Part shown: positions 1-64,000 of the stretch, in pieces
Layout of the letters: each line of letters begins with the position of its first letter
Numbering within the stretch: the first letter of the stretch is position 1
Origin: Fibrobacterota bacterium
GTDB taxonomy: Bacteria > Fibrobacterota > Fibrobacteria > UBA11236
DNA: 64,000 nt
Direction of reading: 5' to 3'
Assembly (NCBI GenBank): GCA_023249635.1
Contig: JAHFCH010000011.1
Location: forward strand, 671-64,670
Made by a program: the position numbers and the translations under genes
Notes under the pieces: generated by a model
Told to the model about the DNA's origin: nothing
The model's database searches: none
What the model saw: the letters and a program-made list of their open reading frames with translations, nothing else

Positions 1-2757
1 GCCCAGGTTCGCACCCGCGACAGCTCGGTGCTCGACGGCCGCGCGTTCCGGGTCCAGGACAGCGCGCATGCAGGCGGGGATTCGTCGTGGAAGGTCGTAT
101 TCGGAGGCCGCGCCGATCCCAAGGAAACCTGGGCCCGCGCCTGGACGGATACCAACGTGGCCTTTAAATCGGGCCGCATCGAAGCCATGGCGGACCGCGC
201 GGGGCTGCATGTAGAGACCTGGATCCAGCAACCCCGGGCCTACGGGGCCGCGGCCGATTCGCTCTACGCCGAGCAGACCGTCAACAAGGCCGGGTACTAT
301 CTCACGGCATCGCGCGTGTACGGCAAGGAAGCCATGTGGCCGATTACCGGCCAAGTGGAGTGGGGGAGACGGGTCGGCGGCAAGGTGGTTCACAAATCCC
401 AGGTTTCCCTCGCCTTCCGGACGCAACATCCGCGTTACGGGTGGGCCGAATATTCCATGCCCGATCCCCGCAGCATGTCGGTGCGGGTGGAAAACCTGGA
501 GGCGCAGAAACTTCCCTACGTCAAATTGCCCCGGCTTACCGCCTTGGCTCCCGTCGTGACCGGCATTTTCGCCTGGGACATGGAGGAGCGCAACGGCGAT
601 ATCGATGCGGGAGCCACGCTTTCCTACGCCGGGCAAAGCCTGGAAGTCGAAGCCAACGCCCATTGGGACGCCGCCTTATTCATCGCGCAGGGATTGGACG
701 TGACCATTTCCGGCTCCAAGCTGCACTTCTCGGGTTCGGCCCGGTTGGGGGGGCGGCAATTCTGGCAGATGGGGAAATTGGAATTGAAGGACGTGCGCAG
801 TCTGGCCATGGAAGCGCACCGCTTCGACGCCTCGCGGCTTGCGCCCTTCCTGGGGGCGGGTTATCCCGTCGATCGCGCCGCCCTGGACGGCCGCTTGGGG
901 TACACCGATTCCACCGGCTTCAACGGCCAGTACCGCATCGAAAACCTCGACCTGACCCCCATCCGCAAGCTGGTGGCCATACCGCGGCTGGTGCTCACCG
1001 GCCAAGGCGAGAATCTGCGATTGGAGATGCGCACTACTTCGACGGCCTATCCGTGGCTGAACGATTCGCTGCAGGTGGAAGTCCAGGGCGTGCTCGGCAA
1101 GGTTCCGGGGATCCTCGTGGATGCCACCTCGGACGATGGCCTCAAGGTCTCCTTCCACGGAAGCTCCGGCGAGTTCCGCGACATCGATGGGATTTTCTCG
1201 GTGTCCGGCAATGCGGCCCTGCCGGGCCAAGCCGGACTGATCCGGGATGTGCGCCTGGGAGGCCATTACGCGACCCCGTTCTCGCGTGACTTGCTCAAGG
1301 AGATGGTCCTCGATTCCGGAAGCTTCGCGGGCCGTTACGCCATCCCGGGCCTGGACACGCAGGCATTCAGCGGTACCATGTCCCTGCGCGACGGGCGCCT
1401 GCGCATTCCCGACCTTCGATCCGAGAATGGACAGGGCCTCACGCTTTCCGGCGAAGCCGACTGCGAAGTCGCAGGCGCCCCCAAGGTAACGGCTCGGTTA
1501 CGGGGGGAGAACCTGGCCCTGCGGTGGCCGGGGATCCAGAAGCTGGTCCTGCGCGATGCCGACGCCTCCCTGCGCGTGGATTCGGCCGGCCTCTCCGCCG
1601 AGGCGCGGGTGGGCCGCGCGGAATTCGCATCCTCCCGGCCACCCATCAGCATGCATGGCCGCCTGGACGATGTGACCTTCCAATACGTGCAGCCGCCGGC
1701 CCCCAAGGCCGGCAAGGCCGCGGGACCGGTGCCCACGCTTAGGGTCAAGGCCAAGCTCAGCGATTTCCTCTTCAAGCACAAGATCGGTTTCCGGGAATTG
1801 CAGAAGTCGATCGGCAAGGTGAAGGTGGACAAGCGCAAGAAGCGCGTCAAACCCGTGGACGTGCAATTGAACCTGGAGACTGCCGGTGCCGGCAATCGGA
1901 TCGAAACCGACGTGCTGCGCATGGCTTTCACCGGGGATCTGGCCGTGAAGGGTGTCTATCCTTATACCCTGCTCTCCGGCGAATTCTCCGCGCTGAAAGG
2001 CGAGCTGGGCCAGACCACGCAATCCTACGACATCACCGATTTCGATTTGAAGTGGCAGAACGCCACCGTGGAAGAGGGGCGCATCTCGGTGGAGGGCGCC
2101 AAGAAGTTGCGCGTGGATTGCAAACCCGAGACCGAGCGCACCTGTAACGTATACGTCAAACTGGCCGGTCGCCTGGATGAAATGTCCTTCACCTATGACA
2201 GCGATTGCGGGAACAATACCGGGGAAAGCCTGGAACCCAGCGCGCTGATTAACTCGGTTAACCGCGGCTGCTGGTCCGATGTGGACGTGGCGGGAGCGGG
2301 AGGAGGCAATTACGGCGAGGCGGTTTTCGCGCTGTTGGAGCCGACCATCAACGAAAAGCTTTCCAGCGTGGGTGATCGGCTCTCGGGTGGCTGGATCAAG
2401 CGCACCTCGGTAACCGGCATCGGCAGCGCGGTGGCCAAGGACACGGCCGGCAACGAAGCCATCGCCATCGGGGTGGAGAGCAAGGAAAAATGGGGGATGA
2501 GCGTGAAAGCCAACGCCGGCTACCACTCCGAACGCAACGTAGCGAATCCCTGGGAGAGCAAGGTCGCGGTGGAATGGCGGCCTCCCCTGGAGAAAGCCTC
2601 CAAGAGCTCGGATTGGAAGCGCGCCGTGCGCGATCGCGTCACCTTGGAAGCCTCGGCGGAAACCCGGCCCGATGAGCCCGGTAACGTCGCCACCCATCAG
2701 GAGGCGCGCAAGCAGGTGGGCATCCGTTACCGTTATAAATTCTGGAATCTCTGGTAG
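1..2757 (+). CDS. TamB/AsmA-like (DUF490-type) translocation-assembly protein, 5' partial (frame open from nt 1)
   Basis: Long ORF with no stop from window start; large beta-rich secreted-type sequence ending in an aromatic tail (..KFWNLW); immediately followed by an Omp85 gene, the pairing typical of TamA/TamB. Family call from memory, not searched. Confidence 0.45.
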   Translation, partial: AQVRTRDSSVLDGRAFRVQDSAHAGGDSSWKVVFGGRADPKETWARAWTDTNVAFKSGRIEAMADRAGLHVETWIQQPRAYGAAADSLYAEQTVNKAGYYLTASRVYGKEAMWPITGQVEWGRRVGGKVVHKSQVSLAFRTQHPRYGWAEYSMPDPRSMSVRVENLEAQKLPYVKLPRLTALAPVVTGIFAWDMEERNGDIDAGATLSYAGQSLEVEANAHWDAALFIAQGLDVTISGSKLHFSGSARLGGRQFWQMGKLELKDVRSLAMEAHRFDASRLAPFLGAGYPVDRAALDGRLGYTDSTGFNGQYRIENLDLTPIRKLVAIPRLVLTGQGENLRLEMRTTSTAYPWLNDSLQVEVQGVLGKVPGILVDATSDDGLKVSFHGSSGEFRDIDGIFSVSGNAALPGQAGLIRDVRLGGHYATPFSRDLLKEMVLDSGSFAGRYAIPGLDTQAFSGTMSLRDGRLRIPDLRSENGQGLTLSGEADCEVAGAPKVTARLRGENLALRWPGIQKLVLRDADASLRVDSAGLSAEARVGRAEFASSRPPISMHGRLDDVTFQYVQPPAPKAGKAAGPVPTLRVKAKLSDFLFKHKIGFRELQKSIGKVKVDKRKKRVKPVDVQLNLETAGAGNRIETDVLRMAFTGDLAVKGVYPYTLLSGEFSALKGELGQTTQSYDITDFDLKWQNATVEEGRISVEGAKKLRVDCKPETERTCNVYVKLAGRLDEMSFTYDSDCGNNTGESLEPSALINSVNRGCWSDVDVAGAGGGNYGEAVFALLEPTINEKLSSVGDRLSGGWIKRTSVTGIGSAVAKDTAGNEAIAIGVESKEKWGMSVKANAGYHSERNVANPWESKVAVEWRPPLEKASKSSDWKRAVRDRVTLEASAETRPDEPGNVATHQEARKQVGIRYRYKFWNLW

Positions 2758-2763
2758 GCCTGC

Positions 2764-4632
2764 TTGCGGAACTTCCGGCCCATAGCCGTACTCCTTCTCG
2801 CGACGCTTCCCGCCGCTTTGCCCTGGGCCGCCGACCTGTCCGTGGACGGCAACGATCAGCTTTCCCGTCGGAAAATCGAGGCCGCCATCTCCCTGCCCGA
2901 GAAGCCCTCAACCCTCTCCACGGAGGACTGGGAGGATTGGGTCGATGACGTAGCGGGATCCATTACCGATCTCTACGGACAGATCGGCTACCTGGACGCG
3001 GCCGTCAAAGTCGAGAGATCTTCCGATGACAGCGCCGCGGCCGGGGCGCGCGCCAATAAAGAGGAAAGCGTGCGCGTACGTGTTCGCGAAGGCCAGCGCT
3101 ATGTATTCGGGCACGTGGTCGTGGTCACCGTCGACCATGCTCCTCCCGTCGTGGGGGAGGACAAATTGCGCTCGCGGCCCGGGCGCCCCTTCGAGAAGGA
3201 TCTCGTCTTCCGCGATCGGCGCGAGCTTGTCAATGGCTACGGGGACGCGGGTTTCCTGCACGCCCGTTCTTCGGAAAGCATCACTCCGGACACCGTGGCC
3301 AAGACCGTGAACCTGGAATTCCTGGTGGATGCGGGTCCCGCCGTGGTCTTCGATTCCCTGCTTATCCGCAACGAGCGCGAGGGCGATACCACCGGAGCGC
3401 CGGGCGTCACCCGCCCCCGCTTGCTCAACTCCCTGCTAGGGCTCCGGCCGGGAGATACCGTGAGTCTTTCCGACATGGCCGCTTTCGAACGCAAACTCAA
3501 GTCCACGCGTACCTTCAACTACGTGCGCCTGCGTGACAGTTTGCTGGCCTCCCGCGGTACCCGCAGCGCCCTCATCTTGTCCACCGAAGAGCGCGTTCCC
3601 GGGGAAGCGGACGCTTCATTATTCTATGAAACCCAATACGGCGCCGGCGTCGGGCTCAACTGGTCGCAGGGCAACATGCTCGGCAACCTGCACGAGGGCC
3701 GTCTGGGGGGATCATTGGCCCAGCGCAAGCAAACCGTATATCTGGGCTATGCCTCGCCGCTGTTTTTCGGTACCTCGGTCCGTTTCGACGATGATCTCGT
3801 TTCCAACTGGTACCAGGATAGCCCGCTGCAGAAAAGCGCGGGAGCCTACGAAGGCAATTTCGATATCACCAACTCGGCCAAGATCTCCCGCGCATTCACC
3901 GCGTGGTGCCGCGGCGTCAGCACCGCCGAACTTACCGGCCAGAGCGAACGCAAGGACACCAACGACGTGGAGCGCGGCTTCAACCTCAACTTCATCAACT
4001 CGGCCTACTTCAGCTTCCTCGACGCCATCGTCAATCCCGTGCGCGGCGCGCGCTGGTCCCTGACCTGGGGCAATGGCGGCAGCTTCCTCAACCGGCGCCA
4101 GATCGATGTGCCCGTTTCGGACCGCCACAATTGGCTAGAGGTCGAAAGCGCCTTCTACTATCCCCTGGCGGAGCGCCTGAAACTGGCGTATCGCCTGGAT
4201 GGCGGACGCTTCTTCGGCGCCGGCGATCTCAATTCCGAACGCTTTTTCCTGGGAGGCCCTCGCAGTGTGCGCAGCTACGGCTGGCGGGAGGTCTGCCCGG
4301 ATAGGGTCAATGAGGTTTGTGTCACCGAAGGCCTGGAACCGGCCTATTACCTTACCTCGTTCGAAATACGGTCCAACCCTTTCAGCTCCTCCTTTATCAA
4401 TCCCGATGGGCATTGGGCCTGGACCTTGGGGCTTCAGGTGGTTCCCTTCGTCGACTATGGCCAGATATGGCGGGTCGGGTCGAAGCCCACCTCGACTGGA
4501 ACGGGACAGGCATTCGGATTGGGTCTCCGCTACTCGCTGCTTTCCATTTTCAACGTGCGTCTGGACTATGCCATCGACGACCTTGAGCGTACGCACGATC
4601 AGTGGGTACTGGACCTCGCCCAGGCATTTTAG
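2764..4632 (+). CDS. Omp85 (BamA/TamA family) outer-membrane protein
   Basis: Signal peptide (LLLATLPAALPWAADL), POTRA-like N-terminal region, long beta-rich C-terminal region ending ..DLAQAF (C-terminal Phe typical of OMP barrels); 6 nt downstream of the TamB-like ORF. Confidence 0.6.
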   Translation: MRNFRPIAVLLLATLPAALPWAADLSVDGNDQLSRRKIEAAISLPEKPSTLSTEDWEDWVDDVAGSITDLYGQIGYLDAAVKVERSSDDSAAAGARANKEESVRVRVREGQRYVFGHVVVVTVDHAPPVVGEDKLRSRPGRPFEKDLVFRDRRELVNGYGDAGFLHARSSESITPDTVAKTVNLEFLVDAGPAVVFDSLLIRNEREGDTTGAPGVTRPRLLNSLLGLRPGDTVSLSDMAAFERKLKSTRTFNYVRLRDSLLASRGTRSALILSTEERVPGEADASLFYETQYGAGVGLNWSQGNMLGNLHEGRLGGSLAQRKQTVYLGYASPLFFGTSVRFDDDLVSNWYQDSPLQKSAGAYEGNFDITNSAKISRAFTAWCRGVSTAELTGQSERKDTNDVERGFNLNFINSAYFSFLDAIVNPVRGARWSLTWGNGGSFLNRRQIDVPVSDRHNWLEVESAFYYPLAERLKLAYRLDGGRFFGAGDLNSERFFLGGPRSVRSYGWREVCPDRVNEVCVTEGLEPAYYLTSFEIRSNPFSSSFINPDGHWAWTLGLQVVPFVDYGQIWRVGSKPTSTGTGQAFGLGLRYSLLSIFNVRLDYAIDDLERTHDQWVLDLAQAF

Positions 4633-4744
4633 GCGTTTCCGGGCCTTTTATGGGCTATCTCATCCCCAAACCCAGGTCGATTTTTCCGCCATTCTGAGTA
4701 TATTAGAGGGCGCTGACTATTCCAGAAACCCTCCAGGAGGATCC

Positions 4745-5305
4745 ATGGCTTTGGCAAAGAAACTGCAACTTTTCGGAGCCGCGTTAGGTTTAGCCTTGGC
4801 CCTGCCGTCGCTCAGCTTGAGCGAAGTCAAGGGAGGGTGTTCGCAAGACCCCGATAATCCTCCCGCCCGAGGCCAGATGGGCTCGGTGAGCATCGTGACC
4901 ACGCCGGAAAAGGCCGTAGTCTATCTCAATGGGGATAAGCTTGGCCTCTCGCCCATCGATACCGCGTATCCCTCGGGTCGATTCAGCCTCACCCTGATGC
5001 TCAACGGCGAAGAGCTGATCAAAGAGCGTATCAATGTCTGCGCCGGCCAGAAGACGGAGTGGGAAGGCGCCCTGAAGATGCCTTACGGGAGCGTAGCCGT
5101 GAAGACCAATCCCACCAACATCAACGCCCGGGTCACCGTGGATGGGGAAGAGGTGGGTTCGACCAAAGGCGGAGTGCTTACCATCAATCGCTTGGAAGCG
5201 GGCACCCGCGCATTCAAGGTATCCAATGGTAAGCGGCACAAAGAGATGTCGGTCAATGTGCTTCCCGAGGAAACCGTCGAATTGAACGTGGATTTCAAGA
5301 AGTAG
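4745..5305 (+). CDS. PEGA-domain exported protein
   Basis: RBS GGAGGA 7 nt upstream of ATG 4745; signal peptide; two PEGA-like beta segments (VSIVTTPEKAVVYLNGDKLGLSP.., VAVKTNPTNINARVTVDGEEVGST); internal start chosen inside longer ORF 4199..5305. Confidence 0.55.
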   Translation: MALAKKLQLFGAALGLALALPSLSLSEVKGGCSQDPDNPPARGQMGSVSIVTTPEKAVVYLNGDKLGLSPIDTAYPSGRFSLTLMLNGEELIKERINVCAGQKTEWEGALKMPYGSVAVKTNPTNINARVTVDGEEVGSTKGGVLTINRLEAGTRAFKVSNGKRHKEMSVNVLPEETVELNVDFKK

Positions 5306-5343
5306 TCGGGTTCAGGTCCCTCGGGACCGATCCTCTCTGATAG

Positions 5344-5385
5344 AAAAGCGGCCCATCCGGAGATTCCGGACGGGCCGCTTTTTTT
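5344..5385. terminator. Bidirectional rho-independent terminator (A4 - 14-bp stem with one mismatch - T7)
   Basis: aaaaGCGGCCCATCCGGAgatTCCGGACGGGCCGCttttttt lies between the 3' end of the PEGA gene (+) and the 3' end of tRNA-Cys (-). Confidence 0.6.
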
Positions 5386-5389
5386 CAAG

Positions 5390-5464
5390 TGGAGGCGACA
5401 AGCGGATTCGAACCGCTGAATAAAGCTTTTGCAGAGCTCTCCCTTACCACTTGGGTATGTCGCC
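5390..5464 (-). tRNA. tRNA-Cys (anticodon GCA)
   Basis: Reverse complement reads GGCGACA..TTCGAATCC..TGTCGCC-T-CCA. Acceptor stem pairs 7/7; T-arm AGCGG/TTCGAAT/CCGCT; anticodon stem GAGCT/AGCTT with loop CTGCAAA (anticodon GCA); U discriminator typical of tRNA-Cys; encoded CCA. Confidence 0.75.
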
Positions 5465-5625
5465 GCGGGGCTGAAGTTAAAAAAAACGGGGGGAATTTCA
5501 ATCAAGCGGGATGACCCAAGTCTCGGGAATGTCTGCACTTTTTTAATTTTCGGGGCACATTTTCCGGGGCTTTGTTTATTTTTAGGGGAAATGGGGAACC
5601 ACATTTGAGACTGCTACCCAAGCTG

Positions 5626-6714
5626 ATGGTTACCATAGGGCTGACCGCTGCTGCCCATGCGGCATCCGCTAAAGTGGAATCCCCCAAAGGCCCCAGCCGT
5701 ATGGCGGTGCTTGAGTTCGTGGATCTCACGGACAACTCGCAAAAGCCCGATGTCGCCGACCTGATGCGCAAGACCCTGGGGGCTACAGGCAACTGGACCG
5801 TGTTGCCCCGCGATTCCGTAGCGAAACGCCTGGGTGAATTCAACATCAATCCCCATCAAAGCTGCAACAATCCCCAATGCAGTTTCGACATAGGCAACGT
5901 GGTCCAAGCCGAGTACGTGCTCTTCGGCACCGCGTCACCCCTAGCCTCCGTGCAGGCCGTTACCTTGAAACTACTGCATATCCCCTCCGCCAAAATCGTA
6001 TGGACCAAGGTGTTGGAGGCCGAGGGCGGCAGCGAATCGGACCGCATGCGCAGCCTGGAGAAGGCCTTCTCGGGGGCGGCTTCGGAAATGGCGAAGGTAA
6101 AGCCCGATCAAGACAAGGCCAAGCACGGCAAATCCCTGGCGGTGATCGATCTGAGCGAGAACTCGCCCCAGTCCCGGGCCTTCTTCGAGCGGGTTTGCAC
6201 CCGTGTGTACGGCAATACCGCGTTCGATCTCATGAGCCCGACCGAGCTCACCGAACTGCTTACCGCGTTGGAGATCAACAAATACTCCGTGGTACCTTCG
6301 CTTGAGAACATGATCGGGCTCGGGCAGAAGCTCGGGGTATCCAATCTGCTCTACTCGCGACTCTATCGCGACGGGCGTAGTTATATCTATCGACTCGCGA
6401 TGTACGACGTGTCCGGAAAGGCCCTCGTCCTCGAGTTGCCCCCCCAACCCTCCGAAGACATCATCAAATTACTGGACTATGAAAAGGTTTTTTTCAATAC
6501 TCTATTCAGCAAAGAAAAAGACGCGCCCAACCAGGCCGTCGTCAAGGACGGTAGCAAATCCAACAAGGCACTTTGGATCTCCCTAGGCGTACTGGGCATC
6601 GGGGGCGGCGTTGCCGCCTACTGGGTGGAAAACCTCCGCAAGCCGGACAAAGGCGCCAACGGCAACAATCAAGCGATTCCTTTCCCGAAAAATCCACCCG
6701 ACGTCAAGGATTGA
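5626..6714 (+). CDS. Hypothetical exported protein with two tandem repeat halves and a C-terminal TM anchor
   Basis: Signal peptide MVTIGLTAAAHAASA (a TTG at 5572 would give a better charged n-region); two halves each with a V(A/L)V(L/I)-x-F/L-x-D/E-x-(T/S) core reminiscent of CsgG/LpoB-like lipoprotein folds; C-terminal TM ALWISLGVLGIGGGVAAYWV; no lipobox Cys. Confidence 0.45.
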   Translation: MVTIGLTAAAHAASAKVESPKGPSRMAVLEFVDLTDNSQKPDVADLMRKTLGATGNWTVLPRDSVAKRLGEFNINPHQSCNNPQCSFDIGNVVQAEYVLFGTASPLASVQAVTLKLLHIPSAKIVWTKVLEAEGGSESDRMRSLEKAFSGAASEMAKVKPDQDKAKHGKSLAVIDLSENSPQSRAFFERVCTRVYGNTAFDLMSPTELTELLTALEINKYSVVPSLENMIGLGQKLGVSNLLYSRLYRDGRSYIYRLAMYDVSGKALVLELPPQPSEDIIKLLDYEKVFFNTLFSKEKDAPNQAVVKDGSKSNKALWISLGVLGIGGGVAAYWVENLRKPDKGANGNNQAIPFPKNPPDVKD

Positions 6715-6766
6715 TGCGGGCGGGCTACGGGCTATGCCGATTTCAATATATTTTTAGGGACCCATT

Positions 6767-8014
6767 ATGAGCGATACGAATTTCAGCTACATGGAAGTTT
6801 CCGCGAAACGCAAGAAGCGGAACCAGTTCATCTCCGTCCTCATCATCGTGGCCATCGTATTGATGGGCGTGATCGTGTGGGGTTGGATCGAACTGCAGAA
6901 AAGCCGCAACGCGGAGCGGATCAAGAACGCCCTGAACAGCCAGGTGGAACCGGGCTTCAAGGAATCGGAAGGCGGTATGGAGCCGCCTATCGATACCGGT
7001 ACCCTCACCGTGCAGGATACGGTTCCTGTTGCCGTCCCGCCGAAACCGGTGGTGGAAACCCCGGCTCCGGTGAAGCCGCCCGAACCCGTGGCCGTAAAAC
7101 CGAAGCCGCGTAAGGAACAGGTCAAGGCCGTCGATCTGCCCAAGGAACCTGAACCAGTGGCCGTGGCTCCCGTTGTCGAACCGCCGAAACCGAAACCCGC
7201 TCCGGTCAAGCCTCCTGAACCCGTGGCCGTGAAGCCCAAGCCTGAACCGGTCGTCGTCGCCATGCACAAACCGGATCCCATCCCGGCCAACCCCACGCCC
7301 AAGCCGGCGCCGACACCCGCCAAGGTTTATCCTCCCGAGGATCTGCCCCTGCCAGAGAAGCCGGAAGCCACTGAAGAGGTCAAGAACGCCGTCGCGGCGA
7401 TTCCCGCGCCTGCCATGCCCGCTCCCACCGCGGCCACGCCGGCCGATGGGGCAGCCGGCTCGACCAATTTCAAGACCGGCATGTCGGCTTACCGCCAGCA
7501 GGATTACGTGAACGCCATCCGTTCCTTCTCGTCGGTGCCGAAGCCCGTTTCCAAGAAACGCGGCGATGCGGATCGGGACGAATACGTGCAAGCCAATTTC
7601 CTTAAGGGCCTCGCGCTCCTCAAGGTGGGGCACCTGAGCGAAGCCGTGAGCGCGTTCCAGAACGTACTCGAGTACGAAAAATACTATCCCCTGGCGAATA
7701 TGAACCTGGGCATCTGCTACGTGGAGTTGAAGCAATATGCCAAGGCGCACCAGGCCTTCGAGGCGGTCGTCCGCGACCAGAGCTTCATCGATCCCGCCGC
7801 CTTCGACGACGTGATGCAGCGTACCAAGTACTTCTGGGCCCTGGCCTGGACCCGCTTGTACAAGAATGCCACCAACCCGGACAAGCAGAACTTCTACCGC
7901 CAACAGGCGATGCTCAAGTGGAAAGATTACGAAGTCTGGTTTTCCAAGAACGACAAGTATAAGAGCGAGAATCTGAAGGCCGAGAATTACCTCAAGAGCC
8001 TCAGCAGCCTATGA
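6767..8014 (+). CDS. Membrane-anchored protein: N-terminal TM, Pro/Lys-rich extended linker, C-terminal TPR domain (TolA/CpoB-like architecture)
   Basis: N-terminal TM FISVLIIVAIVLMGVIVWGWI; about 200 aa of PxxP/KP repeats including duplicated VKPPEPVAVKPKP; C-terminal TPR-like helices; AGGGA 8 nt before the ATG. Confidence 0.6.
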   Translation: MSDTNFSYMEVSAKRKKRNQFISVLIIVAIVLMGVIVWGWIELQKSRNAERIKNALNSQVEPGFKESEGGMEPPIDTGTLTVQDTVPVAVPPKPVVETPAPVKPPEPVAVKPKPRKEQVKAVDLPKEPEPVAVAPVVEPPKPKPAPVKPPEPVAVKPKPEPVVVAMHKPDPIPANPTPKPAPTPAKVYPPEDLPLPEKPEATEEVKNAVAAIPAPAMPAPTAATPADGAAGSTNFKTGMSAYRQQDYVNAIRSFSSVPKPVSKKRGDADRDEYVQANFLKGLALLKVGHLSEAVSAFQNVLEYEKYYPLANMNLGICYVELKQYAKAHQAFEAVVRDQSFIDPAAFDDVMQRTKYFWALAWTRLYKNATNPDKQNFYRQQAMLKWKDYEVWFSKNDKYKSENLKAENYLKSLSSL

Positions 8015-8020
8015 GGATCA

Positions 8021-8200
8021 TTTGTTTACGCGGCGAGCATGGAGTCGCGAAGCGGTTCCATGGCGAAGCCGCCAAGTTGGATTCAATTTGCGGCGAGCGT
8101 GGAGTTGCGAAGCAACTCCATAGCGAAGCCGCCACTGTTGCTCTTAAATGCGGCGAGCGTGGAGTTGCGAAGCAACTCCATAGCGAAGCCGCCACTGTCA
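8021..8200. repeat. 3 x 60-bp tandem direct repeats, each carrying a 9-bp perfect-stem hairpin (TGGAGTTGC-gaa-GCAACTCCA)
   Basis: Units at 8021, 8081 and 8141; copies 2 and 3 are near-identical and copy 1 is diverged; they start right after the stop of the TPR gene and end 17 nt before the TolB-like start. Confidence 0.85.
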
Positions 8201-8217
8201 GGGAGAAAAGGGTTTCC

Positions 8218-9519
8218 ATGATGATCAGGATGCTGAATTGTGCCTGGCTTTTTGCGGTGGCCGCGGTAACGGCGGGCGCCGGCTTCGGGGCCGAAGCCAC
8301 CGATGCGAGCAAAACCGTGGTCGTCGTTTCCAGCGACAACCCGAAGATCTCGGGGCAATTGTTCCACCCCAAGATCTGCCCGAACCTGGTCAATTACGTG
8401 GCTTTTGTGCGCCAGATCCGGGACAACCGGCAAATCTGGTTGTACGACGCGAAGACCAAGGAATTGACCCAGGTTTCGCCGCGTGCGGCTACCAGCAAGA
8501 TCGAGGACGTCAACATCGACGAGGATACCGATCAAAGCATCTTCAAGGGCTACGAGGATGAGTTGGAATGGTGCCCGGTCCTGCACGATGGCATCCAATA
8601 CTACGTGTACGTGAGCGCCGGCGGAGTCAACAACCACGACGTGTACATCGGTTCCATCGGCGGCAAGCAGCATACCCGGCTGACCTTCGATCCCGAGGTC
8701 GACGGCACCCCGCGCTGGTCCCCGGACGGCAAGAGTCTGACCTTCGTCTCGGCCCGCACCGGCGACGGCGACCTGTACCTGGTCGCTGACATCACCAAGT
8801 ACCTGGGCAAGGATATCAAGCGCGAGGCCAAGGGCGCCTTCGAGCGCCTGACCACCAATCCCGGCGAAGAAATGTTCCCTTCCTATTCGCCCGACGGCCG
8901 CTTCCTGGCCTACACCACCCGCACCAGCGGCAACAAAAAGCGCGGCCTGTACACCATCGCCCTGATGGATTTCAAGGACGAGAAGAAGATCAAGATCTTC
9001 AACAACCAGATCACCAACAACAAAAGCCATCCGTCCTGGTCCTTCGACGGCCACTTCGTAGCCTACCAAATCTCCAATGACCTGAATGATCGGGTAGTGG
9101 ATATCGGCGTTATGCAATTGAAGGTCGACCCCCAAGGCCACTTGGTCGAGGTCGCCGATCTGCACGGCAAGACGCCGAAGATCGCCGAGAACGTGTATCC
9201 GAGCTCCTACACCGGGCCTACCTGGCTGCCGGGCTCGCGCGCCATCGTGTACGCAAAGCGCGAGTCCAGCCGGTTGAATCCGCTGGAGGTGGTGAACCTG
9301 GAGAAATGGCTCTACGATCAGAATTACACCCGGGCCACCATTACGACTCAGTCGAACATCCACCGCGACGTGGATTGCCTTCCCAATCATCCGATCATCG
9401 TATTCGCGGGACAATCGGGCCTGGAATTCCAGATTTTCGCTTCCGTCCTGATCGGCGCCGATCTCAGGTTGGGCGCAGAAAAGGTGGATGTGGCCAAGTA
9501 TGACCTTTTCAAGAACTAA
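8218..9519 (+). CDS. TolB-like periplasmic PD40 beta-propeller protein
   Basis: Signal peptide MMIRMLNCAWLFAVAAVTAGA; repeated PD40 motifs (TPRWSPDGKSLTFVS, FPSYSPDGRFLAYTT, SHPSWSFDGHFVAY). ATG 8218 chosen over ORF-track 8011 because the signal peptide would otherwise be internal and the 5' part is the tandem repeat. Confidence 0.6.
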   Translation: MMIRMLNCAWLFAVAAVTAGAGFGAEATDASKTVVVVSSDNPKISGQLFHPKICPNLVNYVAFVRQIRDNRQIWLYDAKTKELTQVSPRAATSKIEDVNIDEDTDQSIFKGYEDELEWCPVLHDGIQYYVYVSAGGVNNHDVYIGSIGGKQHTRLTFDPEVDGTPRWSPDGKSLTFVSARTGDGDLYLVADITKYLGKDIKREAKGAFERLTTNPGEEMFPSYSPDGRFLAYTTRTSGNKKRGLYTIALMDFKDEKKIKIFNNQITNNKSHPSWSFDGHFVAYQISNDLNDRVVDIGVMQLKVDPQGHLVEVADLHGKTPKIAENVYPSSYTGPTWLPGSRAIVYAKRESSRLNPLEVVNLEKWLYDQNYTRATITTQSNIHRDVDCLPNHPIIVFAGQSGLEFQIFASVLIGADLRLGAEKVDVAKYDLFKN

Positions 9520-10924
9520 GGGTCTGCTCCTTTTCCTGTTCGCGGCGTCCTATCTCCCGAGCGAAGGAAAAGAAGACCCCGTAGAGCTCATCCGGAGGCA
9601 TCGTTACGACGAGGCCATTTCCTCCTGGGACCAGGATCTCCAGGGCGGAAAGTTGGATGAGAAAGGCTTACGAGCCCTCAAGGGCAAGTCCTTGGCGTAT
9701 TTCCGCCTCGGCAGCTTATATGGGGTCTATTCAGGTTTCGCGAATGCGATCATGGCCGAATACTACACAGCATTGATTGAGACCGGCGCCAGCGCCATCC
9801 ATTACCTGTACCTGGGACAGATCCAGTATCAGGGCGGGAAGTTCGCGGACGCGAAGTCTTCTTTCGAGAAGGCGAAGAAGTTGGGCGGCGCAGTCCCCGG
9901 CATTCTGGAGATAAACGACGTCTTCCTCTACTTCGCGAAGAAGCGTTTGGGCGAATCGGCTGAAGTTCCGGTGAGCAAGGACAATGGCGCGCTTTGGGAG
10001 ACCCTCGATCTCAAGCCGGGTCCCGCCGACCTTGCCCAGAGCCTGACGGCACAATCCCAGCGCGGCCGCCGCTGCAGGTTGTCGGTAATGATCCGCGCTA
10101 ATGGGGCCGTGCCTGGGGACATCGAGACGATGCTGAAGGCGGTCTTGAACGATGCCCAACAGCCGGAAATGTACCTGGATCAGGGGAAGAACACCCAGAT
10201 AAACTTCTACGACCCCTTCCTGATGGAAACGCTTTCGGATACGTACTACACTCTGAGCAAATTGACGAATCTCCGCATCAAGGAAGAGGAGAAGCGCTTT
10301 CCCGACCTCGCGGCGAAGTTCAACACCGACCAGGCACTGGCGGAATCGTGCCTCCGCCTGAGTCAGTACAAAGAGGCGAGCTCGTACCTCGCCAAGGATG
10401 GCGGTGACGTCGAAGCGCAATTGGTGAAGGCCCAGGTGCTGGCGCATTCCAATAAGGTGAACGAGGCGAAAGCGTTGCTGGAGACGGTCTCGGAAAGCAC
10501 CAAAAACCCCTCGGACAGGAGGGATATCGCGGACTGTTACTATCTTTTAGGGTTTGACTTGGATAAGGGTTTGAAGCTGGCGGGCCTAGCCGTTAAGGAG
10601 AAAAACGGACCGAATTACTACCGGACCTTCGCCAACCTGCTTTTCGCGACCGGTCAGACCGAAACCGCGATGCAGCAATACGCCAAGGGTTACAAGATCG
10701 AGTATCGCAATCGTATCGATCAGATCGACCCGGAGTATATGACGGACTATGCATTCGCTATTTTCAAGACGAATAAGCTGAGGTACGAGGAGATCGTGGA
10801 AACCCTTTACCATCTCCAGAAGGAGTTCCCGGCTTGCAGGCAGATGCACTATTGCATGCAGGGGATTTCGGCGGGGTTGGCGCGGAGCTACGAATCCCAA
10901 CGGATTTTCCGAAAGGGTGGCTGA
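9500..10924 (+). CDS. TPR-like repeat protein (exported)
   Basis: AAGGTGG 12 nt before ATG 9500 (alternative ATG at 9488); signal-like N-terminus KGLLLFLFAAS; helical-repeat composition throughout; overlaps the TolB-like gene end by about 20 nt. Confidence 0.5.
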   Translation: MTFSRTKGLLLFLFAASYLPSEGKEDPVELIRRHRYDEAISSWDQDLQGGKLDEKGLRALKGKSLAYFRLGSLYGVYSGFANAIMAEYYTALIETGASAIHYLYLGQIQYQGGKFADAKSSFEKAKKLGGAVPGILEINDVFLYFAKKRLGESAEVPVSKDNGALWETLDLKPGPADLAQSLTAQSQRGRRCRLSVMIRANGAVPGDIETMLKAVLNDAQQPEMYLDQGKNTQINFYDPFLMETLSDTYYTLSKLTNLRIKEEEKRFPDLAAKFNTDQALAESCLRLSQYKEASSYLAKDGGDVEAQLVKAQVLAHSNKVNEAKALLETVSESTKNPSDRRDIADCYYLLGFDLDKGLKLAGLAVKEKNGPNYYRTFANLLFATGQTETAMQQYAKGYKIEYRNRIDQIDPEYMTDYAFAIFKTNKLRYEEIVETLYHLQKEFPACRQMHYCMQGISAGLARSYESQRIFRKGG

Positions 10925-11019
10925 CCCATTACCCATGAGGTAGGGGATTGGCCAAGGGGTTTTAGGCGGATAAAGGACGCCGCGGGGGCATGGAAGCGCC
11001 TCCGTTCAGGAAAGGAATC

Positions 11020-12678
11020 ATGACGGGACGGATAGCCAAAAACACGGTGCTCAGGATGGGAACCATGTCATATTTCAAGACTCTTGGGTTAGTCGGAATG
11101 GCCTTGTTATGCGGGTCGACGGCATTGGCTGTCGCGGCCGGCAAGGGGGAAAACCTCAAGGGTGGACGGCTGATCTACGCCGAACCTATCCTTCCGGATA
11201 CCTACGATCCCATTACCACCTCGGACAACGAAACCTCTCTGCGGCTTTCGGAACTCCTATTCGAATCCCTGGTCTACATCGATTATCGCGGCGAGGTCAA
11301 AGGCCGCCTGGCCGAGAAGTGGAATGTCTTCAACGGCAACCAGCGCATCACTTTCTACCTGCGCAAGGACGTGAAATGGCATGACGGCGTGCCCTTTACC
11401 GCCAACGACGTCAAGTTCACCTACGATGCCATCATGAATCCCCTCTCCGACGTTCGCCCCGAGAGCCGCCAGGCCCTGGAAGTGATCAAGAGCGTCTCGG
11501 TGTTGGGCGACTACGTGGTCAAATTCGATTTCGCGACCAGCGTTGCCGAGCCCGAACGCCGCTTCCTGTTCAAGATCGTTCCGGAGCATCTCTTCGGAGG
11601 CAAGCCGGTGTTGTCCAAGTTCAGCAAGTTCTCGAAGAATCCCATCGGAACCGGCTATTACAAGTTCGACCGTGAAACCAAGAACCATGACGTAATCCTC
11701 ACCGCTTTCACGGATCATTACGGTGGACCGCCGAACATCGGCGAAATCAAGATGGTGTACCAGCCGGAAATGTCGCTGCTGGTCCAGAGCCTGCTCCTGA
11801 ACGCCATCGACCTGGTGGTGGAAGTGCCTCCGGGCAAGATCGCGGAAATCGCGAACACGGGCAAGTTCATGATCATCCCGTATAACTCGCTCGCCTTCGC
11901 GTTCTTCGGCTACAACAACAACAATCCCATCCTGAAAATCAAGGAGGTGAGGCAGGCCTTCACCATGGGGATGGACCGGAACAAGATGTTGGAAGACATC
12001 TATTTCGGCAAAGGCGAAGTCATCTCGGGTCCGTTCTCTCCCGCTTCCTGGGGATACAACCCGGACGTGGCGCCGTGGCCCTACGACGCATCCAAAGCCA
12101 AGGCCCTGCTCGACAAGGTCGGCATCAAGGACACGGACGGCGACGGCATCCGCGAGTACAAGGGCATGCCCCTCAAGTTCAAGCTGAAGATCCCCATCTA
12201 CAGCGGTAATGAAGGCGGCCTCTCCGTCTGCCTGCGGTTCCAGAATTACCTGAAAACCCTGGGCGTATCCGTTGAGCTCCAGCACCGCGAATACGAGAAG
12301 TGGAAGGAAGAGGTCAAGTCCAAGCACGACTTCGATATCGTTTTCGCCGAGTGGCTCTTCGACAACTCCTCGGATATCTCCTCGCTGTTCTACTCCACCA
12401 AGAACCAGCCGCCCTCCGGCGACAATTTCATCTCTTACAAGAACCCGAAGGTGGATAGCCTCCTGCAGAAATTCTCGACCACGATCAACCATGAGGTCCG
12501 TCGCCGCATCAATTATGAGCTGCACGAAATCCTCGCCGAAGAGTGCCCATACACGTTCCTGTGGACCCTGGAAAAGAACGCGGCCATCGAGAACAAGGTC
12601 AAGAAGGCGGTGGTCCATCCGTACCGCTTCTTCACCTTCATCAACGACTGGTTCATTCCGGAAGACGAAAGGGATTGA
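11020..12678 (+). CDS. ABC transporter substrate-binding protein, family 5 (OppA/DppA-like)
   Basis: AGGAAAGGAA RBS before ATG 11020 (alternatives 11056/11065); signal peptide; SBP_bac_5-like sequence (ITFYLRKDVKWHDGVPFTANDVKFTYD); followed by permease and ATPase genes. Confidence 0.7.
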   Translation: MTGRIAKNTVLRMGTMSYFKTLGLVGMALLCGSTALAVAAGKGENLKGGRLIYAEPILPDTYDPITTSDNETSLRLSELLFESLVYIDYRGEVKGRLAEKWNVFNGNQRITFYLRKDVKWHDGVPFTANDVKFTYDAIMNPLSDVRPESRQALEVIKSVSVLGDYVVKFDFATSVAEPERRFLFKIVPEHLFGGKPVLSKFSKFSKNPIGTGYYKFDRETKNHDVILTAFTDHYGGPPNIGEIKMVYQPEMSLLVQSLLLNAIDLVVEVPPGKIAEIANTGKFMIIPYNSLAFAFFGYNNNNPILKIKEVRQAFTMGMDRNKMLEDIYFGKGEVISGPFSPASWGYNPDVAPWPYDASKAKALLDKVGIKDTDGDGIREYKGMPLKFKLKIPIYSGNEGGLSVCLRFQNYLKTLGVSVELQHREYEKWKEEVKSKHDFDIVFAEWLFDNSSDISSLFYSTKNQPPSGDNFISYKNPKVDSLLQKFSTTINHEVRRRINYELHEILAEECPYTFLWTLEKNAAIENKVKKAVVHPYRFFTFINDWFIPEDERD

Positions 12679-12684
12679 GCGACC

Positions 12685-13110
12685 ATGGCTGCGAGCATGA
12701 AGCGACACGAACGTAACGGTCTGGCCTGGTGCATCGCCCTGCCCTTCCTCTTGGCGGGCTGCGGCACGACCATGAGCGGCGTGGTGGTTAAGCCTGACGG
12801 CTCGAAACTCACCGAACCCAGCGTGGTGGTATACACCAGTCCGCGCACCGAGTCGGTGCGGGTGGACAAGGACGGCGATTTCAAGATCGGCCGGAACGTG
12901 ATTGAAGAGAACGAGTACACCTTGATCGCCGAGGACAAGGACGGAAACATGGGTTACGTCCGCGCCTTCAAGCCGAAAAAGGGTTCCAACAAGAACATCA
13001 TCGTGCGGCTCTCGCGGGAAATCGACGGCAAGGACGCGGTGATGGAGGGCGGACCCAACGAAGGCAACACGTCCGGCTTGGGCGAGAAGATCCTGAAATC
13101 CAGCCCGTAG
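12685..13110 (+). CDS. Small lipoprotein with carboxypeptidase-regulatory-like beta-sandwich domain
   Basis: Lipobox LLAGC; VVKPDGSKL..VDKDGDFKIG..YTLIAEDKDGNMGY pattern; inserted between the SBP and permease genes. Confidence 0.5.
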   Translation: MAASMKRHERNGLAWCIALPFLLAGCGTTMSGVVVKPDGSKLTEPSVVVYTSPRTESVRVDKDGDFKIGRNVIEENEYTLIAEDKDGNMGYVRAFKPKKGSNKNIIVRLSREIDGKDAVMEGGPNEGNTSGLGEKILKSSP

Positions 13111-13272
13111 CCGGCTATTACATGACCAAGGCCTTGCTTACGGCCGGTAACGCGCGGCCCGCTTGCATTGCAGGGGGCCGCGAGTTGTTCCTAGGGGTTT
13201 CGGAAAGCGATAATGGAATGGGTCCGGCGGACCGCAGGGGGCGGCCGGTCCCGGGAAAACGGTTGAACTGAC

Positions 13273-14181
13273 TTGCGCATCATCGCCAAAATCGTCGGTT
13301 TTTTCGCCGGCTCCATGCTTCTCGTATCCCTTTTGATCTTTGCCATCGTCCACCTCACTCCCGGCGATATCGCCGAGATCCACAACCTCTCCCCATCCAC
13401 CGCCCATACCCTCCATCTCGATCGTCCCGAGGCCGTGCAATACGTGCTCTGGCTTCGCGATTGCCTCATGCTCGACTTCGGCATTTCCATGGTCAACGGT
13501 ACCAAAGTATCCGCCCTGATCGCCGAGTACGCTCCGCCCACGCTTCTGCTCACTTTCGGCTCCCTGTTCCTCTCCCTGCTCATCGCCATTCCCCTGGGCG
13601 TCTACCGCGGCCTGCGCCCGGTCTCGCCGCTGGGCAAGTTCATCAGCCTCGCGGTGTATACGCTTTCCTCCATCCCGGTTTTCGTGCTCGGGTACATCGT
13701 GCTCGCCGTAGTGTTCGGCTTCTTCCATTTCTTCGTGACCACGCCTCCCGAAGGTGAATTCCATTTCTGGCCCTGGCTCAGCTATTACTCCCTGCCTATC
13801 GGGGTGCTGGCGGTGGGCAACGGGACCATCGGGGAATTCGTCCGCTTCATTTCGCTGGAAGTACAGAACGTCAACGGGGCCATGTTCATCAAGGCCGCCC
13901 GCGCCCGGGGCAGCCGGTTGTGGAAGCATTTCTTCCGCTCCATGATCCTTCCCATCTTCAACATCATCGTCACCAACATGGCCGTGCTCTTGGGCGGTCT
14001 GGTCGTGGTCGAACGCATCTTCAATTTCCACGGCTTGGGTTGGCTCAGTTGGGAGGCCACCCTCAAGCGCGACTTCTCCGTGATCATGGGCATCACCCTG
14101 GTAATGGCTTTCCTGATCCGCGTCTTCATGCTCGCCAACGATTTGCTGGCGGTCTGGCTCGATCCCCGGATGCGCGAATGA
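13273..14181 (+). CDS. ABC transporter permease (OppB/DppB-like)
   Basis: Apparent TTG start; six predicted TM segments; BPD_transp_1-like EAA-region sequence; same strand and order as the SBP gene. Confidence 0.7.
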   Translation: MRIIAKIVGFFAGSMLLVSLLIFAIVHLTPGDIAEIHNLSPSTAHTLHLDRPEAVQYVLWLRDCLMLDFGISMVNGTKVSALIAEYAPPTLLLTFGSLFLSLLIAIPLGVYRGLRPVSPLGKFISLAVYTLSSIPVFVLGYIVLAVVFGFFHFFVTTPPEGEFHFWPWLSYYSLPIGVLAVGNGTIGEFVRFISLEVQNVNGAMFIKAARARGSRLWKHFFRSMILPIFNIIVTNMAVLLGGLVVVERIFNFHGLGWLSWEATLKRDFSVIMGITLVMAFLIRVFMLANDLLAVWLDPRMRE

Positions 14182-14191
14182 GGACCGACCC

Positions 14192-15232
14192 ATGAAGCAA
14201 CGGGGTCCCTTCCGCCTGTTCCTGAAACAGCCGGGCGGCTGGCGTATCCTGGCCGGCGGGGTCATCGTATTCCTGCTGGCAATGGCGACCATCACGGGTT
14301 CGGCCTGGACCTCTTACAAGTCCGAGGACCTCGATCTGGAAAACCTGCTGGTACCGCCTTCCGCGGGCTGGCTCAAGCGTTTGATGACCACGGAGGAAGG
14401 CCTGCGCGTGCAGGAGCAGAACAAGGCCGGAGGCCGGGGCCAGCTCAACCATGTGAGGCCGGCGAACGCGGACGATGAGGATCTGGGTTTCCTCGGTAAC
14501 GATTCCGCCCCTGAACCGGCGGAGACCCCTAAGGCCACCGAAGCGACCGGCAAAACCCATGTCTTGGGTACCGACAAGAACGGCCGTGACATGCTGGCCC
14601 TGCTCATCGCCGGCGCCCGCAATTGCTTTCTGCCCGGCCTGGTCACCTGCGCCTTCGCGTTGGGTCTGGGCGTGCCCCTGGGGCTGTTCGCGGGCTATTA
14701 CGGCGGCCGTGTCCGCAAGATCGTGGGCACCTTCAACAGCACCATCCTGTCGCTGCCGCGGCTGGTGCTCATCCTCGTGGTCATTTGCGCCCTGGAGCCT
14801 AACGTTTACTACACCATGGGGGTGCTGGGGGCGACGCTGATCCCGCGCGTCTCGGAATTGATCGCCACCCGCGTGCGCATCCTTTCCAACATGGGGTTCA
14901 TTCTGGCGGCCAAGGAGGCTGCGCTGTCGGATTTCAAGATCCTGTACCGCCATCTTTTCTGGTACCAGAACCGCGCGGTCTTCTTCATCCAGTTCTCGCT
15001 GATCATGGCAGAATCCATCCTGGTCGAGACCACCTTGAGCTATCTCCAGTTCGGCACCAAGCCGCCGGAAGTCTCCTGGGGGAATATCATCGAAGGCAGC
15101 CAGATGTCTTTCTTCAGCGGCTTCTATTGGATCACCTTCTTCCCGGCCGTGGCCATCATCCTGGCCATCCTCGGCTTCTTTTACCTGGGCGACGGCCTCA
15201 ACGCCCGCCTGGCCTGGAAGGAAGGCCGCTGA
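14192..15232 (+). CDS. ABC transporter permease (OppC/DppC-like)
   Basis: N-terminal TM, periplasmic loop, then permease core (GTDKNGRDML.. typical of OppC N-terminal region); stop overlaps next start (ATGA). Confidence 0.7.
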   Translation: MKQRGPFRLFLKQPGGWRILAGGVIVFLLAMATITGSAWTSYKSEDLDLENLLVPPSAGWLKRLMTTEEGLRVQEQNKAGGRGQLNHVRPANADDEDLGFLGNDSAPEPAETPKATEATGKTHVLGTDKNGRDMLALLIAGARNCFLPGLVTCAFALGLGVPLGLFAGYYGGRVRKIVGTFNSTILSLPRLVLILVVICALEPNVYYTMGVLGATLIPRVSELIATRVRILSNMGFILAAKEAALSDFKILYRHLFWYQNRAVFFIQFSLIMAESILVETTLSYLQFGTKPPEVSWGNIIEGSQMSFFSGFYWITFFPAVAIILAILGFFYLGDGLNARLAWKEGR

Positions 15233-17367
15233 TGCTCGGCGCCCCGCTGCTTTCCATCAAAGACCTTTCCATCTGGTTCGGCGGGGGAGGGCGTTACCTC
15301 AAGGCCGTCAACCGCGCCAGCCTGGAAGTGGGCCGCGGAGAAATCGTCGGGCTTATCGGGCAATCGGGGAGCGGCAAGACCACTTTGGCCATGGGCCTGT
15401 TGGGCCTGGTGAAAGGCTATCCCGGCCTATGGGAAGGCCAGGCCCTGCTCGACGGCAAGAGCCTGTTGCCGGATATGGGGCCCTTGATCATCAAGAAGGG
15501 CCAGGACCGTCCCGGCGGCGATTTCCAGGTCGAGAAGCGTTACATCCCGTACCAGCGGGCGCATAAGCGCACGTTGAAAGGGGTATTGGGCCGCGACATC
15601 GCGACCATCTTCCAGGAGCCCAAGGCCAGCCTCGATCCGTTCTATACCGTGGGCGAACACATGATCGAGGCCCTGGAGCGCAACCTCGATCGCCATGAGG
15701 GGGGAGCCAAGACCCCGGGCGGACTTAAGGGGCTGGGCGTGGGTCTGCTCAAGGATGTAGGCCTGGTGGACGCGGAGAACCTTTGGGGCCTGCATCCGCA
15801 TGAGATCAGCGGAGGCATGGCGCAGCGCGTGATGATCTCCATGGCCTTGTGCGCCAAACCCAAACTGCTCATCGCCGATGAACCCTCCACCTCACTGGAC
15901 GTGACCACACAAGCGAAGTTGCTGCAATTGTTCCTGCGCCTGCGGGACAAGCATGGGCTTTCCATCATCATCATTTCCCACGATATCGGCGTGATCCAGG
16001 AAGTCAGTACCCGCATCTACGTCATGCACCGTGGATCGGTGGTGGAGACCGGCACTTCGGAGCATGTGCTGTCGGCCCCCAAGCATCCTTATACGGCTTC
16101 CTTGCTCGATTCCTTCTCGCGTTTCGGCGAGAAGTTGCCGGCGCCGCCTACCGATCCCGATGCCGGCCAGGGTTGCGCCTATCGCGAGATGTGCGCGGCC
16201 TACCGCGGCGTGCTGAATGCTGAGCAGCGGCAGCAATGCGAGAAGCTAAAGCCCATCGGCCAGGCGGAGAGCTTGGCGGCATCCGGGGTTTCCGCCGGCA
16301 TGGGAGATTGGTCGAAGTGTCATTACCGGGAGACCTCCAAGGCCCATGGGCCGGGTACCCCGTCGCATTCCCACCTGGAAGTGCTGATGGCGAAGGAAGG
16401 GAGCGAGACTACCCTTGTGAAGGTGAGGAACCTGCGCAAGCGCTTCACCCAAGGCAAACGTTCCTTCCTGGCCCTCAACGACATTTCCCTGGATATCCCC
16501 CAAGGGAGCACCTACGGCCTGGTAGGGGAGAGCGGGTCCGGCAAATCCACCTTGGGTTTATCCCTGATGGCCCTGCAGGGGGTGGACGCGGGCACGATCG
16601 ACTACAAGTCCGAGGACATCCTCAAGGCCGGCAAGGCCCGCATGCTGGTGCTCCGCCGGGAAATCCGTATGCTTTTCCAACACCCCGAGGGCGTACTGAA
16701 CAGCGGTATGACCATCCAGGACATCTTGGCGGAAGGGTTGGAGCGCGAAGGCGATATCGCCGCGGATGAGCGCCGCCGCCGCGTCTCGGAGGCGCTGGAG
16801 CAGGTGCGGCTGGATCCGGTGCACGGCGCGCGCTATCCCTCCAATCTCAGTTCCGGTGAAAAGCAACGGGCGACCATCGCGCGCGCGCTGATCACCAAGC
16901 CCGCATTCCTGGTCTGCGACGAACCCGTGGCCAGCCTCGACCTGGCCATCCAAAGCCAGGTCATGTCCCTGCTCAAGGAATTCCAGCGGCACCTGGGGCT
17001 GACCTACCTCTTCATCTCGCACAATCTTTCCCTGGTGAAAATCCTGGCCGATCGCATCGGGGTCATGTACATGGGATACCTGGTGGAAGAGGCCAAGGTG
17101 CGGCATTTCACGGTAGCCGGCGCGCGCCATCCTTATACGCGGCTCTTACTGGCCTCGACCCCGAGCCTGGATCCGGGCATCCGGGAAGTGCTGGCGCACT
17201 ACCCGGACGTGGAGCCGGTGCGTCTCGAAGGAGGTTGCCCTTTCCGCAATCGCTGTCCCGTATACCTCGCCAACAAATCCCCGCTGTGCGAAACCACCAT
17301 GCCCCCCTTGGTGGACATTGAAGTGGGCGCGCGCGTGGCTTGCCATTTCCCGCTCCCCGGCGGCTGA
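15232..17367 (+). CDS. Fused double ABC ATPase (OppD-OppF-like, two nucleotide-binding domains in one polypeptide)
   Basis: Two Walker A motifs (GQSGSGKTT and GESGSGKST), two signature/Walker B regions (LSGGMAQRVMISMAL..LIADEPTS; LSSGEKQRATIARAL..LVCDEPVASLD), C-terminal oligopeptide-type Cys-rich tail; ATG 15232 overlaps the oppC-like stop. Confidence 0.75.
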   Translation: MLGAPLLSIKDLSIWFGGGGRYLKAVNRASLEVGRGEIVGLIGQSGSGKTTLAMGLLGLVKGYPGLWEGQALLDGKSLLPDMGPLIIKKGQDRPGGDFQVEKRYIPYQRAHKRTLKGVLGRDIATIFQEPKASLDPFYTVGEHMIEALERNLDRHEGGAKTPGGLKGLGVGLLKDVGLVDAENLWGLHPHEISGGMAQRVMISMALCAKPKLLIADEPSTSLDVTTQAKLLQLFLRLRDKHGLSIIIISHDIGVIQEVSTRIYVMHRGSVVETGTSEHVLSAPKHPYTASLLDSFSRFGEKLPAPPTDPDAGQGCAYREMCAAYRGVLNAEQRQQCEKLKPIGQAESLAASGVSAGMGDWSKCHYRETSKAHGPGTPSHSHLEVLMAKEGSETTLVKVRNLRKRFTQGKRSFLALNDISLDIPQGSTYGLVGESGSGKSTLGLSLMALQGVDAGTIDYKSEDILKAGKARMLVLRREIRMLFQHPEGVLNSGMTIQDILAEGLEREGDIAADERRRRVSEALEQVRLDPVHGARYPSNLSSGEKQRATIARALITKPAFLVCDEPVASLDLAIQSQVMSLLKEFQRHLGLTYLFISHNLSLVKILADRIGVMYMGYLVEEAKVRHFTVAGARHPYTRLLLASTPSLDPGIREVLAHYPDVEPVRLEGGCPFRNRCPVYLANKSPLCETTMPPLVDIEVGARVACHFPLPGG

Positions 17368-17395
17368 AGGAACCTGGAAAAATTGAACGGAAAAG

Positions 17396-17426
17396 AAAAA
17401 GCCCCGCGGATGCGGGGCTTTTTGCT
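17396..17426. terminator. Bidirectional rho-independent terminator
   Basis: aaaaaGCCCCGCggatGCGGGGCttttt lies between the convergent 3' ends of the ABC ATPase gene (+) and the Zn-ribbon gene (-). Confidence 0.6.
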
Positions 17427-17451
17427 TTGGAGCGGAAGGCGGGAAGCGGGA

Positions 17452-17844
17452 CTATAAACCGTTGATGAAGTCGTTCACGTCCTTGACGCGATTGAGGTCG
17501 ATCTTCAGGTTGGTTATATCATCGCTGATCAACGGGGTGTCGCGCACCGGAGCGCCGGCCTTATGGGTGGCGCGCGCTTCGGCGGGTTTCACGATCAGGG
17601 AGGTATGCCCCTTGTTGGTCTCGCGGGCGTTGATGTTCTTGAGGATGCCCTGGACGGTGGTCATTTGGAGATTGCCCTGGATCTTCTCGATCTCGCTTTC
17701 GTCGATCTCGAAGGTCTTGCCATAGTAGTACATGAGGGCGGAATTGCACGAGGGGCAATTGAGCACGATCATGTACGCCTCTGATCCTAGAAAGAGTTCG
17801 CTGACCTCTTTGCAGTGGGGGCATTTGACATAGAGGGGTTTCAT
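17452..17844 (-). CDS. Hypothetical zinc-ribbon protein
   Basis: CPHC-x16-CPSC N-terminal Zn ribbon; lower GC than neighbours; no family recognised. Confidence 0.45.
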   Translation of the reverse strand: MKPLYVKCPHCKEVSELFLGSEAYMIVLNCPSCNSALMYYYGKTFEIDESEIEKIQGNLQMTTVQGILKNINARETNKGHTSLIVKPAEARATHKAGAPVRDTPLISDDITNLKIDLNRVKDVNDFINGL

Positions 17845-18008
17845 ATATGCTCCTGACTCCTGTTGTGAAAATACAAAGATCCAGAGCCTCTTGTTTTAAG
17901 TCTATTGCTTAGCCTGGGGCGTGTCAAGTGGAAATATGGCCGGAATCGCCACTTGGACGGTGCCCTGCAGCCCGCATTTGGCGGGCCTTGGAGCGCGTTC
18001 GGGGGTAT

Positions 18009-18371
18009 TCACTCTATGATTGCGAAGGCCACGGCGTACTCGCCTTGGTGGGATATCGAGACAAGACAACGGGTTGCGCCGAGGGTGGAAAGCTTCTCGC
18101 GGGCCGCGCCGGTCAAGGTAACCATCGGGGCTCCGGAAGCGTCGGGAAGGATTTCGATCTGGCCCCATCCCAAGCCGCCGCTCCATCCGGTGCCGAACGC
18201 CTTGAGTATCGCCTCCTTCGCCGCGAAGCGGCCGGCGATGCGTTCATGGGGGGAAGCGTAGCGTCCGCAGTACGCGGCTTCGGACTCGGTGAGGATTCGC
18301 CCCACGGCTTCCGGAGCCAATTTTTTTATCCTTTCGATATGGCAGATATCGGTGCCGATGCCTATTACCAT
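18009..18371 (-). CDS. acpS: Holo-[acyl-carrier-protein] synthase
   Basis: MVIGIGTDICHIERI..; 120 aa; classic AcpS N-terminal motif and length. Confidence 0.75.
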   Translation of the reverse strand: MVIGIGTDICHIERIKKLAPEAVGRILTESEAAYCGRYASPHERIAGRFAAKEAILKAFGTGWSGGLGWGQIEILPDASGAPMVTLTGAAREKLSTLGATRCLVSISHQGEYAVAFAIIE

Positions 18372-18540
18372 TATATCCCCCGGATCGAATCCGGCCCCTT
18401 CTCACCGCGGTCAGACGAATATTTGACCACTTGCGACTGGACCCTTTTGCGTTGTGAATCCATGCGACGGGCTCAAACTCCCGCTAATACCCACAGTTCC
18501 GGCAATATAGCCAAAGGGCGCCGGGCCCCCGAGGGGCCGC

Positions 18541-19731
18541 ATGTCGGAGTCTGAGCTACAGGCGAAAATGGCCTATTTGCTGGAGCCCGGCAGCCTATCG
18601 CTCTTGCGGGATTTATGCGCTGATCCCCGCGATGACCTCGCGCTGGCGGGTGCGCCGGCATTGCGCGGGATGCCCGCTCCCCGGCGCATCGCATTGTTTG
18701 AGCAGCGCAAGTTGCGGCTCAAGGCCGCCCGCAAACGGCCCGAGGCCATGGACATGATCTTCACGCCGTTGGGCCAAGAGCAACTGACGCATGCTGAGCT
18801 CGCCACCTACAAGACCGCGCGCATACCGGATTCGATGCGCACCATCGCGGATCTGTGCTGCGGCCTGGGCGGCGATTCCATGCGCATGCCGGCGCGCCTG
18901 CGCGTATGCGGCGTCGATCGTTCGCGCGGCACCTTGATGGCATATCGGCACAACGTAGGACTGCTGCGGGGCGCGGCCGCAGTGGAAGGCGACGTAACCG
19001 CGGGCCCGCTACGGGCGGACGCGGCTTGGATCGATCCTTCGCGCCGCGCCGCTGGCAAATCGGATCGCTGGCAAGATCAGGAGATGTCGCCGAGCTGGGA
19101 TCAGTTGGAACGGCTTATCGCGCGCTACGGTTCCATGGCGATCAAACTCGGACCGGGAATCGCGTTCCCGGAATTCCTGGAATCTTTCGAGTGGGAGTAC
19201 CTCGGATTAAACGATGAATGCCTGGAAGCGGTAGTGTGGACGGGAAGCCTGGGGAGGCCGGGTATGATGCGCGCGGTGGAGCTTCCCGAAGGCGCGTCCA
19301 TCGAAGCCTTGCGCGCCGATCTTCCCGACAGTTTCGGTGAAACGGGAGCCCCTGCCGGATTTCTTTACGAACCCGTGAAATCCGTGGTGCGCTCCCATCT
19401 TTTCGGCGTATTGGCGGCGAAGTCACGATTGTGGCAAATCGATCCCCGTATCGCTTATCTTACGGGAAACCATCGCGTGCGCGATCCCTTGCTGAAGGCC
19501 TATCGCATCTTGGGCGAATTGCCTTTCGACAAAAAGGCCATAGGGGAATTCCTTAGGAAGAACGAAGTCGGGCGCTTGGAGATCAAGAAGCGCGGGGTGA
19601 ACCTGATCCCGGAGGAATTCCGCACGGGCCTGCGGCTGGCCGGGCCCAACGAGGGTACCCTATTCTTCACCAAGGTGATGGAGCGGAAAACGGTTTTCTG
19701 GGCGCGGGCGTTGGGCGAGCAGGACGACTAA
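18541..19731 (+). CDS. Class I SAM-dependent methyltransferase (Tgs1/RsmD-like GxGGD motif)
   Basis: IADLCCGLGGDSM motif I, acidic motif II, WIDPSRR post-motif; function not assignable from sequence. Confidence 0.5.
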   Translation: MSESELQAKMAYLLEPGSLSLLRDLCADPRDDLALAGAPALRGMPAPRRIALFEQRKLRLKAARKRPEAMDMIFTPLGQEQLTHAELATYKTARIPDSMRTIADLCCGLGGDSMRMPARLRVCGVDRSRGTLMAYRHNVGLLRGAAAVEGDVTAGPLRADAAWIDPSRRAAGKSDRWQDQEMSPSWDQLERLIARYGSMAIKLGPGIAFPEFLESFEWEYLGLNDECLEAVVWTGSLGRPGMMRAVELPEGASIEALRADLPDSFGETGAPAGFLYEPVKSVVRSHLFGVLAAKSRLWQIDPRIAYLTGNHRVRDPLLKAYRILGELPFDKKAIGEFLRKNEVGRLEIKKRGVNLIPEEFRTGLRLAGPNEGTLFFTKVMERKTVFWARALGEQDD

Positions 19732-20000
19732 TCGTCCACCAGGAAGGTGGTTTGCCCCACCGTAAAGCTCTCGCCAGGCTGTAATATGGCGCTGGGGACG
19801 CGCTCACCGGCCACCGTCATCCCGTTGGTCGAGCCCAAATCGATGACCGTGATGGTGCCGTCGCCGACTACGTCGATGGACAGGTGTTTGCGGGAAATAT
19901 GCGGATCCGGGACGAATACGTCGCAGCTCTGATCCCTACCGACGATATTCATGCCGATTTTAAGCGGGAATCGGGAGTTATTGCAAACCAAAAACGGCAT
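19728..20000 (-). CDS. FHA-domain protein
   Basis: GR-x-xxCD..SR.H..I...G...V.DLGSTNGT architecture (IGRDQSCDVFVPDPHISRKHLSIDVVGDGTITVIDLGSTNGMTV); 3' end overlaps the methyltransferase stop in a convergent palindrome. Confidence 0.6.
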   Translation of the reverse strand: MPFLVCNNSRFPLKIGMNIVGRDQSCDVFVPDPHISRKHLSIDVVGDGTITVIDLGSTNGMTVAGERVPSAILQPGESFTVGQTTFLVDD

Positions 20001-20249
20001 AGTTCCTGCGGCGATGCGACTATTCTAGAATACTGTTCGGAAGATTTTCCATAGGTCCGTCGAGAAGGCGGATTCCGCCGTTCGTTGCCTAACCCAATCC
20101 CTCGGATCGGCGAATTTCAGGCCAAAAGTTAGTAAAAATACGTCCCTGCGCTTTGACGCGGCCCCCTTCCGTATCATAAAATCCCGAGGTAAGCATTTTT
20201 AGCGCCGCAGCCGCCGACGAACGGATCCGAACGTGAGCCTCCCTTCGCT

Positions 20250-21437
20250 ATGACGTATTCAGAGAAACCCATGATCCTGGTGGTGGAAGATTCCCGCGTG
20301 CTCGCCAAGGTGATCGAGCAACGGCTTTCGCCCAGTTTTCGGGTGGCCATGGCGCATGACGGCGAGGATGCCCTCCGGCAATTGGCCGCCGGCGGTTACG
20401 CCGCCGTGGTTCTCGATCTCGTGCTCCCCAAGATGGACGGATTCGAAGTCCTTCGCGCCATGCGCCAGCAAGGCATTTCCATTCCGGTGATCATCGCCAC
20501 GGCAAAGCCGCGCCAGGCTGTGGAAGGCGATGCCAAGGAATTCGGGGTGGAAGCCATTCTCTCCAAGCCCCTCGATTACGGGGTGCTGACCGATATGCTG
20601 CAGCAGGCGATTTCCAAATCGTCGGCGATGACGGTGGAAGAAGCTGAAGTCAACCGGGCGACCGGCAAGAAGTATCCCTTCCGCCTGGCCAAGCGATGCT
20701 GCTACATCTGCGGATACGAGAAGGTCCAGGTATTCCTGCCTATCAAGGAAGGCTATGTTGAGGATTGGAACCGCGGCTCCTTTCCCCAATACACCAGCAA
20801 GCCCGGTTACGAGGATTGGGATCATCTCAAGACCCTCGTCATGGTCTGCCCGTATTGCTTTTTCGCATCGTCCGATCCCGCCGATTTCGCGGACAGCAAA
20901 GACGCGTCCTACCCTTACAGCGAAGAGTCCAAAAAGATCCTGGCCCGGAGTATTTCCATCCGCAAGCGGCTGGTGCCCGAAGCCCTGGATATCGACCCGC
21001 GCTTCGATCATCCCTACCGCGATCGCGATACCGTGGTGGTGTCCCTGGTGCTGGCGGAAAAATGCTGCAACGGTCTCATCCTGGCCGGCAAGCCCGGTGC
21101 GTATTGCCAGGCAGGCGTGTATACCACCCTGCAGGGCGCGCTCAATTCTTCCACTGCGGAGAAGTACTATCGCGAAGGCTTGATGAGCTTCGAGAACCAA
21201 CTGAAGCATAAGGAGAGCCCCCGGCGCGTGCTGGTACGGACTTACTTCTTCTGCATAGTCCTGAACATGCAGCTCAACCGCACCATCGTCGGCCGCGATA
21301 TCATGAAAAAGGTCGAGGAACTTTACGCCGACGCCCGCTACGAGGAAATCAGCGACGAAGAGCGGGAGTGGCTGATGCGCATCAACCTCATCTGGAAGAA
21401 CGGCTGCGGGTCGGGAGTGCCCCGGGATATCGTGTGA
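20250..21437 (+). CDS. Response regulator: CheY-like receiver fused to a double CxxC zinc-ribbon plus helical output domain (DUF2225-like from memory)
   Basis: Receiver (LVVEDS.., phospho-acceptor D in VVLDLVLPKMDG, K in ILSKP); C-terminal CCYICGYE..x35..CPYCFF plus helical region; no DNA-binding or enzymatic output recognisable. Confidence 0.6.
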   Translation: MTYSEKPMILVVEDSRVLAKVIEQRLSPSFRVAMAHDGEDALRQLAAGGYAAVVLDLVLPKMDGFEVLRAMRQQGISIPVIIATAKPRQAVEGDAKEFGVEAILSKPLDYGVLTDMLQQAISKSSAMTVEEAEVNRATGKKYPFRLAKRCCYICGYEKVQVFLPIKEGYVEDWNRGSFPQYTSKPGYEDWDHLKTLVMVCPYCFFASSDPADFADSKDASYPYSEESKKILARSISIRKRLVPEALDIDPRFDHPYRDRDTVVVSLVLAEKCCNGLILAGKPGAYCQAGVYTTLQGALNSSTAEKYYREGLMSFENQLKHKESPRRVLVRTYFFCIVLNMQLNRTIVGRDIMKKVEELYADARYEEISDEEREWLMRINLIWKNGCGSGVPRDIV

Positions 21438-22513
21438 AACCGGCCGCTGCCAAGCCGCCCTCCTTCGTCGTACATAATTCCAATTCCGAAATCGGCGGAG
21501 CCGAAGCCAGTCTGCTTGCGGCTGTGGCGGTAAACCTCGCGACCGTAGCCGATGCCCGACCGCTTTTCCTGGTACCCGCCGAAGGCGGCCTTTCCCGCGC
21601 CCTTACCGCGCGCGGCTGGGAGTTCCGCGTCCTGCCATGGCCTCGCGGCCTCGCAGCCCTGACCCAGCGGCGTTTGTGGTCGCTGCCCTTGGCTTTGCCG
21701 GGACTGTTGCCTTACCTGTGGCGCTTGCGGGGGGTTTTCCGGGATGCGGACTCCATCTGGTCCAGCGGCGTCAAAAGCCATTTCGCCTGCCTGCTGCTTT
21801 CGCCCTGGCTGCGCGGCCGGCTCCTCTTTGACGTGCGCGATTTCTTCCGCAACCGGCTCATCCGCCGCTCCCTGGCCTTCGCCTCCGCGCGCTTCGGCTG
21901 CCGTATCGCCGCCAACAGCCGGGCCGTGGCCGCGGATTATCCCGGCGCCGAGGTACGTTACCCGCAGGTTACGCTGCGACGTCCCGCCGTGGACCGCCGG
22001 GTTCCTTCTGGACGTCGCGTAATCGCCCACTTGGCCTACTTCGCCCCCTACAAGGGCCAGCATCTGTTCCTGGATTGCGCCCGGGCCCTGCTCGACGCGG
22101 GCGTGGACGCCGAATTCCTGATCATCGGGGACGTGATTTATCCCGCCGAGTCGTATGCGCGCTATCGCGAAGAGCTGTTCGCCCAGGTAGGCCGCTTGCG
22201 CCTTAACGAGCACGTGCGTTTCCTGGGGAAGCTGGATGGCCCGGAGGCGGTACAGGAGATACTGGAGCGGACCGATCTGCTGCTGCACTGCACCACCGAA
22301 CCCGAACCCTTCGGCCGCGCGGTGATGGAAGCCCTGCTATGCGGGTGCGCAGCGGTATGCCATGGGGGCAGCGGCGTGTGTGAGGTGACGGAAGCGGAGC
22401 GGGGATTCCCGGGGTGGATGGGACCGCTCGGGAAGGTGTTGGGGGAGGAGTACGTGAGGGTGCGGTTGAGTGACGATATCGTCGGGCGTCGGGCGTCGGG
22501 CGTCGGGCGTTAA
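21434..22513 (+). CDS. Glycosyltransferase family 1 (GT4-type); 3' end runs into a repeat element
   Basis: GTG start overlapping the upstream stop (GTGA); C-terminal GT1 core (EPFGRAVMEALLCGCAAVC); last ~12 codons (..VGRRASGVGR) are encoded by GTCGGGC heptads of the palindromic element. Confidence 0.6.
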   Translation: MKPAAAKPPSFVVHNSNSEIGGAEASLLAAVAVNLATVADARPLFLVPAEGGLSRALTARGWEFRVLPWPRGLAALTQRRLWSLPLALPGLLPYLWRLRGVFRDADSIWSSGVKSHFACLLLSPWLRGRLLFDVRDFFRNRLIRRSLAFASARFGCRIAANSRAVAADYPGAEVRYPQVTLRRPAVDRRVPSGRRVIAHLAYFAPYKGQHLFLDCARALLDAGVDAEFLIIGDVIYPAESYARYREELFAQVGRLRLNEHVRFLGKLDGPEAVQEILERTDLLLHCTTEPEPFGRAVMEALLCGCAAVCHGGSGVCEVTEAERGFPGWMGPLGKVLGEEYVRVRLSDDIVGRRASGVGR

Positions 22514-22599
22514 AACTGTGGATTGGTCCTTGTGCGGATTCCCGTTTTAACGCCCGACGCCTAGCCGCGCAGCGGCGTACGCCCGACGCCCGACGATAT
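22475..22599. repeat. MITE/REP-like palindromic element, GTCGGGC-heptad family, copy 1
   Basis: Perfect 20-bp terminal inverted repeats (GATATCGTCGGGCGTCGGGCG .. CGCCCGACGCCCGACGATAT); nested perfect 16-bp inverted repeat (CGTCGGGCGTTAAAAC/GTTTTAACGCCCGACG); extra small hairpin GCCGCgcaGCGGC; four tandem GTCGGGC heptads. Confidence 0.75.
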
Positions 22600-22632
22600 G
22601 CCTGAACGGGAATATCTCATTCCAGCACCGGA

Positions 22633-23832
22633 CTACTTGATAAAAGCTTTCTTAGCGGCTTTCCAGTTTCCCGCCGCCAACCCCAGCATGCGCGCATATC
22701 CCACCAGCTTGGACGGCAGGGAGAGATCCGCGTCCACCATATCCTTGAAGATTCGGTAGAAGGCGGTTTGCGTGGGCAGCGGCAGTTCCACCACGAAATC
22801 GCGGATGGACATTTGGCGGTGGTGGTGCTTGCCGAATTGTTCCCAACAATCCACCTGGTATTGCACGAGGAAGGAGCGGGAGAGGTCACCGTTGCGGAAG
22901 CCCGCGTCGATCCAGCGCGAGGCCAGTTCCCCGCCTAGGATACCGCTGATGATGCCGCCGCCGGTGAGGGGATTGGTATGGTGGGCCGCGTCCCCGCAGA
23001 GTACGAAGCGGTCGGCCACGAACTCGGTCAGGTTGCCGCTCACGGGAACCGCGCCGCCGTGCACTTCCACGACCTTGGCGTCCGGGAACAGTCGGTTCTT
23101 GTACTCCATGCTCAGGTCGTACATGTTCTTCTCGCCGAGCTTGGGCGTAAGCACGCCCGAACCCAGGTTCACCACCCCGGATTTGAGTTTGGGAAAAACC
23201 CACACGTATCCCTTGTTGATGGAATCGTGGCCCTGCCAGAAGGTGAGATGGTTCGGGTTGACGTCCATGGCATCGACGCGCAGTTCGATGGCGGAGCAGA
23301 CCTGGGGCGGAAGCTGGCGGGTCTTGAGCCCCACCCAGCGGCCGCTCAGGGCCTCGACCCCGTCGGCGCCGACCACGAGCCTGGCCGTGATGGTCGAGGC
23401 GGTTTTGCTGGCCTCGTCCACGATGGCGAGTTCGCGGACACCGTCCTTGACGGGAGAGATGCCTTCGATGCGGGTGTTGACGCAGAGTTCGGCGCCGGCG
23501 GCCTGGGCTTGCCGGGCCACGTCCTGATCGAACAGGCGCCGATCTATCATCAGCCCGATGTCTTCTTTATCGTACCGGATGCTGACGCCGCCCGGACCGT
23601 TGAGGATGACGCCGTTCAGATCGGTTTCGATGTAGGCTTCATTCACCTTCATGAAATTGGAAAGCCGCGAACGCCGGCCGGTGGCTTCTCCGCAGCGGAC
23701 GGGAACGCCCACTACGGGGCGCTTCTCGGCCAACAGTACATGGTAACCGCGGGCCGCCAGGTTGCGGGCGCACAGGCTACCCGAAGGTCCGGCGCCGATG
23801 ACGACCACGTCGTATGTGCGGGAGGCGGGCAA
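22633..23832 (-). CDS. Geranylgeranyl reductase family FAD-dependent oxidoreductase
   Basis: YDVVVIGAGPSG dinucleotide-binding motif near the N-terminus, then GGR-family sequence; putative TTG start at 23832 directly after the ferredoxin stop (the ORF-track N-terminal extension overlaps the ferredoxin gene). Confidence 0.65.
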   Translation of the reverse strand: MPASRTYDVVVIGAGPSGSLCARNLAARGYHVLLAEKRPVVGVPVRCGEATGRRSRLSNFMKVNEAYIETDLNGVILNGPGGVSIRYDKEDIGLMIDRRLFDQDVARQAQAAGAELCVNTRIEGISPVKDGVRELAIVDEASKTASTITARLVVGADGVEALSGRWVGLKTRQLPPQVCSAIELRVDAMDVNPNHLTFWQGHDSINKGYVWVFPKLKSGVVNLGSGVLTPKLGEKNMYDLSMEYKNRLFPDAKVVEVHGGAVPVSGNLTEFVADRFVLCGDAAHHTNPLTGGGIISGILGGELASRWIDAGFRNGDLSRSFLVQYQVDCWEQFGKHHHRQMSIRDFVVELPLPTQTAFYRIFKDMVDADLSLPSKLVGYARMLGLAAGNWKAAKKAFIK

Positions 23833-23843
23833 GGAGCGGGGAC

Positions 23844-24074
23844 CTAGGCGACGATGGGGGACGTAGGCGTCCCTTTGACGATGGAGAGCGCGCCCACGGG
23901 ACAAAAGCGGACGCAGATGGTGCAATACGTGCATTTGTCCTGGAATACCTGCAGGTCGACCCCGAACATATCCAACGCGAGATCCGGGCAGGTGCCGACG
24001 CATCCCGCGCAGGAGATGCAGGTCTCCCGATCGAGCAGCAAAGTCTTGTTGGGTTTTTTCGGTCCGGCGGACAT
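23844..24074 (-). CDS. 2x[4Fe-4S] ferredoxin
   Basis: Two CxxCxxCxxxCP motifs (CISCAGCVGTCP; CTYCTICVRFCP), 76 aa; immediately upstream of the reductase on the same strand. Confidence 0.7.
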   Translation of the reverse strand: MSAGPKKPNKTLLLDRETCISCAGCVGTCPDLALDMFGVDLQVFQDKCTYCTICVRFCPVGALSIVKGTPTSPIVA

Positions 24075-24256
24075 AAGCGAGGTCCAAATAGTACAAAATT
24101 GGGCCGCGCGGGCTTCGCGCGCGCGCCGTTTACCCTCGCCGCGGCCCCGTGGGCGCGGGTCGGAGTGGGGGATTTAGCTATATTTCCCCCGCTGCGCCCG
24201 GCACGGGCTTCCGGCGCAATCCCGAACGGATGCTACCCGAACAGATGGAACCACCG

Positions 24257-26884
24257 ATGAAACCCATTGCGGGCGAACTGGAGAAGATCCTCCCCTTCGT
24301 CAAGAATCCCGGCCGCTATATCGGCGGTGAGAACAATCAGGTGGTTAAGGATCCCGCGCACGTGCTGGCATCCATGGCCCTCGTCTTCCCGGACGCCTAC
24401 GAATTGGGCATGTCCCATAACGGGACCAAGGTCCTGTACCATATCCTCAACCGCGAGCCGGACCTGGCGGCGGAGCGCGCTTTCGCCCCCATGGTCGACA
24501 TGGCGGAAAAGATGCGCGCGGCCGGCATCCCTTTGTATACCCTGGAATCGTACCGGCCCATCGCGGCCTTCGAAGCCGTGGGCATCTCGCTGCAGACGGA
24601 GTTGAATTACACCAACGTGCCTTTCCTGCTCGAGCTCGGTGGCATCAAGGCCTGGAGCCGCGACCGTGGCGAGGCCGATACCTTCGTGATCGGCGGCGGA
24701 CCGTGCATGGCCAATCCGGAACCGGTGGCCGACTTCTTCGACCTGTTCGTGATCGGGGACGGGGAGATCCTGGCCGTGGAAATCCTGCGCCGCATCGGCC
24801 AGGGGCGGAAATCCGCCTGGACCCGCGAGCAGATCCTGCGGGATCTGGCGACCCTGAAGGGCGTGTACGTGCCGCGCTTCTTGGACGTGACCGAAAGCCC
24901 CCATGGCGAAACCGTGCCGGTGGTGGATGGCTCGCAGGGCCCCTATCTCCGCGCAAAGTCCATCCAGCGCGCCTGGGTGGAAGTGCTCAACAAGGACGAT
25001 TACCCGGTGAAGAACCTGGTGCCCCACGTGAAGCTGGTGCATGACCGCTTCTCGGTGGAGGTGATGCGCGGTTGCACCCAGGGTTGCCGCTTCTGCCAAG
25101 CCGGCTACTGGTACCGCCCCAACCGCGAGCTCAACGCCGACGCGGTGGTGGAAATCTCCCGCGCCGGCCTGGCCGCGACGGGGGAGACGGAACTGGGCCT
25201 GCTTTCCCTCTCCACCGCCGACTACGGCCCGGTGGAAAAGGTGCTCGACGCCCTCATCGACCAGGACGACTTCGAGGACATCAGCCTTTCCCTGCCTTCC
25301 CTGCGCGCCAACAGCTTCGGCCAGGGCTTGGCCCGCAAGGCCGCCGCCCTCAACGGCGGCAAGAGCGCCACCTTCGCGCCCGAGACGGGTTCGGAACGCC
25401 TGCGCAAGATGATCAACAAGACCATCAGCGACAAGGATATGTACGAGGCGGCGGAGAGCGTCTACTCCAACGGCTTCCACAACATCAAGCTGTATACCAT
25501 GGTGGGCCTGCCCACTGAAAACCTGGACGATATGCGCGCCTTCTGCGAGCTGATCGACAACCTCAATCGTATCGGTCAGAAGCACAACCGGCGCAATACC
25601 GTGCATGCCAGCATCGGCATATTGGTGCCCAAGCCGTTTACGCCCATGCAATGGGTGCCTTTCATGGACGAAGCCCGGGTCAACGAGCATATCCGCTTCG
25701 TGCGCGAGGCCTTCAAGTACGTCAAGAGCGTACGCATCAGCTGGAGCGACTACGGGCTGGCCCATGTGGAGAGCTTCTACTCGCGGGGCGATCGTAAGCA
25801 GTCCGGCATGATCTACGAAGCCTACAAGCGCGGCCAGGTTTTCGAATCCTTCGGCGAGCATTTCAGCTACGATGGTTGGAAGGCGCTGTGGGCCGAGAAC
25901 GCCTATCCCCTGGATCGCATGGTCCGGGAGCGGGCCCTGGACGAGGTGTTCCCGTGGGACTTCATCCATGCGGGCGCCAACAAGGGCTTCCTCAAGAACG
26001 AGTACAAGAAGATGCTCAAGGAGGACAGCGCCCCGGTTCCCGATTGCAAGTGGGGGGATTGCCAGAAATGCGGCATCCCGGGTAACGGCGAGGATACCCG
26101 CCTGTCGCCCATGCCGGAAAAGTTCATCGCGCCCAACCGCACGCCGGAGGAGATCAAGGCTTTGGCGGAATCGCGCAAGAAGAAGCGCGAAGGCATCTTC
26201 GCCTATCACCTGACCTACCGCAAGTCCGGGCTTTCCCGCTATATCGCGCACCAGAACACCCTCGATCTTTTCGAGCGGGCTTTCCGCCGTTTGCGCCTGC
26301 CCCTCAATTATTCGGACGGCTACAATCCGCGCCCCGTGATCAAGAATACCGGCGCCCTGCCCCTGGGTCTGGAGTCGCGCAAGGAATTGCTCATCATCGA
26401 ATTCCGCGAGCCCTTGCGCCGCGACGAGGCGGAGACCTGCCGCGCCCTTTCCGAGATGCTGCCGGTGGGCATGGATGTGGTTTCCCTTTTGCCCGTGGAA
26501 CGTTCGCGCATGCCCCACGTCTCCGACATCACCTATCGCTCGGGCAGCTACCCGGGTGGGTTGGAAGCCTTGGAGGCCGGACATAGCCGCTACGCCCAGG
26601 GGACCTATGTCCGCCAGGCGCGCAATCGGGAGAAGGAAATCGATCTGGCCGATGAGATCCAGGCCGTGTGGATGGAGAACGGCGAACTGTGCGTGAAGGC
26701 CAAGACCCATCCCAGCGGATCGTCCATCAGCCCTTATCTGGCCTTCGCCGGGTTGCTCGGGGTCGATCATGAATTCCTCCGCAGCACTCCCATCTACAAG
26801 GATGATTTCACCCTGGAGCCGTTGCCTCCCATCGGCCCGGCCCGTACCGCGCCCCGCCGCGTCGTCGACGGGGCCGAGGCATGA
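24257..26884 (+). CDS. Radical SAM protein (TIGR03960-like) fused to a C-terminal DUF2344/TIGR03936-like region
   Basis: CTQGCRFC (Cx3Cx2C) about 290 aa in; N-terminal Rossmann-like region; about 250 aa C-terminal extension resembling the 'radical SAM-linked' partner normally encoded by a separate gene. Family names from memory. Confidence 0.55.
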   Translation: MKPIAGELEKILPFVKNPGRYIGGENNQVVKDPAHVLASMALVFPDAYELGMSHNGTKVLYHILNREPDLAAERAFAPMVDMAEKMRAAGIPLYTLESYRPIAAFEAVGISLQTELNYTNVPFLLELGGIKAWSRDRGEADTFVIGGGPCMANPEPVADFFDLFVIGDGEILAVEILRRIGQGRKSAWTREQILRDLATLKGVYVPRFLDVTESPHGETVPVVDGSQGPYLRAKSIQRAWVEVLNKDDYPVKNLVPHVKLVHDRFSVEVMRGCTQGCRFCQAGYWYRPNRELNADAVVEISRAGLAATGETELGLLSLSTADYGPVEKVLDALIDQDDFEDISLSLPSLRANSFGQGLARKAAALNGGKSATFAPETGSERLRKMINKTISDKDMYEAAESVYSNGFHNIKLYTMVGLPTENLDDMRAFCELIDNLNRIGQKHNRRNTVHASIGILVPKPFTPMQWVPFMDEARVNEHIRFVREAFKYVKSVRISWSDYGLAHVESFYSRGDRKQSGMIYEAYKRGQVFESFGEHFSYDGWKALWAENAYPLDRMVRERALDEVFPWDFIHAGANKGFLKNEYKKMLKEDSAPVPDCKWGDCQKCGIPGNGEDTRLSPMPEKFIAPNRTPEEIKALAESRKKKREGIFAYHLTYRKSGLSRYIAHQNTLDLFERAFRRLRLPLNYSDGYNPRPVIKNTGALPLGLESRKELLIIEFREPLRRDEAETCRALSEMLPVGMDVVSLLPVERSRMPHVSDITYRSGSYPGGLEALEAGHSRYAQGTYVRQARNREKEIDLADEIQAVWMENGELCVKAKTHPSGSSISPYLAFAGLLGVDHEFLRSTPIYKDDFTLEPLPPIGPARTAPRRVVDGAEA

Positions 26885-27222
26885 GTCCGCAGCTCCCCGG
26901 TCCCCAGGATCCCAAGGCCCTCATGGAGCGTCTCGATGGGCTCTTGGCCGCCGAGACCGAAGAAGAGAAGATCCGCGCCGGTATGGGTATCCGCTTGGCC
27001 TTGGCCATGGCCCAGGAGCTCAAGGACGGCAAACCCTTCGGCTCCAATACCGCCGAGTTGGTCGCGGCCTGGATGCACGACTACGGTCAGGAAACCGTGG
27101 ATGCCGCCGTGAAGGTGGCCCGCGAATTCCTGACCAAGCCCGAAGAGATGCGCAAAGCCTTGGCCAAGCGGCTTACCCCGGGCTACGATGCGGATACGAC
27201 GGACGCGGACGACCAAGAGTGA
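26881..27222 (+). CDS. Hypothetical small acidic protein
   Basis: ATGA overlap with the radical SAM stop and GTGA overlap with the next start; no recognisable domain. Confidence 0.4.
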   Translation: MSPQLPGPQDPKALMERLDGLLAAETEEEKIRAGMGIRLALAMAQELKDGKPFGSNTAELVAAWMHDYGQETVDAAVKVAREFLTKPEEMRKALAKRLTPGYDADTTDADDQE

Positions 27223-28109
27223 AGGGCCTCCACGCTTCCATCGACATCGGGACGAACACCGTAAAGTTGCTCATAGCCGAGGTCCGGGACGGCATCCTGC
27301 ATGCCGTATTCCAGCGGGCCGAAGCGCCGCGCGTGGGACGTAACCTGGGAGCTACGGGACGCATCTCGGAGGAATCCTTCGGCGATCTGAGCGATGCCTT
27401 GCGCGCCTTCACATCGGATATCCGTGAACGCGAAGCGGAGTTGGCGGGCGTAGTCGCCACCCAGGCCTTCCGTACCGCGTCCAACGGGCCGGAGTTGCTC
27501 GCCAAGGTTTCCGCCCTGGTCGGTACCGAAGCCCGTATCATCGCGGGACCGGAAGAATCCCGCTTGGGCTGGCTGGCGGTGGCCAACCGGCATCCTTCGC
27601 CCGCCCTGGCCGTGCTCGACATCGGCGGCGGCAGCACGGAAATCACCCGCAAAGGCGGCGGCTTCTCGACCCCGATCGGAGCGGTCGGCTTGCTGGAAGC
27701 CTGCGGCAACGATGCCGCGGCCTGCCGCGCCAAGGCCGCGGAAGCCCTCGCGGGCGATTACTCCGATTGGCAAGGGGCCCAGTTGGCCGCGGTGGGCGGT
27801 ACCGCCACGGCGCTGGCCATGCTCGAGCTGGGCTTGCCGGCGTATGATGCCGAAGCCATCGAAGGCCTGCCGGTGCCCAAGGAAAGGGTGGCGGCCAACA
27901 TCGAACGGCTCACCGGATTGGACCGGGAAGCGCTTTTGAAATTGCCGGGCATGGACCGCGGGCGCGCGGATATCCTGATGCCGGGGCTCTGTATCCTGGA
28001 AGCCTTCCTTACCCAGATAGGCGCCGCCGAATTCCGCGTTTCGGATCGCGGCATCCGTTACGGCATCATCCTGGATTGGCTGCGCAAGCGGTCCGCCGGT
28101 CCCGCTTAA
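27219..28109 (+). CDS. Ppx/GppA-family phosphatase (exopolyphosphatase / pppGpp phosphohydrolase-like)
   Basis: ASIDIGTNTVKLLIAE N-terminal actin-like ATPase motif, ..LDIGGGSTE.. second phosphate motif; about 296 aa. Confidence 0.6.
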   Translation: MKGLHASIDIGTNTVKLLIAEVRDGILHAVFQRAEAPRVGRNLGATGRISEESFGDLSDALRAFTSDIREREAELAGVVATQAFRTASNGPELLAKVSALVGTEARIIAGPEESRLGWLAVANRHPSPALAVLDIGGGSTEITRKGGGFSTPIGAVGLLEACGNDAAACRAKAAEALAGDYSDWQGAQLAAVGGTATALAMLELGLPAYDAEAIEGLPVPKERVAANIERLTGLDREALLKLPGMDRGRADILMPGLCILEAFLTQIGAAEFRVSDRGIRYGIILDWLRKRSAGPA

Positions 28110-28116
28110 GGATTCC

Positions 28117-28821
28117 ATGCGCATCAATCGTTATCTCGCCTTATGCGGCTTCGGCAGCCGCCGCGCCGTCGAAGATCTCATCCGCGGGGGCGCCGTCTCC
28201 GTGGCCGGGGAAATCACCTACGAGCTCGGCCGGCAGATCGCCGAGGGCGAGAAAGTGACCGTGCTCGGCAAGCCCGCCCGGCCGCCTTCGGAGCATGAAT
28301 ACGTCATGCTCAATAAACCCAAAGGCTACCTGTGCTCGGCCAGCGATCCCTATGATCGGCCCACCATCTACCGTCTCTTGCCGGTTACCTGTAAGAAGCT
28401 CCATTATGTCGGCCGCCTGGACTTCAACAGCCGTGGACTGATACTGCTCACCAATGATGGAGGTTTGACCCATTCCTTACTCCATCCCAGCCGCGAGGTT
28501 CCCCGCACCTATAAGGTGTATACCCGTAAACGATTGGCTGAAAAAGACGCCAAGACCCTGCTGCACGGAGTCGATATCGGTTTCGACGAGAAGGCCCGGG
28601 CGGTCTCTATCCGCCATGTTGAAGATCATTTCGAGATCGTGCTTCAAGAAGGCAAGAACCGCGAAATCAGGCGAATGATGGCAGCCATCGGCTACCGGGT
28701 GGTAGACTTGCAGAGGATACGATTCGGCGCCTTGGAGCTGGGCGATTTGCCCGAAGGCGGACACCGGCGTTTGGCCGCATCCGAAGTAGCCCGCTTGCAT
28801 GGGAAGAATAACGAAGATTGA
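28117..28821 (+). CDS. Pseudouridine synthase, RsuA/RluB family
   Basis: S4 domain start (MRINRYLALCGFGSRR), catalytic GRLD motif (HYVGRLDFNSRGLILLTNDG), KNREIRRM C-terminal motif. Confidence 0.7.
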   Translation: MRINRYLALCGFGSRRAVEDLIRGGAVSVAGEITYELGRQIAEGEKVTVLGKPARPPSEHEYVMLNKPKGYLCSASDPYDRPTIYRLLPVTCKKLHYVGRLDFNSRGLILLTNDGGLTHSLLHPSREVPRTYKVYTRKRLAEKDAKTLLHGVDIGFDEKARAVSIRHVEDHFEIVLQEGKNREIRRMMAAIGYRVVDLQRIRFGALELGDLPEGGHRRLAASEVARLHGKNNED

Positions 28822-30271
28822 ATTCGCGCTGCTGATGGCCCTACCGGCCTTCGCGTCGGATACTTCCGTTCCCGTTCCCCGTCTGCAGCACGCCCCGGTC
28901 CTGCTCGCCATCCCCGACGCCAACATCCTGATGCACGGTCAATACCGCTTGAACGGCCGCTTCCAGTACTTCACCAGCTCGGAACCCGGCGCGGCGGATA
29001 CCGCCTTTGGCGACACCGCCAATCCCAGCGCCTCGACCAAGGCGCAGAACCTCAACTACACCTCCGAGATTCTGTTCGGGATCGAGAATCGCGCCGAAGT
29101 CGGCATCCAATACGGCCGCGCGGTTTCCTTTTCCATCAAGGCCCTGGTCTGGCGCGAAGATCTCTTCTGGCCGGATGTCGTGTTCGGCGCGCGCAACCTG
29201 TTCGGCAGCCAGGAAGGCGGTCTCTACGGCGTGACCGATTCCAAGACGCTTAAGAACCTGCAATCGGAAAGCTATATGACCCTGGCCAAGACCTTCGCCG
29301 GACGCGCCCGACTCCACGCCGGATTCTCCGTCCTAAGCCACGCCACCAAAGGCTACGCCAGCATCAACGGCGGCCTGGAGCAGGACCTGGGCGCAGGAGC
29401 TTTCCTGGGCTACGAGGTATTCGAACGCTTCTCGGATTTCCATCAGGTGCTCAGTCTGCAATGGCGCTACCGGAACATGGTCGGCCTCTCGGTGGCCATG
29501 ACCGAGTTCCAATCCTGGATCCGGCAAGATGGGCAATGGGGATTCTTCCTCACCCCGTCCAAGAACAATCCCAACGGGTATAATTCGCCCGGTATCTCCA
29601 TCTCCTTGCAAGTATTGGGCTGGGTTCCGCATCGCGACAAGCGCACCTTGCCGGAGCGCGTATCCATCCTGGAAGTGAAGAATGCCGAGCTGGAAAAACA
29701 GGTGGAAGAATTGGAACAGGTGAAGCAACGCCTCGCCGATTTGGAAGCCCGCGGCTTCGCCCCGGCCCAGGAGCAATCCGATTCCAACGCCGCGCCTGGC
29801 GATTCGACGGCACCGGCTGCCTCCGCCCAGCCCCAGGGACCGGCCCAGCAGGCCGTTGCCTGGCTCAAGGCCATCAACGAAAAATCCAATTCGGACCTGG
29901 GCGATCCCCGCGAGATCCGGGAAATGATGGGTAAGCTGCTGGCGCTGGGACCCGAAGCCGCCGAAGCGGTCAAGCTTTCCGCCGCCGACACCACCGCCGG
30001 TCCCGCCCGGGTCACGGCCGTGCTCGTCATGGCGTATAGCAAAGATGCCGGCTACGAGACTTCGCTCCGTGCCCTTTGCAACGATACCGATCCCCGCATC
30101 CGGCGCGAAGCCCTTACGGCACTCGTGAAACTGGGCAGCCACGCGGCCCTGGAAGATGCCAAGCGCCTGCTTTCCGATCCTGACGAGACCGTGGCCCTGG
30201 CCGCCGGCGAAGCGTACCGTCAGCTCAAGGCCGCGCCCAAGGCGGCCCCCGTCCGCAAGTCACGTAGATAA
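28799..30271 (+). CDS. Exported protein: beta-rich N-terminal domain, coiled coil, C-terminal HEAT/PBS-lyase-like repeats
   Basis: Signal peptide (..LMALPAFASD); alternating hydrophobic beta-strand pattern for about 270 aa; coiled coil (VKNAELEKQVEELEQVKQRLADLEARG); HEAT-like repeats (DPRIRREALTALVKLG..DPDETVALAAGEAY). Confidence 0.5.
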   Translation: MGRITKIEFALLMALPAFASDTSVPVPRLQHAPVLLAIPDANILMHGQYRLNGRFQYFTSSEPGAADTAFGDTANPSASTKAQNLNYTSEILFGIENRAEVGIQYGRAVSFSIKALVWREDLFWPDVVFGARNLFGSQEGGLYGVTDSKTLKNLQSESYMTLAKTFAGRARLHAGFSVLSHATKGYASINGGLEQDLGAGAFLGYEVFERFSDFHQVLSLQWRYRNMVGLSVAMTEFQSWIRQDGQWGFFLTPSKNNPNGYNSPGISISLQVLGWVPHRDKRTLPERVSILEVKNAELEKQVEELEQVKQRLADLEARGFAPAQEQSDSNAAPGDSTAPAASAQPQGPAQQAVAWLKAINEKSNSDLGDPREIREMMGKLLALGPEAAEAVKLSAADTTAGPARVTAVLVMAYSKDAGYETSLRALCNDTDPRIRREALTALVKLGSHAALEDAKRLLSDPDETVALAAGEAYRQLKAAPKAAPVRKSRR

Positions 30272-30363
30272 CCGGAATCCCGTCGTAACACGGCTGTTAC
30301 TCGGTTCCCGATTGGCGATGTAATCGTTGGCGCTTGTGGTTGATTGGTTATATTTCCCGTGCG

Positions 30364-31410
30364 ATGAAGACCGCAGAATTCGATTTCACCTTTCCCGAAG
30401 CCCAGATCGCATATTCGCCCTTGCCTCGCGGGGAGGCGCGCATGTGGGTGGCCGATCGCGCTTCCGGTAATGACACCCTTCCGGCGCATACCCGGGACCT
30501 GGCCGATTTCCTGGCCCCGGGGGATGTCCTGGTCCTCAATGATACCAAGGTGCTAAGGGCCAGGCTCTTGGCCGAAACCCCTGCGGGCGGACGCATGGAG
30601 GCCTTGCTGCTAAAGCCCGCGGCCGCGACCGCGGCGGGTGTACGCTGGGAAGCCATGGCCAAGCCCGGGAAGCGATTCCGCATGGGCGATCGGATCGCTT
30701 TTTCCCCGCGCATGACGGCGGCGGTAACGGAGGTGAGGCCCGACGGAACCCGCGTGTTGGAGTTCCCCCTGGCCGCGGAAGAGTTCCACCGGGAGCTCGA
30801 AGCGGTGGGGAAAATCCCCCTTCCCCCGTACATCAAGCGCGAGGCCGGAGCCGCGGACGCCCAAGCCTATCAGAGCGTATTCGCGTCGCATCCCGGTTCG
30901 GTGGCCGCGCCCACGGCCAGCCTCCACCTTAGCGAGGAGATGTTGGCGGCCATCACGGCCAAAGGGGTAGGTATCGTGAAAGTTACCCTGCACGTGGGGG
31001 CCGGCACCTTCAAGCCGGTGCAGAGCGAGGAGCTATCCGGCCATGTCATGCATTCCGAGTCTTACGTATTCGGTCGCGAGGCCGCGGAGGCGCTCAATGC
31101 CGCGCGGGCCCGGGGGGGCCGCATCTGGGCGGTAGGCACCACGGCGGCCCGGGTGCTGGAAACCTGCGCCAAGGGTACCGGGGGCAAGCCCTTCCTGGCA
31201 GGGGAGGGGGAGACCGACATCTTCATCCATCCCGGTTATTCCTGGAAAGGCGTGGACGGCCTGCTGACCAATTTCCATTGGCCCAAGTCCACCTTGTTCA
31301 TGCTGGTATGCAGCCTGTTGGGCGTGGAACGCGCCAAATCGGTCTACGCCAGCGCCATCGCCGACGGCTGCCGGCTATTCAGCTATGGCGACGCCATGCT
31401 CATCCGGTGA
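30364..31410 (+). CDS. queA: S-adenosylmethionine:tRNA ribosyltransferase-isomerase
   Basis: MKTAEFDFTFPEAQIA.. N-terminus and length typical of QueA; conserved internal motifs (VGTTAARVLE). Confidence 0.8.
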   Translation: MKTAEFDFTFPEAQIAYSPLPRGEARMWVADRASGNDTLPAHTRDLADFLAPGDVLVLNDTKVLRARLLAETPAGGRMEALLLKPAAATAAGVRWEAMAKPGKRFRMGDRIAFSPRMTAAVTEVRPDGTRVLEFPLAAEEFHRELEAVGKIPLPPYIKREAGAADAQAYQSVFASHPGSVAAPTASLHLSEEMLAAITAKGVGIVKVTLHVGAGTFKPVQSEELSGHVMHSESYVFGREAAEALNAARARGGRIWAVGTTAARVLETCAKGTGGKPFLAGEGETDIFIHPGYSWKGVDGLLTNFHWPKSTLFMLVCSLLGVERAKSVYASAIADGCRLFSYGDAMLIR

Positions 31411-31550
31411 TGGAATGAAGATGCGTTCCCAGATTCGCATGGGGCGGGAATTCATCCCGCCGCAGGCAGCGGATACCCTTTGGTTACGCGTCATACTCGC
31501 GGCCAAGTTCACGATACGATTCGATTCCCCCATTCCGTAAGGAGAACCTG

Positions 31551-32243
31551 ATGCGCCCGATTCCCCGCAAATCCCTGTTTCTCATCCCGTTCCTGTTCGC
31601 CGCCTGCGCCCAGCCGCGAATGGTGCCCCCGGAGGAAGTCGCGGGCGGTACCGTCCTTGACGCCAAGAACCGGAGCAGCGCCTCGGGATTGTTCGTGAAC
31701 GAGGCCTTTGACCTGGGTAGCTATAAGGTGGCCAATGTCAAACGCAAAGCCGAAAGCGGCTCCGGATTCACCATCAGCAATTACAGCCAGAACAAGACGA
31801 CCACGGGATACTCCTGGCAATTGGAAGGCGGAGCGACTCCGTGGAAGGGCGTATGCGCCATGACCCGCAGCGACAAGGGCGTTGGGCTCGGCAACGGCAT
31901 GTCCTTCAGCAAGCAGAAGACCAATCTCACCTGCGAATGCACCGGCGGTCCCCAGGCAGGGCGCCTGGAAATGAAAGCCGCGGATGGCGGAAGTTACACG
32001 GGTACCTTCACGCCGGCCGGCAAAAGCTATGACCTGACCCCGGTGACGACGACGGACAAGAAGACGTTCGGAATGGGAGCGGTGGGCTATCGTTTCGACG
32101 CGACCGACGGCGCCCGCGGCGCGGTGGAAACCCTCAAGCCTGGCCGCATCTGGTTCACGGAAAAGCTGACCGCCGAAGAACGCGAACCCGCGGCCTGCGT
32201 ATTGACCGGACTGATGCTCTACGTAGAGCCCTCCGATAATTAA
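31551..32243 (+). CDS. Hypothetical lipoprotein
   Basis: AAGGAGA RBS 6 nt upstream; lipobox LFAAC; Cys-containing beta-rich body. Confidence 0.5.
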   Translation: MRPIPRKSLFLIPFLFAACAQPRMVPPEEVAGGTVLDAKNRSSASGLFVNEAFDLGSYKVANVKRKAESGSGFTISNYSQNKTTTGYSWQLEGGATPWKGVCAMTRSDKGVGLGNGMSFSKQKTNLTCECTGGPQAGRLEMKAADGGSYTGTFTPAGKSYDLTPVTTTDKKTFGMGAVGYRFDATDGARGAVETLKPGRIWFTEKLTAEEREPAACVLTGLMLYVEPSDN

Positions 32244-32276
32244 GGATAATTAAGGCGTATATTCTGATGCCATCAT

Positions 32277-32331
32277 GGAGTTTCGCCCCGCGAAACTCCT
32301 AAAGGCAAACTAGGCGAAGCCTAGTTTGCCT
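32277..32331. terminator. Two consecutive perfect hairpins between convergent genes (GGAGTTTCG-cccg-CGAAACTCC; AGGCAAACTAGG-cgaag-CCTAGTTTGCCT)
   Basis: Seen directly; the second stem includes the hemE stop and last codons; no U-tract, so likely a bidirectional terminator or RNA-stability structure. Confidence 0.45.
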
Positions 32332-33385
32332 CGTGAACCGCATCAACGAAAGCCCGCGCATGGGCGGGATCGATATCCGGCAGAATCCCGTGCCCTAGAT
32401 TGAACACGTGCGGCCGCGCCCCTACCAGCGACTTCAAGGCCCGGGTCTTCTCCGCGATCTGCGCTGGGGATCCGTACAAGGCGCAGGGATCGAGATTGCC
32501 CTGGAATACCTGCTTGGGATAGGCCTTGAGGGCGGCGGCCATATCGGCGCGCCAGTCCAGGCCCAGCACGTCGGCACCCAGGGTCGCGAAATGCGGGAGC
32601 AAATGCGGCGCCCCATTGGCATAATGCACCACCGGCAGGTTCGGGAACTCCGCTTTTACGGCCTGGATGACGGCCCGGGTATGGGGGAGCACGTGGAGGC
32701 GATATTCTTCCGGGCCCAGATAACCGGCCCACGAATCCATGATGGTGATGACATCGGCGCCTTGGCGCGCCTGTTCCCGCAGGTAGGCCGAAGTCACGGA
32801 CGCGAGCTTGCGCATGAGGACGGCGAACACTTCGGGGCGCGAGAAAAGCAGTGCCTTCAGTTTGGACAATTCCTTCGATGAGCCGCCTTCCACCATGTAG
32901 GAAGCCACCGTGAACGGTCCGCCCGCGAATCCGATCAAGGGGACCCGATCGCCCAAGGCGCGTTTGGTCAGACGGATGCCTTCGAAGACATAGGCCAATT
33001 CGGAATTGAGATCGCCTTCCGGCAAAGCGGCGATGACGGCATCGTCACGGAGGGGGTTGGCTATGACGGGTCCGCGCTTTTCCTGGAACTCCACCTGCAA
33101 GCCCATGGGCGGCAGGAGTACCAGGATATCCGAGAACAGGATGGCCGCGTCCACGCCGATCTGATCGACCGGTTGGATGGTCACCTCGGCAACATGCTCC
33201 GGCGAACGGCAGAAATCCAGGAAATTGGGGAAGAGGGCGCGCACGCGACGGTAATCCGCGAGGTACCTGCCCGCCTGCCGCATGATCCATACCGGCGGCC
33301 GCGCGGGGACGCGGCCCTGGGCGGCGTCGAGCAGGGAACGGTTGCGGAAAACGGGGGCGGGGATTGGGTCGGCCATGCTTGGCAA
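32321..33385 (-). CDS. hemE: Uroporphyrinogen decarboxylase
   Basis: PPVWIMRQAGRYL motif near the N-terminus; full-length URO-D-like sequence. Confidence 0.85.
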   Translation of the reverse strand: MPSMADPIPAPVFRNRSLLDAAQGRVPARPPVWIMRQAGRYLADYRRVRALFPNFLDFCRSPEHVAEVTIQPVDQIGVDAAILFSDILVLLPPMGLQVEFQEKRGPVIANPLRDDAVIAALPEGDLNSELAYVFEGIRLTKRALGDRVPLIGFAGGPFTVASYMVEGGSSKELSKLKALLFSRPEVFAVLMRKLASVTSAYLREQARQGADVITIMDSWAGYLGPEEYRLHVLPHTRAVIQAVKAEFPNLPVVHYANGAPHLLPHFATLGADVLGLDWRADMAAALKAYPKQVFQGNLDPCALYGSPAQIAEKTRALKSLVGARPHVFNLGHGILPDIDPAHARAFVDAVHEAN

Positions 33386-33432
33386 TGTAGCTCAATTCCC
33401 GCCCGGATGCCTATGACCGAAGGGTTGCGGCC

Positions 33433-34308
33433 CTACGCCCGCGCGGCCGCGAAGCCCCACCATCCGTCCATTTCCGTTTCCGCCACGATGCGGAAATGGG
33501 CGCGCTCGCGCCAGGCCAGGAAAAAGGGTTTGTCCTCGAGCCTTTGCCCGGAGACGAGGAAGACTCCTTCCCCCCCGGGAGAGCGGGGACCCATCGGCGC
33601 CAGGCGGCCGGGAAGTTCCTCGCGGAACGGCCAGAGTTCCGTACGGATCATATTGCAGATGACGATGCCGAAAGCGGCCCGGGGTGAGAGGGCGTCGGTG
33701 CCGCCGATCAAGGTACGGAAGCGGCAGTCGGGCGGCGGGGGATTGAGGAGCAGGTTTTCGTTGAGGCACGGTCCCACCACGGGATCGATGTCGAGAGCCA
33801 CCACCTCGGCGGCGCCCAACTGGGCCGCGTAGATGGCGAGGATACCCGTTCCCGTTCCGATGTCGAGAACGGAGGCTCCGCGTACGGAGACCTGCTCGAG
33901 GAGGGTCGCGGCGATGCGGGTGGATTCATGCGAACCGGTGCCGAAGGCCATCTTGGCCTCCAGCCGGATGATATGCTTGGCGCCGGCCGGAGCCTGGACC
34001 CAGGGGGGCATCACCATCAGGGAAGGGGTCACCTCCACGGGCGTTTGACGATCGCGCCAGCTGCGATCCCAATCTTCGATGCGCTCTTCGCCCCAGGCAA
34101 GGGCTACGCGTTCCCGGAACCGCTCCCGAGCCATTCCCAAATCCTCAGCGGTGGAGAAGAATCCCTTCAGCAAAACGCCTTCGGCCGAGGGCGCGGTCTC
34201 TTCGACTTCTTCCACTCCGCCGGCGCCGCATTCGAACAGTCCATCCTGGTCCAATTCGGCCTCGGCCGTAGGGGATCGGAAACAAAGCCACCAATATGAA
34301 TCCACCAA
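33433..34308 (-). CDS. prmA: Ribosomal protein L11 methyltransferase
   Basis: PrmA N-terminal W-x-E-acidic region, SAM motif VLDIGTGTGILAI, downstream ALDIDP motif. Confidence 0.8.
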   Translation of the reverse strand: MVDSYWWLCFRSPTAEAELDQDGLFECGAGGVEEVEETAPSAEGVLLKGFFSTAEDLGMARERFRERVALAWGEERIEDWDRSWRDRQTPVEVTPSLMVMPPWVQAPAGAKHIIRLEAKMAFGTGSHESTRIAATLLEQVSVRGASVLDIGTGTGILAIYAAQLGAAEVVALDIDPVVGPCLNENLLLNPPPPDCRFRTLIGGTDALSPRAAFGIVICNMIRTELWPFREELPGRLAPMGPRSPGGEGVFLVSGQRLEDKPFFLAWRERAHFRIVAETEMDGWWGFAAARA

Positions 34309-34429
34309 CCCTCACAAACCCCGGAAAACGGCCCGGACGGGCAAATATAGGCACATTTCCTTTCATCTTCCGGCCGGTTTTATATATTCCAGAGTCCACT
34401 TCCGGCGGCCATCCGCACCAAGGAGTCCA

Positions 34430-35440
34430 GTGAGCGAATCCCTTACCGCGGTCCTATCCTATGAGCAAGTGCTCAAGGATGCCCGGGAGTGCGTCGCATC
34501 CGCCCTTGATGAGGTGCATAAGCTGATGCTCGAGGTGGCGGACAGCGCTCCGGGCAAGCTCTCCGGACAACTGAATTCCCTGCTGGTGCGCAAAGGCAAG
34601 CGTATCCGCTCCACTTTCCTGTTCCTGATGGCGGCCAGCGGACGCAACGGCATTTCCGAACGCGCCATTCGCGTCGCGGCAGCCATCGAACTCATCCATC
34701 TGGCCTCCCTGGTCCACGACGACATCATCGATGACAGCGATCTGCGCCGCAACGAGAAGACGGCGCATAAGCGCTGGGGCAACCGCATGGCGGTGTTGCT
34801 GGGCGATTATACCCTGGCCAAGTCCATGGAAATGGTATGGAGCGATCGTGATCATCGGATTCCCCTGAGCCTGTCCAAGGCTTCCAGCCGCCTGATCATG
34901 GCCGAAGTGATGGAAGTGGAAGGGGCCGGCAACGCCGACCTTTCCCCTGAGCAATACTTCGCCGTCATCGAGGGCAAGACCGCGGCCCTCTTGATGGCCT
35001 GCGGGGAATGCGGATCCATCCTCGCCGGTTTCGATGACACAATGGTGCGCGCGGGATTGGAGCTGGGCCGCAATTTCGGAATGGCCTTCCAGATCATCGA
35101 CGATTTGCTCGACTTCGGCTATGGGGCCGAAAACCTGGACAAACGCACCTTTTCCGATCTCAAGAACGGCTACTTCACCCTGCCGCTCATCCTGTACTTC
35201 GAAGGCTGCGACGCCGCCGAGCGCGAACGGATGCTGACCCTGCTCGCCACGGCGGGTTCGGAAAGCACCCAGACCGAAATCAAGCGCCTGCTAGATTCGC
35301 GCATGGCCTTCCAGAAGGCGCGCGATATCGCCATCGAAAAAATCAACGCCTGTATGCCGTTCCTGGAAAGCCTGCCGGAATCGGCGGCTTCGGGACATCT
35401 GAAGAAGGTGTGTCGTTTGATGACGGAGAGGTCCGCATAG
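34430..35440 (+). CDS. Polyprenyl diphosphate synthase (IspB-like long-chain trans-prenyltransferase)
   Basis: AAGGAG RBS then GTG 34430; first DDxxD (LVHDDIIDDSDLRRN), second Asp-rich motif (IIDDLLDF); about 336 aa. Confidence 0.75.
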   Translation: MSESLTAVLSYEQVLKDARECVASALDEVHKLMLEVADSAPGKLSGQLNSLLVRKGKRIRSTFLFLMAASGRNGISERAIRVAAAIELIHLASLVHDDIIDDSDLRRNEKTAHKRWGNRMAVLLGDYTLAKSMEMVWSDRDHRIPLSLSKASSRLIMAEVMEVEGAGNADLSPEQYFAVIEGKTAALLMACGECGSILAGFDDTMVRAGLELGRNFGMAFQIIDDLLDFGYGAENLDKRTFSDLKNGYFTLPLILYFEGCDAAERERMLTLLATAGSESTQTEIKRLLDSRMAFQKARDIAIEKINACMPFLESLPESAASGHLKKVCRLMTERSA

Positions 35441-35469
35441 GCGGAACCTCCGGGGATTTGTCCGGGGAA

Positions 35470-35545
35470 AGGTTTAAGGTTTAAGGTGGGTGGGTCCCGT
35501 AGGCCCGGTCCAATTCAACCCCCTTAAACCTTAGACCTTAACCTA
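35470..35545. repeat. Palindromic element, GGTTTAA-heptad family, copy 1
   Basis: AGGTTTAAGGTTTAAGGTGGG ..30 nt.. CCCTTAAACCTTAGACCTTAACC; long imperfect hairpin between convergent polyprenyl synthase (+) and mltG (-); a near-identical family member sits at 54594-54681. Confidence 0.7.
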
Positions 35546-36637
35546 TCTCATCTTCTTCTTCCCCGGATTATCCACTCCCCGCTTCGCCCGATTCGCCGCG
35601 GCCACGTCCTTGAAGCGGACATGGTCCGAATTGTCGACGGAGAAGAAATGCTCCCGGGAGCCGTCATCCTTCGCCACGAAGTACATCTTGTCGGTTTGCG
35701 GAGGGCGCAGGGCCGCGCGCAAGGCGCCGCGTCCGGGATTGGCGATGGGGCCGGGCGGCAGGCCCGTGAACTTGCGGGTATTATACGGCGAGTCGCAGTT
35801 GAGATCCGAGACCAGCAGCGGTCCCGTAGGCTTATGCACGGCGTATCGGACCGTGGGGTCGGCGCCCAGGCTCCAGCCTTGGTTCAGGCGGTTGTAGAAG
35901 ACCCCGGCGATGGGTTCCTGCTCCGCGGGCACGGCGGCTTCCTTCTCGACGATTGAGGCCAGGGTGACCCAGCCGCGCTGCCCGTACTTCCGATACACGG
36001 GGGACGCGAGGTCGAACTCCCTTTCCACCGCCAGGAAACGGCGCGTCATCACTTTGAGGATGTCGCGTTCCGTAACCTTCCAGGGTAACACGTAGGTTTC
36101 CGGGAACAGATAGCCTTCCAGATCCGGGGCGTCCAATCCGCATGCCTTGGCGAAGGCCGGGTCGTGGACCAGGAATTCGAACTTGAGGCTGTCGAGGGGG
36201 AACTTGGCCTTGAGGATGGAGAAGATCTCGTAGGAGGCCTTCCCCTCGGGAATGGTGATCATCTGCGTCGCCATCTTGCCGCTCGTGAGCTTCCAGGACA
36301 TATCCATGGCCGAGTTGGACGGACGGACGTAGAAATAACCCGCCCGGATCTTCTTGTCCTGGCGGGTGAAGCGCAGGAAGAGGCGGAACACGGTGGCGTT
36401 GGGGATGAGGCCTTTGGCCTGGAGGTCTTGGGAGAGGGTGGCCAGGGATGCTTTGGCGGGCACTTCGTAGAGCACGTTGCCGCTAACGGGATCGGCTTCC
36501 AAGCCGGTGACCGATGCGGGCTTGGGGATGGATTTGGCGGTGAGCACCCAAATCACGGCGCCGGCAGAAACGGCGATGACCAGGAGCGCCGCCAAGCTTC
36601 CCGAAAACGAGAATCCCTTTTTCCGTTTCTTAGCCAT
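35543..36637 (-). CDS. mltG: Endolytic murein transglycosylase (YceG family)
   Basis: N-terminal TM anchor then YceG-like domain (..GYLFPETY.., ..LTLASIVEKEA..) full length. Confidence 0.8.
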   Translation of the reverse strand: MAKKRKKGFSFSGSLAALLVIAVSAGAVIWVLTAKSIPKPASVTGLEADPVSGNVLYEVPAKASLATLSQDLQAKGLIPNATVFRLFLRFTRQDKKIRAGYFYVRPSNSAMDMSWKLTSGKMATQMITIPEGKASYEIFSILKAKFPLDSLKFEFLVHDPAFAKACGLDAPDLEGYLFPETYVLPWKVTERDILKVMTRRFLAVEREFDLASPVYRKYGQRGWVTLASIVEKEAAVPAEQEPIAGVFYNRLNQGWSLGADPTVRYAVHKPTGPLLVSDLNCDSPYNTRKFTGLPPGPIANPGRGALRAALRPPQTDKMYFVAKDDGSREHFFSVDNSDHVRFKDVAAANRAKRGVDNPGKKKMR

Positions 36638-36694
36638 GGAAATTTCCGCTGAGACAATTTAGCCCGATTCCCGGGATCGGGCACGGGAATCCCA

Positions 36695-37876
36695 TCAATA
36701 TTGCGCCATGGATGGCCTGCCCGCCAATACCCCGCGTACGGTTTCGGCCACCACGCCGGCTTCCATCTGGCGTAGGCAGGAAAAGTGACCGCAGGGAGGC
36801 ATGGAACCCAGGTAATAGCAGGGACGGCAGGGGATATCCTCGAGGAAAACCGGAGTGGAGGTGAGGGGGTTCCACTTGCGCGGATCCGTCGGTCCGAACA
36901 GGGTTACCGTGGGAACCCCGCAGGCCGCCGCCAGGTGCAAAGTTCCCGTATCGTTTCCGACCACCAGATCGCAGGTAGCCACTTCCCGCATCAGCCCCGC
37001 GTAATCGAGCCGCCCGGTGGTATCGGTCAAAGGGCCTTCCGCTTTGGCGGCGATGCGATCGGCTTCCACCCGCTCCCCGGGCGCTCCCAGCAGGACGAAC
37101 TCGTGGCCGTCCCTGGCCAAAAGGGTGATCAGTTCCGCGTACTTTTCCCACGGCCACTTCTTCTGCGGCCAATTGAAAGACGACCCGAAGACGATGCCGA
37201 TGCGCGCTTTGCGACCCAAGGGTGCCGAAGCCGCACGCGGAGACCCGGCGACGGCGGGATTGTCGTTTTCCGCTGAGCGGGGATACAGCGGCGGGGGATT
37301 GGAGGAGGGAATGTCCATCCCCAAAACGCGATAGAAGCATTGCCACTCCGGCATATGCCGGGGCAGGGGCACTTCGAAGTCGTGATGCTTGGGTAGCGCG
37401 CCTTCCACCTGGAAGCCGCGCGAAAAAGGGATGCCGATCAGCCGCTTCAGCACCGGCCCGGTGCCGCGGTACAATTCCAGGTCCACGAATTCGGCGTAGC
37501 CGTTCCGGCGCAGGCGCAGGATTTGCCCCAGACAGCGGAACCATAAGCGCGGATCGATCAACTCCAGCAGCAAGCGGCGTCCCGTTACCGGGAGCACGTA
37601 CACAGCGGAGATTTCCGGGGCGCGGCGATACACCTCAGCGATACGGGAGGAGACGAGTACATCCAGGGTCACGCCCGGATGGCGGCGTTTGAACTCACGT
37701 AAGGCGTACAGCGAAACCACCGCGTCGCCCATGCAGCACCATTTGCATATCAGCGCGCGGTGCGCTCCTTCCGGCGCGTTAGGCCGGGTATGCCCGGGAC
37801 CGGGGCGCAACCAGGCCAACACGCCGCGCATTACGAAATGCTCCAGGCTGCGCACCAAGGCGTTGCTGCGGGTCAT
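36695..37876 (-). CDS. Glycosyltransferase family 9 (ADP-heptose:LPS heptosyltransferase-like)
   Basis: C-terminal GT9 signature (VVGNDTGTLHLAAACGVPTVTLFGPTDP). Confidence 0.7.
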   Translation of the reverse strand: MTRSNALVRSLEHFVMRGVLAWLRPGPGHTRPNAPEGAHRALICKWCCMGDAVVSLYALREFKRRHPGVTLDVLVSSRIAEVYRRAPEISAVYVLPVTGRRLLLELIDPRLWFRCLGQILRLRRNGYAEFVDLELYRGTGPVLKRLIGIPFSRGFQVEGALPKHHDFEVPLPRHMPEWQCFYRVLGMDIPSSNPPPLYPRSAENDNPAVAGSPRAASAPLGRKARIGIVFGSSFNWPQKKWPWEKYAELITLLARDGHEFVLLGAPGERVEADRIAAKAEGPLTDTTGRLDYAGLMREVATCDLVVGNDTGTLHLAAACGVPTVTLFGPTDPRKWNPLTSTPVFLEDIPCRPCYYLGSMPPCGHFSCLRQMEAGVVAETVRGVLAGRPSMAQY

Positions 37877-38982
37877 GGGACTGGATCCCCCAGCACACCG
37901 GCTACCGCCGATTGCAGGCCGCGCGCGGCGGCCGCAGGGCCGTATTGGGCATGCGCCTTGAGACGGGCCGACTCCAGGGCTTCGGGCGCCGGGTAGGCCC
38001 GGAAGATGGCGGCCACGGCTTCGGCCATTTGCGCCGGAGTATCCAGGTCGCGCGCCGCCAGGGTGGGGAAGTCTTCGGCCAGGGCCGCGAGATTGCCTGT
38101 GCGGCTGGCCAGCACAGGTAACCCGCAGGATACCCCCTCGATGGCCGCCTTGCCGAATTGTTCCGCCTGACGGGAGTTTTCCCCGGTGGGAAGGATTAGC
38201 AGGGAAGCCCCCGACAGTTCGTCCTCAAGACCGTCGTTGTCCACGTGCCCGCGGAAATCCACGCGAGGGAGCACGCCCAGGCCCAAGGCCAATGCGATCA
38301 GCCGTTCCCTTTCCGGTCCGTCGCCGATGATGCGGAGGCGGTAGCCCGGGAGCAAGGCGATGGCTTCCACCAGCACATCCACGCGCTTAAGGGGGATAAG
38401 CCGGCCCACGTAAGCCAGCGTGCGTCCGGCGGCCTCGGAACTCAAGGGCCGGCGCGCGCGTATCCAAAGGGGGACCACGAATACCGTGCCTGCGAAGCCC
38501 CACTCCCGGATGCGGGCGGCAATCTCCTGGGTGGGCGCGATGCAGGCGCGCGCGGCGGAGAAGGAAGCCAGCAGCAGGCGCGTGAAAGGCCAGGGCAGCC
38601 GCTTGGGCCGGTTTTCCGCGGTATAGAACAGGAAAGGGATGCCCAATTCGCGCGCGGCCAAGGCCACTTGCCGCGTGGCCAGGCACCAGGGTTCTTCCCA
38701 GCAATAGATGGCGTCCGGGCGCAGCCGGCGCAACAATGCGCGCAGCCCTATCCACATGAAAAGGGAATTGCGTCCCGAGCCGAGTACGGGCAGGGGATGC
38801 AGGGACGGGCGTCCGGGACCGCCCGGATATTGCCGCGGGGCATGGTAGACGTGCCCGAGGGATCGGGAATGCCAGTGCGCCGGAAGGATGAGATCGACCT
38901 GGGATCGCCAGCCCCCGAAGGCGAGGCGGTTTTCTTCGGCGGCCAGGGGATGGCCGATGACGGCGATGCGGCGCTCACGCAC
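37873..38982 (-). CDS. Glycosyltransferase family 4 (GT1 superfamily)
   Basis: GT-B C-terminal domain sequence (..EQFGKAAIEGVSCGLPVLASRTG..); 4-nt overlap with the downstream GT9 and 8-nt overlap with the upstream gene. Confidence 0.65.
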   Translation of the reverse strand: MRERRIAVIGHPLAAEENRLAFGGWRSQVDLILPAHWHSRSLGHVYHAPRQYPGGPGRPSLHPLPVLGSGRNSLFMWIGLRALLRRLRPDAIYCWEEPWCLATRQVALAARELGIPFLFYTAENRPKRLPWPFTRLLLASFSAARACIAPTQEIAARIREWGFAGTVFVVPLWIRARRPLSSEAAGRTLAYVGRLIPLKRVDVLVEAIALLPGYRLRIIGDGPERERLIALALGLGVLPRVDFRGHVDNDGLEDELSGASLLILPTGENSRQAEQFGKAAIEGVSCGLPVLASRTGNLAALAEDFPTLAARDLDTPAQMAEAVAAIFRAYPAPEALESARLKAHAQYGPAAAARGLQSAVAGVLGDPVP

Positions 38983-40537
38983 GGGCGCCTCCCGGAAGGA
39001 TCATCGGGCGGCCCGGCAGACCGGGAAGGGCGGCGTCATTCCCGGCGGCCTTCGCGGCTTCGGTCACCGCCTTGGCAGCCAGCTCATCGGCATCCATCTG
39101 GACGCGGGTTTCCCGGTAGAGGCGGCTGATGCAACCCAGGCTGAACCAGAAGAAAATATCGCCCGGCGGAGTATGCAGATGGGTGCCGGTAAGGTTCAGC
39201 ACCGTGATCACGAAAAGGATCGTCACCAACAGGCGCGCGAACTCCACCACTTCCGGATCCTTATGGTGCCCGATGATCTTGAATCCGCGGTAATAGGAGA
39301 CGATCAGGATGAGCAGGAAGACGATGACCCCCGGATAACCGATCTCGCCCAATACCAGGAAGTAGTAGCTATGCGCGTATCCGGTGGTACCCTGGCCTTT
39401 GCCCAGGGGGAAAATCTTTGACATGTACAGGATACCGACCCAGGTCTCCATGCGCTTCTGCACGCTGTACTCTTGCAGCGGATTCGCGAGCGCGGCGGTC
39501 CGGTTCGTGATCATGGTTTCGGTAAGATTCTTGGTCTTGTTGAGTTTCACGCTCAAAGCGGCTTCCCGCTTGAAACTCCCCGCGCCTCCGCCGCCGCCGC
39601 CGCCCTTCGCCGAATATCCGCCGATGCCGCCGACCATCACCAGGATCATGCCGATCTTGAGCCATTTGTTATCTACGCGCAGGAAGACGACGAAAAAGAA
39701 GAATCCCGCGCCGGCGGCAAGCCAATTGGTGCGCACCGTCGCGATCATCAGAGGCGCGATGGAAGCCATGATCAGCAGGATCCCGAACGGTTTGGTCAGC
39801 CTGCCCTTGGTTACGATCCAGTAAACCCCCGAAATAAGGAGCAGGACCATACCGTCCGACATGGCGGCCGGGGAGGCGTAGGTCGAGAAAGGCCGTACCA
39901 CCCCTTCGATGCGCAGGGTGGTGAAGGTGATGGAATCCAGCCACTTCTGCTCGAATCCGAAGAATCCGAACAGGATCTGCTTTACGCCGTACAGGGCCGT
40001 GAAGAACAGCAACCAACAGGCCCAGGTATAGACCTTCTGGGTTTCCTTGAACTCGGTAAGCACGTAACTGCCCGCGAAGAAGAAGAATACGTAGAGCCCA
40101 TTGAACTTGAAGCCGTACAGGCTTTCCTGCAATCCGTTCTGGCTGCCCACGAAAACCTTGATCAGCAGCAGGAAGGTGTATAGGACGATCAGGGTGGAGA
40201 GGAGATCCTTGGAGCGCTCCTTGTTCAGGATCCACAGCAGGATCAGGGCCAGGATAAGCCCGCCCATGACGCCATCGGAAATCAACATCAGGTAATCCAG
40301 GGCGGGACGTTCGCTGATGAGATAGTACATGCGCCGGAACATGGGGATATATAGCGGTAGGCAGAAGAGATAATAGACGCCCACCTTGGGCCATTTCAAG
40401 GTCGGTATCAGGAACAGGCCGATGCAGAACATGGCAGTCTCGGCGCGGGAAGGGATATGCATCAAGCGGTACACGAAACCCAGGCCGAAGAGGGCCATAG
40501 CGGGGATGAATACGAACCAGAATCCGGTCTTCTTCAT
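38975..40537 (-). CDS. Wzy-type polymerase / O-antigen ligase-like multi-TM protein
   Basis: About 12 predicted TM helices, large periplasmic loop, Gly-rich stretch; internal ATG 40537 chosen (ATGA overlap with upstream GT stop) instead of the GC-shadow extension to 41233. Confidence 0.6.
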   Translation of the reverse strand: MKKTGFWFVFIPAMALFGLGFVYRLMHIPSRAETAMFCIGLFLIPTLKWPKVGVYYLFCLPLYIPMFRRMYYLISERPALDYLMLISDGVMGGLILALILLWILNKERSKDLLSTLIVLYTFLLLIKVFVGSQNGLQESLYGFKFNGLYVFFFFAGSYVLTEFKETQKVYTWACWLLFFTALYGVKQILFGFFGFEQKWLDSITFTTLRIEGVVRPFSTYASPAAMSDGMVLLLISGVYWIVTKGRLTKPFGILLIMASIAPLMIATVRTNWLAAGAGFFFFVVFLRVDNKWLKIGMILVMVGGIGGYSAKGGGGGGGAGSFKREAALSVKLNKTKNLTETMITNRTAALANPLQEYSVQKRMETWVGILYMSKIFPLGKGQGTTGYAHSYYFLVLGEIGYPGVIVFLLILIVSYYRGFKIIGHHKDPEVVEFARLLVTILFVITVLNLTGTHLHTPPGDIFFWFSLGCISRLYRETRVQMDADELAAKAVTEAAKAAGNDAALPGLPGRPMILPGGARA

Positions 40538-41631
40538 GCCGGCTCCGCGGCCTTCGCTACCGGCGCCGTGCGCGCCTGGGCCACCTGGTAAAGGTCGAGG
40601 TAAGCGGACGCCACCGTAGCCGGCGCGAAACGGCGCGAGAATTCCCGCGCCTTGCGGACGATTTCCCGCCGCGAATTCACGTCCTTGAGCATGCGCGATA
40701 CGCATTCCCCGGCCTGCTCCGGCGCGGCTACCAGGCCGGTTTCCCCGTCTTTGAGTATGAATTCGCTGCCGGGATGGGGGGCCGTGATTACCAGGCAGGA
40801 ATAGGCCATCGCCTCGATGATGCCGACGCCGAAGCCCTCGTAACTGGAAAGGCACAAGTAAATCCAGCTTTCGCGGTAGAGCGCGATCAGCTCTTCCTGG
40901 GAAAGACGGGTGCGGAAATCCACGCCGCGGAATTCCTCCCGCCGCCGCAAGTCCTCGATCTCGCCTTTGGGCCCGACATAGCTGAGCCGTAGATCGGGAA
41001 TGCCCACACGCAGGCGCTGCCAGATTTCCAGGGCCAGATCGCCGCGTTTGCGCGATTTGCGCGAGCCCAGGTATAGCACGCTGGGGACCCCGGTCTTCTG
41101 GGTCGCGACCGGATCGGGTTGGCCGGGAAGCATGCAGGGGATTACGCGATCGACACCGGTGAGATGCGCGGCCACGTGGGGCGATATGCCAACGGTCAGC
41201 CGGCAGCGGCGCGCCTCGCGGCGTTCCATCCAATAGGATAGCCCTTGCGCCAGCTTTCCCTTGAGGCCGGCGGCATGCTTGAATTCCAGCGCCGCGGTGC
41301 CGTAGAAGGTGCGCACGAAATTCCCGCGGTAACGGAGGAACCCGCCGTCTCCGTGGATATGCACCGCGTCATATCCGTCCATGGGCAGCTTACGGTACCA
41401 GAGCGGGTACCAGAGGCGCTTGAGGAACGGGGCGTAGCGTAGGGCGACGGCCAGACCGGGGAGGCGGATGGGCAAGACGCGGTAGCGCGCATCGGCAGGG
41501 CGGCCGGAATGCGTATACACGGAAACCTCGTGCCCGAGATCGGAAAGGGCGTTGGCCAAGCGATGCACCTGGATGGAAACGCCAGTGAACGAATCCGGAG
41601 GCAAATCGCGATGGAGGAAGAGCAGCTTCAT
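40534..41631 (-). CDS. Glycosyltransferase family 1
   Basis: MKLLFLHRDLPPDSF.. GT4-like N-terminus; E-x7-E C-terminal region (EGFGVGIIEAMAYSCLVI); ATGA-coupled at both ends. Confidence 0.6.
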   Translation of the reverse strand: MKLLFLHRDLPPDSFTGVSIQVHRLANALSDLGHEVSVYTHSGRPADARYRVLPIRLPGLAVALRYAPFLKRLWYPLWYRKLPMDGYDAVHIHGDGGFLRYRGNFVRTFYGTAALEFKHAAGLKGKLAQGLSYWMERREARRCRLTVGISPHVAAHLTGVDRVIPCMLPGQPDPVATQKTGVPSVLYLGSRKSRKRGDLALEIWQRLRVGIPDLRLSYVGPKGEIEDLRRREEFRGVDFRTRLSQEELIALYRESWIYLCLSSYEGFGVGIIEAMAYSCLVITAPHPGSEFILKDGETGLVAAPEQAGECVSRMLKDVNSRREIVRKAREFSRRFAPATVASAYLDLYQVAQARTAPVAKAAEPA

Positions 41632-42743
41632 GTCGCGGCGCTCCCGGTCCCGGCCAGAAACTCCCAGGTGGCGCGCGCCACGGCGGTGGAGGTGAAGCGT
41701 TCTTCGACATTGCGGCGCTGGGCTTCCCGTACCGATTCGGCGTCCGCCAGGGGCAGACGGGATAACAAGGCCGCCAGGGATTCCGCATCCCCTTGGGCGA
41801 AAGTCGCCTGGGGAAACAAGGTCAGTTCGGGGATGAAACCGGAATCGCTGCCTATCGCGATGCATCCGCACAGGATTCCCTCGATGAGGGAGCGGCCGAT
41901 TTGCTCTTTCCAATCGGGCATGGTCAGGGAAGGCAGGATCACGTACTCGGCAGCCTGATACCAGCGCAGCAGTTGATCCGACTCCAAGGCTCCCAGGTGT
42001 CTCCATTGCATGGGCAGGCTGCGGGGAAGGGTCCCGGCCAGCGGTCCATTGCCGGCGGTGAAGACGCGGAGATCAGGGAACAGCGGCAGCACCTGGGCCA
42101 ACAAGGACAGGCCTTTGGATGCAACCATGCTGCCCGCGAAGAATAGCACCGTCTCGTGTTCGCGTATGCCATGCATGCGCCGGAAGGCAGCCCGCGCATC
42201 GGGCGCGGCGGGCAGGAAAAAGGCTTCCGATCCCCACAAGGGAATGACCCGGGTGGGCTTGCGGAACCCGTTGGCCTTGAGTACGGCGTCGGCTTCGCCA
42301 GAAGCGGTAATGCTGCGCGAGATCAGGGCCTGGTTGATGCGGGTGGCCAGGCGGTGGTGCCAACGGTAATATCCCGGGGAACGCAGATTCTGCAAGGCGT
42401 AATTGACGACGCGCACCGGAGGCCAGGCCAAGCGCGCGCACAGGGCGTGCCAGGCCAGACTCGGGCGGTCCATCTCGTCCATCACGTACAGGTAACGTGG
42501 ACGATACGACCACAGGTGCCAGATGAGGGCGGGTACCCAGTACCGCGCGCTGAGCCGCGGCAGATAGGTGACTTCCACGATTTCGCAATCACCCATATTC
42601 GCCCCAGCGGCCGTGAACTCGCGGGAGCCGTGTTTCCAAGTGCGGGGGGAAAGCACGCGCACGTGCGCGTGCCGGGAAAGCTCCAGGAAGAATTGCCGAT
42701 AGGCGGGTACCACGGCCCCGGACCAGAGAATGAGGATCTTCAT
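41628..42743 (-). CDS. Glycosyltransferase family 1
   Basis: MKILILWSG.. start; GT-B C-terminal motifs (..SLIEGILCGCIAIGSDSG..); ATGA-coupled. Confidence 0.55.
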   Translation of the reverse strand: MKILILWSGAVVPAYRQFFLELSRHAHVRVLSPRTWKHGSREFTAAGANMGDCEIVEVTYLPRLSARYWVPALIWHLWSYRPRYLYVMDEMDRPSLAWHALCARLAWPPVRVVNYALQNLRSPGYYRWHHRLATRINQALISRSITASGEADAVLKANGFRKPTRVIPLWGSEAFFLPAAPDARAAFRRMHGIREHETVLFFAGSMVASKGLSLLAQVLPLFPDLRVFTAGNGPLAGTLPRSLPMQWRHLGALESDQLLRWYQAAEYVILPSLTMPDWKEQIGRSLIEGILCGCIAIGSDSGFIPELTLFPQATFAQGDAESLAALLSRLPLADAESVREAQRRNVEERFTSTAVARATWEFLAGTGSAAT

Positions 42744-43669
42744 GGCGCGCGCAGCCTCGCGATATCGCCCCAACGCGCTGCGCATAGCCCCAGGATGCAG
42801 GCCTGTTCCACCGCGGCTACGATGAGTGCCTGGGCCGAAGGCAACAGGGCCCGCGCCCGATCCGCGGCTGAAAGCCCGGGCGCGCCGAAATAACCGAGGC
42901 ATTCCTTGAGGCATGCGGCGGAATACCGGGTGCACCAGGCGGCCAAGGTGCCGCGCGCGTCCGCATGGTAGCGCACGCGCCGGTAGCTGGCGGGATGCTT
43001 CCGGAACAGGAGTATCTCGGCCCGCACCAGCCGATCCTGGGTCGCGTAGGCCAAGCGCAAGGAGCGCCCGAAGCGGCGGGGCAGGTGGGGATGCTCCACC
43101 ACGAGATCGGCGCAGAAAGGGACGGGGCCGCGTTTCTCGAACAAGGTGAGCCCGAGATCGGTATCCTCGCGGAAATTCACGGTGAAGGCTTCATCGAATC
43201 CGCCCAGCGCCACCACCTCGCCCACGCGGAATACCATGTTGGCGGTGGCATAGGTGCCGCCGGTGGGATTGTGCAGGGAGTGGGTGAAAGGCGGCTTCGG
43301 TCCCGGGGACGGGCGCACGGCGCCTTCTACGGCGGGAGCGTCCGCGTAACGGGCGGGGATGCCGGCCAGGGTCTCGAAGTAGCGACGGTCAAGCAGGCAG
43401 TCGGTGTCGGAGAACGCGAGCCAGGGAGTGGGGCTGTTGCGTAGGGCGTGGTTGCGCGCATGGGCCGCGGAGACATGGGGCAAGCGGTGTACGGTCAGCC
43501 GGGGATGTCCGGCTTCCCGCAAAACCTCCGGGGTAACGTCGGTGGAACCGTCGTCCACGACCATCAGCGGCACCAGGTCGGAACCATGCTCGCGCCAGGC
43601 GGCCAGGAAGCGCCGCAGCAACGCGGCCTGGTTGAAGGTGGGCATGGCCAGGGAGATGGCGTCGTTCAT
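42740..43669 (-). CDS. Glycosyltransferase family 2
   Basis: GT-A fold markers: PLMVVDDGSTD (DxD-type), ..AFSDTDC.., ..VNFREDTDLG.. Confidence 0.65.
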   Translation of the reverse strand: MNDAISLAMPTFNQAALLRRFLAAWREHGSDLVPLMVVDDGSTDVTPEVLREAGHPRLTVHRLPHVSAAHARNHALRNSPTPWLAFSDTDCLLDRRYFETLAGIPARYADAPAVEGAVRPSPGPKPPFTHSLHNPTGGTYATANMVFRVGEVVALGGFDEAFTVNFREDTDLGLTLFEKRGPVPFCADLVVEHPHLPRRFGRSLRLAYATQDRLVRAEILLFRKHPASYRRVRYHADARGTLAAWCTRYSAACLKECLGYFGAPGLSAADRARALLPSAQALIVAAVEQACILGLCAARWGDIARLRAP

Positions 43670-44319
43670 ACCGCCCCCCGTCCCAGCAACACGGTGGGGA
43701 TGGTCGCCATGATTATTTCCACGTCGATGGCCAGCGAGGCATGCAGCGCGTAGTACACGTCCAGATCGACCATGTCGTCGAATTTCAGGTTGGAGCGCCC
43801 GCGCACCTGCCAAAGGCCGGTCATGCCCTGGGGCACGGTCATGCGCACCTTTTGGATTTCGTTATACTGGCTCACCTCGCGCAACAGCGGAGGCCGCGGT
43901 CCCACCAGCGACATTTCCCCGCGCAGTACGTTCCAGAACTGGGGCAATTCATCGAGGCTGGTGCGCCGCAGCACCCGTCCCACCCGCGTTATCCTGGGAT
44001 CGTTGCTGATCTTGAAAGTGATGCCTCCGGATTCATTCAGGTTGTCGAGCTCCCATTGCCGTAGATGGGCTCCCACCCGCATGGTGCGGAACTTCAGGAA
44101 CTTGAAGCGGTGGCCGTATTGCCCGACGCGGGTTTGCACGAAGAAGATGGGACCGCGGGAGTCGGCTTTGATGAACGCGACCATGGGGAGGAATACGATG
44201 AACAAGAACATGAGGCCGGCCAATGCGCCGGCGACATCGATGCCGCGTTTCGCGGCGTGGTATACGTTACCCCTGAGGACCCTGCTATCCCAAACGCTTT
44301 TCTTCGAGTTTCGTCCCAT
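43666..44319 (-). CDS. Polyprenyl-phosphate sugar phosphotransferase (bacterial sugar transferase family, WbaP/WcaJ C-terminal-domain type)
   Basis: KRGIDVAGALAGL..SRGPIFFVQTRVG..FKFLKFRTM..DELPQFWNVLRGEMSLVGPRP motifs; single TM. Confidence 0.75.
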   Translation of the reverse strand: MGRNSKKSVWDSRVLRGNVYHAAKRGIDVAGALAGLMFLFIVFLPMVAFIKADSRGPIFFVQTRVGQYGHRFKFLKFRTMRVGAHLRQWELDNLNESGGITFKISNDPRITRVGRVLRRTSLDELPQFWNVLRGEMSLVGPRPPLLREVSQYNEIQKVRMTVPQGMTGLWQVRGRSNLKFDDMVDLDVYYALHASLAIDVEIIMATIPTVLLGRGAV

Positions 44320-45523
44320 AAGTTTGCAACAATCTCCGCGCGCATGCGTCCGGCGCGAACTCGGCTTGGATGCCGGCCGCGACTTGGCGCATTTCCTGCG
44401 GAATCCCGCGATTCCGCAGCCTATATTCTCTTATTTTTACCGCCAGGATTGCGCTGTTTTCGGAGGGGAAGAGCGATCCGCGTTCGGGACGGTCGATGAT
44501 CTCCGGGATGCCACCCACGTCGCTGCCCAACAGAAAACATCCCCGGGAAAGCCCTTCCAGTGCCACGTAGGGGTAGTTCTCCATCAAGGAGGGAATCACG
44601 AGGGCCCCGGCCCAATCGTAATGGGCGAGGATACGGGAATGGTCGCAGGGTCCCGCGTATTCCAGCGCGTAATGGCGGCCTCCCGGGCCCATGGGCTGAT
44701 CGCGGTGGGCCTGAAGGGAACGGATGCATTCCGCATCCGTTTCCCGGGTGGGAGGATACATATGGCCCACCACGCGCAAAGTGAGCCCTTCGGCTTCGGC
44801 GCCCAGCGAGTCCAGGGCCTGCAGTAGAACCTGAAGTCCTTTGCGATGTTCGACGCGTCCCACGAAAAGCAGGTTGCCGGGGGCCTTGGAATCCCAGTCG
44901 ACGGGATCATCCCACAGGGAAAGGGGATTACGGTTGACCACGGCTTCGCGTCCCAGGCCCAGGGTATCGCGCACGTAACCTCCGGCCATATACGCGCTGG
45001 GCGACACCACCAAATCGGCCCGCCGGCAGGCCGATCGCTGGAGCGCCATGATTTTCCGCCGTTCCAGGTAATTGTCCGCGTACCCGTCCAGCCAACTGGA
45101 ATGCACCCGACAGACCACGCGGGGGGATTTGCGGCCCGTCTCCGGGCGCGGAAAGTGGGCACCTTCCCCCATGGTTTCGGGATATTCCCAGGCGTCGAAG
45201 CCGGAAGCATCAAGCGATTCCGAGATGTAACGCGCGGCCGTACGCGCCCAGGTTAGCGCATCGAGATAGTGGGGAAGCGCGCGACGGTACCACGCGCGGT
45301 ACGGGTACCAGAGTTTACCGGCGGGGAAATGGTGGCCCAGCATGGGAACGCGGTGCACGGTAACGCCCATCCGTGAGGTTACCTCGGCATAGGGCCCGTT
45401 GCAGACCACGTGCACTTCATGGCCGGCCCGCGCCAGCAGGCCGGCGGCGGCCGCGGAATACGTGGCGATGCCGCCGACATGGGTCAGGGGAGGGTACTCC
45501 CGGGAGAGGATCCCGATTTTCAC
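44285..45523 (-). CDS. Glycosyltransferase family 1
   Basis: GTG start in a GTGA overlap with the upstream stop; VKIGILSREYPPLTHVGGIATY GT4 N-terminus; C-terminal E-x7-E region. Confidence 0.6.
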   Translation of the reverse strand: MKIGILSREYPPLTHVGGIATYSAAAAGLLARAGHEVHVVCNGPYAEVTSRMGVTVHRVPMLGHHFPAGKLWYPYRAWYRRALPHYLDALTWARTAARYISESLDASGFDAWEYPETMGEGAHFPRPETGRKSPRVVCRVHSSWLDGYADNYLERRKIMALQRSACRRADLVVSPSAYMAGGYVRDTLGLGREAVVNRNPLSLWDDPVDWDSKAPGNLLFVGRVEHRKGLQVLLQALDSLGAEAEGLTLRVVGHMYPPTRETDAECIRSLQAHRDQPMGPGGRHYALEYAGPCDHSRILAHYDWAGALVIPSLMENYPYVALEGLSRGCFLLGSDVGGIPEIIDRPERGSLFPSENSAILAVKIREYRLRNRGIPQEMRQVAAGIQAEFAPDACARRLLQTYGTKLEEKRLG

Positions 45524-46851
45524 CGGGACTCCGGCGCAGACGCGGTTCCGCGGGATTTCCGCCATGCGGCCATCAGGCGCTCCGGAATTTCGAGGCGGCG
45601 TTGGCGTAGCCAGGCGGTCTGGGCGGCGGGGACGCGCGCGTCCAGGCCATCGCAATGCGCGCGCAACGCTTTCAGCCAATCGTCTTCGTCGCCGGGGCGC
45701 GGTGCGAGCGCCCCCGTGGCCTGGGCCACGGCTTTCATCTCGCCCGTGGCCGAGCCGATGCAGGAAAGACCTGCGGACATGGCTTCGAAGTAAACGTAGG
45801 GACTGTTCTCCCACAGCGATGGGACCGCCAGAGCGGTGAAGCGCGCGAAGAGGGCCGGCCGGGCTTCCGGAGCGCACGGCGCTTCCCACGCGAGACGGGC
45901 GCGAATGCCGGGGGCTTGGGAGGCCAGGGCTTCCTTTACCGCCTGGGCATAGGGACCCGAGGCGGATCCACCCACCAGGGTCAGGGACGCGAAGGGGCGC
46001 TCTTCCGCCAAGCGCAGAAAGGCGCGCACGAGCACAAGCACGCCTTTGCGTTCTTCCACGCGGCCCAGGTACAGAAAGCGCGTCGGCAGGATGCTGGCGG
46101 GTACGGACAGGGCCCGTGCGCGTTCCCTGGCTTCCGCGGGATCCGCCGGCGCTGCGCTCCAGCCGCTGCCGGTATTCGGCGGCGGCGGTCGCAGGGTCGG
46201 GGTGGCGACGGCTTCCGTGCGGGCAAGGGCCGCGGCGCGCGCGGATCGCAGCGGTTCCACCAAGTCCGGGATGGCCATTTCGTAGGGTAGGGGATTGGGC
46301 ACGTGCTCCCAACCCCGCAGCCAGGGCATCCGTTCGCGCACGAACTCGGCGGAAGGCGCGGCCAGGAAAGGCGCGCGCGCGAGGCAATCGCGTTCGCGCC
46401 ATTCCGAAAGCCGATCGGAGAGCCTTGCGCGCAGTCCCGTCACGGGCGCATGCGGTACCAGGAACGCGGGAGTATGGATGCGCACCTGGCAGCGTGGCCG
46501 TAAGGCCCGGTTGCGCAAGGCGAAGAAGGCATAACCCTGGAAATCGCAGAACTCGTAAACGCGATCCGGCGCGTCCGCCGCCGCCAACTCCCGTTCCAAC
46601 CAATAGGCGTGCTCCCACATGACATTTTCGCCGTAGAAAAGGCGATAGGCCAGGCCGCGGAACGGGCTGCGGAGCCAGGCACGCCGTCCGATGGGCAACG
46701 CGGTTTCCCCGGAATAGGCGGAGGGATTATGCGTATAGACTTTTCCGGTCATACCTTGCTTCCGGCATAGGTCGAGCGCCAGGCGGATATAGGTGCGGAT
46801 ACCGCCGCCGGCGGCGTCCGGGGGTTCGGGGTCGATGAAGACGAGTTGCAT
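45520..46851 (-). CDS. Glycosyltransferase family 1
   Basis: MQLVFIDPEPPDAAGGGIRTYI.. GT4 N-terminus; ..PSLWENSPYVYFEAMSAGL.. C-terminal core. Confidence 0.55.
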   Translation of the reverse strand: MQLVFIDPEPPDAAGGGIRTYIRLALDLCRKQGMTGKVYTHNPSAYSGETALPIGRRAWLRSPFRGLAYRLFYGENVMWEHAYWLERELAAADAPDRVYEFCDFQGYAFFALRNRALRPRCQVRIHTPAFLVPHAPVTGLRARLSDRLSEWRERDCLARAPFLAAPSAEFVRERMPWLRGWEHVPNPLPYEMAIPDLVEPLRSARAAALARTEAVATPTLRPPPPNTGSGWSAAPADPAEARERARALSVPASILPTRFLYLGRVEERKGVLVLVRAFLRLAEERPFASLTLVGGSASGPYAQAVKEALASQAPGIRARLAWEAPCAPEARPALFARFTALAVPSLWENSPYVYFEAMSAGLSCIGSATGEMKAVAQATGALAPRPGDEDDWLKALRAHCDGLDARVPAAQTAWLRQRRLEIPERLMAAWRKSRGTASAPESR

Positions 46852-46871
46852 GCTGGGGATCCGCTCGGGTT

Positions 46872-48500
46872 TCAGCGCGTACCGCCGCCCGCGGGCAGCT
46901 TGCGCTCCAGGAACCAGGATACGTATCTGGGCAGGAAACGGTGCATGGCCGCCAGGATGCGGCGATCGTCTTCCTGCGGCTTGAACAGGATCAAGGTGAG
47001 GATAAGGTAAGCGAATCCGGATATCGCCACGGCGAATCCCAGCCGCACCGAGCGCATCCCGAACAGGATATCGAAATCGTGCCCGGTCCATTCGTAGAGC
47101 AGGCTCTGGGTAGGGGCGAAGATACTGAATTGCGGGCTCTCGAGTTTCAGCAGCGAAGCCATGATGGCGCTCATGATGGCGGTAGCGAAAGCGGTTTTGC
47201 CCCACGCCCCCCAGGGTATGCTCAGATCCAGGTTGCGCGAGGTATATATGAATCCGCCGATGACGCCCAGGGACGTGGTGAAGGAATAGCAGAACGCGGC
47301 CCCGCGGGACCCGTAGCGCGGGACCAGCCAGATGCACAGGGCGATGTTCAACACGGCCAGGACCGCGCCGTATTTCAGTATGAATTGCTGGCGATTGCTC
47401 GCGTAGATGACGGCGGAGCCAGGTTGCGCCAGGGACGAAAGCAGGGCCCCGGCGCAAAGGATCTGGAAGCAATCCTTGGTCTCGCTGTACGCGTGCCCGT
47501 AGAAGATGACCACCAGCTCGTAGGCCGCCAGGAAGCATATCGCCACGGTGGGCAGCACAAAGAAGGCCGAGTAACGCAAGGCATGCCGGTAGGTCTTCTT
47601 CATCTTCTCGTGTTCCATGCGCCCGTGTTGCTCCGAAGAGAGGGGCAGCAGCAGCCGCCACATGAGGTTCGGCAAGGTGCCCGTGAACTTGACGATCAGG
47701 TTCTGGGCCAGGTTGTAATAGGCGATCTGCGAAGCCGCGCAGTAGCGTCCCAGAAAGTAATTCTCCGAGCGCGACCACACCACCAAGTCCACGAAGTGGA
47801 TGCCGATACCGGAGCGGCTGTATTCCAATAACTCTTTTTTCCATTTCCCGTCCGAGGGCTGGAAGCGGAACCAGCCCTTGAGCAGACCCTCTTTGCGGGC
47901 GGCCAGGTAGTAGAAAACGAGGTTTACGACCGCGAAGATCAGGTTGATCCAGAACAGGGAGAGCAACCCCCACCCCTTATACATGACGTAGACCTTGGTC
48001 AACAGGGCTAACGGCGTTACGGTGAGCGAATGCACCGTTTGGTAGCGGAAGATTTGCGCGCCCTCCAGGGTCGCGGAGAAAATCGCCGTCTGGATGCCCG
48101 GGGTAATCGCCAGGAACGCCAGCATGAAAATCATGCTCTGGTTTCGGGAGAAGTAATGATCGGCGATGCGCGAGGCGTAGCACATGAGCCCGATGCTGGT
48201 AACCGCGGCGATGGCGAACTCGATGTAGAAGATGAAACGTACCGCGGAGAGAACATCCCCGTGCCGGCCCTCGGCGCGGAACTGGGCGGTGAACTTGGTT
48301 ATCGAGGTGATGAATCCAAGCGAGATGACCACCGAGACCGTGCCCGCGAACCACTGTACCTGATGGAAGATTCCCAGCTTATCCGGGCCCAGGGAGCGGG
48401 CCATGACGACCGACGCGGCCATGCCCAACACGAACGAAACCGCGTTGGAACACAGGAAATGGACGATATTACGGGCGACCTTGCGGAGCGTGGCCGACAT
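46872..48500 (-). CDS. wzx: Wzx-type polysaccharide flippase (MOP superfamily)
   Basis: About 14 TM helices; polysaccharide-biosynthesis-protein-like N-terminus (..VSFVLGMAASVVMARSLGPDKLGIF..). Confidence 0.7.
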   Translation of the reverse strand: MSATLRKVARNIVHFLCSNAVSFVLGMAASVVMARSLGPDKLGIFHQVQWFAGTVSVVISLGFITSITKFTAQFRAEGRHGDVLSAVRFIFYIEFAIAAVTSIGLMCYASRIADHYFSRNQSMIFMLAFLAITPGIQTAIFSATLEGAQIFRYQTVHSLTVTPLALLTKVYVMYKGWGLLSLFWINLIFAVVNLVFYYLAARKEGLLKGWFRFQPSDGKWKKELLEYSRSGIGIHFVDLVVWSRSENYFLGRYCAASQIAYYNLAQNLIVKFTGTLPNLMWRLLLPLSSEQHGRMEHEKMKKTYRHALRYSAFFVLPTVAICFLAAYELVVIFYGHAYSETKDCFQILCAGALLSSLAQPGSAVIYASNRQQFILKYGAVLAVLNIALCIWLVPRYGSRGAAFCYSFTTSLGVIGGFIYTSRNLDLSIPWGAWGKTAFATAIMSAIMASLLKLESPQFSIFAPTQSLLYEWTGHDFDILFGMRSVRLGFAVAISGFAYLILTLILFKPQEDDRRILAAMHRFLPRYVSWFLERKLPAGGGTR

Positions 48501-48515
48501 CGTGCCCTTTCCGCC

Positions 48516-50669
48516 TCAGTCCTTTTTCGCCAGGTAATTGTGGTAGTAGTGCTTGTAGTACCCGTAGGAACTATAGCCCTTGGTGATGTCCACATCGTTC
48601 AGGATGCAACCGAGCATGCGGGCGTTCACGTTGCGCAACGCCTGCAGGGTACGCGAGCTTACCGCGATGCTGGTCTTGTTCGCGCGGATCACCAGCACCA
48701 CGCCGTCCAGCTTGGTGGCCAGGATGGCGGCGTCGGTAACGGCGATGACCGGGGGGGTATCGAAAAGGATGTAGCGGAAACGCTTCTTCAGCTCGTCCAG
48801 GAAGGTGTCCATCTTCTTGGAACCGAGCAGCTCGGCCGGGTTGGGCATATAGGCGCCCGCGGTCATCACCTGCAGATTGGTTCCGGGAAGGTTGCGGCAC
48901 ACCTCGTCGAGGGTATTGGTGCCCGCGAAAAGTTCGCCGAAACCGGGACCGCGATCGAGGCCGAAAAGGTGATGGTTCACGGGGCGACGCAGGTCGGTAT
49001 CGATCACCAGGGTGGGTTCCCCCTGCTGCGCGAAGGAAAGGGCCGTATTGGCCATCGTCAGCGATTTGCCTTCGCCGGGACCGCTGCTGGTGATCAGCAA
49101 TGTCTGGATGGCCTTGTCCGGGCTGGAGAAGACGATATTGGTACGCAGCGAACGGTACGATTCCGCGACTACGCTTTCCTCGTTCTGCGGCCCCATCATC
49201 AGGCCCGGGTACTTGTTGCGTATCTGCTGCTTCTTGCCCTTGGTGAAAGTACGTTTGACCTCGATATCCGATTTCTTGGGGTTGATATGGGGGATGGTGC
49301 CCAACAGCGTCAGGCCCAGCATCTTCTCCACGTCGTCCGGCGACTTGACCGTATCGTCCATGAACTCGCGCAGGATGGAAAGCCCGATGCCGAAGACCAG
49401 GCCCACCAGCAGGGAGACCGCGTAGAAGACCATATCCTTGCGGGGCACGGGCTCGGTCGGCAGTTGGGCGTCGTCCACCAGCTTCAACCCGCCGGACTTG
49501 GATTCCAGCTGGATGGTCGCGTCTTCCAGGCGTTCCGACAGGCGCTGATGGGTGGCGATATAGCGGGCCAGCAGATTGTCGATCTGGGTCAGCTCGAACT
49601 CCTCCTGGCCCAGCTTGGGATGGTTCTCGCGGTAGGTGATGATGGCGCGCTTGAAGGCGTCCAGCCGGGCGCGCTTCATGTTCATTTCCGCTTCCGAACT
49701 CGCCAATTCCTTGCGGATGGATTGCCACTGGTTCAGCAGCCCGATGTCCTGCTGGGTATCGCTGCCCTTGGTCAGCTTCACCAGTTTGGTTTCGATTATC
49801 GCCATGTCCTGGCTCAGTTTGCTGTCGGCGGTGAGGGTGATGCCCAGGCGCATCATCTTCTCCTTCTCCTTCTCCAGCACCTTCATCTGTGCCCGCAGGC
49901 TGTCGATGGACTTCTCATTGCCGCTGGCCGCGGGCTTGTTGATGGTGTTGTCCAAGGTCTTGAAGTAGCTCCGCTTGGCTTCCAGATTGGCCTTGTCCAA
50001 TTCGAATTTCACCAGCTCCTGCTGGTAGTTCTTCTCCAAGGCATCCAGGCCCGCCGCGTCGCCGATGCTCTGGAGCGAAGAGATGTCCGACTTGCGATTG
50101 CGTTCCAGCTGGATTTCGTCGCGTTTCTTGATGCAGACCTCGATCTGCTCCTTGATGGCGTCGATGGCCTTTACCGCCTCCTCGTTCTCCACCTTGCGGC
50201 AGAATACGATGAGGCTGTCGGTGGCGACCTTTACCAGCCGGTAACTGAGGTTGGCGTTGTGGGTCTTGCTCGAAATGGTGAAGAAGGATTCCACCGTACC
50301 TTCGTCCACATGCAGGTTGTCGCTGATGAATTCCTTCTGCTTCTTGGTCACGCCCGCCTTGGCCAAATCACCTGCGGTCGCCTGTACCATGCGGTCCAGG
50401 AAGGCCTGGCTCTGGAAGATGGTCTTGTAGAATCCGATGCCGCGCTGGTTGTCGTCATTCGACAACAGCACCGAGGCCGCGTTTACAGGCGCCTTGTCCA
50501 TTACCAACTGGCTGGAGGTGATGTAATAGTCGGGCAGGCGCTTGATGAACCACCAGGTGGGCCCCAGGAACGCGGCGATGGAGAACAGCAGGATATAACG
50601 GCCCTTGATGAGGAGCCGGAAGTAGTCGCCGAACTGGAGTTCGCGTTGCGGTTTGGGCGCTTCGCTCAT
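48516..50669 (-). CDS. wzc: Polysaccharide co-polymerase / BY-kinase (Wzc-like tyrosine autokinase)
   Basis: Two TMs flanking a long coiled-coil periplasmic region; cytoplasmic P-loop (SSGPGEGKS), Walker B (LVIDTDLRRP); C-terminal Tyr cluster (GYSSYGYYKHYYHNY). Confidence 0.8.
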   Translation of the reverse strand: MSEAPKPQRELQFGDYFRLLIKGRYILLFSIAAFLGPTWWFIKRLPDYYITSSQLVMDKAPVNAASVLLSNDDNQRGIGFYKTIFQSQAFLDRMVQATAGDLAKAGVTKKQKEFISDNLHVDEGTVESFFTISSKTHNANLSYRLVKVATDSLIVFCRKVENEEAVKAIDAIKEQIEVCIKKRDEIQLERNRKSDISSLQSIGDAAGLDALEKNYQQELVKFELDKANLEAKRSYFKTLDNTINKPAASGNEKSIDSLRAQMKVLEKEKEKMMRLGITLTADSKLSQDMAIIETKLVKLTKGSDTQQDIGLLNQWQSIRKELASSEAEMNMKRARLDAFKRAIITYRENHPKLGQEEFELTQIDNLLARYIATHQRLSERLEDATIQLESKSGGLKLVDDAQLPTEPVPRKDMVFYAVSLLVGLVFGIGLSILREFMDDTVKSPDDVEKMLGLTLLGTIPHINPKKSDIEVKRTFTKGKKQQIRNKYPGLMMGPQNEESVVAESYRSLRTNIVFSSPDKAIQTLLITSSGPGEGKSLTMANTALSFAQQGEPTLVIDTDLRRPVNHHLFGLDRGPGFGELFAGTNTLDEVCRNLPGTNLQVMTAGAYMPNPAELLGSKKMDTFLDELKKRFRYILFDTPPVIAVTDAAILATKLDGVVLVIRANKTSIAVSSRTLQALRNVNARMLGCILNDVDITKGYSSYGYYKHYYHNYLAKKD

Positions 50670-51613
50670 TTTTTGATCACCGAGGTAATCACGAACCAGG
50701 CCGTGAGGAACGTGACCATGTCGCGCATGATATCGAGGGTCTTGGTCCAAGTGACCACCTTGGCGTACATGATGATCATGTCGCCCTCTCCCAGCAGGGG
50801 CAGGTCTTCGGTCTTACCGTTGTCGATGAACTTCTGCATATCCAGCACGTAGTCGGCCTTTTGCCCGCCCAGCGCCGAGATGATGCGCACCTTGTGCATG
50901 TTGGCGTCCGGGGCCGGCCCGCCGGCCAGGTAGAGCATGTCGAATACGGAAGCCTGTTCGCCCACGGGGTAGAACCCGGGCTTGCTGACCGCCCCGAGGA
51001 TTTTCACGTACTTGGATTTCTTGGAGGAGAGCAGAATGATGCGATCGCCATCGTACAAGGTCGGCAACAGCGTCAGGTCGCCCGAGCTCAGGAACTTCTG
51101 CAAGTCGTAGTAGCTGGCGTTCTCGTCGCCCTGGTTCTTACGCACGATCTTGACGCGCTGCAGGTCCGCGGTCTCGAGGCTGCCGCCGGCGGCCAGCATT
51201 ACTTCCTGCAGGCTGGCCTTGGGGGGCATCATCAGTACGCCGGGTTTCTTGACCTGGCCCAGCACGTAAAGGGAAATGGGATTCTCGGTCAATACGCTCA
51301 CCAGCACCATCGGCGACTCCACCACTTTGGCGAGTTTGTAGGTGAGGATGTCTTGCAACTCGCTGGTGGTCTTGTCGACCACGGGTACGTCCTGGTAGAG
51401 CGGGTAATCGATGGTGCCGTTATCGTTCACGCGCACGATCTGGGAAAGCTCTTTGTCGTTCTTCACCACGATGTTCAAGGTCATCCCGGATTTGATCACG
51501 GTCGCGGCGCAAGGCGAACTCAAAATGAAAAGTGAAAACTGAAAAATGAAGACGGAAAGGAATGCGAATCCTGTCCCGATGGCGGTTTGCACTTTGAAAT
51601 TTTCACTTTTCAT
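50666..51613 (-). CDS. wza: Polysaccharide export outer-membrane protein (Wza-like)
   Basis: Signal peptide, Poly_export-like region (..TLNIVVKNDKELSQIVRVNDNGTIDYPL..), two SLBB-like segments; ATGA overlap with wzc. Confidence 0.75.
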   Translation of the reverse strand: MKSENFKVQTAIGTGFAFLSVFIFQFSLFILSSPCAATVIKSGMTLNIVVKNDKELSQIVRVNDNGTIDYPLYQDVPVVDKTTSELQDILTYKLAKVVESPMVLVSVLTENPISLYVLGQVKKPGVLMMPPKASLQEVMLAAGGSLETADLQRVKIVRKNQGDENASYYDLQKFLSSGDLTLLPTLYDGDRIILLSSKKSKYVKILGAVSKPGFYPVGEQASVFDMLYLAGGPAPDANMHKVRIISALGGQKADYVLDMQKFIDNGKTEDLPLLGEGDMIIMYAKVVTWTKTLDIMRDMVTFLTAWFVITSVIKK

Positions 51614-51628
51614 TTTTCACTCTAGGCT
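51518..51628. repeat. AT-rich palindromic element, GTGAAAA-heptad family, copy 1 (spans wza start codon and signal-peptide codons)
   Basis: Left arm AAAATGAAAAGTGAAAACTGAAAAATGAAGA (encodes FIFQFSLFIL on the minus strand); right arm TTTCACTTTTCATTTTTCACTC (contains the wza ATG); 17+ bp of complementarity between arms. Confidence 0.7.
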
Positions 51629-51667
51629 TTGTGGGCTATCCGATTATACTCCCTGGATCGCTTTCGC

Positions 51668-52717
51668 CTAGGCCGGCTTGAATATGAAAGGCGATTTCAT
51701 CTCCACCGGACCTCCCGAAGAAGGCGGGAATATCCAACGTTTGATGCGACGTAAAAGCTCGGCGGTGAAATCCGGATCATCCAACGTGGTTTCCGAACGC
51801 AGTATGGATACGTTGGAAACGGTGCCATCCTCTTCGATAACTATCAATACGGATACCTTGCCCTCCAAAGCCGGATTGGATTTGAGACGTTCTTCATAGA
51901 GCATACTGACCATGGATTGTTTTTTCGAAATAAAGGCCGCGACTTCGCCCGGGCTCCGGTTTCCCGTGAATTTGGCCGACTTGTCGGTGGCGGTGGGGCG
52001 TTCCGTATCGGTCACCCCGATCTTGCCTCCCACGGCCGATTTCGCGTTCTGGAAGCCGTGGACCATGTTTTCGATGCCGCTGGTGCTGCCCACCGCTTCG
52101 CCTTTCATTACGGTTCCCTTGGGCGATCCTTCCCGGTTGAAATCGCCCTTTTTGCCGTCGAATTTCGTCAAGCCCTCGATGCTTCCCAGGCGAGCGTCGA
52201 GATCACCGAAGCCCGCGAAACGATCATGTCCGCCGCCCGGTCCCGCTTTGCCTACGGTCCTGCCGATGGCGCCCGGGCCTTTTCCGGAGAGGATGGAGAG
52301 TACGGCCGCCTTGGTGATGCGTTCCTGCACCTGGGTTATCTGCTGGGTCACGGTAGCGCGCGAACGCTCTATGCGTGCGAGGGCCGAAGCCTCCCCTTTG
52401 CCCGCGCCCGGAGCGGGACGCGCCTGGCCGGTCGAGCCCTTGGGGGCCGTCGGCTTGGGGATGGCCTTCCCCGGGGGCTTGAGCGGCATGATGATCTTGG
52501 AGACGCGATCGGAAAGATCTTCCAGGGTCGGCTTCTCGAGCTTGCTGTAGTCCACGTTGCGTATGCCCACCAGCACCATCATGAACAGCATCAGGCACGC
52601 CACGAAACTGGTAATGGCCGGAACGTCGATGTTGTCGAACATCCCGCCTTTGTAGCCGGGATTGCGATCTTCCGGCGGCCGGGGCTTGGGCGTTTCCTGT
52701 ACGGGGCTATTCGACAT
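51668..52717 (-). CDS. tonB: TonB-family energy transducer
   Basis: N-terminal TM, Pro/Lys/Gly-rich spacer, C-terminal TonB domain (GKVSVLIVIEEDGTVSNVSILRSE..). Confidence 0.7.
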   Translation of the reverse strand: MSNSPVQETPKPRPPEDRNPGYKGGMFDNIDVPAITSFVACLMLFMMVLVGIRNVDYSKLEKPTLEDLSDRVSKIIMPLKPPGKAIPKPTAPKGSTGQARPAPGAGKGEASALARIERSRATVTQQITQVQERITKAAVLSILSGKGPGAIGRTVGKAGPGGGHDRFAGFGDLDARLGSIEGLTKFDGKKGDFNREGSPKGTVMKGEAVGSTSGIENMVHGFQNAKSAVGGKIGVTDTERPTATDKSAKFTGNRSPGEVAAFISKKQSMVSMLYEERLKSNPALEGKVSVLIVIEEDGTVSNVSILRSETTLDDPDFTAELLRRIKRWIFPPSSGGPVEMKSPFIFKPA

Positions 52718-53198
52718 CGCGCTTCATCACCGCTAAGGAAAAACTGCTGTAGCCGTTATCGCCGCAGGTGGCGAGTACCTTCTGTAAAAGCCAGTAGGGG
52801 ATGAGGTGATCGCCCTGGATGGTCAGCTTGCCGTTGAACTCGACGCTCTTGTCGTACTCGGCGATATCCTCGGTCTGCTTACGCTTGTCCTCCAGGAACC
52901 GCGCCAGGCCCGGGATGTCGTTACCGGGCCTTTCCTGCTCCTCGGTGACGAGCGCCACGGGATTGCCTTCCACCATGATGTGTTTGGTGCTGATGGAAAT
53001 GTTGAGGGTGTTCTCCGGCTTGATCTTGGAAGTACTCATGGGCAGTTCCAGATTCTTGGTCTGGGTGACTATCTCGCCCTCGGAGGAAAAATTCTTGAGT
53101 AGGAAGAACACCAGGCAGATGAGCACGTCCACCAGGGACGTCATCGCCGGCTTGGCCGATTCCGTCGGCTGCCTACGGCGCTTGCGCCCGGTCTTCAT
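52707..53198 (-). CDS. exbD: Biopolymer transport protein ExbD/TolR
   Basis: Single N-terminal TM (SLVDVLICLVFFLL) then ExbD-like periplasmic domain. Confidence 0.75.
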   Translation of the reverse strand: MKTGRKRRRQPTESAKPAMTSLVDVLICLVFFLLKNFSSEGEIVTQTKNLELPMSTSKIKPENTLNISISTKHIMVEGNPVALVTEEQERPGNDIPGLARFLEDKRKQTEDIAEYDKSVEFNGKLTIQGDHLIPYWLLQKVLATCGDNGYSSFSLAVMKRDVE

Positions 53199-53731
53199 TG
53201 GTACACGCCTCCGGACAACAGGATGTTCGGGAACCTCTGCTCGCGCATCACGTCCATGGTGGTGATGATGTCCTGGTACACCACGGCGGAGTCTATCAAG
53301 AGCACCACGTCTTCGGCGCTGGGATATTCCTCCTTGAGCTTCTTCATGAACTGCCCCAGCCGCGGGTAATCGAAATCCTTCGTTCCTTTGGGAATGGGAT
53401 CGAGTTTGCGTCCCTCGCCGATCACCTGGAACCCGTTCTCGGAAACCAGCACCGTGATATCGACGCTCGGGGCCTTTTCGGTCGAATCGGCGGCCGCCTT
53501 GGCCTGGTCCTCGCCGCCGCCGCCGCTTTGGGGCGGCAGGTTGAATTTGATCACCGCCAATTGCGTGAACACCACCATGGTCACCAGGAACGAGATGAGG
53601 ATGATGAGCATGTTCATCATCGGCGTCATGTCCAGATCGATGGGCGCGCCCATGGCGGACCCGCCTTTGGACGCGATGCCTCCGCGTTGTTTACCGCCTC
53701 CGGGGGCGGGACCGGCAACCGAACCGCTCAT
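53195..53731 (-). CDS. exbD: Biopolymer transport protein ExbD/TolR (second paralogue)
   Basis: IDLDMTPMMNMLIILISFLV TM then ExbD-like domain; 4-nt overlaps at both ends. Confidence 0.7.
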   Translation of the reverse strand: MSGSVAGPAPGGGKQRGGIASKGGSAMGAPIDLDMTPMMNMLIILISFLVTMVVFTQLAVIKFNLPPQSGGGGEDQAKAAADSTEKAPSVDITVLVSENGFQVIGEGRKLDPIPKGTKDFDYPRLGQFMKKLKEEYPSAEDVVLLIDSAVVYQDIITTMDVMREQRFPNILLSGGVYQ

Positions 53732-54429
53732 CCAGCATGCCCGGTCGCGGCGGGACCGGCCGGAGCCGCGCCAGGCGGGGCTTTCGGGCTGGTCTTGCGT
53801 TGGGCATTCATGAAATTCACCAGCCGGAGCACGGTCTCATCGATTTGTTCCAGCAACTGGTTCGATTTCGATCCCAGCCAGGTGAAGGAAGCCATGCAGA
53901 TCATGGCGGCGATGAGCCCGAGCGCCGTGGCGTTCAGCGCTAAGGTGATACCGCGCGCCAGTAGTTTGCTTTTCTGGGAGGGGTCGGCGGCTTCGAGCGC
54001 GGCAAAGGCTTCCTGCAGGCCGAAAATGGTTCCGAGCAGTCCTACCAGGGTGCAAAGGTTGGCGAGCAGTCCCAGGTAATGGGTGCGTTTCTGCAAGCGT
54101 GGGACTTCCCGCAGCGACACTTCTTCCAGGGCATCCTTGATTTCTTCCGCGGTGGCGGCCTGCTCGTATTTCCAGATGCCCGCTTCCAGGATCAGGCCAA
54201 GGGGGGTGCCGGTCTGATTGCACAGCTTGCGGGCGTCGGCGATCTTATCCTTGCGGATCAAGGCCGTGGTGTCGGCCAGCAGCTTCTTGGAATTGATCCG
54301 GCATTTGATGAAGAAGAACCAGATCCGTTCGAGCATTATGGAGAGCCCCAGCCCCAAAAGGCCGAGAATCATGTACTCCACGGCCCCGCCCTCGTCGACG
54401 AATTTGGCAATTTTCATCAGGATTTCCAT
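53728..54429 (-). CDS. exbB: MotA/TolQ/ExbB proton-channel protein
   Basis: Three TMs with the conserved C-terminal channel region (..GLLGTIFGLQEAFAAL..TALGLIAAMICM..); ATG 54429 chosen. Confidence 0.75.
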   Translation of the reverse strand: MEILMKIAKFVDEGGAVEYMILGLLGLGLSIMLERIWFFFIKCRINSKKLLADTTALIRKDKIADARKLCNQTGTPLGLILEAGIWKYEQAATAEEIKDALEEVSLREVPRLQKRTHYLGLLANLCTLVGLLGTIFGLQEAFAALEAADPSQKSKLLARGITLALNATALGLIAAMICMASFTWLGSKSNQLLEQIDETVLRLVNFMNAQRKTSPKAPPGAAPAGPAATGHAG

Positions 54430-54593
54430 AAAACCTCTGGCTTTCAAAAAGGGACAGGTCGGCATTGGGATTATCGTATTCCTGGGGATTTGGAAGCAAC
54501 GGAGCGGGTGGGTGAACTCGGGGTAGGCCGGGAACTTACGGTTGGTTGACCCGCGGAAGCGCCAGGGGAAGGGGGGAGGCTGCCCCAGGGAAT

Positions 54594-54681
54594 GGGTTTA
54601 AGGTCTAAGGTTTAAGGTGGGGGAATTCAACGCCGTGAACATTCCCCTTAAACCTTTAACCTTAAACCTTAAACCTTCTTC
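54594..54681. repeat. Palindromic element, GGTTTAA-heptad family, copy 2
   Basis: GGTTTAAGGTCTAAGGTTTAAGGTGGGGG - 20 nt - CCCCTTAAACCTTTAACCTTAAACCTTAAACC; upstream of exbB and of the divergent gene starting 54817. Confidence 0.7.
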
Positions 54682-54816
54682 AATCCCCGGTTTTCCCCTG
54701 TTTTCCCACAAATTTCCTCCTTTTCCAGCCCCGGTTCCCTTGTGCAAACAGCCCCTTCGCGGTATATTGCTTACTTATACGGACACGGTTTCCCCAACCG
54801 GTTTAAGGAAGGATTT

Positions 54817-55275
54817 ATGAAGAAGACCATCGCGTTCCTGTTCCTCGCTTTCGCATCGGTCACCCTCGCGGGGTCTAAGACTGAAATGACCAACGTTACC
54901 CGTATCAAGTCGGGCGGCGCCACCATCTACAAGACCGAAGCCGGGGATGAATCGGACAAGGTCGCGGACGCCGGCACCGGCGATGAGGTCACTCTACTGA
55001 AACAGGGCAAAGGCCGTTCGCTGATCAAGACCTCCGGCTCCATCAAGGGCTGGGTCGACAACAGCACCATCGAAAAGGTGAAGATTTCCAGCGGCGGTAC
55101 CCATAACCTGAAAGACGTGGAAGTCGTGGGCTGGCTGGACAATCCTTCCGCTGTCTACATTTTGGACAATTCCAATCCGGATTTGAACGCGCTGCCCATC
55201 GATCGCAATTTCAACAATGAAATCATCGAGAAAAAGGACCGCGAAGAGGTCGAACGCACGTACGACGAAAACTGA
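54817..55275 (+). CDS. Hypothetical secreted protein (SH3b-like beta domain?)
   Basis: AAGGAAGGA RBS; signal peptide MKKTIAFLFLAFASVTLAGS; lower GC than flanks; domain guess weak. Confidence 0.45.
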   Translation: MKKTIAFLFLAFASVTLAGSKTEMTNVTRIKSGGATIYKTEAGDESDKVADAGTGDEVTLLKQGKGRSLIKTSGSIKGWVDNSTIEKVKISSGGTHNLKDVEVVGWLDNPSAVYILDNSNPDLNALPIDRNFNNEIIEKKDREEVERTYDEN

Positions 55276-55368
55276 GTATATTCTAATTATACAGAAGCGG
55301 CCGGGCTGGACCCGGCTCCGCTGAAGGGAAGGGCCTCCAAGGAGGTCCTTTTTCTTTGGGGGTGGTTT

Positions 55369-56364
55369 TTACCAACCTTGCTTGCGTATGCTCGTCTCGC
55401 CAATCAATTCGCGCATCCCTTTCTTCAGCTCTTTTAAGCCGTCGCCCGTGAGGGCGGAGGTGCGTAGAATGGGGCAGCCTTCCTTCTTGAAGCGCTTGTC
55501 GATCTTGAACTCGCCCAAGTCGCATTTGTTCATGGCGATCAGCTTCGGCTTCTGCAGCAATAGGGGATGGAACTTCTCCATCTCGGCGCGTAACACCTTG
55601 TATTGGCCGTACGGATCCTCGCCGCTCGCGTCAATGATATAGGCCAGGCAGAAGCTCCGCTCGATGTGGCGCAGGAACCGGTGGCCCAGGCCTTTGCCTT
55701 CGGCAGCGCCTTCGATGAGACCGGGGATGTCCACCAGTACGAAGCTTTGCCCGGGCGCGACTTCGACCAGGCCCAGGATGGGCTTCAGAGTGGTGAAAGG
55801 ATAATCGGCGACCTTGGGCGTGGCCGCGGAAAGCTTGCGGATGAGCGAGCTTTTTCCCGCGTTGGGGAAGCCCACCAGGCCGCAGTCCGCCACCAGCTTA
55901 AGCTCGAGCAGCAGTTTGCGCGATTCACCGGGATCGCCCGGGGTGGATTGCCGCGGCGCGCGATTGGTGCTGCTTTTGAAGGCGGCATTGCCGACTCCGC
56001 CACGGCCGCCTTGCGCCACGGTGTAGCGTTGGCCGGCCTCTTTCAGGTCGGACAGCAGTTCTCCCGTGGCGAGATCCTTCACCAGCGTTCCCACCGGAAC
56101 CGTAATCTCAATGTCCTTACCATTACGGCCGGTACACAGAGAGGGTTCTCCCGGACCGCCCGCATCGGCGCGGAATATGCGTTTGTTCCCGATATCGTAA
56201 AGGGTATGTATTTCGGTGGTGGCGACCACCACGACATGGCCTCCCCGGCCGCCGTTTCCGCCGCTGGGTCCCCCGAGGGGAACGAATTTTTCCCGACGGA
56301 AGCTGACCATGCCTTTTCCGCCGTGGCCCGCGTGAACTTCCAGCTTGGATTCATCAATGAACAT
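55369..56364 (-). CDS. obg: GTPase Obg/CgtA
   Basis: Obg fold N-terminus (MFIDESKLEVHAGHGGKGMVSFRREKFVPLGGPSGGNGGRGG), G1 GFPNAGKSS, G3 DIPG, G4 NKCD. Confidence 0.85.
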   Translation of the reverse strand: MFIDESKLEVHAGHGGKGMVSFRREKFVPLGGPSGGNGGRGGHVVVVATTEIHTLYDIGNKRIFRADAGGPGEPSLCTGRNGKDIEITVPVGTLVKDLATGELLSDLKEAGQRYTVAQGGRGGVGNAAFKSSTNRAPRQSTPGDPGESRKLLLELKLVADCGLVGFPNAGKSSLIRKLSAATPKVADYPFTTLKPILGLVEVAPGQSFVLVDIPGLIEGAAEGKGLGHRFLRHIERSFCLAYIIDASGEDPYGQYKVLRAEMEKFHPLLLQKPKLIAMNKCDLGEFKIDKRFKKEGCPILRTSALTGDGLKELKKGMRELIGETSIRKQGW

Positions 56365-56844
56365 GCGCGTAAATGTACTAAACGCCGTATTCGCAAAGCG
56401 TATGCCACCCGCTCCCCAAGCCCGGTTCCGCGGGGCTTACGGGGAGGGGTTGTGGGAATCGCGTAGTGTAGCCCAGGGAGGCGGAAAGGCAGCGCGCCGC
56501 AGGGTTTGTGTTTTTTACGGCGTAAGAGCGGGGGTCAGTTACGTCGATGGCCTTCTAGGCCAAGCAGGCATGCGCCATGATTCCGTAACCACACGTCCAT
56601 CGTATCCTTTCCATCCCGTCGGAACCGCGGACTGAGTCATCAGTCACTGGTTCCATCCGTGCAAGCGATTGACAATTTCCGCCGCACGGGCGAGGCGCGG
56701 ATCCACCCTTCCACGCACTGAGTGTGCGCGTTATTCGCGTCTCCAGGATCTTGAGAGGTTTGATACCCGTTGTTAACTTGATCGCATTCATGGCGCCCGG
56801 ACGCATTCCGGCAGGGAACACACCAAAATAGGGAGTTGCCAAGA

Positions 56845-57096
56845 ATGTCCAAGAAAAGATTCGTTACGACCGGTGAGATAGCGAAGATCTGCGAAGTCAG
56901 CCCCAAGACGGTGATCGCATGGATCGAGCGCAAACAACTGCGCTCCTTCCGCATCGGCCGGGGTCCCCGCAAGGTTACCCTCGCTGATCTGTATGACTTC
57001 CTCGGTTCGAGGAACTTCCCGATCGCTTCGCTGGAAGAACTGACGCGCATGCTCGAAGAACAGGCTAACCGCGAAGAGCTGGTTCCCGCGGTCTGA
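56845..57096 (+). CDS. Excisionase-family helix-turn-helix DNA-binding protein
   Basis: GGGAG RBS 9 nt upstream; MSKKRFVTTGEIAKICEVSPKTVIAWIERKQLRSFRIGRGPRKV matches the excisionase/MerR-like HTH pattern. Confidence 0.6.
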   Translation: MSKKRFVTTGEIAKICEVSPKTVIAWIERKQLRSFRIGRGPRKVTLADLYDFLGSRNFPIASLEELTRMLEEQANREELVPAV

Positions 57097-57150
57097 CCCG
57101 ATGGGAGTCGGGGGTGACGACCGGCGCAATGCCGGTCCACGGACACATCC

Positions 57151-58596
57151 CTAGCTCTTACGTGCCAACCCCGAGCCGCCTTTACGGTCCGCGCCTTCGC
57201 CGCCTAACCGCAGTTCCTTCCCGTTAATCCCCAGCTTCTTCATTTTGTTATGGAGTGCTGTGCGGGTTATTTCCATGACCTTTGCGGCTTCGGACACGCT
57301 CCAGCCGCAGTTTTGCAGGCGCGCGAGCACGAAATCCCTCTCGATTTTCCGTAGATGCCCCTTGAGGGTAGGGTATGTCTGCGTGTCCAGCGCTACCACC
57401 AAAGCTTGCCCGTTCGGCGCGGTTGCCGATTTGAGATAGGCCTCCACTTCGGACCGGCTGATCAGCGGGCCCTTGGCGAAGGAAATGCCGCGCTGAATGA
57501 TGTTCTCCAGCTCGCGGATATTCCCCGGAAAGGAATAGCCCGAAAGCAGTTCCATGGCGTCGTCGCCCAGGCCTACCTTGGCCGCGTGGCGCTTTTGGTG
57601 TTTGGCCAGGAAATGCCGTACCAGTTGCGGTACGTCCGCGATGCGCGCGCGCAAGGGCGGCAGCCCGATGGGTATGACATTGAGCCGGTAGTACAGGTCC
57701 TCGCGGAAATGTCCCGACTTGATGGCCTCTTCCAGGTTGCGGTTGGTGGCCGCGATCACGCGCACGTTCACGTGCCGCACCTTGTTCTCACCCACGCGGC
57801 GGAACTCGCCTTCCTGCAGGATGCGCAGCAGCTTGGTCTGGCTGCGTAAAGGGATATCGCCGATCTCGTCCAGGAAAATGGTGCCGTTATCCGCCACCTC
57901 GAACAAACCTTCGCGATCGCCGACCGCGCCCGAGAAGGCGCCCTTGGCATGGCCGAACAATTCGCTCTCGATCAGGCCTTCGGAGATGGCGCAGCAATTG
58001 ACGATCACGAAACCATGCGCGGCGGCGTTGGCTTCGGCGCTGTAGATGGCGCGCGCCACCAATTCCTTGCCCGTGCCGCTTTCCCCGCGGATGAGCACGT
58101 GGCCTTTGGAATGCCGGGCCTTATCGATGAGCCGGAACACCTCCTGCATCGGCTCCGACGCGCCGATGATGTTCTGCGCGGCGTAGCCCTCGGCGCCCAG
58201 CTTGGCCAGGGGTCCGGTCTTGGCGCGCGTGCTCTTCTCGAAGGTCTTCCCGAGCGCCGCGTGCAACTGATCGGGATTGACCGGCTTGAGTAGGTAGTCG
58301 TCCGCGCCGATGGTTTGGGCCTTGCGGGCCACGTCGTAGGAGCCATGCGCGGTGAGGATGAAGACGGGCAGATCGGGCTGCAGTTGCTTGACCCGGCGGA
58401 CAAGCGCGAAGCCGTCGATGCCGGGCATCACCAGGTCGGTGATGATAAGGCTGAATTTGCGGCGCCCCAATTGCTCCAGGGCCTCTTCGCCATTCTGGGC
58501 CAGATGCACGTCGTAGCCGGCCGCCGTGAGGATATCCTTCAGGTAGAAGGCGGTGATCTTCTCGTCGTCGACGATGAGGATGGAGAGGTTATCCAT
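57151..58596 (-). CDS. Sigma-54-dependent response regulator (NtrC/Fis family enhancer-binding protein)
   Basis: Receiver (DDEKI.., D in IITDLVMPGIDG), AAA+ sigma-54 interaction domain (GESGTGKE, GAFSGA), C-terminal Fis-type HTH. Confidence 0.85.
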   Translation of the reverse strand: MDNLSILIVDDEKITAFYLKDILTAAGYDVHLAQNGEEALEQLGRRKFSLIITDLVMPGIDGFALVRRVKQLQPDLPVFILTAHGSYDVARKAQTIGADDYLLKPVNPDQLHAALGKTFEKSTRAKTGPLAKLGAEGYAAQNIIGASEPMQEVFRLIDKARHSKGHVLIRGESGTGKELVARAIYSAEANAAAHGFVIVNCCAISEGLIESELFGHAKGAFSGAVGDREGLFEVADNGTIFLDEIGDIPLRSQTKLLRILQEGEFRRVGENKVRHVNVRVIAATNRNLEEAIKSGHFREDLYYRLNVIPIGLPPLRARIADVPQLVRHFLAKHQKRHAAKVGLGDDAMELLSGYSFPGNIRELENIIQRGISFAKGPLISRSEVEAYLKSATAPNGQALVVALDTQTYPTLKGHLRKIERDFVLARLQNCGWSVSEAAKVMEITRTALHNKMKKLGINGKELRLGGEGADRKGGSGLARKS

Positions 58597-60856
58597 GGGA
58601 TTGCCAGCTCTTCACCAACTCGGCGTAAATCTTCGGGTAGGTATTCAGCAGGTCCTTTTCGAAAGCCGCCATTCCCGTGCGCGGCTTGATGGTAAGCCGC
58701 GTCCCGTTGGGCAGGGCCACCTGGCGATTGAGGTTCTCACCGAACTTGCGCAGGATGGCGGGCACGGTCTCCAGGGTGGTCATGGGCAGAACCACGAGGA
58801 AACGATTGAAGGCCAGGTAGCCCACGAAATCGGACTCGCGCAGGAAGCGCCGCATGTCGCCGATGAGCACGTTCTGCAGGCCGCGCAGGGCATCGCCATG
58901 GGTATCGAAACCGGCCTTGTCCTCGGGCAGGCCTTGGAACGAGACCAGCAGGGCGCTGAAGGGAAGCTGGTAGCGCAGGGCCCGGCTGATTTCCGATTTG
59001 ATGAAGAAGTCGAGCACCGCTTTTACGTACACGCCTGCGGGTAATTCCTTGGAGGCGGCCTTTTCGCGGCGGGCCAGCATTTCCTGGCGCACTTTCTGCA
59101 TTACCTGGCTGCCGGCCTCTTTCGCGAGAGACTCCGGATCGAGACCTTCCCGGGCCCGTCCCAGGGTCTCGTCCATTTCCTTCTCGTCGCTGAACATCTC
59201 CAGCAGGAATTGGATCTTTTCCGCCTCGCTTACGCCTGTGTCCCGCATTTGCGCCATGGCGGCGCGTCCCTTGAGGTCGGTCACGGAACGTTGCATGCGC
59301 AGGCGGAGCTTCTGCTGGCCCATGGCCCGCAATTCCTCGGGCATGCCCTTATCCTGCAGCTTCTGGTTTACCTCCGCTTCCATCTGGTGCAACATGGTGC
59401 TCAGCTTGGCCGCTTCCCTGGGATTGGCGTCGATGCGCTCGCCCGCGGCCTCGCCGGCCTTCTCCACGAAATCGGCCAGGGAATTGATCATGTCCTCGGC
59501 CGAGCCCTCGCGATTCGACTTGCGGGCCTCGCTGGCGAGCACGATCAATTGGGCCGCTTGGCGCGGGTTCTCTTGCAATTCGCGCAGCAGCTCTTCCTGG
59601 CTTATGCCCAGGCTTTGCCCGGCCTGCAAGAACTCCTGATAGCTCTGGTCGGTGCCCAGCAGGGTATTCAGTTCGGCGAGCAGGTTGAAGAATTCGATCA
59701 AGGGCACGCCCTGCTTCAGCAACTCGGCCCGGAACAGGTTTAGCACCCGCTGCAGATGGGCGCGATCGGGCACGATGCGCTGCACCACCTGGGCCATACG
59801 CTTGGGATTGCCCTTGCACTTGCGGTACTCCTCCATCACCAGTTGCGCCGCCGTCTGGGTGAAGATATCGTCGGCGGCTTCGGCGAGGCGGCCGGCTTCG
59901 GCTACCTTGGCGGGATCGGGACGCGTCAGGGTGGGCAATCCCGATTCGGTGAGCTTGCCCGCGTTACCGCCTCCGCCCAGGTGCTGGGCAAGTCCCTGCT
60001 GGGCCTTCACGGCTTTCAGCAATTCGGATCGCATGCTGTACATGCCGGCCAGCAAATCCTCGATGGGCACATTGCCGGTGCCCGCTTCGGCGCGGAAGGC
60101 GCCCACCACGTTCAACAGGCTTTGCTTCAGGGACTGGGCCTCTTGCCCGGGGTTGGCCACCGTGTTCTTGAGGATGGCGTCCGGCAGGGCGGAAGGGCTT
60201 TCCAGCACCTTGAGCAGGCTCAGGTTGGCGTTCATTTCCTGCGCGGTGAGATGCCCCAATACCACGCGCATGGCCGCGTCATCAAAGGCGCTGTTGGCGC
60301 GGCGCAGTTCCCCGGAAAAAGTGCCTCCTGGGCCCGGGCCTCCGCCATCGGGCGAACCAGTTGGCCTGGGGCCGCCCGCCGGGTGGCTTCCACCTGCCGT
60401 GACGACTTCGTCGCCGGACTTTACCGTCTGCAGGCTTACGTTGTTCACGTTGAAACAGGTGATGCTCTGATTGGTCAGGTAAGCCAGGAAGCGCGCGGGA
60501 TCGGCATGGGTCATGCTGCAGGCGTCCAGAAAGCGGGCGAGCGCGCCCATGGAAACGGGCTGCGAGAAGGTGATGGACTCGATCCCGAAGCGGCGCAGGT
60601 GGTCGGCGATCTTCCGGTTGTTGGGCGCATACACCAGATCGACATGGCCGATGTAATACCCGAATTCCTGGAAGAGGATCGAAAGGGAAGCATCCTGGCC
60701 CAGGCATTTCGCGAAGGCTTCGTAAACGCGGGGAATGGTCTCTTGCGCGACGGGATGATCGAAAGCGTAGGCGACGGTGCGCTGGTAAAACAGATTTAGC
60801 AGCCGAACCAGGTTCTCGGCGTCGATACGGGAAAAGGCCTTGGTGTCCTGGTTCAT
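58589..60856 (-). CDS. Large signalling protein with C-terminal degenerate GGDEF domain (GGDEF replaced by AFNRF; I-site RESD retained)
   Basis: C-terminal approx 150 aa align to the diguanylate cyclase fold (..LLVSF..THGDALRGLQNVL..RESDFVGYLAFNRFLVVLP..); N-terminal 600 aa helical, no family recognised; 8-nt overlap with the sigma-54 regulator gene. Confidence 0.55.
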   Translation of the reverse strand: MNQDTKAFSRIDAENLVRLLNLFYQRTVAYAFDHPVAQETIPRVYEAFAKCLGQDASLSILFQEFGYYIGHVDLVYAPNNRKIADHLRRFGIESITFSQPVSMGALARFLDACSMTHADPARFLAYLTNQSITCFNVNNVSLQTVKSGDEVVTAGGSHPAGGPRPTGSPDGGGPGPGGTFSGELRRANSAFDDAAMRVVLGHLTAQEMNANLSLLKVLESPSALPDAILKNTVANPGQEAQSLKQSLLNVVGAFRAEAGTGNVPIEDLLAGMYSMRSELLKAVKAQQGLAQHLGGGGNAGKLTESGLPTLTRPDPAKVAEAGRLAEAADDIFTQTAAQLVMEEYRKCKGNPKRMAQVVQRIVPDRAHLQRVLNLFRAELLKQGVPLIEFFNLLAELNTLLGTDQSYQEFLQAGQSLGISQEELLRELQENPRQAAQLIVLASEARKSNREGSAEDMINSLADFVEKAGEAAGERIDANPREAAKLSTMLHQMEAEVNQKLQDKGMPEELRAMGQQKLRLRMQRSVTDLKGRAAMAQMRDTGVSEAEKIQFLLEMFSDEKEMDETLGRAREGLDPESLAKEAGSQVMQKVRQEMLARREKAASKELPAGVYVKAVLDFFIKSEISRALRYQLPFSALLVSFQGLPEDKAGFDTHGDALRGLQNVLIGDMRRFLRESDFVGYLAFNRFLVVLPMTTLETVPAILRKFGENLNRQVALPNGTRLTIKPRTGMAAFEKDLLNTYPKIYAELVKSWQSHG

Positions 60857-60945
60857 GGGATTCCGATATTTTAGCCTTTTATCGGTGAAGCTGCCACCTG
60901 ACGGGCACTTAGCTAGGGACGGGGCCCCCGGGGCAAATGCTATAA

Positions 60946-61878
60946 TTGGCCGCGATGGCCATCCCCGCCGCTTTACCCGATTTGACCGGCCAAACCCTGG
61001 GCACGGTTACCCTGCTCCAGAAGATCGGCGAAGGCAGCATGGGCGTGGTATACCGGGGTTTCCAGAACACCTTGAGCCGTCCCGTGGCGGTAAAGGTGGT
61101 CTTCCGCAACCGCCTCAACAAGCTTTTCACCTCGGAACGCTTCCGCCAAGAAGCCGAGGTGGTCGCCAACCTGTTGCATTCCAACATCGTGACCATTTTC
61201 GAATTCGGCGAGCAGCCCGACTTCATGTACTTCATCATGCAGTTGGTGGAGGGAGTCAACCTTTCGGCCTGGCTCAAGCAAAAGAAAAAGCACCCTTTGC
61301 CCCGCAAGCGCGTGCCCTCCATGGACGAATTGCTGCGGCTGGCGGAGCAGGTCCTTGAGGTACTGGCTTTCGCCCATGCCGAAGGCGTCATCCACCGGGA
61401 CATCAAGCCCGAGAACCTGCTCTGGATCGAAAAGAGCAGGAAGGTCTTGGTGGCCGATTTCGGCCTCGCGGCGGTGTACCATACCGTCTACGACGAAGAG
61501 AAGGCGTTTATCCTGGGGTCCCCGCTATACGTCTCGCCGGAGCAGGCCCGCGGGGAAACCGTGGACGGCCGGGCCGATCTCTTCTCCTTCGGCTGCGTGC
61601 TGTTGGAAATGACCCTGGGTTTCCTGCCCGTAAAGGTGGAGCGCCCGGAACGCATTTTCCAGACCCGGGCCAAGGAAAGCCCCGATATGTTCACCGGCAT
61701 GGCCCATGACCATAGCCCCGCCGTTCCCCGTCCCTGGAGCGATTTCGTGGCCAAGGCGTTGGTGGCGAAGCGGGACCAGCGGTATGCGGGAGCAGAGCAG
61801 ATGCTGACGGCACTGCGGAATATCGCGCCTGGGCTGCGGGCCGGCGACAAGGAGGATACGGGACAAGCTACGGCATAA
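60946..61878 (+). CDS. Hanks-type serine/threonine protein kinase (kinase domain only)
   Basis: IGEGSMGVVY Gly loop, VAVKVV Lys, HRDIKPENLL catalytic loop, DFGLA, SPE motif (YVSPEQ). Confidence 0.8.
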   Translation: MAAMAIPAALPDLTGQTLGTVTLLQKIGEGSMGVVYRGFQNTLSRPVAVKVVFRNRLNKLFTSERFRQEAEVVANLLHSNIVTIFEFGEQPDFMYFIMQLVEGVNLSAWLKQKKKHPLPRKRVPSMDELLRLAEQVLEVLAFAHAEGVIHRDIKPENLLWIEKSRKVLVADFGLAAVYHTVYDEEKAFILGSPLYVSPEQARGETVDGRADLFSFGCVLLEMTLGFLPVKVERPERIFQTRAKESPDMFTGMAHDHSPAVPRPWSDFVAKALVAKRDQRYAGAEQMLTALRNIAPGLRAGDKEDTGQATA

Positions 61879-61903
61879 AACGAGCCCGCGTTGGTTCGAG
61901 CGG

Positions 61904-62030
61904 CATATCGTCGGGCGTCGGGCGTACGGGGCGAAGCGCCCCTAAGCGTCGGGCGTAAATGCGAAAATGCTCCCATTTTCTTGCATTTACGCCCGACGCC
62001 GAACGCCCGACGCCAAACGATGCGCTGCTA
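61904..62030. repeat. MITE/REP-like palindromic element, GTCGGGC-heptad family, copy 2 (inverted orientation, more degenerate)
   Basis: CATATCGTCGGGCGTCGGGCG .. GGGGCGaagCGCCCC .. CGTCGGGCGTAAATGC / GCATTTACGCCCGACG .. CGCCCGACGCCAAACGATG; same terminal 20-mer as copy 1 on the left, degenerate on the right. Confidence 0.7.
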
Positions 62031-62117
62031 CCGACACCGTAGTGTCCAGTTCGCATCCAACCCTCTCGTACAATTTTTATCTTTGTCCCACCACCATCGA
62101 TCAGGGGATCCCCTCAC

Positions 62118-62639
62118 ATGACCCAAGAGGCCACCGGCGCCGGCAAAGACGATATGCTCGAAAGCATGCTCAAAGGCCTTCGCGAGGATGAAATCGGGGT
62201 GCTGGATCGGTTTACCGACTACCAGAAATCCACCGCTCCCTTTTTCGAAAAGGTCGAAGTCGCCCACGAGTTCCTGGATCTGCTCACCTTCAAGATCAAG
62301 GAGAGCAAGTCGAAGATGAACAAGGAACTGCTCGCGCAGTTCTCCCTGGCCTTCCTCCGCCAGACCGTCCGCACCTACGGCTACAATCCCAAGTTCGTCG
62401 CCACCCAGGCCAAGGCCCTCATCACCTATTACCAGAACCAGAAGAACCTGGAGAGGGCCATCGAGGTTTGCGAATTCCTGATCCTACAGGGCATCACCGA
62501 TGACGATGCCAAGGGATTCCACGTCCGTCTCGACGAGTTGTACCGCCTCAAGCGGAAGATCGAGGAAAAGGGCGGGGATATTTCGGGGATCAGCTTTCCG
62601 ACCATGGATGATGATGAGTCGGATGATTCTGAAGAGTGA
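62118..62639 (+). CDS. Hypothetical protein with acidic C-terminal tail
   Basis: CAGGGGA RBS; 173 aa; ends DDDESDDSEE; followed by a perfect 7-bp hairpin GCAGAACtaagagtGTTCTGC. Confidence 0.45.
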   Translation: MTQEATGAGKDDMLESMLKGLREDEIGVLDRFTDYQKSTAPFFEKVEVAHEFLDLLTFKIKESKSKMNKELLAQFSLAFLRQTVRTYGYNPKFVATQAKALITYYQNQKNLERAIEVCEFLILQGITDDDAKGFHVRLDELYRLKRKIEEKGGDISGISFPTMDDDESDDSEE

Positions 62640-62663
62640 GGCAGAACTAAGAGTTGTTCTGCC

Positions 62664-62790
62664 AGGGCTAAAAGTGAAAAAGGAAAAGTGAAAAATTAAA
62701 AAATCAAATTTTTGTATGTCGCTGGCGGGTTAGGGTCCGCCCTCCCGGTTTTTCACTTTCCATTTTTCACTTTGATTTTTTAGCCCCAGC
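62664..62790. repeat. AT-rich palindromic element, GTGAAAA-heptad family, copy 2
   Basis: CTAAAAGTGAAAAAGGAAAAGTGAAAAATT .. GC-rich centre (GGCGGGttagggtCCGCC) .. TTTTTCACTTTCCATTTTTCACTTTG; the right arm is 22/24 identical to the wza-overlapping copy. Confidence 0.7.
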
Positions 62791-62808
62791 GACCTACCCG
62801 CATTCAAC

Positions 62809-63561
62809 CTACCAATACTTGGTCAATACCTCGGGGCCGTTGCGGGTCATCGCAAGGGTATGCTCGAACTGCGCGGACAGCTTCCCGTCCCGCGTGAACA
62901 CGGTCCAACCATCATCGGCTACGAAGACGTCGGCGCTGCCTTCATTGATCATGGGCTCGATGGTGAAGACCATGCCTTCCGTGATTTTCTGCCCGCGGCT
63001 GCCCGAGCGGTAATGTAACACCATGGGGTCTTCGTGGAAGCCCCGTCCGATGCCGTGGCCGCAGAATTCGCGTACCACTCCATATCCGAACTCGTCGGCC
63101 AGGTCTTGGATGGCCGCGCCGATATCGCCGAAATGGTTGCCGGCATAGGCTACGGCGATGCCTTCTTCCAGGCAGCGATAGGTCACGTCCACCAGCTTTT
63201 GCACCTGGGGCGAAACCTTGCCCACGAACACCGTCTTGGAAGTGTCGCCGTGGTAGCCGGCCAGGGTGCAGGTCACGTCGATGTTGATGATGTCGCCATC
63301 CTTCAGCAACGTCTTACCCGGAATGCCGTGGCACACCACGTTGTTCACCGAGGTGCAGACGGACTTGGGGAAGCCATGGTAGTTGAGCGGGGAAGGGTAG
63401 GCGCCCTTCTTGACTGTATAATCATGGACGAACCGGTCGATATCATCCGTGGTGATGCCCGGCTTCACGATCTCTTCGGCGCGGGCCAGCACTTCAGCCG
63501 CCAGTACGCAGGCTTCCCGCATCAGCCCGATTTCTTTGTCCGTTTTGATTTTGATAGCCAT
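62809..63561 (-). CDS. map: Type I methionine aminopeptidase
   Basis: MAIKIKTDKEIGLMREA.. start (internal ATG 63561), metal ligands in conserved context (..DIINIDVT.., ..GHGIG.., ..FTIEPM..). Confidence 0.85.
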   Translation of the reverse strand: MAIKIKTDKEIGLMREACVLAAEVLARAEEIVKPGITTDDIDRFVHDYTVKKGAYPSPLNYHGFPKSVCTSVNNVVCHGIPGKTLLKDGDIINIDVTCTLAGYHGDTSKTVFVGKVSPQVQKLVDVTYRCLEEGIAVAYAGNHFGDIGAAIQDLADEFGYGVVREFCGHGIGRGFHEDPMVLHYRSGSRGQKITEGMVFTIEPMINEGSADVFVADDGWTVFTRDGKLSAQFEHTLAMTRNGPEVLTKYW

Positions 63562-63715
63562 ACAACCCCTGGGGTCTCCTGAATTTACAAAATTATACCT
63601 CTCAGCCGCCCGTTGCGCCGCCCACCCCCCATTGACCCCTCGGAGTGGGCATTCGCCGTCCCGCAAACGGTGGGGCGGGAAGTAATTTTTTGGGTCTTTG
63701 GGCCGGAGGAAAGCG

Positions 63716-63973
63716 ATGGTTATCGGAAAATCAAGTCGGGTCCGGGTTACGGTCAAGGTTCGGGCCGCCCTGGCCGCGGCTGCCCTCGCGCTTTGGGCGG
63801 GGTGCAAAACCGACTGCGGCGAAGCCGTCCGCATGGGCGATTTCGAATTTCTCCAAGGGAATTACGTGAACGCGGTCCGGCAATACGAAAAAGCCCTGAG
63901 GGCCGACGCGGCGTGCCGGATGATCGATGGGAGATTGGAAGAGGCTCGCCGCAAGGCGGCAGCGAGCCACTAA
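63716..63973 (+). CDS. Small hypothetical lipoprotein (TPR-like helix pair)
   Basis: GGAGGA RBS; lipobox LWAGC; 85 aa. Confidence 0.4.
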   Translation: MVIGKSSRVRVTVKVRAALAAAALALWAGCKTDCGEAVRMGDFEFLQGNYVNAVRQYEKALRADAACRMIDGRLEEARRKAAASH

Positions 63974-64000
63974 GCGACTAGCGGAGACCCTCGGAAGGTT

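Follow-up and report, generated by a model that had tools for sequence, protein, structure and literature searches.

A hairpin-forming repeat of about 125 bases, built on GTCGGGC heptads, lies between a Ser/Thr protein kinase gene and the next gene of the window, by which we mean the whole 64-kb stretch of DNA that was analysed. The kinase gene ends with a TAA stop codon at 61876-61878, 25-26 nt 5' of the repeat, and the downstream gene begins with the ATG at 62118, about 88-94 nt 3' of it; these distances match the 26 and roughly 90 nt stated in an earlier note on this DNA. The repeat occupies precisely the interval that separates the kinase stop codon from the promoter-like box of the downstream gene. 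It is termed copy 2 here, and a second element of the same family elsewhere in the window is termed copy 1. Two other public assemblies contain an identical copy 2 stretch, which excludes an artefact of assembly. The features are as follows:

60946-61878, plus strand: Ser/Thr protein kinase gene (open reading frame; Pfam Pkinase, E = 6e-47)
61899-62029, plus strand: whole copy 2, including a 5-6 bp flank pairing AGCGGC/GCGCTGCT (folds, inverted repeats)
61903-62030, plus strand: covariance-model match of copy 2, 108.5 bits
61905-62024, plus strand: core of copy 2
61905-61926, plus strand: 5' arm of the outer stem P1 (G-rich), ATATC, two GTCGGGC units and GTA, inside a 27-nt run identical to the minus strand of copy 1
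61928-61942, plus strand: side hairpin P2, GGGGCG-aag-CGCCCC, GGGGCGaagCGCCCC (fold)
61946-61962, plus strand: 5' arm of the inner hairpin P3, one heptad GCGTCGGGCG and the AT-rich extension TAAATGC, together GCGTCGGGCGTAAATGC (inverted repeat, fold)
61963-61982, plus strand: apex of P3, a weak AU-rich mini-hairpin GAAAATG-ctcc-CATTTTC, then TT; variable region of the family (fold)
61983-61999, plus strand: 3' arm of P3, GCATTTA and CGCCCGACGC, together GCATTTACGCCCGACGC (inverted repeat, fold)
62003-62024, plus strand: 3' arm of P1 (C-rich, slightly degenerate), ACGCCCGACGCCAAACGATGCG
62050-62085, plus strand: putative promoter-like stretch of the downstream gene, TTCGCA, 16 nt, AATTTT, then TATCTTTG; T-rich box conserved in relatives
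62118-62639, plus strand: downstream gene, 173-aa conserved hypothetical protein without Pfam match (open reading frame)
22472-22603, minus strand: copy 1, same family, side hairpin set 5' of the inner hairpin; covariance-model match of 117.4 bits on the minus strand

The T-rich box upstream of the 173-aa gene reads TATCTTTG in the window and TAAGTTTG/A in relatives (L091 about 1725-1745), and resembles TAnnTTTG, the -7 element of Bacteroidetes-type promoters. At the same place, two relatives carry a sigma-70-like TTGACA-16-TATTTT (L088 2911-2938). The 173-aa protein has 157 homologues, mostly in Fibrobacteria MAGs, and its gene is always preceded by the kinase gene and by a gene for a 731-755-aa protein (window 58589-60856), which is likewise without a Pfam match in the relatives' gene tables; the three genes form a conserved neighbourhood. 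Between the kinase stop codon and copy 2, a terminator-like hairpin with a T-run (GCTCGAACCAACGCGGGC then TCGTTTTATG) is found on the minus strand at 61884-61901, which would stop antisense transcription coming from the side of copy 2.

Copy 2 is predicted to fold into a three-way junction composed of the outer heptad stem P1, the GC hairpin P2 and the inner hairpin P3, in the last of which a heptad and an AT-rich extension lead to a variable loop. In-silico folding, which the earlier note had proposed, yields about -95 kcal/mol for copy 2 (-94.9 kcal/mol, z -10.4, for the plus-strand RNA; -93.1 kcal/mol, z -12.0, for the minus-strand RNA; -59.4 kcal/mol, z = -9.9, for DNA). Overall, the z-scores range from -10 to -13 as RNA and from -10 to -12 as DNA, and none of 200 shuffled sequences folds as well. 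The inner inverted repeat (61946-61962 with 61983-61999, GCGTCGGGCGTAAATGC/GCATTTACGCCCGACGC) is perfect over 17 bp and was extended by a repeat search to 22-nt arms pairing at 91%. The weak AU hairpin at the apex of P3 is followed by TTGCATTT. The right outer arm, ACGCCCGACGCCAAACGATGCG, departs from a perfect complement at 2 nt of its last heptad, plus the flank.

Copy 1 overlaps the stop codon of a glycosyltransferase open reading frame (21368-22513), and its plus strand displays the modules of copy 2 in reverse order. Aligned with the minus strand of copy 1, the plus strand of copy 2 is 69% identical and includes a 27-nt identical run, GGCATATCGTCGGGCGTCGGGCGTACG, versus 58% identity on the same strand; the number of shared 26-mers expected by chance in 64 kb is about 1e-6. 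The covariance model described below gives the same relative orientation, scoring copy 2 at 108.5 bits on the plus versus 79.2 bits on the minus strand, and copy 1 at 117.4 bits on the minus versus 89.3 bits on the plus strand. The description of 61904-62030 in the earlier note as a second copy of a heptad palindrome, inverted and with a mirrored layout, is thus borne out. Nor is the similarity limited to the simple GTCGGGC repeats, as both copies share the GGCATATC flank, a GTAC junction and a CTA[A/G]GCG junction, as well as the place of the GC side hairpin and of the AT-rich stem extension. Within this common plan the sequences diverge: the side hairpins differ and both fold (GGGGCG/CGCCCC in copy 2, GCCGC/GCGGC in copy 1), the AT-rich extensions differ and both pair (TAAATGC/GCATTTA in copy 2, TTAAAAC/GTTTTAA in copy 1), and the loops are unrelated. 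Because their side-hairpin and loop sequences are unrelated, the two copies are not recent duplicates of one master copy. The bare heptad has 26 matches in the window versus 21.8 expected, 12 of them inside the two elements and 14 elsewhere; the heptad alone is not enriched outside the elements, and therefore the non-random part is the composite element.

Further members were sought by scanning one genome per species for GCGTCGGGCGT-N20-50-ACGCCCGACGC. The architecture recurs in the MAG “Fibrobacteres bacterium RYN_348” (GCA_028287505.1), and a metagenome scan for the inner-hairpin pattern returned one further contig only, JADMIO010841918, with two copies. Altogether, 14 copies are known from three Fibrobacteria genomes or contigs, i.e., the window, RYN_348 and JADMIO010841918, and the flanking proteins have homologues in MAGs labelled Fibrobacteria or Fibrobacteres. 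A covariance model built on 11 copies recovered all 11 and one more, and found no match in about 36 kb of loci from relatives without the element. Two copies each occur in the 64-kb window, in 21 kb of the RYN_348 locus L095 and in 10 kb of L093, the JADMIO010841918 locus.

The arms are invariant, both in the 11 aligned copies and in all 14, and the interiors cannot be aligned yet fold. The 5' arm of each element is made of (GTCGGGC)1-4 and the 3' arm of its complement, and therefore either strand reads G-rich first and C-rich second. Heptad arrays comprise one unit in 19 cases, two in 11, three in 3 and four in 11; none has five or more. The termini are genome-specific, with GCATATC-GTCGGGCG in the window and nTTTC-GTCGGGCG...CGCCCGAC-GAAAyG elsewhere. 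Across the 14 copies the interior is 30-134 nt long, unalignable and always hairpin-forming, and it combines an optional GC side hairpin with an inner hairpin that opens with an AT-rich extension. The short side hairpin, with a 3-nt loop, is present in seven copies and occurs with four stem sequences, each self-complementary. The extension TAAATGC of copy 2 is also found in L093a, and TAAAATGCG in L095b. In several copies of RYN_348 and L093 the inner hairpin resembles a bidirectional intrinsic terminator, holding an A-run followed by a small GC hairpin and then a T-run, a layout that the two copies of the window do not have. RNAalifold on the family alignment found compensatory changes at 2 of 25 pairs; the heptad stems give no covariation signal because they never vary, and the covariation of P2 was taken from direct reading and not from a formal count, as MAFFT displaced the short side-hairpin segments.

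Nearly all copies lie at gene ends: in 12 of the 14, the copy overlaps a stop codon or has its start 3-61 nt past one. They sit between convergent or co-directional housekeeping genes, including positions within apparent operons (sufS-nifU, an opp-type ABC transporter and ispD/F-argG). In all six scorable co-directional cases (copy 2, L093a, L093b, L044b, L080 and L095b) the side hairpin is on the side nearer to the gene ending upstream, an orientation bias that at about 0.03 (two-sided) is suggestive only. A GC-skew profile of element orientation versus replication direction was uninformative.

The kinase site is empty in relatives. In seven related genomes, in which the downstream protein is 78-91% identical, the orthologous spacer measures 66-132 nt and contains no heptads, as compared to 239 nt in the window, and the difference fits the length of the element; the spacers are unalignable, and only presence or absence and length were scored. 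This supports the inverted insertion of the same element envisaged in the earlier note. The T-rich box is kept in the relatives and lies 3' of copy 2 in the window, and therefore the element arrived as a unit, 3' of the kinase stop codon and 5' of the promoter region of the neighbour. Judged from these spacers, copy 2 is a lineage-specific insertion, gained whole after the split from the seven sampled relatives.

At the copy 1 site, two relatives have no element in the gap between the genes for the glycosyltransferase and a geranylgeranyl reductase, which measures 25 nt in one and 3 nt in the other. In RYN_348, which is about 82% identical to the window genome in protein sequence, an element with four 5' heptads occupies the same junction (...RL[S/K]DD, then heptads) and is oriented as copy 1 is. 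The arms of this element are identical to those of copy 1, and its loop and side hairpin are completely different; at this site, arms and fold persist, and the interior sequence does not. The three genomes compared are roughly equidistant (65-91% identity over five proteins). This pattern therefore requires that the element either was inserted long ago and later lost cleanly or was inserted more than once at one spot. The earlier note had taken the degenerate right repeat of copy 2 as the mark of an older copy. The arm is indeed degenerate, but the greater age does not follow: the site of copy 2 is empty in every relative examined, whereas that of copy 1 is also occupied in RYN_348, and if anything it is the copy 1 site that has been occupied for longer. 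Copy 1 also provides the glycosyltransferase with its last residues and stop codon (...DDIVGRRASGVGR*, window 22476-22513), and the RYN_348 orthologue likewise ends in its own element (...DDSSGVGRRASGEKTGKLSE*, L095 11040-11098); glycosyltransferase homologues without the element have different C-terminal ends.

Signs of mobility were looked for at and around the copies. No consistent direct repeat, as expected of a target-site duplication, was found at the 14 copies. An 8-nt direct repeat, GACGATAT, brackets copy 1 (window 22472-22479 and 22592-22599) and overlaps the terminus of the element, and GACGA brackets the RYN_348 element at the matching site. Such bracketing repeats are absent at the other copies, and they may reflect a target preference or a coincidence of Asp-Asp codons. 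No transposase adjoins any copy, and no parent insertion sequence with the same ends was found in the 64-kb window and the related loci. The genes between paired copies in L044 and L093 encode IspF, IspD, ArgG, NifU and a TubZ-like protein; the gene for the last, a member of the tubulin/FtsZ family, is situated between the two element copies of JADMIO010841918 (L093 8335-9693). A tblastn search with E. coli RayT, a probe of low sensitivity, detected no RayT-like open reading frame in the window and related loci (nothing below E = 0.08 overall; best E 1.5 in Fibrobacteria loci). Integron attC sites, retrons, DGRs and CRISPR were dropped as candidates, as there is no cassette array, reverse transcriptase, TR/VR pair or regular spacing.

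Searches for a known RNA or expression signal were likewise negative. Rfam at the gathering score yielded no match at either element, and a relaxed search gave only noise far below threshold (e.g., a miRNA model at 22.7 bits versus a cut-off of 150 bits). The sole gathering-score match of the window is a tRNA gene at 5393-5464 on the minus strand. No hairpin-plus-T-run terminator was seen on the plus strand in a scan of 61500-62400, and a sigma-70 promoter scan called none at copy 2, nor did it call the promoter-like stretch at 62050-62085. A stand-alone sRNA gene or a classical terminator is therefore not supported.

We consider it reasonably probable (roughly 0.65) that copy 2 belongs to a dispersed, lineage-restricted family of structured intergenic palindromes of the REPIN/BIME kind, which have G-rich heptad arms, are copied as a unit and act as a 3' structure once transcribed. 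This reading starts from the observed architecture of the element, its membership of a family, its gain as a unit at the kinase site and its placement after a stop codon. The unit would be copied to new sites in trans, by an activity directed at the arms or at the folded single strand, and this activity may be of the RAYT/IS200 type, which leaves no terminal duplication, or recombinational. Transcribed together with the upstream kinase gene, the element would adopt its structure of about -95 kcal/mol and serve as a 3' barrier or attenuator, which would stabilise the 3' end of the kinase mRNA and would probably restrain exonucleolytic decay as well as read-through into the next transcription unit. 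Position and stability make such a function, as a barrier at the RNA 3' end or as an insulator, plausible. Counting against the REPIN/BIME-like reading are the arms, which are tandem heptads and not GTAG-headed imperfect palindromes, and the rarity of the family in public data, with a single contig in the metagenome scan. On the same side stand the lack of a discernible target-site duplication, the negative searches for a transposase or RAYT in the window and related loci and, for the RNA-level role, the absence of a hairpin-plus-U-tract terminator call in copy 2. Moreover, the shared occupancy of the copy 1 site could reflect vertical retention instead of mobility.

Other explanations account for parts of these data. 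The heptads could be quadruplex-forming, G-rich heptamer repeat pairs of the Xanthomonas GGGAATC type, the palindromic arrangement being secondary. The unit GGGCGTC fits G3N4, and the 11 largest arrays stop at exactly four units. However, the top strand of copy 2 carries only 2+1 heptads, and the modules other than heptads that copies 1 and 2 share imply that the unit spreads as a whole. ViennaRNA (gquad) predicted no G4 in the minimum free energy structures of transcripts, whether full or truncated, the stability of the full hairpin far exceeds that of any G4, and analogous heptad palindromes in other phyla, with GCGTCAG or GCGTCGTT units, lack G3 tracts; this explanation is rather unlikely. 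It is quite improbable that the element is a MITE, i.e., an internally deleted DDE-type insertion sequence moved by the transposase of its parent, with the heptad arrays as terminal inverted repeats. This idea would suit elements of 125-230 nt that end in long inverted repeats, vary in their interior and are present in some genomes and absent from others, but the 14 copies show no consistent target-site duplication, no transposase is enclosed by a pair of arms (housekeeping genes lie between the paired copies of L044 and L093), and arms that are internally repeated and nested, with an outer plus an inner pair, are unlike typical IS ends.

Two further explanations dispense with copying of the unit. 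A bidirectional terminator or insulator might have evolved locally, neither mobile nor copied, the likeness between copies resulting from convergent selection for strong GC stems. Such an origin would agree with the position after stop codons and before the next promoter-like box, with the A-run, GC hairpin and T-run in many inner hairpins of RYN_348 and L093, and with the occupancy, in two genomes, of the convergent site between the glycosyltransferase and geranylgeranyl-reductase genes. Yet a 27-nt identity that includes non-heptad flank at two unlinked loci cannot be convergent, the shared junction sequences speak against independent origin, the whole unit is absent from seven orthologous spacers and copy 2 has no T-run after any strong stem, all of which renders local origin very improbable. 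Scarcely credible is the idea that the heptads are protein-binding or uptake-signal sequences like the DUS of Neisseria or the USS of Haemophilus. DUS and USS often occur in inverted pairs forming terminators, and a short conserved motif in inverted pairs downstream of genes would fit, but uptake sequences are scattered at roughly one per kb, also inside genes, whereas only 14 heptads lie outside the elements as compared to about 21.8 expected for the whole window.

Palindromes with a GCGTC core were also observed beyond the Fibrobacterota, in soil MAGs of Gemmatimonadota, Acidobacteriota and Chloroflexota as well as in a Candidatus Uhrbacteria MAG. Palindromes with 7-nt GCGTCRG units (G-rich arm, loop, CYGACGC units) occur in soil MAGs of Acidobacteriota, Gemmatimonadota, Anaerolineales and Terriglobia (L009 4853-4955; L018 4273-4364; L024 5204-5312; L028 1460-1560; L041 6831-6983; L046 about 1505-1585; L048, L065, L072, L076, L077 and L078). 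The example in L041 (Gemmatimonadaceae) opens with ATCGTCGGGCG and four GTCGGGC units, exactly as copy 1 does, and that in L046 (Pyrinomonadaceae) has a GGGTAAAGA...TCTTTACCC core as in the Fibrobacteria copies, about 13 nt after a stop codon. The Uhrbacteria MAG (MFD03726.bin.1.68) matches the search pattern more than 35 times, at about 30 loci (L001-L003, L005, L007, L011, L013, L015, L016, L020, L023, L031, L033, L034, L037, L040, L042, L043, L045, L047, L049, L055, L056, L059, L061, L062, L067, L071, L079 and L082); its palindromes are perfect and form a dense family, in which units of 7 and 8 nt (GCGTCGG/GCGTCGTT) are mixed and surround a short loop of the CCGnnCGG type. Matches in Sphingobium and Sphingomonas (L004, L012, L014, L051, L057, L058, L063, L066, L070 and L075) are unrelated and represent one conserved 42-nt palindrome in a longer inverted repeat (cctgcacaagc...gcttgtgcagg); because it is often found at contig ends, it is probably the end of an insertion sequence or a MITE.

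It is conceivable, but we think it unlikely, that the Fibrobacteria element is the local form of a wider, undescribed class of GCGTC-core palindromes with 7-8-nt units, which place the G-rich arm first and lie just after stop codons. An unrecognised transposase or recombinase of single-strand DNA, common to several phyla, might act on such a class, or the class might represent a register-tolerant 3'-end module, a hairpin/G4 switch used in place of U-tract terminators.

In its general kind, the element falls among the known REP-like genomic repeats. It adds a repeat family to the Fibrobacterota, a phylum known here only from MAGs and for which no REPs or REP-like elements were found in the literature searched, and it links two types of repeats that are usually treated separately, the unit-spreading palindromes of the REPIN style and the G-rich heptamers of Xanthomonas capped at four units. 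The site between the glycosyltransferase and geranylgeranyl-reductase genes, filled in two genomes, offers a natural experiment in which selection appears to act on arms and fold and not on the interior sequence. On a practical note, assemblies break at such elements, proteins acquire C-terminal tails from them, as seen for the glycosyltransferase, and gene callers and RNA-motif screens can be misled.

The BIMEs of E. coli are set beside the REPINs for comparison. REPINs and REP-BIME elements have been treated by Bertels & Rainey 2011 (PMC3116915, PMC3337134); REPINs comprise two inverted conserved units, and no two of their spacers are alike, while all spacers form hairpins (PMC3337134). The Fibrobacteria family resembles them in having inverted conserved units around a copy-specific, hairpin-forming spacer, in its extragenic location at gene 3' ends and inside operons without target duplication, in its genome-specific variants and in the A/T runs beside the conserved units, which suggest co-option for attenuation. 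Typical REPs, however, are imperfect palindromes of 20-35 nt with a GTAG-type head in most described classes (REP table, PMC4690160), whereas the unit of the Fibrobacteria family is a tandem array of 7-nt repeats with (T/A)TC-GTCGGGCG termini and no GTAG. The family also differs in its fold, a nested three-way junction, and in that no RAYT was detected by tblastn, at low sensitivity, in the window and related loci.

The G-rich heptamers GGGAATC and GGGGAYT of Xanthomonas and Nostoc occur in arrays of up to 26 units, and their function is unknown (Rehm et al. 2015, PMC4692102). Common to them and the Fibrobacteria family are a 7-nt unit with a G3 tract, array lengths that favour or stop at four units, frequent convergent (inverted) pairs from which stem-loops can form, rarity between divergent genes and the lack of a link to IS elements. 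In both, sites are conserved among related genomes while lengths vary, and the G-rich strand is the coding strand within 50 bp of the stop codon. Yet the unit is GGGCGTC and not GGGNATC or GGGGAYT, the arrays never exceed four units, and the family adds a side hairpin, an AT-rich inner stem and shared non-repeat junctions; with these fixed extra modules and shared junctions, the whole composite would therefore be copied as one unit.

MITEs such as Correia/NEMIS, ERIC and RUP are intergenic, co-transcribed elements of about 100-200 nt, with terminal inverted repeats, strong RNA hairpins and presence/absence polymorphism. The Fibrobacteria elements are similar in their terminal inverted repeats, size, intergenic place, hairpins and polymorphism. 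Correia/NEMIS, ERIC and RUP have defined target duplications (TA for Correia) and largely conserved interiors, whereas in the Fibrobacteria family no duplication was seen and the interiors are unrelated between copies. Finally, Mazel et al. reportedly described in 1990 the STRR heptamer repeats of cyanobacteria as tandem arrays dispersed in intergenic DNA. The Fibrobacteria family shares with the STRRs the dispersed intergenic arrays of tandem heptanucleotides, but STRRs are mainly direct arrays, whereas the elements reported here are composite palindromes with nested hairpins.

Follow-up and report, generated by a model that had tools for sequence, protein, structure and literature searches.

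c2, the palindrome that lies between the gene for an acidic-tail hypothetical protein and the convergent map gene, is a young, non-coding and strongly hairpin-forming member of a multi-family class of heptad-armed palindromes with fast turnover at gene ends. The evidence given below concerns the structure of the element itself, its counterparts in the window (the whole 64-kb stretch of DNA analysed here) and the state of the same intergenic sites in related Fibrobacteria. On balance, and with moderate confidence, we read c2 as a copy of a dispersed, non-coding, REP/MITE-like palindromic class, with tandem, slightly degenerate 7-nt arms and a unique GC-rich centre, which would provide both neighbouring genes with a long 3′ hairpin.

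Within the 169-nt spacer that separates the stop codons of the two genes, c2 forms an imperfect palindrome of 122 bp (Table 1). Its core arms, 62671-62695 (AAAGTGAAAAAGGAAAAGTGAAAAA) and 62749-62773 (TTTTTCACTTTCCATTTTTCACTTT), are 25 nt each and 92% complementary; pairing continues outward to GGGCT...AGCCC, and terminal inverted repeats of the kind seen in MITEs were found (GGGCTAAAAGTGAAAA... pairing with ...TTTTCACTTTGATTTTTTAGCCC). The arms are built of (A/G)TGAAAA-like heptads. In each of them TRF found a period of 7 (4.7 copies, 76% match) and a period of 14 (2.4 copies, 84%), and a heptad scan agreed that these are arrays of at least three head-to-tail 7-nt copies. A further perfect pair of 12 bp lies inward, formed by TAAAAAATCAAA (62697-62708) and TTTGATTTTTTA (62771-62782); it alternates with the heptad arms and is not enclosed by them. 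The predicted RNA fold of the region has an energy of about −58 kcal/mol for each strand (z = −5.0 and −5.7 against shuffles). The pattern GTGAAAA-N(3-12)-GTGAAAA occurs three times in the window, always inside c2 or inside c1, the related palindrome at the 5′ end of wza, and was found in 0 of 100 dinucleotide-preserving shuffles. The GTGAAAA-heptad palindrome that a preliminary description had placed between two convergent genes is therefore real, and further details given there hold as well: the loop differs from that of the wza copy and has a GC-rich centre with its own small hairpin (GGCGG...CCGCC), and the minus strand of one arm carries an ATG that opens an ORF of only 19 codons (MESEKPGGRTLTRQRHTKI followed by a stop codon). 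The separate hairpin described after the acidic-tail gene is also present; its stem is a perfect 8 bp (62640-62647 / 62656-62663) rather than 7 bp, and it is probably the native 3′ hairpin of the acidic-tail/map spacer.

Table 1 Positions of c2, its parts, its neighbours and the other heptad-armed palindromes of the window.
Feature	Position	Strand	Remarks
c2, whole heptad-armed palindrome (GGGCTAAAA...TTTTTTAGCCC)	62665..62786	.	From sequence, inverted repeats and folding; no counterpart at orthologous junctions of relatives
c2, A-rich left arm	62670..62702	+	Tandem heptads AGTGAAA/AAGGAAA/AGTGAAA/AATTAAA, period 7/14 (TRF, heptad scan, direct repeats)
c2, centre (53 nt)	62696..62748	.	Unique; GC-rich mini-hairpin GGCGGGTTAGGGTCCGCCC at about 62723-62742 (folding, loop comparison)
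c2, T-rich right arm	62749..62781	+	Reverse complement of left-arm heptads (TTTTTCACTTTCCATTTTTCACTTT...); minus-strand ATG at 62763 opens the 19-codon ORF (inverted repeats, TRF, ORF check)
Acidic-tail hypothetical gene, 173 aa	62118..62639	+	No Pfam match; conserved in Fibrobacteria; c2 begins 25 nt past its stop codon
Separate perfect 8-bp hairpin, GGCAGAAC-N8-GTTCTGCC	62640..62663	+	Starts 1 nt after the acidic-tail stop codon
map, methionine aminopeptidase (Peptidase_M24)	62809..63561	-	c2 ends 22 nt before the map stop codon
c1, GTGAAAA-family palindrome at the wza 5′ end (wza ORF 50666-51613)	51522..51621	-	ATG in 5′ arm; 3′ arm encodes hydrophobic signal-peptide core FIFQFSLFIL
Element A, CGTCGGG family	22476..22599	.	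Between convergent GT1 glycosyltransferase and FAD oxidoreductase genes
Element B, CGTCGGG family	61899..62029	.	20 nt past the stop codon of a kinase gene, upstream of the acidic-tail gene
Element C, GGTTTAA family	54595..54677	.	Divergent spacer between exbB and a 152-aa gene
Element D, GGTTTAA family	35469..35544	.	Between convergent polyprenyl synthetase and yceG/mltG-like genes

A combination of TRF and an inverted-repeat search detected six heptad-armed palindromes in the window, belonging to three heptad families (GTGAAAA, CGTCGGG and GGTTTAA). Of the 21 long inverted-repeat pairs reported for the 64 kb, 15 belong to these palindromes, and every one of the top 12 is among them. Because four of them (elements A-D) are of other families, the label 'orphan second copy' given to c2 is misleading in its first word; its second part stands, since a heptad scan of the window returned only two GTGAAAA-type copies, c1 and c2. 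The setting of c2, between two stop codons with CGTCGGG and GGTTTAA arrays elsewhere in the window, is that of an intergenic heptanucleotide repeat accompanied by arrays of other heptads. Element A aligns end to end with the reverse complement of element B. The two have their termini in common (..CCCGACGATATGCC) and show compensatory changes both in the inner GC mini-hairpin (GCCGC/GCGGC versus GGGGCG/CGCCCC) and in the AT-rich inner stem. With this alignment and these compensatory changes, the CGTCGGG family, at least, behaves like a set of copies of a single element whose hairpin is maintained. Elements C and D likewise have termini and internal layout in common beyond the heptads. Similarity over the whole length, as expected among MITE copies, is thus present between A and B but not within the GTGAAAA family, where c1 and c2 share only their arms, which gives no sign of copy-and-paste in that family. 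At c2, the search for a target-site duplication gave an ambiguous CA/CA, which becomes CCAG/CCAG when the terminal G-C pair is assigned to the flanks, and the empty sites of relatives are too diverged to align. No duplication was seen on reading the flanks of A and B, and no transposase was found among the eight ORFs of the window scanned against Pfam.

The resemblance of c2 to the wza copy had been taken as possible evidence of a decayed duplicate of the wza 5′ end; such a segmental copy would comprise the leader and the signal-peptide codons. The arms do resemble each other as reported: the right arm of c2 is 22/24 identical to the wza copy on direct reading (21/22, or 95%, by BLAST), and the ATG stands at the equivalent arm position. 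This identity, however, is not proof of common descent, because an identical 21-mer occurs in at least 120 DNA stretches, many of them from other phyla; near-identity of two heptad arms is no evidence of duplication. When ±400 nt around each copy were compared by BLAST, the likeness was limited to about 22 nt of heptad arm at 95% and the flanks gave no match. The centres are unrelated: the loops align with a score of −19, no better than shuffled sequences (−20.8 ± 3.5). Moreover, the 19-codon ORF of c2 has no similarity to Wza. A segmental duplication of the c1 region was rejected on the same comparison, and derivation of c2 from wza is not supported by what the two copies share; we regard such an origin as extremely improbable.

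c1 itself has a different history. It follows a tonB-like gene and overlaps the start of wza, whose ORF begins inside the 5′ arm of the palindrome and is translated through it. All three of the ortholog loci compared (L123, L125 and L127) have the orthologous DNA, in each case preceded by a conserved TATAAT. L123 has a decayed hairpin, in contrast to the strong ones of the window, L125 and L127. Many Wza orthologs at 70-80% identity start with MKNEKFKVQ...FIFHFSF, which is the translation of both c1 arms, and which we read as a Wza signal peptide; other Wza orthologs have ordinary signal peptides. Given the orthologous DNA in the three loci and the matching N termini, c1 is an old insertion that now supplies wza with its start codon and putative signal peptide. 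What persists in c1 is the coding role and not necessarily the structure.

At the acidic-tail/map junction the picture is the reverse in age. Homologues with named sources assign the window to uncultured Fibrobacteria, and gene order is conserved between the window and its relatives. Measured from stop codon to stop codon, the spacer is only 20 nt in L129, 24 nt in L130, 30 nt in L131, 44 nt in L132, 23 nt in the P0102 contig (91% protein identity) and 25 nt in L142, with an overlap (−4 nt) in L143; in L137 it is 94 nt and holds a non-heptad, A/T-armed hairpin with a GC core. c2 was absent from all eight related loci with this junction. Because the spacer is short and free of c2 at the same junction in relatives, c2 is a recent gain, which entered, or grew within, the spacer after the split from relatives with an approximately 90% identical neighbouring protein. 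The proposal that the wza copy derives from a dispersed element is supported in its essence: both copies do belong to a dispersed heptad-palindrome class. Their ages differ, c1 being old and c2 young.

Related loci show the same sites occupied by other heptads, or by none. Directly past the stop codon of the acidic-tail gene, hairpins with heptad arms occur in L141 (GTAGTTG), L147 (AGACGTT) and L149 (CAGCTGA-like). Their folding energies are −39 to −62 kcal/mol, and their heptads are unrelated to one another and to those of c2. In some other lineages whole genes are inserted at the acidic-tail/map junction. Between conserved flanks, the divergent exbB spacer holds GGTTTAA heptads in the window, CGTCGGG in L123 and L125, AGGGGTT in L127 and nothing in L128, L129 and L131. 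An element with the ends GAGAGTTCAAAGTGCAAAAGTC...GACTTTTGCAYTCTCCCC sits after wzc in L123 and L127, and a closely similar one (right end GAATTTTGCCTTCTCCCC) adjoins map in L139/L140. In most of the Fibrobacteria loci that bear heptad-armed pairs, there are 0.5-2.4 pairs per 10 kb; other loci have none. The elements begin 0-30 nt past stop codons, and several of those in relatives lie between co-directional, apparently co-transcribed genes. Since the homology of A and B extends from end to end, and since the location of one family varies from species to species, we lean towards a spread of these palindromes by copy-and-paste of whole elements.

The alternative is that c2 arose without transposition. 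An existing bidirectional terminator-like hairpin, with an A-tract, a GC core and a T-tract, would have had its arms lengthened in place by 7-nt replication slippage, with quasipalindrome (hairpin-templated) correction transferring the changes between the arms. GTGAAAA would then have arisen convergently in the different phyla, TGA plus an A-tract being the start of such a terminator. The hairpin of L137 at the same junction could represent such a starting point. It is a non-heptad palindrome (GTTAAAAAATAACTGC - GGGCGGATCTCCGCCC - GCAGTTATTTTTTAAC), and its AGGGC/TTAAAAAAT/ATTTTTTA frame can be matched to that of c2, both outer and inner, which leaves the left heptad array of c2 as a 24-nt insertion. 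These matches are short A/T-rich strings that could be due to chance, so that homology of c2 to the L137 hairpin is suggestive at most, and the closer relatives by the acidic-tail protein (87-91% identity) have no such hairpin. Growth in place would also account for the interleaving of the inner 12-bp pair with the heptad arms and for the unrelated heptads found in the same spacers of different species. Surveys, as cited in a later paper, rank heptanucleotide units first in frequency among the long simple repeats of prokaryotes and suggest that polymerase slippage gave rise to them (Mrazek 2007, via PMC4679880). Slippage accounts poorly for the termini and internal layout that A and B, and likewise C and D, share beyond their heptads, or for the family whose ends are conserved although its location differs between species. 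Overall, the A/B homology and the presence of a family at different loci favour spread, and the L137 hairpin, the interleaved inner pair and the patchwork arrays of other phyla favour growth; we consider growth in place a possible but rather doubtful explanation of c2, and continue to prefer a copy of a dispersed element.

GTGAAAA heptads are not confined to Fibrobacteria. The 21-mer shared by the arms, GTGAAAAAKGRAAAGTGAAAA, was searched with one genome per species, which makes the count of at least 120 stretches with an exact match a lower bound. Among the matches listed, most come from Bacteroidota (Prevotella, Bacteroidaceae, Saprospiraceae, Chitinophagales, Capnocytophaga), and others from Acidobacteriota, Deltaproteobacteria, cyanobacteria and Bacillota. 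In those loci the 21-mer is part of longer (GTGAAAA/ATGAAAA)n arrays, which are usually single and direct, have patches of other heptads alongside and often run into a canonical terminator hairpin (L018, L077 and L090), a layout that sits well with growth in place. The apparent start of such arrays exactly at stop codons was discounted as an artefact of the ORF caller: whichever frame is read, a GTGAAAA array contains TGA, and GTG or ATG as well, so a mechanical caller ends and starts ORFs inside them. In annotation, ORF starts and stops that fall inside heptad arrays need care; examples in the window are the wza start and the stop of the GT1 ORF, which runs into the left arm of element A and ends there. 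In viral contigs, (GTGAAAA)3 was found in 54 loci, about five times as many as the 10 and 11 loci of two heptads of the same composition; GTGAAAA is thus favoured, but not unique, among heptads.

This preference, together with a unit length and sequence kept across many genomes, would suit a protein-binding array, in which GTGAAAA units are bound by one protein per 7 nt (a single-strand binder of the cold-shock/S1 type, or a nucleoid or partition-like protein) and the inverted layout joins two bound arrays. GTGAAAA also resembles a parS half-site, GTGAAAC, in sequence only; the parS reading was rejected since arrangement and spacing are wrong. Cold-shock proteins have been discussed as binding heptamer repeats with one protein per unit (PMC4679880). 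However, a single sequence-specific binder cannot explain the class, because the same sites in relatives carry the unrelated heptads GTAGTTG, AGACGTT, CGTCGGG and GGTTTAA, and what is kept, compensatory changes included, is the complementarity of the arms and not their sequence. We consider a binding array improbable as the explanation of c2.

The left arm of c2 is purine- and A-rich and its right arm pyrimidine- and T-rich, so that a transcript of either strand would begin the hairpin with an A-rich arm, continue through a GC-rich core and end in a U-rich arm; the element being palindromic, both strands read purine-first. Across the Fibrobacteria loci, 19 pairs have the purine-rich arm first, 7 are balanced and none is pyrimidine-first, and in other phyla the A-rich arm comes first in 29/29 pairs (21 loci), with no T-first pair. 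Bidirectional intrinsic terminators, of which the window has a canonical example at 5344-5382, show the same polarity, and so do the paired GGGAATC arrays of Xanthomonas, which are reported to be 'always' convergent (Rehm et al. 2015, PMC4692102). The predicted stem of approximately 25-38 bp (about −42 kcal/mol) would form in the 3′ UTR of both genes, where its likeliest effect would be to stop or pause transcription entering from either side and/or to block 3′ exonucleases, in the manner of a REP/BIME-type element or an extended bidirectional terminator. The c2 hairpin is probably a transcription stop or a stabiliser. A pure terminator role fits less well. Promoter and terminator consensus scans were run at both GTGAAAA copies; over 62400-63000, on both strands, the latter returned no site at c2, where the T-run starts 6 nt past the GC core and not within the 0-2 nt of an intrinsic terminator. 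Furthermore, element C lies between divergent genes, and several elements of relatives separate co-directional, apparently co-transcribed genes, a setting in which a strong terminator would do harm.

A regulatory role in trans had also been proposed, with c2 giving rise to an sRNA that would be an antisense or decoy regulator. In the form considered here, the U-rich arm of such an sRNA, or of an RNA derived from a 3′ UTR, would pair with the region where translation of wza starts and thereby control capsule export. Considered by themselves, the U-rich arms from either strand of c2 can pair with the AUG-containing wza 5′ arm, at −27 and −33 kcal/mol. Both partners are nevertheless locked in hairpins of their own (−34 and −42 kcal/mol), and co-folding of the full RNAs gains only about 3 kcal/mol, which makes the pairing in trans thermodynamically neutral once these hairpins are allowed. 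The consensus scan found no promoter-like site in or near c2. Relatives keep the wza hairpin but lack c2, so there is no conserved regulator-target pair, and Rfam has no family matching c1, c2 or elements A-D: searches of 61500-64000 at a permissive E-value and of the whole window at the gathering threshold gave weak chance matches and one tRNA only. With neither a promoter nor a terminator of its own in these scans, nor conservation among the relatives, c2 lacks the marks of a small-RNA gene, and we hold a decoy or antisense function to be very improbable.

A wider reading can also be considered. Heptad hairpins might be made by a process of their own, which assembles or disperses hairpins at gene ends, seven nucleotides at a time and with the purine-rich arm always first, in Fibrobacteria, Bacteroidota, Xanthomonas and cyanobacteria, repeatedly repopulating the same intergenic sites with unrelated heptads; they would be neither ordinary transposons nor slippage debris, would on occasion be captured as coding sequence, as in the Wza signal peptide, and c2 would be a fresh product. 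We put this forward as a speculation that is unlikely to hold. Whatever the process, the Fibrobacteria clade offers a natural experiment: several heptad families occur in one genome, sister species have either unrelated heptads or nothing at the same sites, the polarity of the arms is strict, paralogous copies differ by compensatory changes, and one copy now serves as a signal peptide. Whether the elements are mobile or grown in place, and whether they terminate or stabilise transcripts, thereby becomes testable.

Several known systems resemble c2 in part. REP, BIME and REPIN sequences, said to be treated by Bertels and Rainey in 2011, are short non-coding palindromic repeats present in many copies after stop codons or between the genes of operons, and the known effects of REP elements are mRNA 3′-end protection and termination. 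Like them, the c2 class consists of units paired in inverted orientation around a spacer of variable length, which fold into a long hairpin, are present in some lineages only and stand after stop codons. Unlike the tandem heptads of c2, REP arms are single imperfect palindromes, and REPINs have a conserved head of the GTAG type and need a RAYT transposase. With MITEs (among them Correia, ERIC and RUP), the class has in common terminal inverted repeats, a non-coding and intergenic nature, a size of 100-200 bp, presence/absence polymorphism and families with conserved ends; it differs from them in that its inverted repeats are internally periodic, the internal sequence of the GTGAAAA family is poorly conserved, and neither a clear target-site duplication in the flanks nor, among the eight ORFs scanned, a parent IS with matching ends was seen. 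The likeness to bidirectional intrinsic terminators lies in the location between convergent genes and in a layout that holds for both strands, A-rich on the 5′ side, with a GC-rich core hairpin, and U-rich on the 3′ side. The difference lies in arms far longer than an A- or U-tract, in the gap between the GC stem and the U-run of c2, and in the occurrence of the class in divergent and intra-operon spacers as well. Taken together, these likenesses suggest that c2 works like a REP/MITE-type gene-end hairpin, which is a statement about its mode of action and stops short of membership in the MITE, REPIN or terminator families. For c1 only, the Rickettsia palindromic elements (RPEs), reportedly found by Ogata et al. 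in 2000 to be inserted in frame into genes, provide a parallel, in that a palindromic repeat within an ORF contributes residues to a working protein, in c1 those of the putative Wza signal peptide at the N terminus. RPEs are 100-150-bp elements that are not known to have heptad periodicity or to occur outside Rickettsia; c1 has the periodicity and sits outside that genus.

Close likenesses are also found to heptanucleotide repeats. The cyanobacterial STRR repeats are said to go back to Mazel in 1990, and TAACTGA arrays have been described in Beggiatoaceae, Cyanobacteria and Bacteroidetes (MacGregor 2015, PMC4679880). They agree with c2 in the 7-nt unit, the intergenic position near start or stop codons, the patchy spread across phyla and the arrays of other heptads beside them, and differ in being almost always direct, with one 'indirect' set among 170 in a Beggiatoa genome (PMC4679880), where c2 is an inverted hairpin pair. 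Inverted GGGAATC heptamer pairs in intergenic regions of Xanthomonas (Rehm et al. 2015, PMC4692102) have a similar layout. There, as in c2, tandem 7-nt arrays on opposite strands, purine-rich arm first, stand close together in one intergenic region where a stem-loop or cruciform is possible, and array length and presence differ between close species; the Xanthomonas pairs have no link to IS elements. Xanthomonas has a single G-rich heptad, studied as a G-quadruplex former, in contrast to the several unrelated families of one genome, mostly A-rich or mixed, found here in a different phylum. In papers of 2007-2015, why the unit is seven, what the arrays do and how they spread are given as things that nobody knows. 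Since heptad repeats have been described elsewhere, and a literature search found nothing on GTGAAAA arrays or on repeats of Fibrobacteres, we file c2 under a kind already noted in Xanthomonas, cyanobacteria and Bacteroidetes and never explained, to which it adds an instance from Fibrobacteria, built of GTGAAAA heptads.

Two heptad palindromes of the window, inverted repeats whose two arms are tandem 7-nt units, reach into coding sequence, one at the start and one at the end of a gene. At the 5′ end of wza, the 5′ arm of the GTGAAAA-family palindrome c1 contains the start codon, and its 3′ arm encodes the hydrophobic core of the Wza signal peptide. Many Wza orthologs share the resulting N-terminus, MKNEKFKVQ..FIFHFSF; others carry ordinary signal peptides. 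The wza mRNAs of the window and of the related Fibrobacteria loci L125 and L127 would fold into a hairpin that sequesters the AUG; in L123 the hairpin has decayed. At the 3′ end of the GT1 glycosyltransferase ORF, the CGTCGGG-family palindrome A supplies the stop codon after 11 codons read into it (..DIVGRRASGVGR*). Because the ORF enters and stops within element A, the element has, judging from the reading frame, re-written the C-terminus of the protein or else the annotated end of the gene.

Coordinates of features in the window and in related Fibrobacteria loci
Feature	Locus	Coordinates	Remark
Terminator, canonical bidirectional	window	5344-5382	beside tRNA-Cys
tRNA-Cys	window	5390-5464	
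60-nt tandem unit, 2.8 copies	window	8030-8198	directly after stop codon
GT1 glycosyltransferase ORF	window	21368-22513	runs into heptad element A, 22476-22599
wza ORF	window	50666-51613	overlaps heptad palindrome c1, 51522-51621
Divergent exbB spacer	window	54430-54816	
Divergent exbB spacer	L123	6590-7185	
Divergent exbB spacer	L125	6712-7178	
Divergent exbB spacer	L127	6794-7217	
Insert, acidic-tail gene/map junction	L128	10523-11363	
Insert, acidic-tail gene/map junction	L135	10523-13347	
Insert, acidic-tail gene/map junction	L136	1652-4567	
Insert, acidic-tail gene/map junction	L139	5490-10717	

Between conserved flanks, the divergent exbB spacer differs from species to species in its heptad palindrome, which is of the CGTCGGG family in L123 and L125, of AGGGGTT in L127 and of GGTTTAA in the window; L128, L129 and L131 have no heptad palindrome in this spacer. 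The junction of the acidic-tail gene with map is a gene-insertion hotspot in relatives, where the inserts comprise a CHAP/PG-binding gene as well as longer blocks, of ~2.8 kb and of 5.2 kb, the 5.2-kb one made up of putative accessory genes.

Each 60-nt tandem unit contains an internal hairpin (TGGAGTTGCGAAGCAACTCCA), and in L139 a similar motif (about 10666-10700) adjoins the map-side heptad element; the unit probably represents a second dispersed repeat family. The predicted terminator beside tRNA-Cys (AAAAGCGGCCC...GGGCCGCTTTT) shows that ordinary A-tract/GC-stem/U-tract terminators are also used by this organism.

Among the matches listed from L003-L122, loci mostly of other phyla, GTGAAAA arrays of rumen Prevotella and Bacteroidaceae are abutted by TGCAAAGGTA (for example, L008, L023, L043, L050, L071 and L118), which on the opposite strand reads as the -7 promoter box of Bacteroidetes, TAnnTTTG. 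These arrays often enclose a conserved core, AAATTTGCTACCGC...GCGGTAGCAAATTT, and frequently neighbour arrays of unrelated heptads.

Arm polarity was scored for all heptad palindromes of the window and loci L003-L150. It is strict in the Fibrobacteria loci, where the purine-rich arm comes first in 19/19 skewed pairs, and likewise in all 29 of 29 pairs from other phyla among the matches listed. The same purine-rich-first polarity is implied for the heptad pairs of Xanthomonas (PMC4692102).
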